Numbered from the stretch's first letter, positions 1 through 64,000 are shown. The stretch: DNA of 64,000 nt from Eledone cirrhosa (GCA_964016885.1 OZ024741.1:361398001-361462000), one strand, 5' to 3'. Translations and numbers: made by a program. The notes: generated by a model from the letters alone, not told the origin.

Positions 1-861
1 CTCGTCTCCTGAATTTTTGGTGGTACCAACACATTCCTGGTGAATCCTGAGATGCGCTCGGACTTCTTGAGCGACCACCAAATCGGCGAGTTCGACTGTT
101 GGACCGACGCGTGGCAGGGGTGCCCAGTGACAAGGCCTTAATTTGTTGCGTCAAGGCCTGTATCTGTGTTGCTTGCTGTGCCAGTAACAGGTGTAGATCG
201 GGCATCTCTGTGGCACTGGAGGGCTGAAGGAAAGGATTGGTGGGAGGCACGGCTGGCGTCACATTCGCTAAAGTTGAGTGCGGATGTGGTACCTCCATGA
301 TCTTATCTGCCAGCTTGCGAGTTCTTCTATGGTGGTGAACTCCCTGGTGGATGTTAGTACAACTTGTGTGGCAGAAGGCAAACGATGGAGGAAGAGTTGC
401 TTGAAAATTTCATCCGGGAGTTTATGTTCTCCCAGGAGCTGCTTCATTCGTCGTAGGAGTTGCGTCGGCTTTTTATCTCCTAATTCCTCCGATATGAGGA
501 GCTGGTGCAAACGCTTCTGCTGCGACTCCGACGTCCTCTTAATTAATGTTCTTTTAAATGTCTCATATGACACAGAGCCGGGTGGTGCTAAAATGAGGTC
601 TCGAACCTCATTCATAATCTCCGGAGACATCAAACCGATGACATGTGTGAGACGGGATGCCTCGCTAACGATCCGGTTCGATGCGAACTGCGCTTCGATG
701 TGTGCGAACCACAGTGTTGGATCGTGAACCCAGAATGGTGGAATTCTTAATGTAAATGCCGCTCGGACTGCCATTTCTGCCATAGATGAATCGTTGTGTG
801 CTAGAGACATCGTTTGTAGTGGATGATCAGAAGGTTGTGAGTGTTTTACGAGTTCACCAAT
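1..861 (-). mobile_element. Ty3/Gypsy LTR retrotransposon internal region: PBS plus frameshifted gag (continues off window)
   Basis: ORF 268-810 has PPFW..DP.LWFAHIEAQF and LGDKKPTQLLRRM, typical of Gypsy gag. A frameshift near 315 restores LADKIMEV. CWYHQKF knuckle near 10-31. PBS-like TGGTGAACTC immediately follows the LTR end. Confidence 0.88.
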
Positions 862-1601
862 TGTAACGAAATTTTGTGTGGTTGTAACGATAAGTGGAGA
901 GAATGAATTGTTGGTATGATGGTTTCAATGTAAAGAATAATACCAGGATTGTGTTGTTACAAAGTTTATTTTATTATAACAATATTCAATTTGAATATTG
1001 AATGATAAAATCAATAACACGAAATATTCGTACAATAATTTGGTGGCTCTTCGAGCCACGTAAATACAAGTATCACAGAATACCATTATAATATAATTTG
1101 TACTGTATCTGAAAGATACAACGTGAATAAACAGAAATGGTGCGTGTGAAAATGCAAACAGTGTCAACTTACTATGAATGCGTGTGTACGTATCAGTATA
1201 TTTGCTTGTTTTAGTAGTAGTAGTAAGTGACCAGCCCAGCGGGTGAGAAATAAGTGACAGACTGGTTTTTCGTAATGAGAGCTTGTAAATGCGACTTGTC
1301 TTATCTGTATATCACTTCTTTTCTCCCGGGGCGTAAACAACCCCTGTATTTATAAGGGTTGAAGTTAGAAGGATAGATATATCCTCTGAACTTTGGTTAG
1401 AGTCTCCCAAGGGATTAGTTTGCCAAGCGTAAACAACTCAGAAAGATGGATATATCCTCTGACCTATTTTCTGTCAGGTGTAAACACCTCTGACCTGTGT
1501 TTAGCATCTCCCAAGGGGTTAGTCTCTTGAGCATAAACAACTTACCACGGCTTGTCCCAGAGGCGGGAAAGCTCAGATTCGGTTTTGAATCTTCGCCACC
1601 A
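862..1601 (-). mobile_element. Gypsy 5' LTR (approximate)
   Basis: On the minus strand it begins TGGTGGCGAA and ends TTCGTTACA (imperfect inverted termini). Repeated modules at 1330-1545, TATAAATA near 1350, AATAAA near 965. Confidence 0.65.
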
Positions 1602-1882
1602 GTAATGTAATAATAGTAATATAATAATACAAGAGAGAGTTCTTCAATTCTATTGTTATGGAATTAAAGGAGTGTCAGTTTTAGCTTTTTAGAAACTAGA
1701 ACTAAATAGGTTTAATTAGATTTAAAGAAATATTTCATTTTTGAATATATATATATATAACTGTGTAGCCTATTTGTCCATCTGTTACACAAATGTTATG
1801 CTGTCAAAAACATTCTAAAATTCTATGTAGAATTCATAAAACACAATTACAAAACAAAGACGTTGGGAGAGTGTTGTAAAAT

Positions 1883-1953
<71 letters not shown>

Positions 1954-2122
1954 TTAAATTTGGTGATTTACCAGTGGTTAGAATTGGTCATTCTCCAATG
2001 TTAATCATGACGTAATACGAGAAAAGCACTCAACTTTATGTAACTCATCCACCTTCGATGTTGAATCAGGAACTGATTCAATTAAGAAGATTCAACATAT
2101 TTGGCCTCCTGTCATTTCACTT

Positions 2123-2185
<63 letters not shown>

Positions 2186-2190
<5 letters not shown>

Positions 2191-2291
2191 GTGGTTACAC
2201 AACAGTTAGTTCACCATACTGAGCTGAAGATCCGCAAAGGTGAAACAATTGTTCTCGGTATGGTGAACTAACTGTTGTGTAACCACTTCTA
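2186..2291 (+). ncRNA. Minimal type I hammerhead ribozyme fold with 38-bp stem I (Penelope-like/retrozyme remnant)
   Basis: 2186-2223 pairs with 2254-2291 (one G.U). CUGAAGA at 2224-2230, short stem II, GAAA at 2242-2245, palindromic CAAUUG stem III/loop, GUU triplet ending at 2253. Confidence 0.72.
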
Positions 2292-2403
2292 CCTAACTCG
2301 TCCCATGGACTGAGTACTCTACCACTACGGATATTACCTTCCAGTGTTCCACCACTATATATATATATATATATATTTATTTATCTCTATATATATATCC
2401 CAT

Positions 2404-2535
<132 letters not shown>

Positions 2536-2789
2536 CATATGTATGTATATATATAGGTTTTTCCTGATGATAACTAAACTATAACTAAACTATCAGATAT
2601 AGATAACTAAGCTATGAGATATACAATGTCTATGTCCTACGCTGGTTAGTAACATACATTTGTTTTAAAAACTTATTTATATAATGTATTTCGGCTCTGT
2701 ACATTACATAGAGTGCTTTTTTTCCTTGATCCATTCTTTGGAAACATTTGGGATTCTGTATATATGTGTGTATCTTAAAGTAAACCTGA

Positions 2790-3986
2790 CAAAGACTAAA
2801 GTAAGTAGAAGAGCCCTGATCTCCTTAGGGAAATGCCCTTGCTCAGTGTGCAGGAAAAGTATAGGTAGAAATTCCATCTTCTATTCCAAATGCAAACAAG
2901 AGATGTAGTGGGATCTCAGGTAAGTTAGCTAAGAATGTAGGTTTTACATGTGGTGTTGTAGAGGAGTAGTAAACAGCAATCACCCGAAACAAACTCTATC
3001 AAATTTTTGGAGGGTTCCATAGAAACAGTAGTCAACTTCTGCTATCTGGGTGATCAAATTAACAGTGGAGTTGGGTGTTCCGAAAGTACAGTAGCCAGTG
3101 TGAGAACGGGATGGAAAAAGTTCAGGGAGCCATTACTACTACTAGCTACTAATGGTTTTTCTCTCAAAATGAAGAGCAGATTGTATAATGCCTGTATACA
3201 AACTGCAATATTGCATGGAAGCAAGGCCTGGGTGCTGTGTGCAGGCAGAGGAGCTGCAAAGATTGGAAAGAAATGAAGCTTGCATGCTTTGATGTATGTG
3301 TAATAGTAATATACATGAATGGCAAAACGTAAATGAAATGAGAGAGAAACTGGGCATAAGAGAGATCAGATGCAGTATGCAAGAGAGAGTATTGCATTGG
3401 TATGGACATGTGATGCATATGAAGGATGACAGCTGTATAGAAAGGTGCAGGGCACTCAAAGCTATGGAGTAGAAAGATCTGAGATGAGGTGATAAAAGCT
3501 GACCTTGCACAATTGCACTTCTCAAAGGCAATGGGACAGGGTCAAGACCTCTGGTGTTATGCATTAATACAGAACACGTCTTCCCCCGTGCATAGGTTGA
3601 AACATACATCTAGTATGCACCTTCACCTCCCATGTCCTAAGACCTCACCAACACCCTAACACCCCACATACCACCCACATCCCTAGATATACCTTCCCAA
3701 TGCCCACCAAAGTCCCCAGCCACACTGTAAAGTAGTCGTTTAGGTGCCACAACAAAAAGCACCCAACCCAAACTGTAAAGGGATTGTGTAGGCATCATGG
3801 CAAAAAGTGCCCAGCCCACACTGTAAAGTGATCATGTAGGTGTCCCTTCAAAAAGCACCTGGTACACACTGTAAATGTGGTTTGTGTTAGGAAGGGCCTC
3901 CAAATGTAGAAACTAAGCCAGAATCAGTTCTGTATGAGCAAGACACAGTCACTTGATCTGACTTGTCTCACAACAGGACAACTCGA
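2790..3986 (+). mobile_element. Decayed RTE-clade LINE 3' fragment plus tail (tail resumes at about 7849-7902)
   Basis: FCYLGDQINSGVGCSES..RTGWKKFRE, RLYNACIQTAILHGS, WYGHV motifs with stops and frameshifts. The tail is interrupted by the CRE insertion. Confidence 0.85.
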
Positions 3987-6900
3987 ATATAATTCATTAG
4001 AAGAGAAAAGCAATGAAGAATGACACGATGCTGAACGAAAACAAAAGCGATATATACAAACACACACACGCCGACCACAACTAAATATGGAATGATACGC
4101 GATGGGGCTCCGCCACAGCCCCGGTGGTCAGAATGGAGAAAGCGTTTCCCTGGAGAACAGCAAGGGAGACACGCTGGAAAAGCCACTCCAACTCACAGGG
4201 CTCACACCTGCAGCTGACTAACTCAGTGCCTATGGTGGTGAGTAGGGAGGTAGCCCTAGGGCCGAGGACACCAGAAGTCTCCACTGCCAGAGGTATGACC
4301 GCAAACCTGTCAGAGAGCGACCGGTATTTGAGGACTTTAGCCTCCTCAGCCTGACGTGCAACAGAACCTGGGTTAGTCGCAGACTGCACCAGGTTGCGGC
4401 TGCAGAAAGTGTCGGTGCAGGCGGCATCCCAGACGAGAGGTTTACCACTGCGGAACGGGAAGATGGTCATGCCATCTGGCCTTTTGTCGTCCCCTCGGTC
4501 CAGCCCCACCGTCTCGAGCTGGGAAGAGAAGCCTGCAGCGTCCAAGCCATGCTTTATGACCTCGTTGAGGGCAGCATGGCGTGGAAGGCGGCCGGCACTG
4601 TGGCGACAGGAAAGCGGGTGGAGGCCGAAAGGGCCCATAGTGGATCCGCAGTGACATTGGTGTGGCTGGCAGATCCGGAGACCGAGCCTCAGGGAAACGC
4701 CAATGCGCAGGCTATTGTTATCTAGCTGCGTGCCAGTGGAGAAGGAGGGCAGGCCAGGAAGCCAGGCACCACTGTGGAGTTTGGAGGCCGCACGAAAACA
4801 GGCAAGGCAGTGCTGGTCGAACTGGCGCATAAGCCTGTCTGAGGCCAGACTGCACTAGATGGCATCCCAAGTGCTTTGGGGGGACTTGACGTCAACAGGG
4901 GGAGAAGGAGGAAGGATGTCTACTGGGCTAAGTCCCAGCCGGTCCCACGTTTCACAGGCGGCCTCACTTTCTCTGAACACAGAGGGTTCTATTGTGTTTT
5001 GGAGAACCCCGCTGACGAGGACGTGGCACAAGGTTACCGATGAAAGATACGCCGGCAAAGCCAGTGAGATCGGGGACCGGAGGCCAAGGCTGCCATACCT
5101 GACAGGTAAAGTGGCCTGTTGCCATCCAATGTCATCAAACTTGACGTTGCATATCTCCTCAGCTGCCGATCAGATACAGGTATTGAGCTCAGTGAGGAGA
5201 GATGTGCGAGTGTAGCACGGAGTGCTGTGAAGGGTATAGAGGAGCTTCGGCATGGCGAAGCAGTTCCTCAACAGAAAGAGGGCTGGGTGGCCGTCGATCA
5301 AGCCCAGTCGGCTCGTGAGAGTCTGGAGTTGTTGGAGCCTGGACCTGATGGTGGAGTGGATGGCCGGCGGGTGGATCAGTGACCCGAGGATGAGGACATC
5401 CTCTTCAGGGGTCACCTGTACCTGGTGGAGAATGGACCACACATCCAAGACAGAGGCTGCAAAGCTCTCAGCATCGTGGCTCACGTTCACCACCTCCGAC
5501 TTAGCTGAGTTGACCTGGAGGCCGATTCCTGCCAGGGCAGGAACCACCTATTGTGGGTCATGGCAGACAGTCTGTACGGGCCCGCCCAACATAGCAACAT
5601 CCAGATACCAAACATTGAGAGGTGCTGTGATACTCCGGGCGATGTGGTCTATACCAAGGGCAAACAGGAGGGGTCCCAAAGGGTCGCCCTGCTGGACCCC
5701 AGTGGCCGAGGGTATAACCGTATCAGCAGCAAAGAGCATGCTCGGGGCTCCATATGACAGGTAGGCCAGCGGGTAGGCAGAAGGGGCTTGGCTGAGGCAG
5801 GCTTCGAGCTGATGGTCCCAGTGTAAGCAGTTGAAGGCATTCCTCATGTCAAGCTTCACAATGAGGTGCCTGGAGTCCCTGGGTGCCGGTTCCAGTGGGC
5901 AGCTGTTGAAGAACTGCCTGGTTGCATGTGTGGCCCCCTCATAGCGACATGCCGACACCCAGTTGCACCGGACTGAACTCCTCACCAAGTTCGGGTGTTA
6001 TGGACCTGCAGACCACCTTGGCAGCCAGCCTCCGGAAGACATTGCCCACGGTGATGGGGTGTATGCCACCATCTTTCTTCCTAAGAGTGGTGAGGTTGGC
6101 CAAAAAAAAGAGGCCTCAGCTGTGAGGATCCAGGGTGCCATAGATGACCCTATTCGTGAGCACCACAATTGCACTCAGAAGGCGGCACCCGACCTCAGCA
6201 AAGAGGGGATTAGGAGCTCCTTGAGGTGGTCTGGTCTGAGACCATCAACACCTCCGCTGCTGCCAGCTGGGAAGGACTTGATGGCGGACATGATGTCTGC
6301 ATCAGAAGCCACAAGGAGCAAGTGGGGGTCGGGTGGAGGTATGGGTCTGAGATCAGTGGGTGGCTCAGGGTGCATAAGTCACAGGGCAGCCAGGACCTCC
6401 TCGGTGGGCTAGAGGACAGTGTCCTCTGAGGCAACCACTCTGACTGCGGCCGAGACATCACCCATGATTAATTTAGCATTTACGTGGTTGCGCAAATGCT
6501 TAGCGCTGGCCTCAGGGGTGGAGGATTGGGGGTACCCGAGGGTGGGGTGTGTGGCGTCCCTGGGCATGCTTGGAATGGGCGCTTGCCCAAAGGACAAAAC
6601 ATTGGCCTTGACGAAGGCTGCTGTCGACCGGCTGCCCCGGTCAGCGCCAGAGCTGGGGAGGCCGAGGGGTCGATTGGAGTCCAGGGTGCTCTCAATCGAG
6701 GAGGTGAGGGCATCGGCTATTGGCACCTTGCCGCTCTAGGGATCCTGAGTGTTATCTTCCGGAGCTGCATGAGCCGAGCGATGTTGACCAGCGAGACTTG
6801 GACGTCAGGCAAGCTCACTGTCTCATCTGGTGGTGTGCCAGACGGCCATGGCTGGGCAGACGAGGGGAAGAGGCAGTTCCTGCATCTCCATGCTGCGAGG

Positions 6901-7848
6901 GCACTGGAGGCTCGACGTGTCAGGCCAACACAGGTGAGGTGGTGAAAGCAGCCGCACCCCGAATAGTTCCGGCCCCTCTTCCATCTGTTAGTGGTGCTGC
7001 AGGTGTCGGCTTGAGGGGATGGGGGATGGGGCCAGGGGCCAGGGACTGGAGCACCGTGTGGCATCAGGGGTGAGTGGCTGGCGTGTGTGGGTAGAAGGGA
7101 AAGTGCTGGTAAGAGAGCCTCATAGTTCACCTACATCAGATATAGAGGCGTCAGAAGACAAGGGAGAAAAGAAGGGGAGCATGGAGAGGGACACACAAGA
7201 AGGTAGAGTGTTAGCAAATAAATAAATGAATGAATGGATGAATGTACAAAAGAAAAAAAAAGGGGGGGGGGAACAGGGGGTTCAACTGACGACTTATGAA
7301 AGAGTGAGTTTGTGTAAATTAAATGGTACGACGGTTCAGTTATATTCAAATATTGTAAGCACGTCCATTGAAAATATCGTTGAGATGTATGCGAAAATGT
7401 AAACAAATATTTATATCCCAGTCAGAAATATTAATTTCCACTTCTATATACTCTTTGGAGGAGGGCATCCCGTCCCAGGAAAAAGCTCCGCGAGATGGGC
7501 ACTACACACTGTGTCCCTCAGCAATGCCATCAACATCTTGTCTGTGGAATTGGTAGAGTGGTGAGAAAATAAACTTTCTCTCAATTGATTTCTTTAAGGT
7601 TTCAGCAGTTATTTTACATGTTTGTACCGAGAGATTTGGTATTTGTCAATATTGTTGATATAGTTGTTATTGCTTAGTTTTTTCTATTTAGGAAACCGAA
7701 TGATTCTCGGCTTCAGAGTTAAGAATAATGTAAATAAATTACAGAGGTTATTGAAATCATCCTTTTCATTTGGTCTTATGCGACTTATCTTCGTGATATA
7801 GATATATTGTTTGTGAAACAATTGTAACCAGGATTGATCAATACATTT
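3987..7848 (-). mobile_element. Near full-length, decayed CRE-clade non-LTR retrotransposon (PHD-like finger, RT, restriction-like endonuclease)
   Basis: GC-rich block. RT motifs KLDMRNAFN, GVQQGDPLGPLLF, WYLDV. RLE motifs CHCG..HPLSC, RHAALNEVIK, RPDG, WD..CTD. N-terminal HLTC...WRCRNC. Multiple stops and frameshifts. Limits inferred from the interrupted host tail. Confidence 0.85.
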
Positions 7849-7931
7849 CTTAACCCATGCTAGCATGGAAAAATGGACGTTAAATGGTGATGATGATGAT
7901 GATATGCAGATATATACATATTATAAATGCA

Positions 7932-8123
7932 AATAATTGTTTCTACTTTTGGCACAAGGCCAGCAATTAACGAGTGTATTACTGGTACTTTATTTTATTG
8001 ACCCCATAAGGATGAAAGGCAAAATTAACTCGGCGGGATTTGATCTCAGACCATAAAGGGCCGTAACTCTATGCGTCAAAGCATGGCGTCCGACCCTCTA
8101 CCGATACTGCCAATCCACCGCCC
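7932..8123 (-). mobile_element. tRNA-derived SINE family A
   Basis: Reverse complement of the 11168-11357 copy. Confidence 0.85.
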
Positions 8124-8301
8124 CAAATAATGAATCAAAACATATCAAATATGTTTAGAATTTTGTGTTTCTCAATAAGTAAGCTCAATAAACTTTATCT
8201 AGAACCATAATAACCAAATAAAGAGATATATGGCGATATATGGCTCTTTCTCTCTATATATACATTTATCTCTTTATTTGGTTATATATTTTATATATAT
8301 A

Positions 8302-9107
8302 CTAGCAGCAGGATCCAGCGTTGCACAGGGTAGAAAACGTGAAATAGCAACACGCATATGCAAAGATTGAGGAATGTAGCTGTGTACTTTTTGAATTCCC
8401 TTATTCTCAGGGAATGATTTACACAGCAACAAAAGTGTGACAAAAGGGATCACCATGGAATTAGCACAATCACTGTTCGGCGTACTTGCGCAGAGCGTTC
8501 ATACTGCAGTGTAGGTGCAATAAAAGGGGTCTTAGTAGAAGTAGCACAGACGTGAGTTTTACGGTGTCAATAACACGGGGCCCGGATTTGCGCGTGATGA
8601 AAGCCCGAATCATCAACAGGGCGGCGACAAAATTTTTAAGGTCCTCCTCATTTCCTCAATCCCCCGAAAATGGTCCTGCTTAAAAGTAAGTGTTGCGTCC
8701 TCTGTTAAATAAACCAAATTTTTAACGAAATATTATACGCTACTTACAATGTTTAAGTAGCGTTTATATTGAAAATGAAAATGGCATATAATGCCCAATG
8801 CTAATTCGTAAATTTTCTAGAAACCATTAATGAAATCAGGAAATTTTTTTTGTCCACAGCAATGCGAGGGGACTAACTAATGTGTGCTGCAAATTTCGAG
8901 GAAATCGGCTGGATTATCTTTAAGTTATGCCTCAAAAATGCCTTTAAAATGCAGTTTTTCGCCTAATGCGTCAGAAAAAGTTAAAATTTTAGCCCATTGC
9001 ACTTCAAGAAATATAAGTAACGCATGTGTAAAGTTTGAAAAAAATCGGTCGGGTACTTCTCGACTGTTAGGGATTTACACAGACAGACATCCTCTGTTAT
9101 ATATAGA
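8302..9107 (-). mobile_element. Non-autonomous Helitron-like element
   Basis: Minus strand starts TCTATATATAACAG...TGTCTGTCTG and ends with a GC-rich subterminal hairpin plus CTAG; inserted between A and T without TSD. Confidence 0.7.
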
Positions 9108-9165
9108 TACTTATATATATTATTCAAAATATTAATAAAGGAAAAATATTCTCATAATCAAAATA

Positions 9166-9232
9166 TATATTTTATTATACATATTTCAAAGGTACAATGG
9201 TGCTTAAGTACGTTTTCATCAGATAAAATATA
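9166..9232 (-). ncRNA. Minimal type I hammerhead ribozyme fold
   Basis: Minus strand: UAUAUUUUAU-CUGAUGA-AAACGUAC(loop)GUACCUUU-GAAA-UAUGUA-UA-AUAAAAUAUA; 10-bp stem I, 7/8-bp stem II, AUA cleavage triplet. Confidence 0.72.
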
Positions 9233-9391
9233 AGATTTTATATGCGACATACCGCTACGGTTTTGATTATTCAATTCCAGTATTGGTAGTGATTTATTTC
9301 ACCAACCCTTAACGTTTTTACACCACAAATAATATGATAAACTTAGAGAAGAAGAGGACGTAGAGCAAGGTAGAGCGATATATATATATAT

Positions 9392-9614
9392 GGTGAAGGC
9401 ATGTGGTTGAGTGGTTAGAGAATTGGATTCGCAATCGTAAGGTTGTGAGTTCGATTCCTGGACCAGGCGATGCGTTATATCCTTGAGCAAGACACTTTAT
9501 TTCACGTTGCTCCTTCTACTTGGAGTTGCAACTGATAGATAGTATTAGCAATTGGAAAGACCAACGGAAACATTCTTTCCTGGGTCCGATTTGACAAAAG
9601 TCGATCGTTCGTTC

Positions 9615-9620
<6 letters not shown>
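9392..9620 (+). mobile_element. tRNA-derived SINE family B (second copy about 33508-33729)
   Basis: tggttgagtggttagag...gagttcgattcc head followed by cttgagcaagacactttatttcac core. Confidence 0.8.
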
Positions 9621-9657
<37 letters not shown>

Positions 9658-9659
<2 letters not shown>

Positions 9660-10768
9660 ATGTAGTGGGATCACAGGTAAGCTAACTAAGAACATAGATT
9701 TTACATGTGGCCGGTGCTCTGGTGCAATAAGTAGCAGCAAGTGCCCACAAAATACTAGCTCTTTCAATTGCGCAGAGGGTTCTATAGAAATAGTGGACAG
9801 CTTCCGTTACCTGGGTGACAAAATTAGCAGTGGGGGAGGGTGCTCTGAAAGTACAGTAGCTAGAGTCAGAACTGGATGGAAAAAGTTCAGAGAGCTTATA
9901 CCACTATAAGCCGCTAAAGGGTTCTCTCTAAAAATGAAAGGCAGGTTGTATAATGCCTGCATACAAACAGCAATGTTGCATGGCAGTGAGACCTGGGCAT
10001 TGTGTGCAGAGGATATACGCAGACTAGAGAGGAACGAAGCTTGCATGCTCCGCTGGATGTGTAATAGTAATATACGTGAACGGCAAAGCATAAACGAACT
10101 AAGGAAAAAATTAGAAATAAGAGGGATCAGATGTTGTTTACTCGAGAGAAGGCTACGTTGGTATGGTCACGTGATGCGCATGAAAGACGACAGCTGTATA
10201 ACAAACTGCAGGGCAATAAAGATAGACGGTAGCCACGGAGTAGGCAGACCCAGAAAAACCTGGGACGAGCTGATAAATTCCGACCTCACACACTTACACC
10301 TCTCCAAGACAATGTCACTGGACCGAGACCTTTGGCGGTACTCAGTAATAGAGAAGACCCGCCTTACCTAAATACAAAGTAAAACCTACTACAGTCAGTA
10401 GGCATCTCTAACAAAATACACCCCCGTCCCACCTCCCCCACCCATCCACACCGCCCCTTTCAATGTAAAATTATGTTGGTGCCACAACATCCAGGCCGAA
10501 ACAAATGAGATCGTGTAGGTGTCACAACAAAAAAACACACAGTCCACGCTGTAATGTGGCCGTGTAGGCAACATGGTAAAAACCTCCCAGCCCCACACTG
10601 TAAATGTGGTTGGTGTTAGGAAGGGCATCCAGCTGTAGAAAACCCGCCAGACAGTCCTATGCGAGCAAGACAACCACTCTTGCCTCAAGTGGGAAAACTC
10701 CCGTCCAAACCCATGCAAGCGTGGAACATGGACGTTAAACGATGATGATGATGATGATGATGATGATA
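9658..10768 (+). mobile_element. RTE-clade LINE 3' fragment with (GAT)n tail
   Basis: ORF 9934-10371 RLYNACIQTAMLHGSETW...RLRWYGHVMRM...GRPRKTW; 3' UTR ends ggacgttaaac(gat)n. Confidence 0.9.
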
Positions 10769-10807
10769 TATATATATATATATTTTTTTTTTTAATACAT
10801 ATATAAC

Positions 10808-10998
10808 AATAATTGTTTCTACTTTAGGCACGAGGCCAGCAAATTACCCAGTGCATTACTGGTACTTTATTTTATCGACCCCGTAAGGATGAAAGGCAAA
10901 GTCAACCTCGGCGGGATTTGAACTCAGATCATAAAAGGACGTAACTATGCTGGAAAGCATGGCGTCCGACCCTCTACCGATACTGCCAATCCACCGCC
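10808..10998 (-). mobile_element. tRNA-derived SINE family A (young, TSD tacatatataacaataat)
   Basis: Near-identical reverse copy of 11168-11357 with flanking direct repeat. Confidence 0.9.
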
Positions 10999-11167
10999 CT
11001 ATACATATATAACAATAATGATATGATGGTAGATAGATAACACATTACATATTATTATTTTTCTCTATGGCATGGTAGATTAAATAGTAGAGGTAACTGG
11101 TTATATATAACTATTCTTAGGTAGAAGTTGCATTATTATTCGTATTATTAACATTATCTATTAACAA

Positions 11168-11357
11168 GGCGGTGGATTGGCAGTATCGGTAGAGGGTCGG
11201 ACGCCATGCTTTCCAGCATAGTTACGTCCCTTTACGATCTGAGTTCAAATCCCGCCGAGGTTGACTTTGCCTTTCATCCTTACGGGGTCGATAAAATAAA
11301 GTGCCAGTAATGCACTGGGTAATTGCTGGCCTTGTGCCTAAAGTAGAAACAATTATT
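11168..11357 (+). mobile_element. tRNA-derived SINE family A (other copies about 12035-12217, 12849-13028, 23125-23335, 26146-26340, 29083-29203, 30776-30870, 61800-61972)
   Basis: A-box-like TGGCAGTATCGG, B-box GAGTTCAAATCC, core ctttgcctttcatcc..ggggtcgataaaataaagtaccag, (ATT) tail. Confidence 0.9.
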
Positions 11358-12848
11358 AACATTATCTGGTATGTGATAGGCCATTGACTGGCCCTCTGAG
11401 TAACACACAGGTCAAATAAATTTGGTTCTATACTTTGAGTGCTTGGAATTAATTAATTCTCTCTTCCCTTCCTTATTTGAATATACTCAGTCACTAGTAG
11501 CCTATTGGGGGCGGGGGGGGGGCTTTGCAGAGATGAAGAGGACTGTTACATCAGTTGCGAGCATGTCATACTACATTTGCTTCCTCAATACAAACACATA
11601 TATGTGATTACCCATTAATCATTCAATAATTTACTTTAGTGAATCTTTGGCATTAGTATTATAATTACCTTCCTTTGTAACCGTACACTATCAACATTTT
11701 AATATTTGTATTTCTTCACAATTTATCTTCTTATTTTATTTTTCCTGATTCATTTTACTTAGTTTATTTAACGTAACACTCACACCTAATTTGTATAATT
11801 TTTTGTAATTTTATCATTTTTATAATTTTTGTTAATTTTACAGTTTTTGTAACTATTATAATTTTTATAACTGTTTATAACTTTTTATTCTTTAATATTT
11901 TATACGGTCTGGGTTCAAATCCCGCCAAGGTTAAAAAAAAACTAGAACTGACAGTCCTTTAATTCCATAACAATAGAATTAAAGAACTCTCTCTTGTATT
12001 ATTATATTACTATTATTACATTACTATATACTGCATGTGGACTGGCAGTATCGGCAGAGGGTAAGAAGCCATGCTTTGCAGCATAGAGTTATGGCCCTTT
12101 ATGATCTGAGTTCAAATCCCGCCGAGGTTAACTTTGCCTTTCATAGATGATAAAATAACGCACCAGTAATGCACTGGGGTAATTGCTGGCCTTGTGCCAA
12201 AAAGTAGAAACAATTATTTTATACAATTTCTATAATCATGTAAACTTTCATAACATGTACAAACCTTGCTTTTTCACCATCACGCTACGCTGGTTTTTGA
12301 CCAATATCTACTGACACAGAGTTTCATACCTCTAGACTTCTGTAGCGGTGAAATGCTTGGGTCTGATTAATGAATAACATTTTCTGAGGACAGAAGAATT
12401 TCTATTGCCATTTAACAACATCCACACCCCTTTATCCCACCTACCAAACCACAATACTTAGCATTGATGCATGTGTGTCATTCAGCGATGGTTTACCATT
12501 ATAATACCACGGAATTGACGAACCATCCCCAAAGCAAATCTATCATCTATTCTCTGTTTGTGTTCACCGTAATCCTGTTATCTTATGTAACTAATTTTAC
12601 AATCCACACCTGATGATATCACCTAAGCCTTGCATCATGATTGGATGATCAGAATGGACCATTAAAATATGTATAGTGTTTTCACAAAATTAAAACTTTA
12701 AAGAATGTTTCTAGCCTGGCCTTTTGTTGTTTTTAAATAAATATTTAATTCCATTCTTGCTCCAGTCATGGGATACCACCCCTCAACGATGGATGATTTG
12801 CAAAATAACAAGTGCTTTACTTGATTTTCTCATTTATTATTATAGTTA

Positions 12849-13028
12849 TTGGCAGTATCGGTAGAGGGTCAGACGCCATGCTTTCCAGCATAGTTACGTC
12901 CCTTTACGATCTGAGTTCAAATCCCGCCGAGGTTGACTTTGCCTTTCATCCTTACGGGGTCGATAAAATAAAGTACCAGTAATGCACTGGGTAATTGCTG
13001 GCCTTGTGCCTAAAGTAGAAACAATTAT
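12849..13028 (+). mobile_element. tRNA-derived SINE family A, 75 bp upstream of a calpain exon
   Basis: Near-identical to 11168-11357; TSD attattatagttatt. Confidence 0.9.
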
Positions 13029-13103
13029 TATAGTTATTTACGTTGAGATGATTATGTTTCAACTTTTCCCAATATTTATTTATATTTTTTCTTTCATTTC
13101 CAG

Positions 13104-13182
13104 TCTGTTTTCAAAGAGTTTGACGCAGATTCCAGTGGAAGTCTGAATTCTCATGAATTACGTTCTGCACTGCACAGCGCTG
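13104..13182 (+). CDS. Calpain PEF exon (79 bp, EF-hand DADSSGSLNSHE)
   Basis: tttccag|TCT ... GCTG|gtaag; canonical DxDxSGxLxxxE EF-hand loop. Confidence 0.92.
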
Positions 13183-16100
13183 GTAAGAAAACATTTACGT
13201 TTTAGACCTACTTAATTTATGCTCCACACAATTATTTATTCATTGTTTCCTCTAACTAATTAAACAATACATCTAAACTTATCATAATCTATATATAGAT
13301 TCCTGTCCGTCCGTCACATGTGTGTGTTTGTGTCAATGTATGTGTGTGTAAAAGGAAGGAAGGGGTGGTGAAAAAACTATAGCAAAACAGTGGCTGGCGT
13401 TCCATTTGCTGCACTATGTGTGAGTGTATGTGTATGTGTTTTTGTGTGAATGTATGTTTGTAAGTGTGTATTTTTCTGTGTTTGCACGTTTATATTTATA
13501 TAAATAATAATAATAATGAAATTATTGTGTACAGTGCTCAGGTGCACTACAACTCATCAAAGGTGCATGTATAGTACATAGAATAATGTACAAATGTCAG
13601 GAAAATAAACAGTGTATGAGTCATGATATAATAACAATAACGAAATATTGTGCACAGTGCCCAGGTGCACCACAACTCATCAAAAAAGTGCATGTACAGT
13701 ACATAGGGCAATGCACAAACATCAGTAAAATGAACAGTGCACGAGTCATGATACACACGTGTGCATGTGTATGGAAGGGGTACATCAGGTGTAGTTTTGG
13801 CGTATTTTGGGAAGCATGAGTGTCTTAAAGGATGCAGTGTCTCGGCAGCTAACAATTGACGCAGGCAGTTTGTTCCATACTCACACATATAAATGTATGT
13901 ATATATACATACACACATGCACACACATATACACATATCTGTCAGTGTGTTGAAAAATATCCTAGTTCATTAAACAAGTTAAAACTTAAATGTGTACTAT
14001 CCATACACAGTTGTGTATTAACAATATATATTTAACCCTTTAGCATTTACATTACTCTATATATACTATTATATTTTCATGGTAAAGGCTTTACCTCACA
14101 TAATTATCTCACATAATATCGAATCTATGAGATTTTGATATTACTTATTTTGAGAACAATACCTTAACATCAGAAGTAGTGGTCAGTTACAGCCGGTTTA
14201 AACAGAAAGAGGTGAGAGAATTCCGGCTGGATATGGCCGGTTTAAATGTTAAAGGGTTAAGTATGAAAGCACATGTGAATTAGAATACAGTGACTATTGA
14301 AAATTTGAAAATAGAATTAGAAGCTCTCACTGAAAATTGACTTTAGAAAATAGTCTAATATTAGAGTGAGTTGGTATAATTGGTTAGCATACTTTTTGCA
14401 AAAATAAGAGGTGTGGGTTTGATTGCCAAGCACACTAATGCCCATTTTTTCTGTTATGGGAGTTCATATACCCTAATATTAAACTATCTTCTATTGTCAA
14501 TTTATGGTGAAAGCTTCTAATTATATTTTCATTATATTTAAGTAATTATTATACACACACATATTAACTATACACAGTTAGAGTGGTTTAGTGGTTAGAG
14601 TGTTCAGTTCACGATCATAAAATTGTGGGTTTGATTCCCATTGGTACATTTTGTCTTTGAGCAAGGCCACCATATTTCAAAACTAAGTTGTACCTATAGT
14701 TCAAAATGGCCAACCTTGTTGTACCTCATGTCACACTGAATCTTCCTGAGAATTACATTAAGGGTGCACCTCTCTGTAGAATGCACGACCTCTTGCACAG
14801 GCAGGTTGTTCCATTGTTCAAATAACTGGAACACTCATTGTTGGAACTGACAGAGGTCCAACATGCATACACCGATGTATATTAACTCTTAATGTCCTCT
14901 GCTGCATGGAACTGCTTTAGCAAGACATTCTTAAAAGGTTCAAAACAGTTCTATGACTACTTTACATTAAAAATTAAAGTATTTACTATTATACTATGTT
15001 TCACAAAGATCTCTTCACTAGCAATGATACCATAAATATTTGAATTAGTAAAGATACTATAAATATTTGAATTAAGAATCTTGTCAATGTGGTTGGCATT
15101 AGGAAGGGCATCCAGCCAGAAACTCTCCTATATGAGTGAGACACGGTCACCCAACCCAACTTAACTCTAAATGAGACAAACCTGTCTAACCCATGCTAGT
15201 GTGGAAGATAGACGTTAATCGATGATGATGATGATGATTTTCAATATTTTCTGCTAAATCATTACAGGATGTTAAGAGTTTACTATGCATAAATATATAT
15301 AAACCCCATATCAATGTATATTCAGTATCAACAGTTAAATATTTAACATATACACTCTCCAATATGTATTAATCAAATGTTTTTCTCTAATATTTCAGGA
15401 TTCAAACTGAGCAACAACAACTTCCAAGCATTGGTAATGCGTTACAGTAATAGAGATGGTGCTATCTCTTTTGTGGACTTTATTGTGTGTGCTATTCGCC
15501 TCAAGTGCATGCTAAGTGAGTTGATATTTTTTTCATTTTCATCTCAGACTGCCTGGAATCACCACCAGTTCTGTGATAAAAAGCTATTTGTTTTAAGGTG
15601 TTCATATTTAACCCTTCCATCATAAAGTTATGCTCCAAACAACAGCTTAATAATGTAAAATTATTTTACTAAATCCCTATAAATATTTGATTATTTTCAA
15701 AATTATTTGAAAATCCTAGGCAGTATTTTTCATTGGAAATATTGAATGAAAGGGTTAAATCATAATATTTTGCCATGATGATGGATTAGCATCAGGCAAG
15801 AAGTCTGACAGTATTTCTTATGGTTTGTTGTGTTCTGAGTTCAAGGCTGGTAGACTTAATCCATCATCAACTTCACATCACCACTACCTAACCTTTGGGT
15901 GCCTTTTGTGGAATCTACTGTTGCAAGTATTTGGTCCAAGTCTCCATTTTGAAGATACCTTTCTCCTTTACTTTCACCAGTCTTGGAAGCCCTGAAAAGG
16001 TTCATGGGCGCAGCCCTTGCCTACCTGACACTAAATTTAAAAAATAATAATAGAGTAGCAATGATTGAAAACCAAACAAAATTCATTTCAGTACTGACTT

Positions 16101-18145
16101 TTTTCTTTCCTAGTTCTGAAAAAGATATTTGGGTTTTAAGAATTATTGAAAATATTTACTTACAATGTGACTATTTTAATTTTATTATTATTGGATAGTA
16201 TGTTCAGTGGAAACTATAGAGTTAGTGGTGGGTAAAACCAGGAAATTCTGGGCATTGACAAAAACCAACTAACCACTCTTTTCCAGAGGACTTTCAGTCC
16301 AGAACCCATGGATAACTTCCAAAATCCCTGGCCTGGTAGTGCTACCAGAGAGCATTATCATTTTGAGATAAATTCTACAGTCATGGAAGTGCCATCAGCC
16401 GGGCCTGTTCAAGATGCACACAGGGTGACAAAACTATCCTGCACACACTCATTGAGTATCCGAGTGTTACTGACTTATGGGTTTATCTTGAACACCTGTT
16501 GTCACATATACAACAGATTCGGCTATCAACTGAGTCCATTGTGAAGATTTCCCCACCACCTTCTTTTACCTGGGAAGGATAGGCATTTTTTATCTGCCTG
16601 GTGGCAGAATAGCTCAAGTACAGACCAAGGTTGAGTGATTAGTATCTATAGTGTTGCCAGGGACTCACAGCATGTTACCAACTGAACATGTTAGGAGGCC
16701 AGAAAGCAACACTTGCTTTCTATAGAGGGTCAGTGGAAGGTATGAGCAATGATGGCCTGGGAGCAGCTATAGGTTTTGACAAAGACAGTCTGAACAGGCT
16801 TTTCTGGAGGACTTTCGGATCAGGTATTATGGACATTTTTCAAAATTCCTTGGCATGGGCAGTGTTACAGAGGGAACTTCCAGTTTGAGATAAGCTCTAC
16901 AAGCATGGAAGTGTCCACAGCTGGAACTGTCTAAGATCACTCAGGGCAACAAAGCTGTCTTACTTGTGCATGCTATTGCACAGTGTTCATGCATTTCAAA
17001 GATATGGACTTGTGTTGAACAACTGCTACTGTGTATAGGACAGCCCCAGCTATTGCCCGGGTCTATAGTGAAAATTGAAGCACCACTTCTTTTAGAAGAG
17101 AGGCATGTCTAGTCTTCTTCTGTCTTGTAGCTATAGCAAAGAAAGCTGTATGGAGTCATCTAAAGGGATTGAGGACAGGAATGTTCCTCTCCAGCCAAGC
17201 CCTCATCAACTTTTACAAATTTCATTTGAAGAAGATGGTGAGGGTAGAGAGAGAGAGGTGGTGCCTTCTAGTGTCTTTTATGAAAGATGGGTGGGAGCAG
17301 TGAGATTGACATGACTAAACAGGTCTAATCTGACAATACTTTTCTAAGTAAGAGGAAGGAAACAGGAAGAGGGCTCTATAAAAATGGCCATGAAGTAACA
17401 GTACCCAAGACTCTGAGTGGGGGTCCATCCTGAAATTACCCTAACATGCAGTTCCCCCACTATTGGGGAAATTATCTTTGTTGACATTTGTTATTGTTTT
17501 TCTTTTCTTTTTTTTTTGCTATTTTTATGTATATTTATTTCAATTTTTATTACTGTTATTCCTACTGATTTCACTTCAATGATGTCCCCTTTCCTTTACT
17601 TCATGTAAACCCTACTTTGTGTTGTGTTGCCTTTGTCCTTGTATTGTCCTTAATGTCCTGGGGTCTTGTGGCCAATAAAAAAATTATTATTATTATTGTA
17701 CTTTGAGTCTCAGTCATTGATGTTATTTAACTGGAAAGTTTGTTGAAATGATAATCAAGCCGCTACCTGCAGCCTCAGATATTCAGGACGTATCGGAGGG
17801 TTCTTGCTGTTCCCAGCAAGCATGCCTTTTGAAGTGTTCCAAAAAGCGGGACTGGACTAATCTCCTTTAACCATCCTTGGAAACTCTTTGAGATAGTACC
17901 TAGTGCGCCTATGATGACCTTGATGGCTGTTCCAAATCCTTTTTAACTCCCACTTTAAATCCTGGTATCGGTTAATTTTCTCCCTCTCCTTTTCTTGCAC
18001 TCTCGTGTCAAATGGGCAGGCTACATCTACAATTAGGCACAATCTTTTTTCTTTGTCCAAAACCACCAGGTCAGGCATATTGTGTTCTAATTTCTTGTCC
18101 ATCTGTATCCTAAAATTTCATAGCACCTTCACCTGATCGTTTATT

Positions 18146-18176
<31 letters not shown>

Positions 18177-21157
18177 TTAATTTCAGCTTCATTTGCTACT
18201 TATGACTCAGAAAAGGCTGGTTTTATTGCTCTCTCTGCCAACAATGTAAGTTTCTTCCTTTTCTTAATAATATTTAACCATTTCTATACCAAACTGCATG
18301 AAACCACCCTTGGTTCTGTGACAAAAAAAATGTTTGTTTTAAAGCGATTTTATTTATCTAAAACCATTCCATTGTATTTTTATGTAAGAACCTTTGTTAA
18401 GCTATCCTCTAAACACCACCTTAATTATGAGAAAGTTAGTTATATTACTAAATCCCTCCATACTCTTGATTATTTTCAAAATTATTTTAAAATCGTAAGC
18501 AGTGTCTTCTTCACCCACTTATTCCTGGGAGGGTCGTGGAGGCAGAATCCTCAAACACTCCTTCCAGCAGGTCCTGTCAGAAGCAACCGTCTCCAACTGA
18601 TCCGGCTGGATCACCAAGCGAGACCAGCCAAGCCCATGAATGTTATCCAAAAATCTTGCTTGGGGTATACCCCTGGGTCTCCTGCTGGTTAGTTTTGCCC
18701 ATAAAATCTGTCCAGCGATTCTTTCTTGAGACACTCTAACCACATGCCCATAGTATCGGAGCTGTCTCTACCTGGAGTGTCTTTCATTAGAAATATGGCG
18801 ACAAAAGGGTTAAATAGTAACAGGAGCCTGTAAATTGCTTATTTGGTTGGTGGTGTTGTTGTTCTTCTTCTTCAGCAGACTTATAATCAAAGACATTAAA
18901 GCTTTAATAATTCCATGTTTGTTGAAGACAGTGTATCAAAAACTATATTATCATAGTAGTGCACAGAGGAATAGCTTTGTGGTTAAGTTCACTTCGTACA
19001 CATGAGGTGTCAGGTTTGATCCCACTGCATCGCCGCATCTTCAGCAACTGTATTTCCCATTGCCACAGGTTGATACAAGTTGGGTAAACAGAAACTGTAC
19101 GAACACTCGTTGGATTGATTGTACCTGTAATTCAAAGGTCCACCCTTGTCACATATTGTGTCATGCTGATTTGGCTTGTTAAGAGCACACATGTCTGGGG
19201 AATAATTCAACCATTTACAGATAATCGAATAACTGAATGCTCATCATCAAAACAAACAAATGATCCATTAAAATGATGTAATATGTTTCCTATCCTTTGA
19301 GGATATAATGGTGTGATTTGGGAGAGATTTGGCAACTATTTATAGCTTAGCTAAAGTGTTAATAGAAAAGGATGGGTGTCAAATTAAAACCATTTTAGTA
19401 TTTACTTCATTGTTCTATATTCCCTGATATACAGATAAGTAAGTACCTGCTACACAATTTCTTCATCAGTTTAATTAACCCTTTCTTTAATTAGCCTGTT
19501 TCTTTAACTCTTTCATTACCACAATTTGAATGAAATACACTACCAAGGATTTTGAAATCATTTTGAAAATAAATCAAGTTTCTCATTATTAAGCTGCTGT
19601 TTTGAACATAACTTAACAAAGGTTTCTTTATTTAGAATTATGCTGGAAGGTAGTTTTGATAAATATAAATACTTTATAAATAAAAAGGTTAGTATTGTAG
19701 AATCAGGGGTGGTTTTAAGTAGTTTGATATTAAAAGGGTTAAGGAGTAGCCTATAATTTAAGAAATGTTGTGCACTCATTGCTGATCCCTAATCCAGTTA
19801 GCAACTTCACTAAATCTAACATTGCAAAAGTCTAGATTCTATAACTATAAAATCTATAGAGATTAATAAAATAAGTACCAGATTTGAACAAATAAGTATA
19901 GGAGTCAACATAATCAAATAATTTCCTTAACCCTTTAGCATTTAAACCGGCCATATCCAGCCAGAATTCTCTCACCGCTTTCTGTTCAAACCGGCTGTAA
20001 CAGGCTGCTCATACTGTTAAGATATTGTTCTCAAAATAAATAATATCAATATCTCATAGATTCGATATTATGTGAGATAATTTTGTGAGTTAAAGCCTTT
20101 TTTGTGAAAATATAATAGTAAATATAGAGTAATGTAAATGCTAAAGGGTTAAGAAAGTATGGTATGATTTGAGGGGGAACTAGGTACTATTTCTAACAAG
20201 TTGAATGAGTATATAGAGGCTGTCATTGGCTTGTAATTAACAGCATTACACTGATGTTGAGTATGATCCTCATTTTCAGAAATTGGACTTTGTGTCTAAT
20301 TTGAGAAATGTGAGCAGAACAGAGGTTCCAATATGTAATGGTTAAGGTGTGGGGAAGGATCATGTATTTTCTGAACAATAGCATCAAAATTTAACTTTTA
20401 GAAAGTAGTTTTGCTTGCTATATATATACTAGACCACCCGTGACCCATTGGGTCATGTTCTCTTCAAAATATATTTTTTTAAATAATTAAAATATACACA
20501 GACATGTATATAATGTGAAATGAAACTGGAAGGCCCATATATATATACGTGTGTGTATGTATATACATAAATGTGTGTGTATACATATATATGTATGTGT
20601 GCGTGTATATATATGTGGGTGTCTGTGATCTATATACACTGGTCATAGACACACACATATACACACATATATATACACACACACTCACACATATATATAT
20701 ACACAACAACAACACCAGCTCTCTCTCTTCCATTCTCTTTCTGTCTCCTCTCCCACTCTCTATGTCTCTCTTTCAATCTACTCTCTCACAACCACCATCT
20801 CTTTCTCTCTATGTCTCTCTCTCTCTTTGTTTATGAAGGTACCCAGAAAAACCCCATATCTCGGGAATCCATACTCCAATTTACACAAAACTTGTTTTAT
20901 TCCATTTGTATTCCCATTTCAGGGTCAACTTCCTTTCAAAGTATTTTCCCATTATGCGCCCTTTTGGCTGTATTACATTACAGACAAGCAAAGCAAGCAA
21001 TCACAGAGCTTTAGTAGTACATACATGTGTGGTCATCATAAAACTACTCACACACGTGCATACACCTAAATACATACAAACACACACAATAAAACTATTA
21101 CAGTTAACCCTATATTTTATTTTATTTCAGTTTGTTCAGATTACCATGTATTCCTAA
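13104..21157 (+). CDS. Calpain-family penta-EF-hand (PEF) domain gene, 3' four coding exons (5'-partial)
   Basis: Exons 13104-13182, 15399-15515, 18187-18245 and 21131-21157 all have AG/GT boundaries and join in frame. Spliced translation: SVFKEFDADSSGSLNSHELRSALHSAGFKLSNNNFQALVMRYSNRDGAISFVDFIVCAIRLKCMLTSFATYDSEKAGFIALSANNFVQITMYS*. The 79/117/59-bp exon series and the TMYS end match classical calpain PEF domains. No upstream exon was found in the window, so the paralogue cannot be assigned. Confidence 0.9.
13503..13878 (-). mobile_element. CR1-like LINE 3' end with duplicated 3' UTR segment and (ATT)n tail
   Basis: Minus frame WNKLPASIVSCRDTASFK; about 120-bp internal tandem duplication (13520-13630 and 13645-13755). 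Confidence 0.7.
14036..14256. mobile_element. piggyBac-type MITE family A (also 19931-20148, 45675-45863, 53201-53416, 54136-54337, 56885-57083, 60005-60210 truncated)
   Basis: TTAA-CCCTTTAGCATTTA ... TAAATGCTAAAGGG-TTAA; about 190-220 bp with shared internal sequence. Confidence 0.88.
15399..15515 (+). CDS. Calpain PEF exon (117 bp)
   Basis: tttcag|GA TTC ... CTA A|gtgag; GFKLSNNNFQALVMRYSNRDGAISFVDFIVCAIRLKCML. Confidence 0.93.
16200..17682 (+). mobile_element. Two tandem diverged L1/Tx1-like LINE 3' fragments
   Basis: 16260-16560 and 16780-17090 are mutually similar (LFWRTF..MD.FQNSLAW...DKLY.HGS, zf-RVT-like); second copy ends in a pyrimidine-rich UTR and AATAAAA. Confidence 0.6.
17697..18141 (-). 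mobile_element. R4/Dong- or NeSL-like RLE LINE 3' fragment inserted in (TTA)n
   Basis: PDLVVLDK...IVDVACP...EK..RYQDL..ELKRIW and LQKACLLGTARTLR; TTA repeats on both sides. Confidence 0.8.
18187..18245 (+). CDS. Calpain PEF exon (59 bp)
   Basis: tttcag|CT TCA ... AAC AAT|gtaag; phase 1 to 0, fits both neighbours; SFATYDSEKAGFIALSANN. Confidence 0.88.
18505..18770 (-). mobile_element. Short RTE-like LINE 3' fragment nested in a TTAA MITE (second copy about 26912-27175 +)
   Basis: GHVVR..ERI...RPRGRP..R.LDNI motif; the two copies are mutually similar. Confidence 0.75.
20430..21085 (-). mobile_element. Possible Helitron-like remnant with internal microsatellites
   Basis: CTAG terminus with adjacent hairpin tgaccc-att-gggtca; other end unclear. 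Confidence 0.4.
21131..21157 (+). CDS. Calpain terminal coding exon (FVQITMYS*)
   Basis: tttatttcag|TTT GTT CAG ATT ACC ATG TAT TCC TAA; AATAAA downstream at about 21547 and 21680. Confidence 0.88.
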   Translation, partial: FVQITMYS

Positions 21158-21341
21158 AAGATCTGCAATGAAGTGTCTATCACCAACAGATGTTTGTTAC
21201 TGTTCTTATATTATATATGTGTGTGTGTATCTGTCTTTGTTATGACTGTCTAAACTATGTTTTTTATATACATCACAAGGATATAATGAAGACCAGCAAA
21301 CTTCTGTATATACATATTTCTGGCTTCTCGATGAACTCATA

Positions 21342-21388
<47 letters not shown>

Positions 21389-21944
21389 CTGCCCTCCATA
21401 CTGTAACACAAGAATCGCTGCATTTATATAAAGTTTCAGAAGTTGTTTTTTTTTATCTACTGCTTCTGAAACTCGGAATTATTGCATTTCCTGTGATTTT
21501 GATTTCTAAATCAATATAAGTGGCCATGATATAAAAAATAAATTAGAATAAAAAATAGAAAAAAAAAAATAAAGATTATGTATTTTAATAATATGGTAAA
21601 TGGTCACGAACCGATCTTAATGTTCCCATGTGTTGTTCTTGTTTATCTACCAGCACTAGCATGTTGTTGTCAAGACCTTAATAAAACACAGCTTCTTTTT
21701 ATTTATAATCATTTACATGTTTGGTGATGGTACTGTTTTCTCAGCAGTTCTCCAACTACTTTTCACTCATCATAAAAAGAAAGAAAAAAAATCTAAAATA
21801 TATCTATTGAATCTTTTTCTTTATTATGGTATTATATATACTTCTTAATATCCTACATTAATTTGATTATCATTATCATTACTGTTATTATTAATTTTAT
21901 TATTATTGTTATTATTATTATTGTTGTTATTATTTATGATTATA

Positions 21945-21986
<42 letters not shown>

Positions 21987-24509
21987 AATGTTCAAAATGA
22001 TCACTGCAAAAACTATGCAAAAAAGCTAGCTGGCCATTGCCTGCAAAGTGTTCCAGCAAGGAAACTTTTGCAAAAGCGGCCTTTCAGTGCCTCAGACTTC
22101 TGAAGCACTTTCTCTTTCCTTCTAAACAATAATACATAGTTAGATTTTAGTTTAGTCAAATTATGCCTTTTAAAAAAATTCTAAAAATCTATTGAAATTA
22201 TTTAAATTTAAATAGTAATTATTTTCTTCATTAAACTTTTCATATATTTGTAGTTGTTCTCTGGAAACTTATATTTAAAAAAAAATATTTTAAAAAATAT
22301 TTCTTTATTGTAAACTGCATGATTGCACATTCCTTTAGTAATATATCCCTCTGAGAATATATCTTTGGATATTTCTTCAATGATATCCTTCACAATACTC
22401 TACTTTTATTAGATATTTTTCCATATTATTATATATCACCTAGCCTAACCTTATCTATGGTATTGTGCTTCTGACATTTAACTATTTACCTTTCACACTT
22501 TGATGCAATGATAATTATACTCTACAATTTTGTCATAATTCAAATTATTATAATTTACTTTACTATTTTTTGTATCTAACAAATGTTCTAAAAGAAATTT
22601 ACTACTGTAAATACCAATTATGAGATGATAAAATAATTAAAAATACTCTTAACTTTTTGTTCATCTAAGACTGTACTTACAGTTCAAAAAGAATGTTTTT
22701 TTAAATAGTTGGTTATGTCACTTTATACATTCTGTGTTCAAATTCCACCCAGATCCACTTTGCCTTTCATACTTCTGAGGTCAATAAAAGAATAAGCAAA
22801 GGTGTACACTATTTCTCTATTTTAAAATAAATTTAGAAAAGAAAACTTTTATAATACATCTGGTTTCTTTCTTATGTTTCAAAATGAGGTTTCCAAGATA
22901 ATATAAAACCACGAAACAAATGTGAAGTATAAAGAGTAAACTACTTTATTTTGACTGAAATTCTCAAGCAGCTACTATAGAGGAATTAAATTATGTTTGT
23001 TATTTCATATTCATTATGGATTCTATATATCAGCTGACTCTTTCTAGTAACATTATTATATAATAACAACAGGAGCACATTCTGTTTTGTATTAATATCA
23101 TTGATTATTAATTATTTGCTTAACATGGTGGATTACTAGAATCGTTAGAGTATCAGACAAAATGCTTTGTGGCATTTGTTCCAGCCCTATATTTACATCC
23201 TGAGGTCAACTTTACCTTTCGTCCTTATAGAGGTTGATAAAATAAATTACCAATCAAGTACTGTGTTCGATTTAATTGACTTTCTCCTACTCTAAAAGTG
23301 GCTGGCCTTGTGCCTAAATTAGAAATCATTGTTATTATGTATTTACTTTATGAATTTCTATAATTGATTAAAATATTCCTATTAAAATTAACATAATTTC
23401 ATCAGTTTTTTTACTCAATGCAAGAGTATTCCATCCATATATCTCAAAACATTACTCTTGCTTTAAATTATAGTCTCTTTGTTATACCAATTATATCAAT
23501 TCCATTCTCTAGCATCCTGCCATTCAGGAAGACTATCAAGGCTTTCTTTAAAACTTAAATTTCTCCAAGTGCCTTAATAAAACACTTATCAAACATGAAT
23601 TTTATATGTTATCTTACTTCTTTGAACGTTTGCATGAAACCTATCATCAATATAATAATAATAATAATAACAACAACAACAACTAGTATTATTTTTTTAT
23701 TATTATTATCATTATTATTATTATACCTAGAAAGATTCAGTAGTTGTCACATAAGGCTTGTCTACACTGCTATAGCTGTTTTGTTCACTTCCAGTATAAA
23801 GTGATTTATGTGTTCATGTCATTGTTATACTAATTTTTTAATCCCTCAGACTACTACTACTACTACTACTACTATTACTACTATTACTACTATTATTACT
23901 CAATCTGTTGCTACTGGTTGTTTTAATCCAATAACATCAAAAAGGTTACCCATACTGTACTAATTTGTCCAGATAACAAGTATTAAGATATATAATTTCT
24001 CTTTTTTTTTATTAATCCATTTTGGGATTTATGACATTATTTAGCTTTGAACATATATATGTATATATGTGTGTATAAGTATATATGTTTCCTCATTTTT
24101 TCTGCAATTTTATGTAACATTTTAATGAAACACTGTGAAAAAGGTGTTTATATCATGAAATATTCCCCAATATTTTTCATTGCACACTTCTAAATAAATA
24201 TTTTTATTATTATTAATTTTAATGGCAAAAACTGCTGCCAAAAATGTGTTGCCATACACACACAAAAAATGGGGCAGGGGATTTTTTTTAGAGATATTTT
24301 CTATAGATCTGTTTTTTGGTTGCTCTTGTTATTTTTTCTCTTTTTCATCCCCTTTTAGCTGAAACAGCTGTTGATATCTTTAAACTGCTTATTTTATATC
24401 TCATATTCAAAGACAATATCAACTTGTTTTATCAGACAGTTAATAGCATATAGCTTCCTTAATTTTATTACTGTTAATAACAGTTCTTGCTAGTATTGTT
24501 AACAATAAT

Positions 24510-24563
<54 letters not shown>

Positions 24564-25925
24564 TTTCATTTATTAGCCACAAGGGCCAATAATAATGGTC
24601 TTTATAATGTTATTTTGGAAAAAAAATCTTTCCTCTGCGGAATATTTTTGAAGCATATTAACATTAATATAAATAAGTACATTTTCAATGGTATATATAA
24701 ATACATAAAGTGTGTGTTTATAGGTGTTATAACATGTTATGATATGTTACACACAAGTTACTTATATACCAATAAATGTATCTTACATGAAGTATATTAA
24801 TATATATCAATATATTAATGTAATACCATGCATTCATAGTTGGAACTAATAACTATTATATAATATATACACTGGAAACCAAAGAGTGTCTCCTAAGATA
24901 GAAAACAAAGCAATATATATATATACACTCTTGTGAAAAATAGCTAATACCTAACAAACATCAAGAATCCTTGAATTTTTTTCACCCCTGTTTGAAATTT
25001 TATGTAAATAAGTAACCTTGGAAAGATGAGGACCCTCAAGAAAAGAAAGTAGAATACTTAATCCTAGATTTGTAAATTCGATCTAGAGTGTGACAGTAAG
25101 ACTCTGAAGTTCAGGACAAACTCCATCAGCTAAAATTTCTGAGACATTTAAAACAAGGGAATCTTATTTCTTTGTTAGAAAACATGTTTCTTAATTGAGC
25201 TTTTTTAGAATCATTGAGAATGAGTCATCAATGAGAGATATAGTTTCCCTCACAGGATATTACTGGACAGCTGACCATAAAGTCATGAGTTTGCTCTGTT
25301 CAAATAAATAACCTTGTTATCTTGTTTCCAGCTTACTTGCTTCATAACAAAATGATCAGTTAGGGAGGAAGAGTATTCAACTCTAGAAACATTTAGTTCA
25401 ACTACATACAATAAATTCAAGTTAGTAATTCATATAATTAACCCTACTGTTATGATCATATAACAGCTTAAATTACTCACAGTAAGACTATATGCATGCT
25501 CATTGTACATAAACATAGTGTATATGACTTCATATACACTATTATAATAAATTCAAATTCTGAAACAACCATCATAGCCATTCTAGTATGGATATAACAC
25601 ACACAAACAGGAAGCGCAATAGATTGTTAATGAATAACAGTAGTAGAAATGTTTATACAGTACTGACACATTTTCCTACAGCCTTGTATAATAAACTATT
25701 ATAAATGCTCAATTATTTCACTTTCATGTGAGATGTGATAGCCAGGTTATTGTGGGTAGTGAATTCTAGATTACTGTGTCACAAAATAAAATCCCACTGC
25801 AGACATTGCATTGTTTCCTTGAGCAAGATACTCAACTCTTGCCTACGGCTTTATGCTAAGTAAGAAATTATTCACCTTACATGCTTTCTGTTTTATAAAT
25901 CTTATCTGAATATTTTTTTTTATTT

Positions 25926-25997
<72 letters not shown>

Positions 25998-26020
25998 TAC
26001 ATACACAACACACACATATA

Positions 26021-26086
<66 letters not shown>

Positions 26087-26114
26087 TATATTAACACACA
26101 TCGCGTGTCATTTA

Positions 26115-26145
<31 letters not shown>

Positions 26146-28456
26146 GGCAGTGGATTGGCAGTATCGGTAGAGGGTCGGACTCCATGCTTTGAAGTATAGA
26201 GTTACCTCCCTGTATGATCTGAGTTCAAATCCCGCCGAGGTTAACTTTGCCTTTCATCCTTACGGGGTCGATAAAATAAAGTACCAGTAATGCACTGGGT
26301 AATTGCTGGCCTTGTGCCAAAAGTAGAAACAATTATTATTATTATTATTACTGTTTGATTATTTTAATGCAATAAAATTATTTACAATTATTGTTTTGAT
26401 TATTACATGAATAAAGTTATTAACAATTCATTGTTTTGGTGCCTTTATTTTAGTTTTTTGAAACCTTTCACAATAGCAGTGGATCTTCAACTGAACTTTC
26501 AGTTCATTTAGTGTTGTCAGAAAGACATTAAAAACATCCTCATGTAATCACAAACATGGTTGTGTTTTTGAGGAATCTACTTTGCAACTACGTAGTTTCA
26601 GCTTCACTCCCAATACCAGTGACCTCTACCAAAAAACAAAGTTAGCCACTTCACTAAATCTACTATTGCAGCTGTTTAGATCCCATAACTCAGTAGTTTG
26701 ACAAAAAGATATCAATAAAGTAAATACCAAACTCGAAAAATATGTACTGGGGTTGATATGCTTGACTAGATCCCTTGAAAGTGGTGCCCCTGCATGGCCA
26801 TAATCAGATGATTGAAAGAAAAAGAAAATAAAAGAATACATTATCAAGCAAAATGAGAGTTTATAAGAGAGTTCAATAAATTCAATTGCTGAGAGGAATT
26901 TAATTGAGAGGTCACAGCTCTGATGCAGGCATGTGGTTAGAATGTCTCAGGAAAGAATCACTGGACAGAATTTACTGACAAAATCAACCAGCAGGAGACC
27001 CAGGGGTAGACCCCGTGCAAGACGGTTGGATAACATCCATGAGCTTGGCTGGTCACACTTGGGGATCCAGCCAGATCAGTTGGAGGCAGTTGCTTCTGAC
27101 AGAACCCGTGGGAAGGAGTGTTTGAGGACTCTGTTCCCACGACCCTCCCAGGAATAAGTGGGTGAAGAAGAAGAGTAAGGAAAGTAAGAGAAAGTGGTGC
27201 AACCAAAACCAAAAAGCTATCAAATGATGAATAATTAAAGAAACTAATGTGGACAACAAGTACAAGACAGTGTAGTCTGTCTAGGTTGATAATAGACACA
27301 CAGTCCCTTGGGATATAACTTATCAATGCAACTGAGATAATATATACTGTAGTTCAACCATTCTTTTATATTACTCTTATTATAAACTAAATGAGAAACT
27401 TATATACACAGCTGATCAAACCATCCAAGAAATATTAAAAACTCTGTACCCAACATTTTACATATCATCTCGCAACTATCAGCAAATGAAAAAAAACTCA
27501 AAAATTCCTTGAGTAACTGTGACAAAGTTAACACATGCCCTCTAAATTCGAGTTATTTAACTAAGAACATTATTTTTCAATATACTGTCAATTTTTATAA
27601 CTCTCAGAAAATCTATATACACATAGCCTCAAACCTTTTTGAAATAAGATATAGTACACATACATATTCTTTTAGTAATCCAAATAAAAGAAGGATCCAA
27701 ACTTTTTTATCTAATTACATTTGGACAATGAAAGATTGGTCACTCTCATATTCTCTCAAGTAGAGCATTTTATCTAAAGCTAAATATTTTAGAAGGAATT
27801 CAAAACTCTGCAATCATGCACTTCAGAGAGTTATGAGATCCCATTTTCCAAATACCTCACTCTTAACTACTACTCAGAAAGAATAACTACATTATTGCTA
27901 ACAATACAACACAAACCAATTCCACCATCACTGAAATTTATTTCATTCTTGTATTTTGTGAGACCTATCTCAGTATATTAACAGTATATTATTGACTAAT
28001 GTATATCATTTGTGTGTGGGGAGGGGGGGTACTTATATATGGGTTTCCTAAGAGCTTCATTGAGAGGGGAAAACAAGCAGTTAAGTTTTTGTTTTTTTGT
28101 ATTTTTGGGGGGTTTTTTTTTGTTCTCCAACAGTGTTAGTAAGGTAAACAATTACAATATAAAAGACTAAATATAGCCATTAAAGAAACATTCAAAACTG
28201 TTATATTCACTCTTCATTTATTTTGTTGTGATAACATTTTTGTCACATTGATTTTGACTTGATCACTGATACAATTCCACCGAAATTGTGTAATTGTATC
28301 AGTGATCATCCCCTGTTAAAACAGGGATTAACCTTGCAGGCCCAATGACAAGCTTCTTCATTTTGGTCTCCCCTTTACCAACCCCCAAAGAGTACAATCA
28401 AAATTATAATCCCACAAAATAAATGAAAAGTGAATATAAGTCCTTGTGTGTGTTTT

Positions 28457-28785
28457 ACTCTTTCACAATGTAATTGCCAGTTTCAACAAACAGTCTCAAA
28501 TCAAGTTACCTGCCAAACATGTACAACTGCAGCTAAAATTTCTCTTCCATGGTGTAATTGTTTTAGTTTCAACATACAATCTCAGATCAAATCACTTGTC
28601 AAACATGAACAACTGCAGCTAAAATTACTCTTTCACAATGTAATTGCTTTGGTTTGAACACAGTCTCAAATCAAGTCACTTGCCAAACATGTAGCTAAAA
28701 TTCTTCTTCTGTGGTGTAATTGCTTCAGTTTCAAAATAGTCTCAGATCAAGTTACTTGCCAAACAAGTCTAACTCTACTAAAATT
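28457..28785. repeat. Four-unit minisatellite (about 76-86 bp units, A-B-A-B)
   Basis: Units start at about 28457, 28541, 28627 and 28703, sharing tgtaattg...tctca(a/g)atcaa...gccaaaca...gctaaaatt. Confidence 0.85.
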
Positions 28786-30152
28786 AGGAAGGTAAATAAA
28801 CTGAAACGGTGTCAACCAAGATTTAAATGTTGACCTAATTTTTGTCATCAGATGTTTCTTGTTTTACTAGAAATTATTGATTTTTGTTTTGTTTTTTGTT
28901 TATATTACAGGTTAGCTGGGGGGGGGGGGGGTATTCCCAAACCAGGCCCCCAAAGGTCAAATAGGGCTGGTACACTGAGTGATGGATATAAGTAAAAGAG
29001 CAACCATAAATATTTATAAGAGCTAAGTGGCTTTGTTTATAGATTTTGTTATTTACTAGGCTGTAGTTTAGATACATAGAATCAATAATTGTTTCTACTT
29101 TTGGCACAAGGCCAGCAATTACCCAGTGTATTACTGGTACTTTATTTTATCGACCCCATAAAGATGAAAGGCAAAGTTAACCTCGGCGGGATTTGAACTC
29201 AGAATGGCAAGGACGAATCAATAATGATACTGTAAATCATTGTTTTTATTTTCATTTGTTTAGAGATCAGTTGGGCTTCAACTACTGATATGGTACTTAG
29301 AATTCTAGCTTGAATTTCAAGGCTCTCAAAATAGTATCCCAAAATTTGACTTTTACACAAGTATATATATATACATATATGTACATTGTTTTCTTAGTTT
29401 TAGTCATTAGACTGCAGCTATACTGGAGCACCACTTTGATTTAATTAATCAAATTAATCGAAATATAAAAATTTTGCAAGTTAGATACTTACTTTATCAA
29501 TCTTTTTATGTCAAACTGTTAAGTTACAGAACACAGACAGTCAAATTTCCATATCTGTGACATTTCTGGATAGGCATGCTTGGAACACATGGTTGAACAT
29601 CATAGATTGTTTATTTGTTCAATTTGTATCTTCTAATATTTGATATATACATATATATATATTTTTAAAAAAAGGAAAAGAATGACTTCATTTTGATTTA
29701 ATTTTATAATATTATGATTTTACAATTTGGTTTTGTAGATATAGTAAGTTCTTTGTTAACTTTGGTGGGGAGATTTTTAAAGATTCCTGGAGAACTTTCT
29801 CATATTCGTTGGTGGTGATTGTCAAACTGAGATCAGGTTATGTTGTGATGTGTGAATCTATATAAAGAGAGATTTTGGTGTCTTGGGGAGGGGGGGGGGG
29901 GCTTTTTTAATGAGTGTGGGAGTGAAGGAGTGTTGGTGAATATTTAAAGGAATTATATATATATATATATAATTATGTTAAACGCTCATGATGACATATA
30001 TATATTAATAAAAGATTGGAGGCCATATTCAGTTGATTCAGATTTATTTAAAACTCTGTTATACATATTTCACTGAGGACTATATATATATATATATATA
30101 TATATAGTCCTCAATGAAATATGTAAAACAGAGTTATTCTTATATATATATA

Positions 30153-30438
30153 AGAATAACATTAAGGAAGATGCTGTGGTTATATAAAGCATTTATACAT
30201 CATAATTATTTCTATGGCTACCCTTATGCAATACATTTGTTGCTGGTATGGGAGCGATTTCTTCAGATGAATATTTGTTTTTGCCTGCAGCATATCACAA
30301 ATATTCATCTGAAGAAATCGCTTCCATACCAGCAACAAATGTAAATACTACATCTTGGATTGCACAAGGGTAGCCATAGAAATAATTATAATGAATAAAC
30401 ACTTTCCTTAATCACAGCATATTCCTTAATGTTATTCT
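30153..30438. repeat. Long inverted repeat (fold-back)
   Basis: 30232-30278 pairs with 30297-30343 (47 bp, one G.U); outer arms extend imperfectly to 30153 and 30438. Confidence 0.9.
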
Positions 30439-31374
30439 AGTACTGAATCTTGATCGTAACTACACACTAAAAATGTAGAGAGCTTTCTCCTGTTTTTTAC
30501 CAAAACAACATTTTTACTGAACATATATATGCGTGTATGTGTGTGTTAAACACCGATGGTGATGTAACTATCTATCTATCTATCTATATATATATTTATA
30601 TATAATATAATCAGGTTAAATCTATACATATATAATGTATATTGATTAAGTTACTCCACAAAGAAAGAACAATGGACATTAAGTTCAGAGATAATTTATA
30701 CAAATTTAAACGCTATATGAAAAAGTCTCTTTCATATATCTAGCTGAGAAACAACTGGTATCATGTACATACATATAATTGTTTCTACCCTTTGGCACAA
30801 GGCCAGCAATTACCCAGTGCATTACTAGTACTTTATTTTATCGACCCCGTAAGGATGAAAGGCAAAGTTAATGATAATAAATGTACTTACTCATAGAAAG
30901 AATCAAGTCAAGATTGTCTAAAGTTCACTTATACGGTCATTTCATGATAAATTCCAGAATATGATGTCTATAATCAATCTAATGATTGGGTTCAATCACC
31001 AATCATTGTTCTTATTAACAAGTATCAAGACCAAGGAACATCATCCATCAGTAAGTGCTTAAGGTCTTACTATATATATCTCACTCTGTACATTAGCTAA
31101 TCTACTGCCTAAGGAAGACGATCGAATATAACTAATGTCTCCCAGAAGGCAGATATGGCTGGTTAGGTTAAATCAATACATATAATACGTATATTAATTA
31201 AGTTACTCAACAAGTCAAGCCTAGAGCATAAAATTTATATAAGCTCAATGAACATTAGTTGAGAGATAGCCAGAAATAAGTACATACATATAGAAAGAAT
31301 AAAAAATATTTACTCACTTGAAGAATGAGCCAAACATTTTCCAAACTTCTCCTACAAGTAACTAATTAATATAC

Positions 31375-32330
31375 AGTGTCTCAATGTCCTGTTTGCTCAG
31401 GGAGTTCTGTACATTTGGATGCAATAGTATCAGCATACCTGGTCTTGACTTCCTTATCCACCAATGCTTCCCACTTGATCCCGCTGGTTGCCCTGGACCT
31501 GACAATTTTGTGGGCTTCTTTAGCTTTAGTTAGTGTCAAGTTGCAGATAACTAGATGGCGATCAGTTGACAACTCAGCCCCTTTCATATGACAAACATCC
31601 AGCACAGAATCAAAGAAATCAGAGGCAATAACAAAATCAATTATTGATCTGTCTCTGATTCACCTTATACCATGTATATTTGTGGGTGTCTGTGCTGGAA
31701 GGAGTTTATAATAGAGAGTCCATTGCTAGAGCAGAAGTCTAGTAAGGCCTCTCCTTTTGATTTTAGACTGGGATTGCTGTTCCTTCCAATTACTCCTTTC
31801 CATGTCAGGTGGTCAGTGCCAACATGTGCATTGAAGTTTCCCATCAGGATATATGACTCAGTCTTAACTACATCTAATGCTGCAGCTACTTCATCAAGGA
31901 AGGATCTGTGTTCGGACTCTTTATTTGGTACATAAACTTGCACCACCCACAGAGAACTATCTTTCAGCCCAAGCTTTAAGAGGCAAATCCTCCCTCTTAA
32001 TGGGATCCAGTCCATAACACATTCTGACAACTAGGGGCTTGTGAGTATCTCCACTCCCATCTGTGCAGTCATTTCTAGCGCCACTCCTGTTTCCATCCTC
32101 CATCCAAATCTAGTATCAGAGCCATGAAACTTTGTTGAGGAAACCCCGACTACATATAGCCAGTAGCATCTAGCCTCATCCACAAGTTTCTGCTCCTCAC
32201 CTGTAAGGGTTGTGGTGTTCCAGGTTCCAGTTGTCAAGGTTTGCTCCCTTCTGAACCCTCTTTGGGGGCTCGGAATATGCAACCTTTGTGCGTCCATCCC
32301 ACACTTCTCAGAAGAGATCACAGGCCCATC
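31375..32330 (-). mobile_element. RTE-like LINE AP-endonuclease fragment
   Basis: GTWNTTTL, VQVYVP, GNFNAHVG, STDRHLV motifs with stops and frameshifts. Confidence 0.8.
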
Positions 32331-32764
32331 ACCAATTTTTGCAGCATGAAATGGAGACTACAATATATTTTTCAAACAGGCCCCTCTACCTAAGGCCTGA
32401 ATGTGTCCCTTGTTAACCCGTGCAAAGGATGATGCAATATGGTTCTTTTTTGTTTTCATCATATTGCAGTTTCAGTGGTCTTATTCGTGCCAGCTACCAA
32501 TCTGCTACTTTGTCAAACCCATGAAGACTAGGCTTTTCTTGGCAGAGCTGTTCTGCTAGAGAACAGGTTGCAGATGATGGATAGCAATATGGCCACCAGA
32601 TATGATGGCTAGTTGATATAATCAGGCAACTGACAGATGAATAAGCAACTGATAAACTACTAGGGGAGATGGAGCAATGGGTGACACCTGTAGCTCACAA
32701 CCCAGGGACATAGCTACAAGGCAAGTGAAGGCTGCCACTATATATATATATATATATATATATA

Positions 32765-33149
32765 CGAGGGTAATCCCAAAAGTAAGGTCTCCAAAGCAAT
32801 GGGGACGCAAAGAAACTGTTCGTACGGCTGTTGGCAACATTGTTGTGATTGGTGCTTCCTTCACTCCCAAACAAGAATGAGCACGCTTCGCTGGGATGCT
32901 CAATCTTGGCTTGGCAGTCGTTCAGAATGGAGCCCCCATTGAACACTACCGCCAAGTGCAAATTTCGTGCAGTTATTATATACGAGGGCAATCCCAAAAG
33001 TAAGGTCTCCTTCCAAGGAAAACGTGCGTAAAGGTCGGCGGATCACTCTGGATGCTCTCTGCATTTTGGTTCCTGAGGTTCCCCGAAGCACCATCCACAG
33101 GATTTTAACAGAAAAGTTGCAATATCGGAAGGAGACCTTACTTTTGGGA
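32765..33149 (+). mobile_element. Internally deleted mariner relics (two left TIRs, one partial right TIR)
   Basis: TA-cgaggg(t/c)aatcccaaaagtaaggtctcc at 32763 and 32981; inverse ggagaccttacttttggga at 33131; transposase bits CKFRAVI and RRITL...RSTIHRILTEKLQYRK. Confidence 0.78.
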
Positions 33150-33466
33150 GGCACATGGCTTAGTGGTTAGAGCATTGGCCTTGCAATCGAAAGGTCTCAG
33201 ATCGGGTGATGTGTTGTTTCCTTGAGCAAGACACTTTATTTCACATTGTTCCAGTTTACTCAGCTGTAGAAATGAGATGATAGGGACTGGGGTCTCTATC
33301 ATTCCACTGCAAAAAAGCACCCAGCACTCACTGTAAATGAGGTTGGTGTTAGGAAGGGCATCCAGCTGTAGAAATCAAGCCAGAATCAGTTCCAGTCCCA
33401 CCCTTGCAAGCAGGGAAAAGCGGACGTAAAATGAAATGATATATATATATATATATATATATACAT

Positions 33467-33502
<36 letters not shown>

Positions 33503-33734
33503 TTATATGAAGGTGCATGGCTGAGTTGTTAAAAAATTAGATTCGCAATCCTGAGGTTGTGAGTTCAATTCCCGAACCGGGCGATGCGTTATGTCCTTGG
33601 GCAAGACACTTTATTTCACATTGCTCCTTCTACTTAGAGTTGCGACCAATAGATAGTATTAGCAATTGGAAAGGCCATTGGAAACATTTTTTACTTGGTC
33701 TGATTTGACGAAAGTCGATCGACTGTCGATATAT

Positions 33735-33780
<46 letters not shown>

Positions 33781-33782
<2 letters not shown>

Positions 33783-34378
33783 GAAAGACAACAGCTGTAT
33801 AAAAAAGTGCAGGGCAATCAAAATTGATGGTAGTTACGGAGTAGGTAGACCCAGAAAAATCTGGGACGATCTGATAAATTCCAACCTCACACACTTGCAC
33901 CTCTCTAAGACAATGTCACTGGACCAAGATCTTTGGCGCTACGCAGTAATACAGAAGACCCGCCTTGCCTATGTACAAAGCGAAACCTACAGTCAGTAGG
34001 CACCTCTTAACCAAATATACACCCCAATCTACTACCCCTACCCTATCCTCCCACCAACACCACCCTCTCTCTATAAAGTTGGTACCACAACATCCAGTCC
34101 AAATAAATGAGATCGATATCAAGATCGTGTAGGTGTCACGAGAAAAAACACAGTCCACGCTGTAATGTGGTCGTGTAGGTAACACGGTAAAAAGTTCCCA
34201 GTTCCACACTGTAAATGTGGTTGGTGTTAGGAAGAGCATCCAGCCGTAGAAAACCTGCCAGATAGTCCTATATGAGCGAGACACGGTCACCCGACCAACG
34301 TTGCCTCAAATGGGACAACTCCCGTCTAACCCATGCTAGTGTGGAAAACGGACGTTAAACGAAGATGATGATGATGAT
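33781..34378 (+). mobile_element. RTE-clade LINE 3' end
   Basis: Similar to 10180-10768; GRPRKIW; (GAT)n tail. Confidence 0.88.
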
Positions 34379-34401
34379 ATATATATATACATGCATACAC
34401 A

Positions 34402-34632
34402 TCATCATCATCATCGTTTAACGTCCATATTCCATGCTTGCATGGGTTTGGACGGGAGTTTTCCCACTTGAGGGAAGAGTGGTTGTCTTGCTCGCATAGG
34501 ACTGTCTGGCTGGTTTTCTACGGCTGGATGCCCTTCCTAACACCAACCACATTTACAGTGGAACTGGGAGGTTTTTACCGTGTTACCTACACGGCCACAT
34601 TACAGCGTGGACTGTGTGTTTTTTTGTCGTGA
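34402..34632 (-). mobile_element. RTE 3' tail copy
   Basis: Reverse complement of about 10520-10760. Confidence 0.85.
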
Positions 34633-34687
34633 CATATATATATATATACACACATAGATATATATCTATATACACATACACACACTC

Positions 34688-34718
<31 letters not shown>

Positions 34719-35578
34719 AGAAGCAAGCAAGACACGGTCATCTGATCTGACTTGTCTCACAACTGAACAATTCATCTAACCCATGCTAGCATGGAAAATG
34801 GATGTTAAACTGCAATGCTAATGACAATGCATACATACATAGACATGTATGTGTGTATATCTATATATATATATATATAGATACACACACATACTCAAAT
34901 ACCTGTTTCAGATGAAGCGCCGAGGCCATGCTGAGGTACCATCATTCTTGCTACACTTTCTATAGCTGCCCTTATTTTTGTGTCTATCATGCTATGGGCT
35001 CATCTAGGATCTTAGTAGAATGTCCAGATGCTTCTTGAAAACATTTACAACCATACTATGTAGATCTCTCAAGTTTTTTGGCATCATATTAAAGGGTTTC
35101 AATATAACTTAATGGCTTGACTACAGAGATCAATAAAATAATACTACAGTTAATATGATTGACTAAAGTCCCTTCAAGGTAGTGCCCCAGCAGGCCTCAG
35201 TCATATTTTTGACTGGAACCAATAAAAGAAACGTTTTCACCTTCAAAGCTGCCATAGTCCCGAACCAGAATAATAGCTCCTCAGTATGCTGGCATGGCTA
35301 AGTGGTTAAGAAGTTTGTTTTGCAATCATAAGAGCCAAGATTTGACTTCACTGTGTAGCATCTTGGGCAAGTTTCCTTACCCAAGCCTTGGGCTGACCTA
35401 TGCCATATGAGGGAAATTGGGGACACAAGAAACTGTGTAGAAGCAAACCAGATGGATTATACATGTAATTCAAAGATCCAGCCTTATGTGTTGATTCACC
35501 TTGGGGAATTACATTAATGGTAGACATGTCTATGGAATACACAACCACTTACTCATTAATTAATGAGTTGGACATTAT

Positions 35579-35911
35579 GGAGGCACATGGCTTTGTGGTT
35601 AGAGCATTGGCCTTGCAATCGAAAGGTTGTTAGTTCAATTCTCAGACCGGGTGATGTGTTGTTTCCTTGAGCAAGACACTTTATTTCACATTGCTCCAGT
35701 TTACTCAGCTATAGAAATGAGATGATAGGGACTGGGGTCCATATCATTCCACTGCAAAGTGGTCGTGGCGGTGCCATGGCAAAAAAGCACCCAGCACTCA
35801 CTGTAAATGAGGCTGGTGTTAGGAAGGGCATCCAGCTGTAGAAATAAAGCCAGAATCAGTTCCCGTCCCACCCTTGCAAGCAGGGAAAAGAGGACGTAAA
35901 ATGATGATGAT
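35579..35911 (+). mobile_element. tRNA-derived SINE family C with RTE-like tail (copies 33147-33440 +, 49121-49462 -)
   Basis: Three near-identical ~330-bp copies; tRNA head, shared core, ggacgtaaaatgat tail. Confidence 0.85.
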
Positions 35912-36842
35912 TCAGTTGATCAAACAACCAATGGAGTACCCCACCACACACTAATCAATACTGTAACATCAATCAAGGTATTATAATTTGTAACAAACAG
36001 GAACATATTTGCAATTACAAATACTGATACACTTTTATTTTATTTTTGTGCTACTTTCATTCATTAGACTGCAGCCATGCTGAGGCACCACTTTGGATTT
36101 TAGTCAATCATATCAACCCCAGTATCTATTTTATTGATCTCTTTTTGTGTCAGACTGCTAAATTACAAAACATAAACAGACACATTTCTGTCTACCACAT
36201 TTTACTCATTCGTCAACCCAAAGCTATAGTGAAATGCACTTGCCCAAAGTGCCACACAATGAGGCTGAACCCAAAACATGGTTGCAAAGCAAACTCCTTA
36301 AGCACACAAGATCTGTACTTATAACATACATTACATTCACTATAATAATAAACAATAAATGCATTTTTAATTACCATCATCACCAGTAAAGCTTTCAAGC
36401 TTAATCCTTTCAGGAGAAGGAAAAAAAAATTCCATTTATATTTAAAATTTTATTTTTCATTGATCTGATTGTAAAGACTTTACATTTTTTAATTATGATG
36501 CTATGATGATGATGCCTTTTGCAAATGATCAACATGTGCAGAAGAAATGACATTAACTTAAGCAATTATGAATAGAAAAGTATTTTAGACAATTGTCTGA
36601 CAAATGCTATCCTGCATATGTCAGTTGTAGTGAAGTGGAAAAAAAAAAAAAAAAAAAAATGGCTGAAAAGAAAAATAGAGAAAAATAATTAAAAAAAAAT
36701 TTGATGTATGACTTTACAAATCTACACATCTTTTTTTCAAATTATGATCATGGTGACACTATGAATTCAAAGACAACTGGAAGCTACCATTCCTTCTAAG
36801 AGATGATAATCTAATGTAGTTTGTATACTCATAAAACATCTA

Positions 36843-37058
36843 TTAACCATTTTGATAGCAAACCACCTGCAACCAGCCCTGGTTTTATGATACAAAGCTG
36901 TTTATATTTATCTAAAACCTTAGAATATAATTTTATGTATGATTCTTTAAATTATGTTCTAAACACTTGATTAAGAACAAGAAAGTTATTTTACTAAATC
37001 CTTTCAAATTCTTGAAAATCGGTGTCTTTGTTTAGAAATATGGTCATGAAAGGGTTAA
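36843..37058. mobile_element. Older TTAA-flanked MITE family B (also about 15608-15757, 18273-18812, 19507-19742, 38002-38246, 43563-43758, 48668-49046, 55595-55814, 57827-58061, 60210-60450)
   Basis: ttaacc(c/a)ttt...aaagggttaa ends with shared internal motifs (tctatgatacaaa, aaagttagttatattactaaatcc). Confidence 0.7.
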
Positions 37059-37136
37059 AGAAAGCTCATAAGAATAAAAAGACATTTTCTATAGACTGTT
37101 TTCCATCCAAATATTTGAAAGGTTATGTGTATGTTT

Positions 37137-37347
37137 TAACTCTTAACATCCTGTACCACAGGAAACCGCAATAGCAAGACATTCTTGACAAGCACAAAAC
37201 AGCACTATAACTGCATCACAATAAAAATTGAAGTCTTTACTGTAATTATGCTGACTTTCACAATTTGTCCACAAAGATATTATAAACATTTGAATTAACA
37301 AATCTGCTTTTAGACATCATCAGCATCGTCTCTGCTAAATCATTAAA
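37137..37347. mobile_element. TTAA-flanked MITE family C (also about 14882-15280 with nested SINE tail, 59397-59596, 63042-63250)
   Basis: Ends ttaactcttaacatcctgta / tacaggatgttaagag; shared gcaagacattctt..aaaacagc core. Confidence 0.65.
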
Positions 37348-39894
37348 CTAATCTTGTGAGAAGCTGAAGTATTCACACACTGAAATGCTCCCAAACAGAA
37401 GACACAGTATTTGAAAAACAAGTCTTATATCTATTCCAACCCTACCCACAGTAAAATGTGTTTTTCCTGTATTGTTTATGGATATAGGCATAGGCATGGG
37501 TGGGTGGTTGGTTGGTTGGTTAAGGCATTCACTTTGCAACTACCTGCTTTCTAGTACACTTCTACTGCGGCACCTTTGGCAAGTGTCTACTATAGCCTCA
37601 AGTTGAAATTTGATAGACAGAAAATTGTGCGGAAGCCCAGTGTGTATGTGTGTGTCCTGTAACTTAGCAGTTCAACAAAAAGAGATCAATAAAATAAGTA
37701 ACAGACTTGAAAAAAAAAAAGTACTAGGGTTGATATGGCTGACTAAATCCCTTCAAGCATGGCTTAGCTTAATGAGTGAAACCAGGAAAAGAGCATATAC
37801 TGTCCATTTCGTACCACATCCATTTTAAACCCAGTTTATATGTAAACACTAGCCAGTTAAACAAATACATCTATAGAACTATTTCTGTTTGGCTAAGTTG
37901 AGAAATTTCAAGTTAACAAGATATAAAACAAACTTTCAGCAATCATATTCCAGTCATTATTTACATTGCTCAACACATTTGCACATTTGATGAAATTAGG
38001 TTTAACCCGTCTGAAACCAAGCTGCCCCTGGTTTTACATATGATACAAAGCCGTTTGTTTTAAATTGTTTATATTTATCTAAAAATCTTCCTTCACAAAG
38101 TTATGTAAGAACCCTTGTTTAGTTATATTCTTAACTAGATAAATAATTAAAAAAAAGTTAGTTATATTACTAAATCCCTCTAAATTCTTGATAATATTCA
38201 AAATTATGAAGTGTCTTTCATGAGAAATGTAGTAACAGAAGGGTTGAAACACTAGATCTAATTTGTATGAAAATTAATAGAAGAGTGTCTGTATTGTTTT
38301 GTTATTAATCAGCTCCCATGCAAAGGGTGAGTGTAGAAACTGATTATATATACAGGCGTGGTTATGTGGTTAAAAAGTTCACTTTGCAACCACATGGTTT
38401 CAGGTTGTCCCATTACATGGCACCTTGAACAAGTGTCTCCTACCATAGTGCCAGGTTGACTAATACCTTGTGAGTGAAATTTCAAAGAACTGCAAAGAAA
38501 CCTGCATGTGTTTGTGTTTGTGTGTTTTCAACAAAAACAGATCAATAAAATAAGTACCAGACTTGAAAAATTAAGTACAGATTACATATGATCAACTAAA
38601 TCCTTTCATGTCAGTGTCCCAGTATGGCCAAAATAATGACTGAAACTAGTAAAAGAATAAAAGCATTTGAAGAAAGTTTTATTGAGCAACTTGAGATAAA
38701 TGTTGCTGAAGATTCTGTGATATTTTGGACTGTCTTAGAAATAGGGAAAGTTAGGTATCAAATTGTGAAAAATGGGAAATGAAAAAATACTGAAGATGAG
38801 TGTTTGTTTGTCAGCTGGAGAAAATCAATTAATTATTTTAGACACACAGTATCATAATATAACTGCAACAAGTAAAATGGTTTGCACCATGTGTAATGTT
38901 TAAACATATATATATAAATATATGACATGTTGACCATGTGTTTACACCTGGAAAGTTCTCCAAGGTGCAAGCTTGGGCAAGGTGTTTTGAGGAAGACCAC
39001 CAGTCACTCTTCACCAAGCTTCTGATTTTGTACATGGGAAAGGCAAAGATCAATACAGCTTTGGACCACCATAATCAGATCCGAAGGTCAAACTCCACAC
39101 CTCACAATTGTGAGCCAAACTCCTTAATCAATAAGTCACTTGCCTTTAACACGGTATTTTTATTTATCTAAAAATCTTTCATCACAATTTTGTCGAAGAA
39201 TATTTGCAAAATTATGTTCAAAAACATAATATCAATAATGAGAAAGTTAGTTATATTACTAAATCCCTCCAAATTCTTGACTATTTAAAAAATTATTTGA
39301 ATATCATAGACTGCCTTTCATTAGAAATATGGTAATGAAAAGGTTAAAACATTCATAGTTAGAAAAATAAATATTAGCATTAACCATTTTCTTAGCTTAT
39401 AAAATATTTTGTTATAGAAGTATGTAAGCTAATAAGAGTAAATATGTATGTAAGCTAATAAGAGTAAAACCAAGTAAAAGAAACAAGCAACTAGTGGGAA
39501 ACAAAAATAAATGTAGTGTATATTTTCATGTACCATGTAAATTTAAAGATAATTAAAAATCTAGGTCTAGTTAAAAATTGTGAAAATGTAAATTGATTAA
39601 ATACAAACATTAAGCAAAAAAAATTCTTTATACTGAATAAAAATGTAATTTCATTAAAGATCTCACAATGAGGTAGTTTTGGTTGACCTAATTAAATTAA
39701 AACTGAAATAATAAACATAGCCATCAGATTCTGATTAAGAAGTTTGTTTCACAACTAAGGGTTGCTGGTGCAATATTTCATAGAAACTAGAACTGACAAA
39801 TAACATGAGTGAAATTTGGTAGAATGAAACTGAAAAACCATTGTGTATGCATGAGTATACATATATATATATATATATAATGCAAGCAAAGGGT

Positions 39895-40775
39895 ACACAA
39901 AAGATATAGTGGGATCTCAGGTTGATTAGTTAAGAAAGCAGGTTTTACTTGTGGCTGTTGTACAAGAGTAAGTAACAAACACTCACAGGAAATAAGTGTT
40001 ATTAAATTCTTGGAAGATTATGTAGAAGCGGTTAACAGCTTCTGTTACCTGGATGACCAAATTAGCAGTGGAGGTGGGTGTGCCAAAAGTACAGTAGCCA
40101 GAGTGTGTACGGGATGGAAAAAGTTCAAAGTGCTACTACCACTGCTAGCTACAAAAGGTTTATCCCTCAAAATAAAAAAATTTGTATGATGCGTGTATAT
40201 AAACAGCAATGTTCAATCGTAGTGAGACCTGGGCACCGTGTACAGAGGACCTGTGAATGTTGGAAAGAAACGAAGCTGACATGCTTCGATGGATGTGTAA
40301 TAGTAATAGAGGTGAACAGCAAAGCATAAACGAACTAAGACAGAAACTGGGCATAAGAGGAATCAGATGCAGTGTGCAGGAGAGGATATTGCGTTGGTAT
40401 GGACATGTGATGCATATGAAGGATGACAGCTGTATAAAAAGGTGCAGGGCATTCAAAGTTGATGGAAGCTATGAAGTAGGAAGACTTGGGATGATGTGAT
40501 AAAAGCTGACCTTGCACAATTACAGCTCTCAAAGGATCAAAACCTCTGGCATTATGCAGCAATACAGAAAACTGGACTTCCCATGTGCATGTTCAAGCAT
40601 ATACCCTAGATTTACCTCTCCAATCCCCATGCACCTCCCCAGTCAACAAAAAGCACCCAGTCCACGTGGATGCTGTTAGGACGGGCACCCAGTCATAGAA
40701 ATCAAGCCAAAATCAGTTCTGTATGAGCAAGTTACAGTCTAACCCATGCTACCATGGAAAAATAGATGTTAATTG
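39895..40775 (+). mobile_element. Decayed RTE-clade LINE fragment
   Basis: Similar to 2900-3960; LERNEADMLRWMC...LRWYGHVMHM. Confidence 0.85.
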
Positions 40776-43224
40776 ATAATATATATCAGCTTAGAGTAAA
40801 TAAAAACAATATTTCCGACAAGAATAACCTCCTGTAATATTGCCTGACCAAGTTATCTCCCTTTACACCAAAAGGTGGTTTGTCTTCTTATTCTAACAAG
40901 TTCTACATAATCAATGAATATACATAAATGTAAGTATGCACAATAAAATTCTAATTTTAATGAATATACACATATATACATACATACAAACATTTTAGAG
41001 TCATTATCCCTAATAAAGCTGGGGTCAGCTTTGCATGGCACATGACATGTCCTGCACATCAATGTTTCGTTTTTTGTAAAGTAATGTTTGCAACCAGTCA
41101 CCCTTCCTGTTACCAAACCTTTTAGTTACCTCATATGCCACAGAAAGATACTGTACTTATTATAAACTGGATACACACAGTATAAAAACCCATGCCACCA
41201 TGGAAAGATGGGCACTTCACTGCAGATTACTATTTCACTAGCTCACTCCCCCTTCCTTGTCCAACCATGCCAGCATGGACAGATGCACCCCATAAAATGT
41301 ACTGCCAAACGTTGCTCTTTAAGGTCACACCTCCCTCTCTCACCCCTATACAATGGGCTACAAGTTTCCACCTCCCAAAGATACAGTAAATTTAATAAGG
41401 AGGAAATAAAAGTGGAAAATGTTGGCCAACAAGGAAGACTAACTATCAGAAAGTATCCCACATTAAAAAAAAACAAAAAAACGATTAAATACTTAAATTT
41501 ATATTACACTTTAAAATTAAGGCATTGAGGAAAGCTATGAAAATCAAAACTGCTAGTTCCATTTATCCTTTTGATACCAACCCAGCTCTGATTCAATGAA
41601 ACAAAACTAATCCTTTTTAAAGGGTTTCTATTTAAATTAAAATCTAACATAATTTATATAAGGACCATGTTAATATCTTAGTAATGAAATAATAATTTTA
41701 GTAAATTTCTCAAAATTCTTCCTTAATTAATTGAAATAGAATGCATTTCATTAAAAGTATGGTCACAAAACAGCTAAAAGTCTAAACTTTCTATTTTATT
41801 TTTAAATTATGGCTTTGAGAAAAATCATGAAAAATTAAAATTTGCATTGTTCTTCCATGTCTAAGAAAATCATTATACCCAAAGAAAAATAATTTTGTTT
41901 TTAAAGTGTATTTAACATCTAAACCAGATTATGTTTAATTATTAAATCTCCAGATATAACAAAAAAAACACACACACACACACAAAGAAATGCAATAAAA
42001 CTTGACTGTCATCAATCTCCATTCTCTGCCCACTAAAAACCAATTTAAAGAACTAATGGATTTTATTGACAGATAGTAATGAAAGCAATGCAAAGATTTT
42101 ATCATTTATTTGGATTATGTGGTTAGATTGACCACAAGCTTTTTGGACAAATACAGATATGAACAACATGTAAAAATATTATCAATCCTCCTTACCGCCC
42201 ACCATGACCACATGGCAGGTATTCACAGTAGAAACTTTTATCGCTTTTATTTTTTATAATATATATATATTTTTTTTTTTAAACAATGTTTCTTAAATTT
42301 CATTTTGGGTTATTTTATTATTATTAATGGTTTTATTGATTTCTGGGGTTTTTGTTGTTTTTCATTTTTTTTTTTTAAATTTCTCTCAAATTTATAAATG
42401 AAGAAGATGAAACATCCACACAAAGATCTGTGTTGCCAACTATTTGTGCTGGAAAACTGGTCAGTTGGAACTGCATTGTACAACATTGAAACAACTGACC
42501 AACAAGCCAGATACTCTCAAATCACACTTGTACTTAGCTCGTTGGTGAGTAAAAAGCTGGTCTGACACCAAAAACTAACTGAATTATGCAATCATCATAT
42601 ATGCGTTTTAGGCCGTTCCACAAAATCAGTGCTGATAACTGAGGTAATTTGTACAATATTAGAGCTTGTTACAACACTGACAAACAGGATTATGTGACCC
42701 TGAGGAAGTACAAAATAAATAATTTATAAATAATTGCATAAAGTTTTTCATGAATTTATGGGATTCTGTGGTATCTTGCTAGTTCAAGATTGATGGTGTG
42801 CACACTATATATATAAATATATAAGTATGTAGGTAATAACATATGCCATCATATATACACATATATGTTGTGTGTGTGTATGTGTGTGTATATATACAGA
42901 TACATATATGTGTACAGATATGTACTGTTGAATCAAGAGGGGAAAATGATATACAATATGAAGTACGTTATTCAAGAGAGAGAGAGAGAGAGAGTGAGAG
43001 TGAAAGAGGAGCAATAAAATAGGTGTTTCTATATATGTATATTTAACGAGAGGAGAGAGAGAGAGAGAGAGAGGGGATGAAAAGGAAAACTGGAATACCG
43101 TAGTTCATATCTCCACTAGAACTGAATGAATAGGTTAAGTGACATATCAAAATGAAGTGAGTGGTGGGTTCAACCCAGTGGAGCTATCTAATGAAGATTA
43201 TTGGTGGCTAATGTAGTTCTAAGA

Positions 43225-43351
43225 TTAGTCTCTTCCTCCAGCAGCAGGCATCTGAGCTGGTACCACTGTGCTGACAGGCTGTTTTCCTGACATGGGGCGA
43301 ATTAAAGGAGGTGGCGGTTGCTGTAATATGGTCTTCGGTTGAGGAAGCAAC
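43225..43351 (-). CDS. RCOR: RCOR terminal coding exon (127 bp)
   Basis: tttttag|G TTG ... GAC TAA; [41 protein letters not shown]; PPPLIRP resembles RCOR C-terminal Pro-rich tails. Confidence 0.87.
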
Positions 43352-46300
43352 CTAAAAAGTAAAGAAAAGACATTGATGAAACTGAACGAAATAGGGGTAC
43401 ACAAAACAGATAAACAGAACCAGACACTTCAACAAGCAGACATAATATAACCCCGTAATTCACTAATCTTCACACCTGACTAAAATTTGTCACCTGCTGA
43501 TAGGAATAGCAGAATATTCAAATAGGACATGATCAAGTCATGATTTAATAATTGAATTATATAATCCCTTTGACACCAAATGGCCTGAAACTGCCCCTGG
43601 TTCTCTATTAAGCTATTTACTTTAAAGTGCTTACATTTATCTAAAATCGTTCCATCATAAATTTGTGAGAACCTTTGTTGAGTTATGTTCCAAACACCAG
43701 CTTCAGAAAGTTAGTTATATTACTAAACCCCTGAAAATATGCTAACGAAAGAATTAATATAACAAAATGGTATTTCATTAAAATATCAAAACTACAAACC
43801 AACAACAAATTTCTCAATCTATCACCCCAAAACTGAGTTTAACTCTTGAGACCAAGAGAGTTTGTATGCTTCAACAGCTTTAGTTACTATGAGGAATAAA
43901 CCTCACAAAAATTAAACTTATTGGCACCTATTAATTCTTCATGAAAATTACTGACAGAGACTCTTACAAGTTTCCTTGAATATTGAATTTTACCTTTTAG
44001 AGATTAATTTGCATGAGATAGCCCATGGCTCTATGATACAAAAGCTCTTATTTGAAAATGATCATGTATAAAATTAAAACTTTTCATTATAAGTACCTTT
44101 CCTTAATTTATGTTACAAACTCCAGTTTAATAACAAAAAAGTTATTTTTGACATTTCCAACATTAATGGAAACAGGCTTATTTCATTAGCCAAAAAATGG
44201 GTGAAAAAGCAAGAAAACTGGAAGACTAAATTTAACTTTTAACAGAAAATATCTAAAAACAGATTTGTTAATTGAAATACTTATAGTAGTTTTACTAGTG
44301 GACAGACATTATGAACTTTCAAAGTAAACTAAAGACTTTAATTTCTAAATTGATGCAGCCATAGTGTTGTTTTGTACTTTTCAAGAATGTCTTGTTTATA
44401 TAGTTTCATGTGGTACATACAAGACATCAGGGGTTAGAATTTAGGTTAGTGAAAGAGTAGTTTAAAGTAAGGTTTCAATAAATTCTGTTTGATTTATCTG
44501 ACTAAAACAGACATTAGCATGAAATTTAATGTCCTTCAAAGGCAGCAGATAAATGAATCCTTATTTTTATCAAAAACAATTTCTGAGTCTAAAACAAATG
44601 AATGAGTTTAACTGAAGTTAACCCTTGCCAATAATGAAGCATTCAGACAACCGTACTTATTACAAAGACAACATTAAATTTTACAAGCCCACGAGGCAGA
44701 CAAGACATTTTTCTGAGTGAGAAAAACCGTTTTGAAATGTACCTGTACCTCGGGTGTTGAGATGCTTGGGAATTATTCCCCTTCGTGATAGGCACTTGCG
44801 GCTGCTTGAGCAAGGGAGGGGGAGCCGGTGTGCCAGCAGCCGTTGGGGTAGCATTATTCCCACTACCAGAAGCTGGCAGATTACCTGCTGACTCCTGATT
44901 TATAGGTGGTGGAGATGAAGATGCTGCAGCACCATCAGCTGAAGATTTACCATCAACATCCATCTGAAGAAAAAAGTGAATTTCAAAAAGTGAATTTCTT
45001 GCAAGAAAAAAAAAAAAGTATAAATTATTAAAATGTAAAAATTCTACTTAGATACTTCATCTGATTGTCGTGTTATCTGAACGGAAATTTCATCTAATTC
45101 GGAAGAGAAAAATATTAAAATGGCGGTAACAGCTGAATGTTTCGAATAGCCATACAACATTGTTACAGTGGAAATTATACACAAATAAATGGTTGCATTT
45201 GAATTAATCCTTTGTGGAAAAAAAAACTTTTTACATTTTGGTGTCAAAAACTCTCAAAGGTTTCAATACGTCAATTCTATAAATTTCAACAAAGAATTGA
45301 ACACATACAGAAAAGTGAAATAATTATGAATGACAAGGCTGACAAGGCCTATTTGAAAGTGGAGTAAATTATGTAAACATGTGAAAGAATAGGATGACTG
45401 TGGCATTGGTTTTGGTTGAGTATTTGATCTTTTGATCAACTGAACGTCCAACTTGTGAAAGTGATTCAATATTTCAAACACATATATCCTTAATGTTGTA
45501 TGACAAAATTGGACCTTTGAATTACAAGTACAATCCATCTCGCAGGCTTCAACAGTTTCCACCTACCCAGTTTTACTCACAAAGCTTGCCCTAAATGCCA
45601 TGCAGTGGGCTTGAACTTGGGATTGTGAAGCAAACTTTTTAACCACTCAGTCATACCTGCAACCACTAGCTTAACCCTTTAGTATTTAACCAGGCCATAT
45701 CTGGCCAGAATTCTATCACCTCTTTCTGTTGAAACCAGCTGTAACTGGCCACTCATACTGATGTTAAAGTATTGTTCTCAAAATAAATAACATCAAAACC
45801 CCATAGATTCAATATTATGTGAAAATACAATAGTAAATATAGAGTAATGTAAATGCTAAAGGGTTAATGCTAGAGCCAAAAGTAATTAGGTGTGAGAATG
45901 AGGAGGAAAACAGCTGCTGGATGTAGGTTGGTTGGGTTAAGTTAATTTCACTATCATCTTACTGCATGCCATCTCAAGTAGACCAAAGCCTAGCGAGTGA
46001 AATTGGATAGACAGAAACTGTATGGAAGCCTGTCAGATGAATTGTTCAAGATAAAGGTCTGACCATGACACATATTATGACATGTTGATTTGGCTTGGGA
46101 ATTGTATTAAGGGGACACATGTCAGTGGAATACTCCAGCCTTAACACATTGATTCACAAGATGGATATTCAGGTGATCAAACAACTGAATAGCTCATCAT
46201 AAAGTCCATTAGAAAGATGGAGTACCTTAATTATAAGTGGCAGTGAACAATTAACAATATCAGTACAAATATCAACTTCTAAAATATGATACTGGGATAA

Positions 46301-49300
46301 AGATTGCTAATTTCACTTCAACACAAAATTCATCTATTATGTGTGCGAATAGACTTTTATATGGAAAGATGAAATATTGTTAAAACTGTATAGTTATGTA
46401 GTTCAGAACCTTGCCCCAAAACCATGACAGCAGGTTTGAACTCACAGCACAACATCTTGGATAAGAGTGTTCAAGTATAACCTTAGCTTGACCAATGCTT
46501 GGCAGACATTAACTGTAGAAACCTGTCATATGTGTCCATACCTGTTTTATATTTTCAAAACAATGTTAACAGATCTCAAGGAATACTTAAATCTTGAAAA
46601 TAAAACAAATACCAAAAATGATACCTTGTCAATATCTTTCTTATCTTCTTCTTCCTCTTCATCTTCTTTAACTGAGTCCGTTCCATGTTCACTTTCATAC
46701 TCAGCCAAGACTTCATCTAAATTATACCTGCGTCTGTAATTTATAAAAAAGTTACGCACATGCGCTTCAAGTTTATTGCCAATCACTTCAGCAATAGCTT
46801 TGAAATCTTTTCCATAACGACGAACACCTGCAAAGAGACAAATACACATGATGCATCATTGCACATAATTCCCACAACTGACAACCAATTATATTTGGAA
46901 TTTAAAATGCTTTTTCTTTTATTTTTTTACTTTTGGTGAAAGCTACCACAATGCAAATCAAATAACTAAATAATAGTTGAATAAGTTAGATAACGAAACC
47001 CAGGAAACGTTTCTGTTCACCCCCCCCCCCCTTCTCCAGTGGTACGTTATCCAAGTATCATTTCAGCTATATGGTAGCCCCCCCCCCCAAAGCAAACATA
47101 TTTTCAGTTAAGAATACAGTGGGGGGGGGGGGGAATGATTAACTATAAAGTTGAATTTAGTCAGGCTTTCTAAAACTGAACTGACAATATTACACAAGAA
47201 ACTAAATTAAAGCAATGGTTCCCATCCTGGGATTTATGAGCTCAGTTCAAAATTTCAAGTAATTGGTTAAAAATGTATGTACATGCTATTCTTCTATAAG
47301 TATAACCATTTCTCTGATTGCTATCCTCGCCATATAATTATCTGGGAAGAAAGTATTTGTAATAGGGGAGGTCTGTTGAAAAATTCATTTACGTGAAAAT
47401 GTTGAAAACCAGTGAGCTAGAGCTACAAGCAACTTACCCTGCACTGCAAGCAATAGTTCATCATTAGTCCAACGAGAATTTATTCTCTGAGTTGTCTGGC
47501 AAGTTTGGAAAAAAATAAAATAAAAATAACATTAGAATAGGTAAATGCAACTAACTTAACATCCTATAGTGATTTAACAGAAAAAAATCTAAAACTGAGT
47601 TAGTAAATTTAAATGTATCTTGTGGACAGATCAATGTAAAACTGTGGCACTAAAGTTGACTTTAATTTTTAAAGTGATGCAATCAGACCGTTGAATACTT
47701 TTCAAGAATGTTTTAATAGTTTAATGTAGTAGAGGATGTTAAAAATTAAGACAGAGGTGAAATGCAAAGACATCTTGTTATTGAAACAGTTCACATTTGA
47801 GCATTATTACCAACCCACTACTGTAATATATTTGAGAAACATCTTGCTCAATAAATGAAAAACCTCTGCAAGTTAAGCTGGCCTTCTACAAAATCGCATC
47901 TCAAGTTTCTTAATGATAGGGGCCCCAGTCCTATCATGGAGATATGTCTACTAAAAGTCAGGTGTAACTGTTCAGAATTTAAAATGCTAATATAGGAAAG
48001 TCACAACCCATTTGAATTAGAGTTTGAATTACAGTTCATCCAACAGGCTTCCTAATAGCTTCCATTTACCTAAATTCACTTAAAAAACTTGGGTCAACTT
48101 GAGGCTTTTGTAAATGACACCAAGATGTTTCACAGAAGAATCAAACCAGGGATCTTATAACTGCAAAGAAAACTTAATTATTCAGTTATGGTGACTAATT
48201 ACTAGTACTCCACCCCCTTTTACACACATACAGACAGGCAGACAGACAGACAAAAATATAAAAATTAATTACTTCTGGTGGTCTCCACTCGTCTATTCCA
48301 GAACTTGTTTTGTGTTTCTGCATACTTATGATCTGTTTGTTGTTTTGAACCTAAATAGAGGAAATTATGCTGAGTAATAATTCACACTTCATTAGTGTAA
48401 TGTTATTGTCTAAAAAATTTCTTAAAGCTTTGTGAGGTTATAGTTTAAGATCTTGCAAGAGGAAATGAGAAGAAATAATTTCCCTAAATGTTTACCCTTA
48501 TAGAAAGTGGACATTAAATGCAGTTGTTGGGGATGATGTAAATAAATAACAAAGAAAACTATAGCAACAATACAAGAAAAATATAGAGAAATTAATTAAT
48601 TAATGAAGAGAGAACTAACATTTATTACTATCTAACTTGCAGCATGTCTTTTAGAGTCAATGGTGCATTAACGCCTTTGTTACCATATTTCTAATGAAAG
48701 ACACTGTTTTCAAAATTATTTGAAAATTATAGGCAATCATGAATTTGGATGGATTTAATAATATAACTTTCATATTATTAAGCTGGTGTTTGGAGAATAA
48801 CTTAGAAGTTCTTACATAAAATCGATGGAAAGGTTTTAGATTAATTATGAACACTTTAAAAATAAACAGCTTTATATTATGGTGGAGTCAGAGGATCGGA
48901 TATCAAAAGCATTAAGTTGATGTTTGGAGCGTAATATGTTTTTGCATAAAATTATGTGGGAAAGTTATATAAACAATGTGAAACAAACAACTTTTGTATT
49001 GTAAAACTAATGGTGGTTCCAGGTAGTTTGATATGAAAAGGGTCAAATGAAGGAAGTAAACTGCGAAAAAAAATTTTTAAATAACATATTTCCTGTAAAA
49101 AAAAAAGAAAAAAAAATATATCATCATCATTTCATTTCATTTAACGTCCACTTTTCCCTGCTTGCAAGGGTGAGACGGGAACTGATTTGGCTTGATTTCT
49201 ACAGCTGGATGCCCTTCCTAACACCAACCTCATTTACAGTGAGTGCTGGGTGCGCTTTTGCCGTGGCACCTCCACGACCACTTTGCAGTGGAATGATATG

Positions 49301-49829
49301 GACCCCAGTCCCTATCATCTCATTTCTACAGCTGAGTAAACTGGAGCAATGTGAAATAAAGTGTCTTGCTCAAGGAAACAACACATCACCCGGTCTGAGA
49401 ATTGAACTCACAACCTTTCGATTGCAAGGCCAATGCTCTAACCACTGAGCCATGTGCCTCCATCTATATATATAATCATCATCATCATCATCGTTTAACG
49501 TCCATCTTCCACGCTAGCATGGGTTTGGACGGGAATTTTCCCACTTGAGGCAAGATTGGTTGTCTTGCTCGTATAGGACTGTCTGGCGGGTTTTCTACGG
49601 CCGGATGCCCTTCCTAACACCAACCACGTTTACAGTGTGGACTGGGAGGTTTTTACCGTGTAACCTACACGGCCACATTACAGCGTGGACTGTGTTTTTT
49701 TTGTTGTGACACCTACACGACCTCATTTATTTAGGACTGGATGTTGTGGTACCAACATAACTTTACATCGAGAGGGGTGGTGTGGATGGGGTGGGGGTAG
49801 TGGGACGGGGGAGGGGGTATATTTTGGTA

Positions 49830-49863
<34 letters not shown>

Positions 49864-52800
49864 GTCTTACCTGTCGCTTTAAAGAAACAAGTTCTGCATC
49901 TAACGACTTTAAGATTTGTTCAGCTTGCTGTAGTGGTCCAGTGAGCATTAACCTGAGGTCATCTTCATTCAAATACATGCCACGTGGAGGCTTTCGTTTA
50001 TGTCGCATAGGATTATGTCGATGCTGGCTATGCTGTTGCTCACGACGCTTCGTAGGTCCAGTACTGGATTTCATTACACCAGTTCGCCTAATATTTTAAT
50101 TTGTAAAAAAATTAATATTTGAAAAAAGAAAACACATACAAAAACAAAAAATATACTTTATTTTACAAATATAATTCCGCCCTTACAAATACAACATTTT
50201 CCACAGAATGACTTCTACGTAATTTCGAAAAATTCAATTGCCAGAGTTAATTCAAGTTTAAGCATTTCTAGAAGAAGATAAAACCACAATTATCAGAATC
50301 ATGAAACATCTAATAATTTAAAAACTATATTAAAAAGTCGCAACTTTCTCACAATGAGTTTCTAAATTAAAACCCTATTCTAGAATAAAAGAAATATATT
50401 TTGGCAGTTTTACCCCCCTCACCACTATATACACATTGTTTTGCTTCACAAACAACTCTAAATAACAGATTAAAAAATCGGTAAAATGTGAAGCTATTTA
50501 AATTTTGTTTAAATGCAGTAATAAAAATTAAGTTGATATTTTGATTTAAGATTAATTAACATGCCACCATCGGTGGTTTCAAATAGTTGATAATACATAT
50601 TCCAAAACCTTAGAACATAGTCATGAAGGAACCATATATCTAATTAAAGCTTTTGGCACTATATATCTAATTTAACCCTTTAGCATTCACATTGAATTGT
50701 CAAATGTCATGTTCATCTATTCGCATTATTTTCACTTAATTATACTCAAGAGGGTTATCAATTTTATTTGTTTGTAATTACTTTAATTTTCTATGTGCAG
50801 ACTTGAAATTTTGTCAGTAGATGTTTAAATAACTATAATTTACAATTATATATTTTTACCTGATTTTTTTTGTTAAATTTGACTTTTATGGGCAGGTGAA
50901 ATTAATTAACAGGTGTAAAAGTAATAACTTTATGGATAAACACAAAAATTTAAACTTTATCTGTTAGATTTGTTGCAAAAAAATCCAATAATGACCTAGA
51001 TGCTGATTTCCATCAATTCTAGCAGTTTTCTGAACAGGTGAATTAATTAAAAATGCAGGTGTAATCAGTACACGGTTTTAGTCTTTCTCTACATTCCAGG
51101 CAAATATTTTCATTGAAAAAAATGTATAAAACCTTTTCACCGGTCAAAATAATATTGGCAATGTACTCTGTAAATGTACGGTGTAAAATTACGTAATAGA
51201 AAGTTCCCAATATATAAGTTTATACACACTTTTAAATTTGTCTGACAATATTTCAATTAATGGTCGTACTTTGTACAGTGGGTCGTAATTTGATTCATTT
51301 CTACCAGGGGCATTTGAAGTATCAACCAGATGCAAATACTGGTTTAATTTAATGAATCTCGTTTTTGCCATAATACTAGATATATAAGGGTCACCAAACC
51401 TTATATCAGTACTCCAATAATTCCACAGTCGTGGAAATTGTTTAATACCAAACATAATATTTATGGTAAAAAACGCTTTCATTTCGGCAGAATCTGTCGG
51501 ACAACATAACAGATCGGGTTTTCCGATATTAGAAATTTGTTGTTGTGCATAGCGATTTGCCACAACTTCGAAGAAAGATTGTGGTAAAATTAAAAAATAA
51601 TAATCCAGTGCTTTAGCATCGGGTGGTAATGTGTGTTGTGGTCCAATATTTTAGTAAAATCCGAAACATGTATCGATGTTGTTTCTTTCAACCACGTTGC
51701 TATTTTTTCAATGGTGTCAGTCAAATCTTCTCTTTCACTTTCAAAGTAACTATCATCATTATCAGATATATCAGAAATAAATATATCTGATTCGTTTGAA
51801 GATAAATCACTGATATTATCTTCTGTTTCTTTTTGATCTCGAATGTCGTCGGACGTAAAACCTTCAAATTCGTTGTCGCTACTTTCGGAAGCCATGTTAC
51901 ACTTTCAACGTTAAAAACACGTGTTATCGCAAGTTCTTTCACTATACTAAGAGTTAATTTTCGCGCGTAAGGGCTTTATCTCGCAGTAATCTCGAATTGA
52001 CGAGATTTCGATGATGTCAATGTTTATTTTTAGAAGGAAATCTCCGTGTGGTATTAAATGTCGGTTTTTGTCGGTTTGAATAAATGAAAGGGGACATAAT
52101 CTTGTCGGTTTTTGTCGCTTTGAATGCTAAAGGGTTAAGCCAATTTACTTAAATCCTGGAGAAGAATTATATCCTTTTCTTACTCTATTTACGGTTTTCA
52201 ATGAATTTTTTAAATAATAAATTTTTTTTTTTTTTCTTATTTTACATTCCATTCTTTCTTCTCAATCAATTTTTTTCTTTTTCTATATATATATTATATT
52301 CCAATAAATGTCTGGATACTGTGTTGATAAAAAAATAATAATAATAATAAAGAATTTGGAGAGATTTAGTGACATAAGTTTTTCAGTTTTAAGCTGGTGT
52401 TTGGAACATAAAAGTTTATTTCATAGAACCAAGGAAAGTTTCAAGCAGCTTGGTGTCAAAAGGGTTAGAAGTTAATTTTTGTATGGCTTGTAATATAACC
52501 AAAGATTGCAACTTACCGCAAATATTGATTGCAACTATTGCACAGAGATCCTTTTGCGGTTGAATGGAGTTGAGAAGAATGCATTCCACAATTTGTACAA
52601 CTTTTGCTATCTTCACCTCGGCTGGTCTGAGTTTTGCATTCAAAATAAAATTTCAAAATTAATATAAGAATAAATAACTAGATTTTATTGCATTATCTAG
52701 TTGATTGTGAAAATTTGCAGTATTAAAGCAAAGATTTTAATTTTGTATGCGATACAATCATAGTGCTGTTTGTATTTTTCAAGAATATTTTGTTATTGTG

Positions 52801-55800
52801 GTTTCATGTGGTACAGGTTGTTAAGAGTTAAGGAAAGAAGAGTGATAACATGGTCTTCTAGCCCATTTGAATTGAATTACTGCATGGTGATAATGTGTAG
52901 CAATAGTTGCAACTGGCATTTCCAGACTGATACCATGTCAGAAAAATAAAATATGGTAGTGCCAGTACTCTGAGAAAATACACCCACTCGACTGTAAGGT
53001 GACAGTGATGGTGTCACGATAAAATGCTCCCAGTATACACTGTAAAGTGGTTGGCATTAGGGAAAGCATGGAACAGTATAAACTTTACCAAAATGAAACC
53101 ACTGAACAAGACATGGTTATCTGACAATCCGTTTGACCCATGTCAACATGGAAAAGTGTAAAATGGTGATGATATCAATTGTGCATCTATGTATGCTTAA
53201 CTCTTTAGCCTTTAAACAGGTCGTATCTGGCCAAAATTCTCTCGTTTTTTTAATTCAAACTGGTTGAAACGGCTGCTTGTACTGATGTTAAGGTATTGTT
53301 CTCAAAATAAATATCAAAATCTCATAGATTCAATATTATGTGAGATAATTATGTAAGGTAAAGCCTTTACCATGAAAATACAATAGTTTATATAGAGTAA
53401 TGTAAATGCTAAAGGGTTAAAGAAGTACACTGGGAGAGAATTATAGCTGTATAACTGCAGAAATAATGGTCAGAATGGAAAACAAAATAAAAAAAGAAAA
53501 AAGAAAATTTTCAAGTAAGGTAGTTTGATAAACTTACCCCATTCTCTTTGTTATTCTCAACATCACTGTCAGAGTTCCTGCTTCCTTCATCTGATGCTCC
53601 ATCACTAATGTAAGGAAGAAAATAACCTCTTGTAAACATCTACCAACAATCAACATAAGTAATGGAAACAATACAGTAAATAAACGCTGTTAGTACAGAA
53701 CTTCAAATAGACATTTTCAATAAGTTGCACTTGACTATTCAGATGTTATCTCCCGAATTAATCTTAAATTACAGCAATTTCTAAAAAACTGATAATCTAA
53801 CAAAATTTAAATTAGCAATAATTAGTTGTTTTAATCAATTATAAGTCCAATTTCAGACCTTGGTGTTATTTTACTACATATAGTATTCAAAGTACAGTTT
53901 TAGAGAACATCTTTTTATGCAATTCCTGAAAACTGATAATCCAGCAAAATTCAAATTATTTCTAATAATTACTTCTTTTAAAAATTATAATGTACTAGCA
54001 GTAACTGTAATAATTCCAGTTATTTTGTAAACTTTAAAATTGTTGGCAGTTTACAAAGAAATATTAAATACCTAATTTCTGAAGGGTTTCATTCTTGAGA
54101 TGGTGTAAAGTCCATATAGGTAGAACTACTCTTAACCCTTTAGCATTTAAACCAGCCATATCTGGCCAGAATTCTCTCACCTCTTTCTGTTCAAATTGAC
54201 TGCTCATATTATATTAAGGTATCGTTCTCAAAATAAATATCAAAATCTCAGATTCAATATTATATGAGATAATTGTGAAATAAAGTGTTTACCATAAAAT
54301 ACAATAATAAATATAGAGTAATGTGAATGCTAAAGGGTTAAGGGAGAATATCTTTAAAAACTGTATTGACCTTCAGAGTTGTCATCTATTGACTTTATCT
54401 TTATGTCAAGTAAACTATTGTAACTATAGAATGAAATAAAAAACAATCTATTTATAATTTTGTTCTGGGTGGTACATTGTGTTATGGAGCAAAATGCTTT
54501 GTTTCATGAAAAAATTACTACTAGCTAGGACTCTTGTACTCTCAGTTGCTTAATGCCAATGAAACCACGGTAAGCTCCAGCATGATGAGCCTCCAACCTT
54601 TACAAGATATATATATCATCATTTTTTCGTCCGTTATTCCACGCTTGCACGAGTTGGATGGGTCCTTTTCAGCATCTCTCCACTTGCCGCGTTCCTTTAT
54701 CATCTCCTCCGAGATCAGCTCTCACCATCACTGTCCAGGTCTTTCTTGGTCTACCTCTACTGCAGCTTCCTTCCACTGGGATTTCGTGGCACCACTTCAG
54801 CCAGCAATCATTTCCATGTGCATCACATGTCCATATTAATGCAGTCTTCTCTCTTGCACACCACCTTAAATTTCTCTTAAATCCAGCTTCTCCCTCAATT
54901 CGTCCAAGCCCTGCCTTTTCTCACACTTACATTACACCTCCAATGAAGCATCGTTGCTACATTTCTCTCCAGTCTAACACAGATGCTATATATCATAATT
55001 TAAAATATTTATGTATCAGTCAATTGTCTTATGAATAATATATATCTAGAATAGATTCTGATTTTGATTTCATTCCATAGTTAAAGCATTTCAGAAACTG
55101 TAGCAGAATGTTCTAGACTATATAAGCACAAAATATTATAAAGAATTTAAAATAAAAACTGGCATATGAATTATTTTGAAAAAAAGAAAAATATGATCAC
55201 CTGTCTCCATCTCTTGGATGTCCAGCAAGTTTTTTAGCCTGGCGATCCATAAGACTGGTTCTTGACCTGGTTTTCTTCCAGGAATAATAATACTTTACTA
55301 AACTAGCAATGGATTTATCTGGAAGCTGAAATATTGTAATTAAGTGTTTAACTTTTCTTTAAAAAAGTTATCAGAATATTTTAAGAATATAAAAATGTAA
55401 TTATATCTTTAATACCCAATAATCTATAATCTATTGAATAACAGGATAATACCACTGAAAGTTTAACCTGTATAGAGCTATGTAGACTGATCCAGTCATG
55501 ACCAATGACACTGTACTCAGCTTTTAATGAGTTAAAGCAATGAGCCAGATTACAGACACTATCAACTCAGCCATCCCACAATTACCAATAACTTAATTCC
55601 TTTAATACAAAAACACCTGAAACCGCTTGTGGTTCTCTGACACTAAACTATTTCTTTTTAAAATGTTCATATTTATCTAAAAACCTTCCACCATAATTTT
55701 ATGTACAAACCTTTGTTAAATTCCTAAATCCATCCAAATCCTAGATTATTTTCGAAATTATTTGAAAATCATACATAGTGCTTTTCATTAGAAATATGGA

Positions 55801-58154
55801 ATTGATAGGGTTAAGCTATCTATGACTGTCCAATATCAACTGAATATAAGAGTAGCTAACAGCTAATTAAAACCCTTTCTTTACAATATTTCTAATGAAA
55901 AACACTGCCTATGATTTTCAAATTAACTTCGAAACAAATCCAGAATTTGAAAGAATTTAGTAAAATAAATAACTTGTTATTAAGCTGGTGTTTTGAAGCA
56001 TTACTAAACGTTCTTACATAAAAGTTTGAGAAAGTTTTGTATCAGAGAATCTGATATCAATGCTTCATAAATTAAGGTTTCTAAAGCAAATTATAGTGAA
56101 ACATAATAAACTGATGTCAATATGTGCACCAGATATGCAATACATTCAAGAATATAATGTGGAAAATATAAGAAATATATTTACCATTTGCCTGATCCTC
56201 TGAAAACTTTTGCCATGGAAGCTAAATGCCTGTTCAAAAAGAACCTTATCTTCAACAGTCCATTCATCAGGAAATGGAGTAAAGTTTGGTAAGTCTGCTA
56301 ATGCTTTCTCAATGTTGTGTTTATGCCAAAACAGCATACCAAGAGCCTGAAAATTACAATGTTAAAATATTAAGGAACTAGCATATTATTATGGGGGAAA
56401 ACCCCAAGAAATATTGGTTTCTCAAATTAAGTGTATAAATTTAATAGTGCTGAACCAGGAAATTACAGGGACTAAAGCACAATATATTTTTTTTAATGTT
56501 TAACCTGAAGGTGAGACAATTCAATAATATACAAGTCATATAAGAATATAGTTTTCTCCCTTATTTCAGCGCGACTATGTTTTTTTGAAAACATTCAGGG
56601 GGGTAATTACAAAACTTGAAGAGTTATGGCACTTAATCGGCCAAGAAATTCAACATTCTTTCAAATAAAATCTGACTTCTCTACAGCACTCTTAACTCCT
56701 CTAAACACACCTGCCTTCTCTACCACACACTGAACTCCTCCAAATACATCTGCGTTTTCTACCACACTGCAGACTCTTATAACAGCCATCTATTTCACTT
56801 CATCCATCTCTCAAATCACTGTCTTTGGTAACTTGAATGTTCTCTCACAACAGTTCTTGGCCCTTATACTCATCTCATGCTTAACCCTTTAGCATTTACA
56901 TTACTCTATATTTACTATTATATTCTCACATAGCTATCTCACATAATATGAATCTATAAGATTTTGATAATATTTATTATGAAAACAATACCATAACATT
57001 AGTATGAGTGGCAAGTTACAGCTGGTTGGAGCAGAAAGGTGAGAGAATTCTGGCCGGTTACAACCGGTTTAAATGCTAAAGGGTTAAACTGAACGTTTTG
57101 CTATCCTCAACAGACTGCTCACTATTGAAAATACTTCATCTAGTTTATCAAGGTGTCCAACCCACGCAAGTATGGAAAAAATGGATGTAATAACGATGAT
57201 GATAATAGACAGTTAACATACTAAATATTATAGCAGTATTACATATTTTATTACAAAAAGACATGGAAACATTTTCTTAAGATTTACATCAAGTATTGAA
57301 GAATATTAGTGTAGCCCTCTTACCTCTGCTTATATAAGTGGAATTGTATTAAAAAATTATTCTAAATTATTTTACTTCAATACAATATGAAAAGAAACAA
57401 AACTATGCAACAGAAGTAGTAACAATACCTGCTCCATGTTATAGCCATGTTTTTCTTTTGCAATAGTAACATAATCATCAACTGCAATATATAGAATAAG
57501 GAATAATTTTTTACATACATCTATCTATCTAGAAAAATAACAGAGCTATGTACTGTATTTTTCAAGATATAAAACATGATCTTATTTGAAATAAATAAGT
57601 GTAGTGTACATGTTAATGTAGTATACATAAGATTACAATTTCTCAGATTTAATCTGAAATATTGTAATCTTATTAACAACTCACTTCAGATATTAATCTA
57701 ACCTAATATTTAACATGAAAATGTGAAAATAAAATATGAAGTTCTAATTTTAACTTCTGCAAATTAGTATAACAAAATAAATACAATAGTTTTTATGTTA
57801 AGATATACAGTATTTATACAGGCCCTTTAACTCTTCCATTACCATATTCTTAATGAAAAACACTGTCTATGATTTTCAAGTCATTTTGAAAATAGGAATT
57901 TGGAGGGATATAGTAATATAGTTAAATTTCTCATTAATTTGATGTTTGGAACATAAAGTCTTTTACATAAAACTATTATGGAAGAGTTTTAGATAAATAT
58001 AAACAATGTTCTATCATAGAACCAGAGATGGTTTCATGTGGTTTAATATAAAAAAAGTTAAAATTAGATATTTGCTACTTACTTCTTGATTCACAGAGAT
58101 CAGCGTTCGGAGCCCAAACAAGCATAGCATCAGTCCGTACATCATTCTTGCCAT
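43225..58154 (-). CDS. RCOR: REST corepressor (CoREST; ELM2-SANT1-GATA-like ZnF-linker/coiled coil-SANT2), 12 coding exons, 5'-partial
   Basis: All exons have AG/GT boundaries and consistent phases: 58083-58154, 57429-57481, 56185-56346, 55201-55325, 53538-53604, 52517-52626, 49871-50087, 48273-48350, 47438-47495, 46625-46827, 44749-44963, 43225-43351. Diagnostic RCOR peptides: [93 protein letters not shown]. Confidence 0.96.
44749..44963 (-). CDS. RCOR: RCOR exon (Pro/Ser-rich C-terminal region, 215 bp)
   Basis: cttcag|ATG GAT ... CCG AG|gtacag; a second in-phase donor lies 6 nt further (exon end 44743). Confidence 0.85.
46625..46827 (-). CDS. RCOR: RCOR exon (SANT2, 203 bp)
   Basis: tttgcag|GT GTT ... 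GAC AAG|gtatca; [45 protein letters not shown]. Confidence 0.95.
47438..47495 (-). CDS. RCOR: RCOR exon (SANT2 start, 58 bp)
   Basis: ttgccag|ACA ... CAG G|gtaagt; [19 protein letters not shown]. Confidence 0.95.
48273..48350 (-). CDS. RCOR: RCOR exon (78 bp)
   Basis: tatttag|GTT ... CCA GAA|gtaatt; [26 protein letters not shown]. Confidence 0.93.
49475..49830 (-). mobile_element. RTE 3' tail copy; near-identical inverse copy at 63733-64000
   Basis: Direct sequence comparison. Confidence 0.88.
49871..50087 (-). CDS. RCOR: RCOR exon (linker/LSD1-binding coiled coil, 217 bp)
   Basis: atattag|G CGA ACT ... CGA CAG|gtaaga; RTGVMKSS...[16 protein letters not shown]...[11 protein letters not shown]. 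Confidence 0.94.
50676..52134 (-). mobile_element. Internally deleted piggyBac DNA transposon
   Basis: TTAA on both sides; 14-bp TIRs CCCTTTAGCATTCA; subterminal tgtcggtttttgtcg twice. Frameshifted transposase N-terminus ([13 protein letters not shown]..., EMKAFF...YWSTD...SIM.KTRF..LNQYLH...[11 protein letters not shown]). Catalytic DDD region absent. Confidence 0.9.
52517..52626 (-). CDS. RCOR: RCOR exon encoding GATA-like C4 zinc finger (110 bp)
   Basis: actcag|ACC ... TTG CG|gtaagt; [37 protein letters not shown]; phase 0 to 2, exactly bridging the flanking exons. The ORF track shows this region in a different frame. Confidence 0.87.
53538..53604 (-). CDS. RCOR: RCOR exon (acidic linker, 67 bp)
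   Basis: cattag|T GAT ... AAT GGG|gtaagt; [22 protein letters not shown]; phase 2 to 0. Confidence 0.85.
55201..55325 (-). CDS. RCOR: RCOR exon (SANT1 end, 125 bp)
   Basis: tttcag|CTT CCA ... GAC AG|gtgatc; [41 protein letters not shown]. Confidence 0.96.
56185..56346 (-). CDS. RCOR: RCOR exon (ELM2 end/SANT1, 162 bp)
   Basis: ttttcag|GCT ... CAA ATG|gtaaat; [54 protein letters not shown]. Confidence 0.97.
57429..57481 (-). CDS. RCOR: RCOR exon (ELM2, 53 bp)
   Basis: ttgcag|TT GAT ... GAG CAG|gtattg; [17 protein letters not shown]. Confidence 0.95.
58083..58154 (-). CDS. RCOR: RCOR exon (ELM2, 72 bp)
   Basis: ttttaag|AT GGC ... AGA A|gtaagt; [23 protein letters not shown]. Confidence 0.9.
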
Positions 58155-60789
58155 CTTAAAAGAAAAACAAAATAAATTATGAAGGGAAAATATTTTAAAA
58201 TCTTGAAGTTCAATTATTCAATTGATGTTAAAGCACTCATTTAAAATATCATTATTGTTAAAAAAGACTCACATAATAAAGAGTTACTTCTATAAAATAA
58301 ATAAAAAAACAATGGAATTAATTGTTCTCTCAGACACACAATGGAATCATCATCATTACTTTACATCCACTTTCCTTGCTGGCATGTATTGGATGGGTTG
58401 TCACACTCTGGAACTAAATGGGTATGAGGACCACACCTAGCTACTACATTCCATTTTGGTGTAGTTTCTAATGCCAACCACTTTAAAAGTGTGTACTGGA
58501 TTCATTTTAACATGTCACTATAATTCAACAACGAAAATATTTGCTATTGAATACTAATAATTCTTTAAAAAATTGCTTTACTACCTATATTACAATGATT
58601 TTACATTGCATATATGAATTGTTGGGGAAAGTACTTTAAAACAAAGTGGTCTTTCCTACAGTTAAGTGTATAATTGTAAAGGGAGGGAAGACAACTAAAG
58701 AAGTCTGCCAATACACTGCTCCAGAACTGATACTTTATTTACTTTGGTAGGATGAAAGACAAAGTAACCTTGGAGGAATTTGAATTCAGAGAGCAGTAAG
58801 CTGAAACAAATGTCAAGACATTTGCTCCAACACCCTACAGCTGCCAATTCGCATGTGCCACCTTAGAGATGATAATGTCTGTAAACATTCTATAAAAACA
58901 AAATCTATATTACTTATGTAGAAGTTTAGAAACCTACATAAAAAGCAACTGAGGAATGGTCTTCATTTCTAAACATTTACAAAATTAGGTGGTTGAATGG
59001 TTAAAGATTGGGTCATAAACAGGTTCAATGATCAAATTCACCTAGTACACTCAGTAAAGTTGGTGATCAAATGTAGATAATATGAGGTAGAGGGAACTCT
59101 TCAGTCTTGTATAAAACAACCTCTCTAGTGCTGGTACCTCAATAAAATACATCCAGTAGACTATAATGAGGTTGGTATTGAGGAAGGGCATCCAACCTTA
59201 GAAACAATGCTAAAATATAGAACATATGAAGAAAACCCAAATATACAACCTATCTTGAACTGTGGTCTATCCAACTCATTTCAATCTAGCTAATTGAAAA
59301 TAAACAAAATTCTGAACTTAAATTCATGTAGTTGGGATTAAATGGTTTACTTAAAGATGGAGTACACACATATAAACAAAGATATAACCTTTTCCTTTAA
59401 CTCTAAACATCCTATAACACATTAAATTGCATTAGTAAAACATACTTGAAAAGTACAAAACAACACTATGACTGTATCACATTGAAATCATTTTGTAAAG
59501 AACTTCAAAGTACTTACACAAGTAAAGATACTATAAACATTTTAATAAAGCTGTTTTTAGATTCTTTCTGCTAGTTACAGGATATCAAGAATTAACATAA
59601 GAAAAGGATAAAGAAAATGAAAACAAAAATATAGTTAACTCTGGTTTTTATCAAGTCAACATTTTAATCATTTCCTTGGTTAACAAGTTATCCCTTTATA
59701 CCAACTTAATGTATTAATTAATTAATGATGTATTAATTAATTAAATGATGAAGCACTGTTAAGGTGAGAGAAAATCTGGGCACAAAATGAATCCATGTAA
59801 CATGCAAGAGAAATGATTGCACAATGCTTATGGATGGTGGTCATAGAAATCTTGGTACTTTTTCACCCTAAGTAAAAAGAAACCATGGAAGAGGAAACCC
59901 AAGAAAAATGATCTCAAGAAACTACATTTCACAAAGACGATGATAAAAAAAAAAGAAACAAATGGAGAGGACTCATAAAATCAATGGTGGAAGTAGAACA
60001 TTAACCCTTTAGCATTTAAACAGACCACATCCAGCCAGAATTCTCTCATTTCTTTCTGTCCAAACCAGTTGTAACCAACTGCTCAAACTGATGTTAAGGT
60101 ATTGTTCTCAAAATAAATAATATCAAAATCTCATAGATTCGATATTATGTGAGATAATTATGTGAGGTAAAGCTTTTACCATGAAAATATAATAGTAAAT
60201 ATAGAGTAATTTATATACCAAACTACCTGAAACAGACCCTGGTTCTATGATACAAAACTATTTATTTTAAAATGTTTCTATTCATCTGAAAACCTTCAAT
60301 CATAATTTTATGTAAGAACCTTTAATTTATGTTCTAAAAACCAATTAATAATGACAAAGTTAGTTATATTTATATATCCATCTAAATTTTTTATTATTTT
60401 CAACATGATTTGAAAATCATAGATAGTGTTTATTATTAGATATATGGTAATGCAATAAACGAAAAACAATTGACAATATAAAGAATAATATAATTGAGGA
60501 AAATAGATGCCAATCTGGTTTCATTCAACAGCACAAAGATGCGATCACTCTACATAGTCTATGACAAACAGCCTCCCTAGCACTGGGCGTACCCACTACA
60601 GTCTGTGGGGTGAAAAGGTTTGAGAAGACTCTTCAGTCATGATACAACAAGCTTTCAAGTGCTGGTGCCATGAAAAATGCACCCAGTACACTGTGTAAGG
60701 TGTCGGATGATAACTGCAGAAGCCATGTCAAAAAAGACTCAAGAAGACTTCAGCTTTCTCATGTTTATTAATTCACATTGTCTTCGTCA

Positions 60790-61452
60790 ACATCCAAAAC
60801 ATAAACATACCGACCATAATTAGATATGGAATGATACGCGATGCCCCCCCCCCCCCCCCCCGGCGGTCATAATGGAGAAGGCGTTTCTTCGGAGGACAGC
60901 AAGGGAGACGTGCTGGAAAAAGCACTCCAACTCGCGGGGCTCACACCTGCGGCTGGCCAGCTCAGTGCCTATGGTGGTGAGTAGGGAGGTAGCCCTTGGG
61001 CCGAGGACACCAGAAGTATCCACTGCCAGAGGTATGACCGCAAACCTGTCGGAGAGCGACCGGTATTTGAGGAGTTTAGCTTCCTCAGCCTGACGTGCAA
61101 CAGAACCTGGGTTAATCGCAGACGGCACCAGGTTGCGGCTGCAGAAAGTGTCGGTGCAAGTGGCATTCCAGATAAGGGGTTTGCCACTGCGGAACGGGAA
61201 GATGGTCATGCCATCTGGCCTTTTGCCGTCCCCTCGGTCCAGCCCCACTGGCTCGAGCTGGAAAGGGAAACCTGCAGCGTCCAAGCAATGCTTTATGACC
61301 TCGTTGAGGGCAGTATGGCGTGGAAGGCGACCGGCACTGAGGCAACAGGAAAGCGGGTGGAGGCCGAAAGGGTCCACGGTGGATCCACAGTGACATTGGT
61401 GTGGCTCGCAGATCCGGAGGCCGGGCTTCAAGGAAACGCTGATGCGCAGGCT
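60790..61452 (-). mobile_element. 5'-truncated second copy of the CRE-clade LINE (RLE domain)
   Basis: Closely similar to 4081-4712; ORF 60820-61503 ends HRVSFHI*. Confidence 0.88.
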
Positions 61453-63532
61453 AAGGGAATAATAACCTTTCGTTTTGAAGACACAATAAAACACACAGTA
61501 CATTATAAAGTGGTTGGTGATAAGAAGGGCATCTTCAGTTGTATCAGAGACATGGTAACCTCTTTAGTGCTGGTACTACATAAAATGCATGGTACACTCT
61601 GTAAAGTGTAGGAACGCATGTGAGCAAGAAGCAGACCTCGACCTATCTGAAAGATCAGTGGCTTTGATTAAATAACACCATTGGTTGAGAACCTTTTAAA
61701 GCATATGCAGACATCCCTTTTTGTTTTAAATTTGTGCCATAAATTCTAAATAAAAGGTCTAAAATGTTTTTAGACAAAGGTACCGTTATTATAATATAAC
61801 CGGTAGAGGGTTAGACGCCATGCTTTCTAGCATAGTTACGTCCCTTTACAGTCTGAGTTCAAATCCCGCCGAGGTTAATTTTGCCTTTCATCCTTACAGG
61901 GTCGATAAAATAAAGTACCAGTAATGTACTAGGTAATTGCTGGCCTTGTGCCTAAAATAGAAACAATTATTATATAACAAATAAGTTAACATCCTGTTTA
62001 TACTGGTTCTACCACTGGAGTCAATACAATCAAATGAAACAAATCCCTTCAATGACTGAATCAAGTAAAAGAATAGAAAAATTAAATGACCACCACCACA
62101 TCTTACAAGTTCAACAAAAGTTTAGAAGCTGCCTACAGTAAACCATCTACACACTTCTTTTATTAACTTGTTCCAACAGTAAACACATGGACACAAACAT
62201 GCATACATACAACAGGCTTGCACACAGTCCAAGGCTACAGTAGAAGACATGTGCCCAAGCTGCCTCACAGTCAGATTGAAACAACAATCACATAGTTCCA
62301 AAGTGAACTTGAAATTCTTATTTTCAAAAATATTTGAAACAAATAAGCAATGTCTCTCATTAGAAATACTAGCAGAAAACCACCCTTCGGATGTTTTCTG
62401 CAAGTATGTGTAGTGTGCATATTGATATTATACGCAAATATATATACATGTAGATATGGTGTCAAATAAAAATTAAATTGAGAATATGAACAGAAATTGA
62501 AGAGAGACTGTCTTCTGTAATCAGTAAAGTAATCCACGATACATTTAAAAAAGACATTATATATAAACTTCATTACGGCAAAATGTTATGAAAACGAAAA
62601 AGGAGAAAATTAGCGACAGAAATATAAACATTATGATGCAAATATATGAACGTTTATATAAGCAATTTGATATAGTGTACGGTTATGTGTTATGATATAA
62701 TGGACGCTAACTGGTAGTGTAGACATTTGAAAATTAAAAAAAAATGAATCTTAAAATAAGCTATACAGTGCTTATATATAAAAATATTTATGTTTAATCA
62801 ACAGATACAAAATTTAGTAGATAAATTATATAATATTCATTCATGATTTATTCAAAGTACTTATTGTAATAACGTGTTCAGAAAAAATATCCCTGAGTCA
62901 CGCAGACCTCCAATCATTAGATAACAATGAAAGGGTTGTCTCGCAACAACTACCAGTCTATTTATGTAGGCTTTAAAAAAAGAAGTACAGCAAAGATGTT
63001 AGTGCTCTGTGTGGTTGGACAGAGTCAATAAGGGGAAGTTTTAACTTAACGTCCTTAACACGCACAAAACTGCAGTAGCAAAATGTTCTTCAAATGTCCA
63101 AAACAGTATTGTGACTACATCAGATTAAAAATTGAAGTCTAGTTTACTGCAAATGTTCACAATGATCTATCCACTAGTAAAGATACTCTAAATAATTGAA
63201 TTAACAAACCCGTTTTTAGATATTTTCTGCTAAATCATTACAGTGTTAAGTGAGAGAAGAAGGCTGCTACTGATTACTATGCTCAGAAGCAACCAATCAG
63301 CAGTCAGTTGTGGTTTCTTTCCAGTCAATGCTGCAGTAGAAGGCTGACTAATGGTAGCATGACAAGAAGTGGTGGAACATTAGAAATATTGAGGGATTTC
63401 TATTATTTTGTGCAAAGAAGAAAAAGAGATTCTCTCTTACATACACTATTATAAAAAATTATTTCAGGAAGATTAAAAAATATTCAAGTTAAATTATTTT
63501 ATTTCTGAATTTATAAACATTTGAGAAAAAAA

Positions 63533-63732
63533 NNNNNNNNNNNNNNNNNNNNNNNNNNNNNNNNNNNNNNNNNNNNNNNNNNNNNNNNNNNNNNNNNNNN
63601 NNNNNNNNNNNNNNNNNNNNNNNNNNNNNNNNNNNNNNNNNNNNNNNNNNNNNNNNNNNNNNNNNNNNNNNNNNNNNNNNNNNNNNNNNNNNNNNNNNNN
63701 NNNNNNNNNNNNNNNNNNNNNNNNNNNNNNNN
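63533..63732. other. Assembly gap (200 N)
   Basis: Run of N. Confidence 1.
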
Positions 63733-64000
63733 CTTACCAAAATATACCCCCGTCTCACTACCCCCACCCCATCCACACCACCCCTCTCGATGTAAAGTTA
63801 TGTTGGTACCACAACATCCAGTCCTAAATAAATGAGGTCGTGTAGGTGTCACAACAAAAAAAACACAGTCCACGCTGTAATGTGGCCGTGTAGGTAACAC
63901 GGTAAAAACCTCCCAGTCCACACTGTAAACGTGGTTGGTGTTAGGAAGGGCATCCGGCCGTAGAAAACTCGCCAGACAGTCCTATACGAGCAAGACAACC
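63733..64000 (+). mobile_element. RTE 3' tail copy adjacent to assembly gap
   Basis: Reverse complement of 49557-49830. Confidence 0.85.

What the first reader, a model, noticed from the sequence alone, without database searches (positions are those of the whole stretch)
52517..52626. CoREST carries a hidden GATA-like zinc-finger exon between SANT1 and the LSD1-binding coil
Seen: exon 53538 ends in phase 0 and exon 50087 starts in phase 2, so they cannot join directly. A 110-bp AG/GT exon fixes the frame and encodes C-x2-C-x15-C-x2-C (CTNC...[13 protein letters not shown]). Known: vertebrate RCOR1-3 are ELM2-SANT-SANT without a zinc finger, whereas MTA and RERE proteins have ELM2-SANT-GATA; Drosophila CoREST-L has a long linker insertion; canonical GATA spacing is x17-18. 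Inference: this CoREST retains or gained a shortened GATA-type finger that could give it its own DNA- or protein-binding module in a lineage thought to lack REST. It may already be present, unremarked, in other invertebrate gene models.
Basis: partly seen in the sequence, partly recalled or inferred. Interest (0 to 1): 0.75.

Follow-up and report, generated by a model that had tools for sequence, protein, structure and literature searches.

The report
Ancient zinc finger in octopus CoREST
A real, spliced 110-base exon gives this octopus gene-silencing scaffold protein (CoREST) a four-cysteine motif predicted to fold as a GATA-type zinc finger; most invertebrate CoRESTs examined share it, the tunicate and vertebrate ones lack it, it was already noted in worms and flies, and it likely helps the complex grip DNA.

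Summary
Exon 52626-52517 (minus strand, AG/GT) keeps the frame, and a spliced contig from public run X4 joins it to both neighbours. It is not hidden: the ten joined exons match an Octopus vulgaris CoREST model that already contains it (378 of 381 residues). The motif is predicted to take the GATA fold but scores under Pfam's cut-off and lacks GATA's Trp and Arg-Arg. It was retained, not gained. It occurs in molluscs, amphioxus, echinoderms, arthropods, nematodes, cnidarians, Trichoplax and ctenophores. It is missing from the sponges, tunicates and vertebrates examined. A 2022 preprint already reports it in nematode and Drosophila CoREST and favours convergent origin. What I did not find in print: two ichthyosporean CoREST-like proteins carry a canonical GATA finger at the same place, which points to descent from a true GATA finger and loss in tunicates and vertebrates. 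In drosophilids the finger lies in the long-isoform insert that also holds the start of the LSD1-binding helix. Function is untested. The best guess is sequence-non-specific DNA or nucleosome contact.

The parts
52517..52626 (-). 110-nt exon (phase 0 to phase 2) encoding most of the C-x2-C-x15-C-x2-C GATA-like finger; acceptor has a weak pyrimidine tract
   Evidence: splice joints in X4 contig
52531..52599 (-). codons from the first to the fourth cysteine of the finger
   Evidence: sequence; Pfam GATA 15.1 bits against cut-off 26.8
49871..50087 (-). exon with the end of the finger helix, the basic tail and the start of the REST-helical (LSD1-binding) linker
   Evidence: Pfam REST_helical 57.8 bits; joint 52517-50087
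53538..53604 (-). 67-nt exon, acidic low-complexity linker between SANT1 and the finger
   Evidence: model pLDDT under 50 over residues 189-224
55201..55325 (-). exon with the C-terminal half of SANT1
56185..56346 (-). exon with the end of the ELM2 region and the first half of SANT1
   Evidence: Pfam Myb 18.1 bits (under cut-off, half domain)
57429..57481 (-). ELM2-region exon
58083..58154 (-). ELM2 exon; the 5' exons of the gene were not located in the window
48273..48350 (-). exon with the second part of the LSD1-binding linker helix
47438..47495 (-). exon with the start of SANT2
46625..46827 (-). exon with the rest of SANT2
   Evidence: Pfam Myb 25.7 bits
44743..44963 (-). exon of the proline-rich C-terminal tail
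   Evidence: X4 contig piece 44741-44965

Best explanation
This is a spliced exon of octopus CoREST encoding a four-cysteine motif that is predicted to bind zinc in a GATA-type fold, was likely inherited from a canonical GATA finger present before animals, and likely contacts DNA or the nucleosome without reading the GATA sequence. SHOWN: the exon, its splicing, its place between SANT1 and the REST-helical linker, its conservation, and its absence from the tunicate, vertebrate and sponge sequences examined. PREDICTED: zinc binding and the hairpin-hairpin-helix fold. INFERRED: the finger hangs on a flexible acidic linker after the HDAC-binding ELM2-SANT1 unit. Its basic helix (Y-W-R-R-T-G-x-x-R consensus) and tail lead straight into the LSD1-binding helix, so it would add a second chromatin contact beside SANT2 and raise the HDAC1/2-CoREST-LSD1 complex's hold on chromatin. 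Vertebrates would have replaced it with a disordered pre-linker.
For: Splicing. Conservation: four Cys plus the loop Gly are fixed in 51 of 51 non-redundant 15-loop fingers (selected on the Cys pattern), and Lys/Arg stands at helix positions 28, 29 and 34 in 46, 41 and 44 of 51. Mean column identity over 20 rows of A1 is 0.79 for the Cys span and 0.95 for the helix, against 0.45 for the preceding linker and 0.98 for SANT1. Fold: the octopus model has pLDDT about 80 over the finger and an oyster fragment 92-95. For the oyster fragment the top 4 of 48,161 chains are GATA fingers (GATA1 Z 4.5, rmsd 1.9, 39 aligned; AreA Z 4.4), and the top 17 Foldseek rows are GATA fingers (E 0.05-0.7). All 10 Atlas structure rows align the part to GATA-type proteins, including MTA3 (TM 0.66-0.71). 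Ancestry: Chromosphaera P0199 and Sphaerothecum P0229 have ELM2, SANT and a canonical GATA finger (58.4 and 48.3 bits, over cut-off). P0199 matches RCOR far better than MTA1, RERE or MIDEAS (129 against 24-33 bits) and has a weak REST-helix match after the finger (14.7 bits, under cut-off). PMC9400249 lists both as CoREST-like. Their fingers score 17.8 and 16.3 bits on a CoREST-finger profile, against shuffled maxima of 13.3 and 12.1 in 500. Basic tail: net +8 to +10 from the fourth Cys to the Pro-Pro motif in 8 of 9 proteins checked. PMC4244562 argues likewise that the divergent MTA1 finger more likely binds DNA without sequence specificity.
Against: No binding data exist here. The Cys span itself has net charge of only +1 to +3, and the ctenophore tail is -1. 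Part of the basic tail is kept in vertebrates that lack the finger, so it is not specific evidence. Octopus departs from consensus at 4 of 23 conserved finger columns, against 1 of 23 in cuttlefish, including Tyr24 to Asn and Trp27 to Leu, which may mean relaxed function. Fold scores are modest (Z 4-4.5; no Foldseek E under 0.001). The ctenophore finger (10.7 bits) does not beat its shuffled maximum (14.6). The finger has been lost several times (three sponges, Macrostomum, Helobdella, Dimorphilus, tunicates, vertebrates), so it is dispensable for the core complex.
Confidence: 0.5

Rival explanations
1. The finger is a protein-binding module that recruits a partner (a transcription factor or accessory subunit) or packs against LSD1 or HDAC1.
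For: The GATA base-reading Trp and Arg-Arg are absent in all 51 fingers. An aromatic residue is kept at position 24 (45 of 51), where GATA factors have Gly and the octopus MTA finger has Trp. The octopus MTA finger is the best octopus GATA-type match to the CoREST-finger profile (16.5 bits for the helix half, shuffled maximum 8.8 in 200). The MTA finger region has been mapped in RBBP4 pull-downs (PMC4244562). In drosophilids the finger sits in the insert of the long isoform, the only isoform that binds LSD1 (PMC7145674).
Against: That insert also holds the start of the LSD1-binding helix, which already explains the isoform effect. Vertebrate RCORs bind LSD1 and HDAC1/2 without the finger. Octopus has lost the position-24 aromatic.
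Confidence: 0.3
2. The finger binds a specific DNA motif other than WGATAR and so targets invertebrate CoREST to genes without a recruiter such as REST.
For: It likely descends from a canonical GATA finger. Leu at loop position 7 (33 of 51), Asn after the third Cys (27 of 51) and a basic helix are kept.
Against: Trp at loop position 8 and Arg at 9 and 10 are present in 0 of 51. The loop is two residues short. The preprint notes no evidence of DNA binding for the nematode proteins.
Confidence: 0.12
3. In octopus the finger is a relaxed, mainly structural remnant; the exon is kept because skipping it alone breaks the frame.
For: Four octopus departures at conserved columns. Skipping gives an early stop. 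There are repeated losses in other lineages.
Against: All four Cys, the loop Thr, Lys-Gly and the helix Arg-Arg-Thr-Gly are intact. Similar substitutions occur in other orthologues (Ala in the turn and Lys for Arg34 in Xenoturbella, Leu for Trp27 in Acropora). Four of 23 against 1 of 23 is a small count.
Confidence: 0.08

Closest known systems
GATA-like finger of nematode SPR-1/RCOR-1 and Drosophila CoREST (bioRxiv 10.1101/2022.05.20.492891)
   Same: Same position between SANT1 and SANT2, same four-Cys pattern, no Trp, 14-15-residue loops outside Caenorhabditis, absent in vertebrates. Nematode rows align to the same columns in a published alignment.
   Different: The preprint covers nematodes and flies only (0 hits for 'mollus', 'cnidaria', 'amphioxus', 'chordate') and favours convergent origin. 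The data here reach to ctenophores, Trichoplax and ichthyosporeans and favour descent from a canonical finger. The intron position differs from Caenorhabditis.
MTA1-3 and RERE/EGL-27 (ELM2-SANT-GATA corepressors)
   Same: Same domain order. The finger helix is alike (CoREST C-x2-C-Y-x-Y-W-R-R-T-G, MTA C-x2-C-W-x-Y-W-K-K-Y-G).
   Different: MTA has a 17-residue loop with Trp. CoREST adds the LSD1-binding helix and SANT2. The octopus RERE-like half finger (label recalled) scores only 4.8 bits, under its shuffled maximum of 5.9.
Canonical GATA transcription-factor fingers (GATA1, GATA3, GATA4, AreA)
   Same: Predicted fold and Cys spacing at both knuckles; Leu at loop position 7 and Asn after the third Cys in octopus.
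   Different: Loop of 15 rather than 17; no Thr-5, Trp-8, Arg-9 or Arg-10; under Pfam cut-off. The five octopus GATA-factor fingers score 6-13 bits, none above its shuffled maximum.
Vertebrate RCOR1-3
   Same: ELM2, SANT1, REST-helical linker and SANT2.
   Different: No finger; the region is a predicted disordered 'pre-linker' (PMC10721905).
Drosophila CoREST-L
   Same: A long drosophilid isoform carries a 15-loop finger (P0060, D. bunnanda).
   Different: There it lies in an insert of about 225 residues that is absent from a short isoform of another drosophilid (P0081). No finger-less transcript was seen in the one octopus spliced contig.

Membership tests
CoREST/RCOR | ELM2 domain followed by SANT1 | tested here: met
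   P0001 (378 of 381 identical to the window's joined exons): ELM2 43 bits and Myb 67.8 bits in two stretches
CoREST/RCOR | REST-helical LSD1-binding linker and SANT2 | tested here: met
   window exons: REST_helical 57.8 bits, Myb 25.7 bits; model aligns to LSD1-CoREST chains, Z 12-13.5
CoREST/RCOR | binds LSD1 and HDAC1/2 | not testable with these tools
   inferred from conservation only
Canonical GATA zinc finger (PF00320) | score over Pfam's cut-off of 26.8 bits | tested here: not met
   15.1 bits for the exon; 14.9 for P0001, 24.9 for amphioxus and 23.3 for Solemya
Canonical GATA zinc finger (PF00320) | C-x2-C-x17(18)-C-x2-C spacing | tested here: not met
   15-residue loop
Canonical GATA zinc finger (PF00320) | Trp at loop position 8, Arg at 9 and 10, Thr at 5 (list taken from the preprint) | tested here: not met
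   octopus has His, Ser, Thr and Ser; across 51 fingers Trp 0, Arg 0, Arg 0, Thr 10
Canonical GATA zinc finger (PF00320) | Asn after the third Cys | tested here: met
   present in octopus and in 27 of 51
GATA-type (treble-clef) zinc-finger fold | two hairpins plus a helix with four Cys, superimposing on GATA fingers | tested here: met
   predicted models only: (GATA1 rmsd 1.9 over 39 residues, Z 4.5; oyster orthologue)
GATA-type (treble-clef) zinc-finger fold | binds one zinc ion | not testable with these tools
   needs metal analysis
Canonical GATA zinc finger (PF00320) | binds WGATAR DNA | not testable with these tools
   residue pattern argues against it
Invertebrate CoREST GATA-like finger (SPR-1/RCOR-1 type) | four-Cys motif between SANT1 and SANT2, loop 14-23, no Trp | tested here: met
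MTA/RERE ELM2-SANT-GATA proteins | ELM2-SANT closest to MTA or RERE; BAH domain | tested here: not met
   fold hits rank RCOR above MTA1; no BAH match in P0001

The most novel reading that the evidence does not exclude
CoREST began as an ELM2-SANT-GATA protein with its own DNA-binding GATA finger, still canonical in ichthyosporeans, and shares that three-part module with MTA and RERE. Most animals kept a shortened finger that still steers the LSD1-HDAC complex to chromatin by itself. Its loss in the ancestor of tunicates and vertebrates left RCOR1-3 dependent on recruiters such as REST. Invertebrate CoREST would thus be a self-targeting repressor that vertebrate structures do not represent. 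Descent from a true GATA finger alone I put near 0.75; self-targeting is the uncertain step.
Probability: 0.2. Interest if true: 0.65.

Novelty: new member of a known kind. Interest (0 to 1): 0.38.

Why it matters
The CoREST structures that the searches returned are of vertebrate proteins, which lack this finger, while fly, worm and Nematostella CoREST, the main invertebrate models, carry it. If it binds DNA or a partner, invertebrate LSD1-HDAC complexes have a module that the standard ELM2-SANT-SANT picture misses, and Drosophila CoREST-L offers a direct test. The ichthyosporean proteins also challenge the published view that the finger arose by convergence within invertebrates. The octopus exon itself is ordinary and already annotated as coding.

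Tried and rejected
(1) Gain of the exon in octopus or molluscs: rejected by the distribution. (2) A different bridging exon: 9 frame-fixing candidates exist, but the X4 contig uses this one. (3) Finger-less isoform: skipping both 53604-53538 and 52626-52517 (177 nt) would keep the frame. No such joint was listed, but there was one spliced run, contigs drop rare forms, and 41 and 7 joints were not shown. (4) look-up of sequencing runs: no RNA holder listed; X4 turned out to be spliced. (5) Tree of 71 CoREST proteins with the finger cut out: quick search only, deep nodes unresolved. It groups 9 vertebrate-like rows without a finger, but it wrongly put three cnidarian-like rows (P0055, P0062, P0069) among deuterostomes. 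I first took them for tunicates and dropped that after seeing the Hydra, anthozoan and tunicate rows of the published alignment. No order of events is drawn from this tree. (6) The whole-protein VIA search was filled by SANT and linker matches and did not list the finger. (7) Atlas search by features gave only weak ZZ/ADA2 leads (0.76). (8) The finger-word search missed known carriers such as Ptychodera and Acanthaster, so its blanks mean nothing. (9) The Lottia model P0023 lacks the finger while Patella has it; probably a gene-model gap, not checked. (10) No complex prediction was run, as no partner sequence was in hand. (11) Absence of REST in molluscs was not tested; one search gave nothing that I read. 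(12) Choanoflagellate CoRESTs were not seen. (13) Earlier findings of this scan: none.

Full report
OBSERVATION. The window lies at G000:C2:361398001-361462000 in a 3.0-Gb genome, and the exon region matched once. On the minus strand ten exons from 58154 to 46625 join into one open frame of 381 codons, 378 of them identical to P0001, an Octopus vulgaris REST corepressor model. The 110-nt exon 52626-52517 has AG/GT ends, starts in phase 0, ends in phase 2 and encodes C-x2-C-x15-C-x2-C. Without it the frame stops after 14 codons. Frame logic alone is weak, since 9 open AG..GT stretches of suitable length lie in the gap. Splicing settles it: a 1471-nt contig of run X4 joins 53538 to 52626 and 52517 to 50087 at GT..AG ends, as well as five other introns among the joints shown. 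X4 has no library record and is one run. X1-X3 behave as DNA and cover the exon with no listed difference.

DISTRIBUTION. Of 30 proteins found with the next exon as query, 21 are full-length with ELM2 and were aligned (A1). Twenty of these 21 carry the 15-loop finger: molluscs, a brachiopod, an annelid, two hemichordates and unnamed rows. The exception is a Lottia model. A search with the finger region added 19 proteins, all with the finger, from amphioxus, snails, nemerteans and a sea spider. A profile search of 1.84 billion representatives listed 150 hits. Of these, 62 span SANT1 to the REST helix by my thresholds (88 dropped as partial or low-scoring), and 23 of the 62 have the Cys motif in between; 43 of all 150 have it somewhere. 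Named carriers include Acanthaster, Brachionus, a mite, a spider, Homalodisca and Drosophila bunnanda. Named non-carriers are Sycon, Oscarella, Macrostomum, Dimorphilus, a second spider protein, lamprey, carp RCOR2, and short isoforms of Scaptodrosophila and Trichogramma. I then read by eye the finger columns of 29 of the 76 rows in the alignment supplied with PMC10721905 (supplement 5, parts 6 and 13-17). Eighteen of 29 have it: Xenoturbella (named from row order), four anthozoans (three with C-x4-C at the first knuckle), Hydra, Trichoplax, two ctenophores (17-residue loop, no Trp), two bryozoans, a rotifer, a copepod, two springtails and three nematodes. Eleven lack it: five vertebrate rows including hagfish and lamprey, three tunicates, Amphimedon, Helobdella and Macrostomum. 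Two rows carry the octopus variant of the helix. Absence in a gene model is not proof of absence in the genome. Isoforms of a hemichordate and of amphioxus have insertions exactly where the octopus intron interrupts the helix, which suggests a shared intron (inference).

ORIGIN. The weakest listed hit, P0199, and its relative P0229 are Chromosphaera perkinsii Nk52 evm81s270 and Sphaerothecum destruens comp16009, listed as CoREST-like ELM2-SANT proteins in the supplements of PMC9400249. Both carry a canonical GATA finger after SANT (58.4 and 48.3 bits). P0199's best solved-structure matches are RCOR3 and RCOR1 (116-129 bits), against 33 for MIDEAS, 25 for RERE and 24 for MTA1. It has a weak REST-helix match after the finger; P0229 has none. 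On a profile of 51 animal CoREST fingers they score 17.8 and 16.3 bits, above all 500 Cys-fixed shuffles each. The ctenophore finger (10.7) does not beat its shuffles. Among ten octopus GATA-type loci only the MTA finger (identity checked) beats its shuffles. The simplest reading is a series: canonical 17-loop finger in ichthyosporeans, 17-loop without Trp in ctenophores, 15-loop in Trichoplax, cnidarians and bilaterians, and loss in sponges, in tunicates plus vertebrates, and in some worms. Independent insertion of GATA fingers at the same place is not excluded; I built no finger tree.

STRUCTURE. AlphaFold2 gives the octopus finger two short hairpins and a helix (residues 248-257) at pLDDT about 80, flanked by low-confidence linkers. 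An oyster fragment gives 92-95. Its best matches among 48,161 chains are GATA1, AreA, GATA4 and chicken GATA-1 (Z 4.5-3.4), and Foldseek's first 17 rows are GATA fingers, none at E under 0.001. By sequence the exon's six PDB matches are all GATA factors, at E 0.035-1.2. It resembles a GATA fold but fails membership of the canonical family: 15-residue loop, Pfam 15.1 against 26.8, and no Trp or loop Arg in any of 51 fingers.

MECHANISM. ELM2-SANT1 binds HDAC1/2, the linker helix binds LSD1 and SANT2 binds nucleosomal DNA (PMC10721905 passages). The finger sits where vertebrates have a disordered pre-linker. Its most conserved part is the helix (0.95 column identity), with basic residues at three positions, followed by a basic tail. 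In GATA factors this helix and tail face DNA (PMC4244562 passage on GATA fingers; that the helix enters the major groove is recalled). With the base-reading residues gone, I commit to sequence-non-specific DNA or nucleosome contact (0.5) over protein binding (0.3), a new DNA motif (0.12) or a remnant (0.08). In drosophilids the finger (residues 399-421 of P0060) lies in the insert 273-497 that a short isoform of another species lacks, together with the Pro-Pro-Lys-Gly-Met start of the LSD1 helix. That fits CoREST-L, the isoform that binds LSD1 (PMC7145674), but does not show that the finger is needed. Octopus departs from consensus at 4 of 23 conserved finger columns, cuttlefish at 1; the count is too small to call relaxation.

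WHAT IS KNOWN. bioRxiv 10.1101/2022.05.20.492891 (passages; supplements closed) describes this finger in Caenorhabditis SPR-1/RCOR-1, notes 14-15-residue loops in other nematodes and Drosophila and none in vertebrates, says it likely arose in invertebrates and more likely by convergence, and knows of no DNA binding. PMC10721905 (passages; list of supplements; supplement 5 parts 1, 6 and 13-17 and one search of it; the other five files not read) has no 'zinc' or 'GATA' in its main text. PMC9400249 (passages; term search of five supplements) has no 'zinc' or 'GATA' in its main text and no 'GATA' in those supplements. PMC7145674 (passages) has no 'zinc finger'. PMC4244562 was seen as passages. 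All other papers were seen as search listings only. Five searches turned up no account of the pan-animal spread or of the ichthyosporean finger; subscription journals are not covered. Precomputed Pfam labels already mark PF00320 on four amphioxus proteins and on both ichthyosporean ones, so databases hold the fact.

VERDICT. The exon is real and the finger is likely real. As a kind it is known, and the octopus exon is already in gene models. The added value is evolutionary: probable descent from a canonical GATA finger and loss in tunicates and vertebrates, with a clean test available in Drosophila CoREST-L. Interest 0.38.

Noticed in passing
window 50676-52134: A 1459-bp piggyBac-like insertion in the intron after the finger exon: TTAA on both sides, inverted ends, and a broken transposase frame at 51650-51192 (Pfam DDE_Tnp_1_7, 77 bits). 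A contig of run X2 joins 50671 to 52135, an empty allele, so the insertion appears polymorphic.
   Followed up: partly
window about 53230-53420, 54140-54340, 56880-57080, 60030-60220, 45690-45870: Short, very high-copy elements with the same TTAA-CCCTTTAGCATT ends, probably piggyBac-derived miniature elements; summed contig depth near a million at 53206-53467.
   Followed up: no
window 53639-53605: Cuttlefish-type proteins P0002 and P0003 have a 17-residue insert just before the acidic linker exon. The window has an upstream AG 35 nt before that acceptor, which would shift the frame if used. Read by eye only.
   Followed up: no
window 44749 and 44743: Two GT donors 6 nt apart end the tail exon; P0001 and P0003 have two residues here that P0002 lacks, suggesting tandem donor use.
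   Followed up: no
proteins P0027, P0047, P0048, P0049: Hemichordate and amphioxus isoforms insert 7-12 or more residues at the intron inside the finger helix, which would break the conserved basic helix; possibly a splicing switch on the finger.
   Followed up: no
window 4084-6735 and 60972-61667 (minus strand): Broken non-LTR retrotransposon-like frames with reverse-transcriptase-like and endonuclease-like stretches; the family resemblance is recalled, not tested.
   Followed up: no
proteins P0199 and P0229: Ichthyosporean CoREST-like proteins with one SANT and a canonical GATA finger; candidates for a self-targeting HDAC corepressor in animal relatives.
   Followed up: partly
window 63533-63732: A 200-base assembly gap; the 5' exons of CoREST were not found in the window and probably lie beyond its end.
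   Followed up: no
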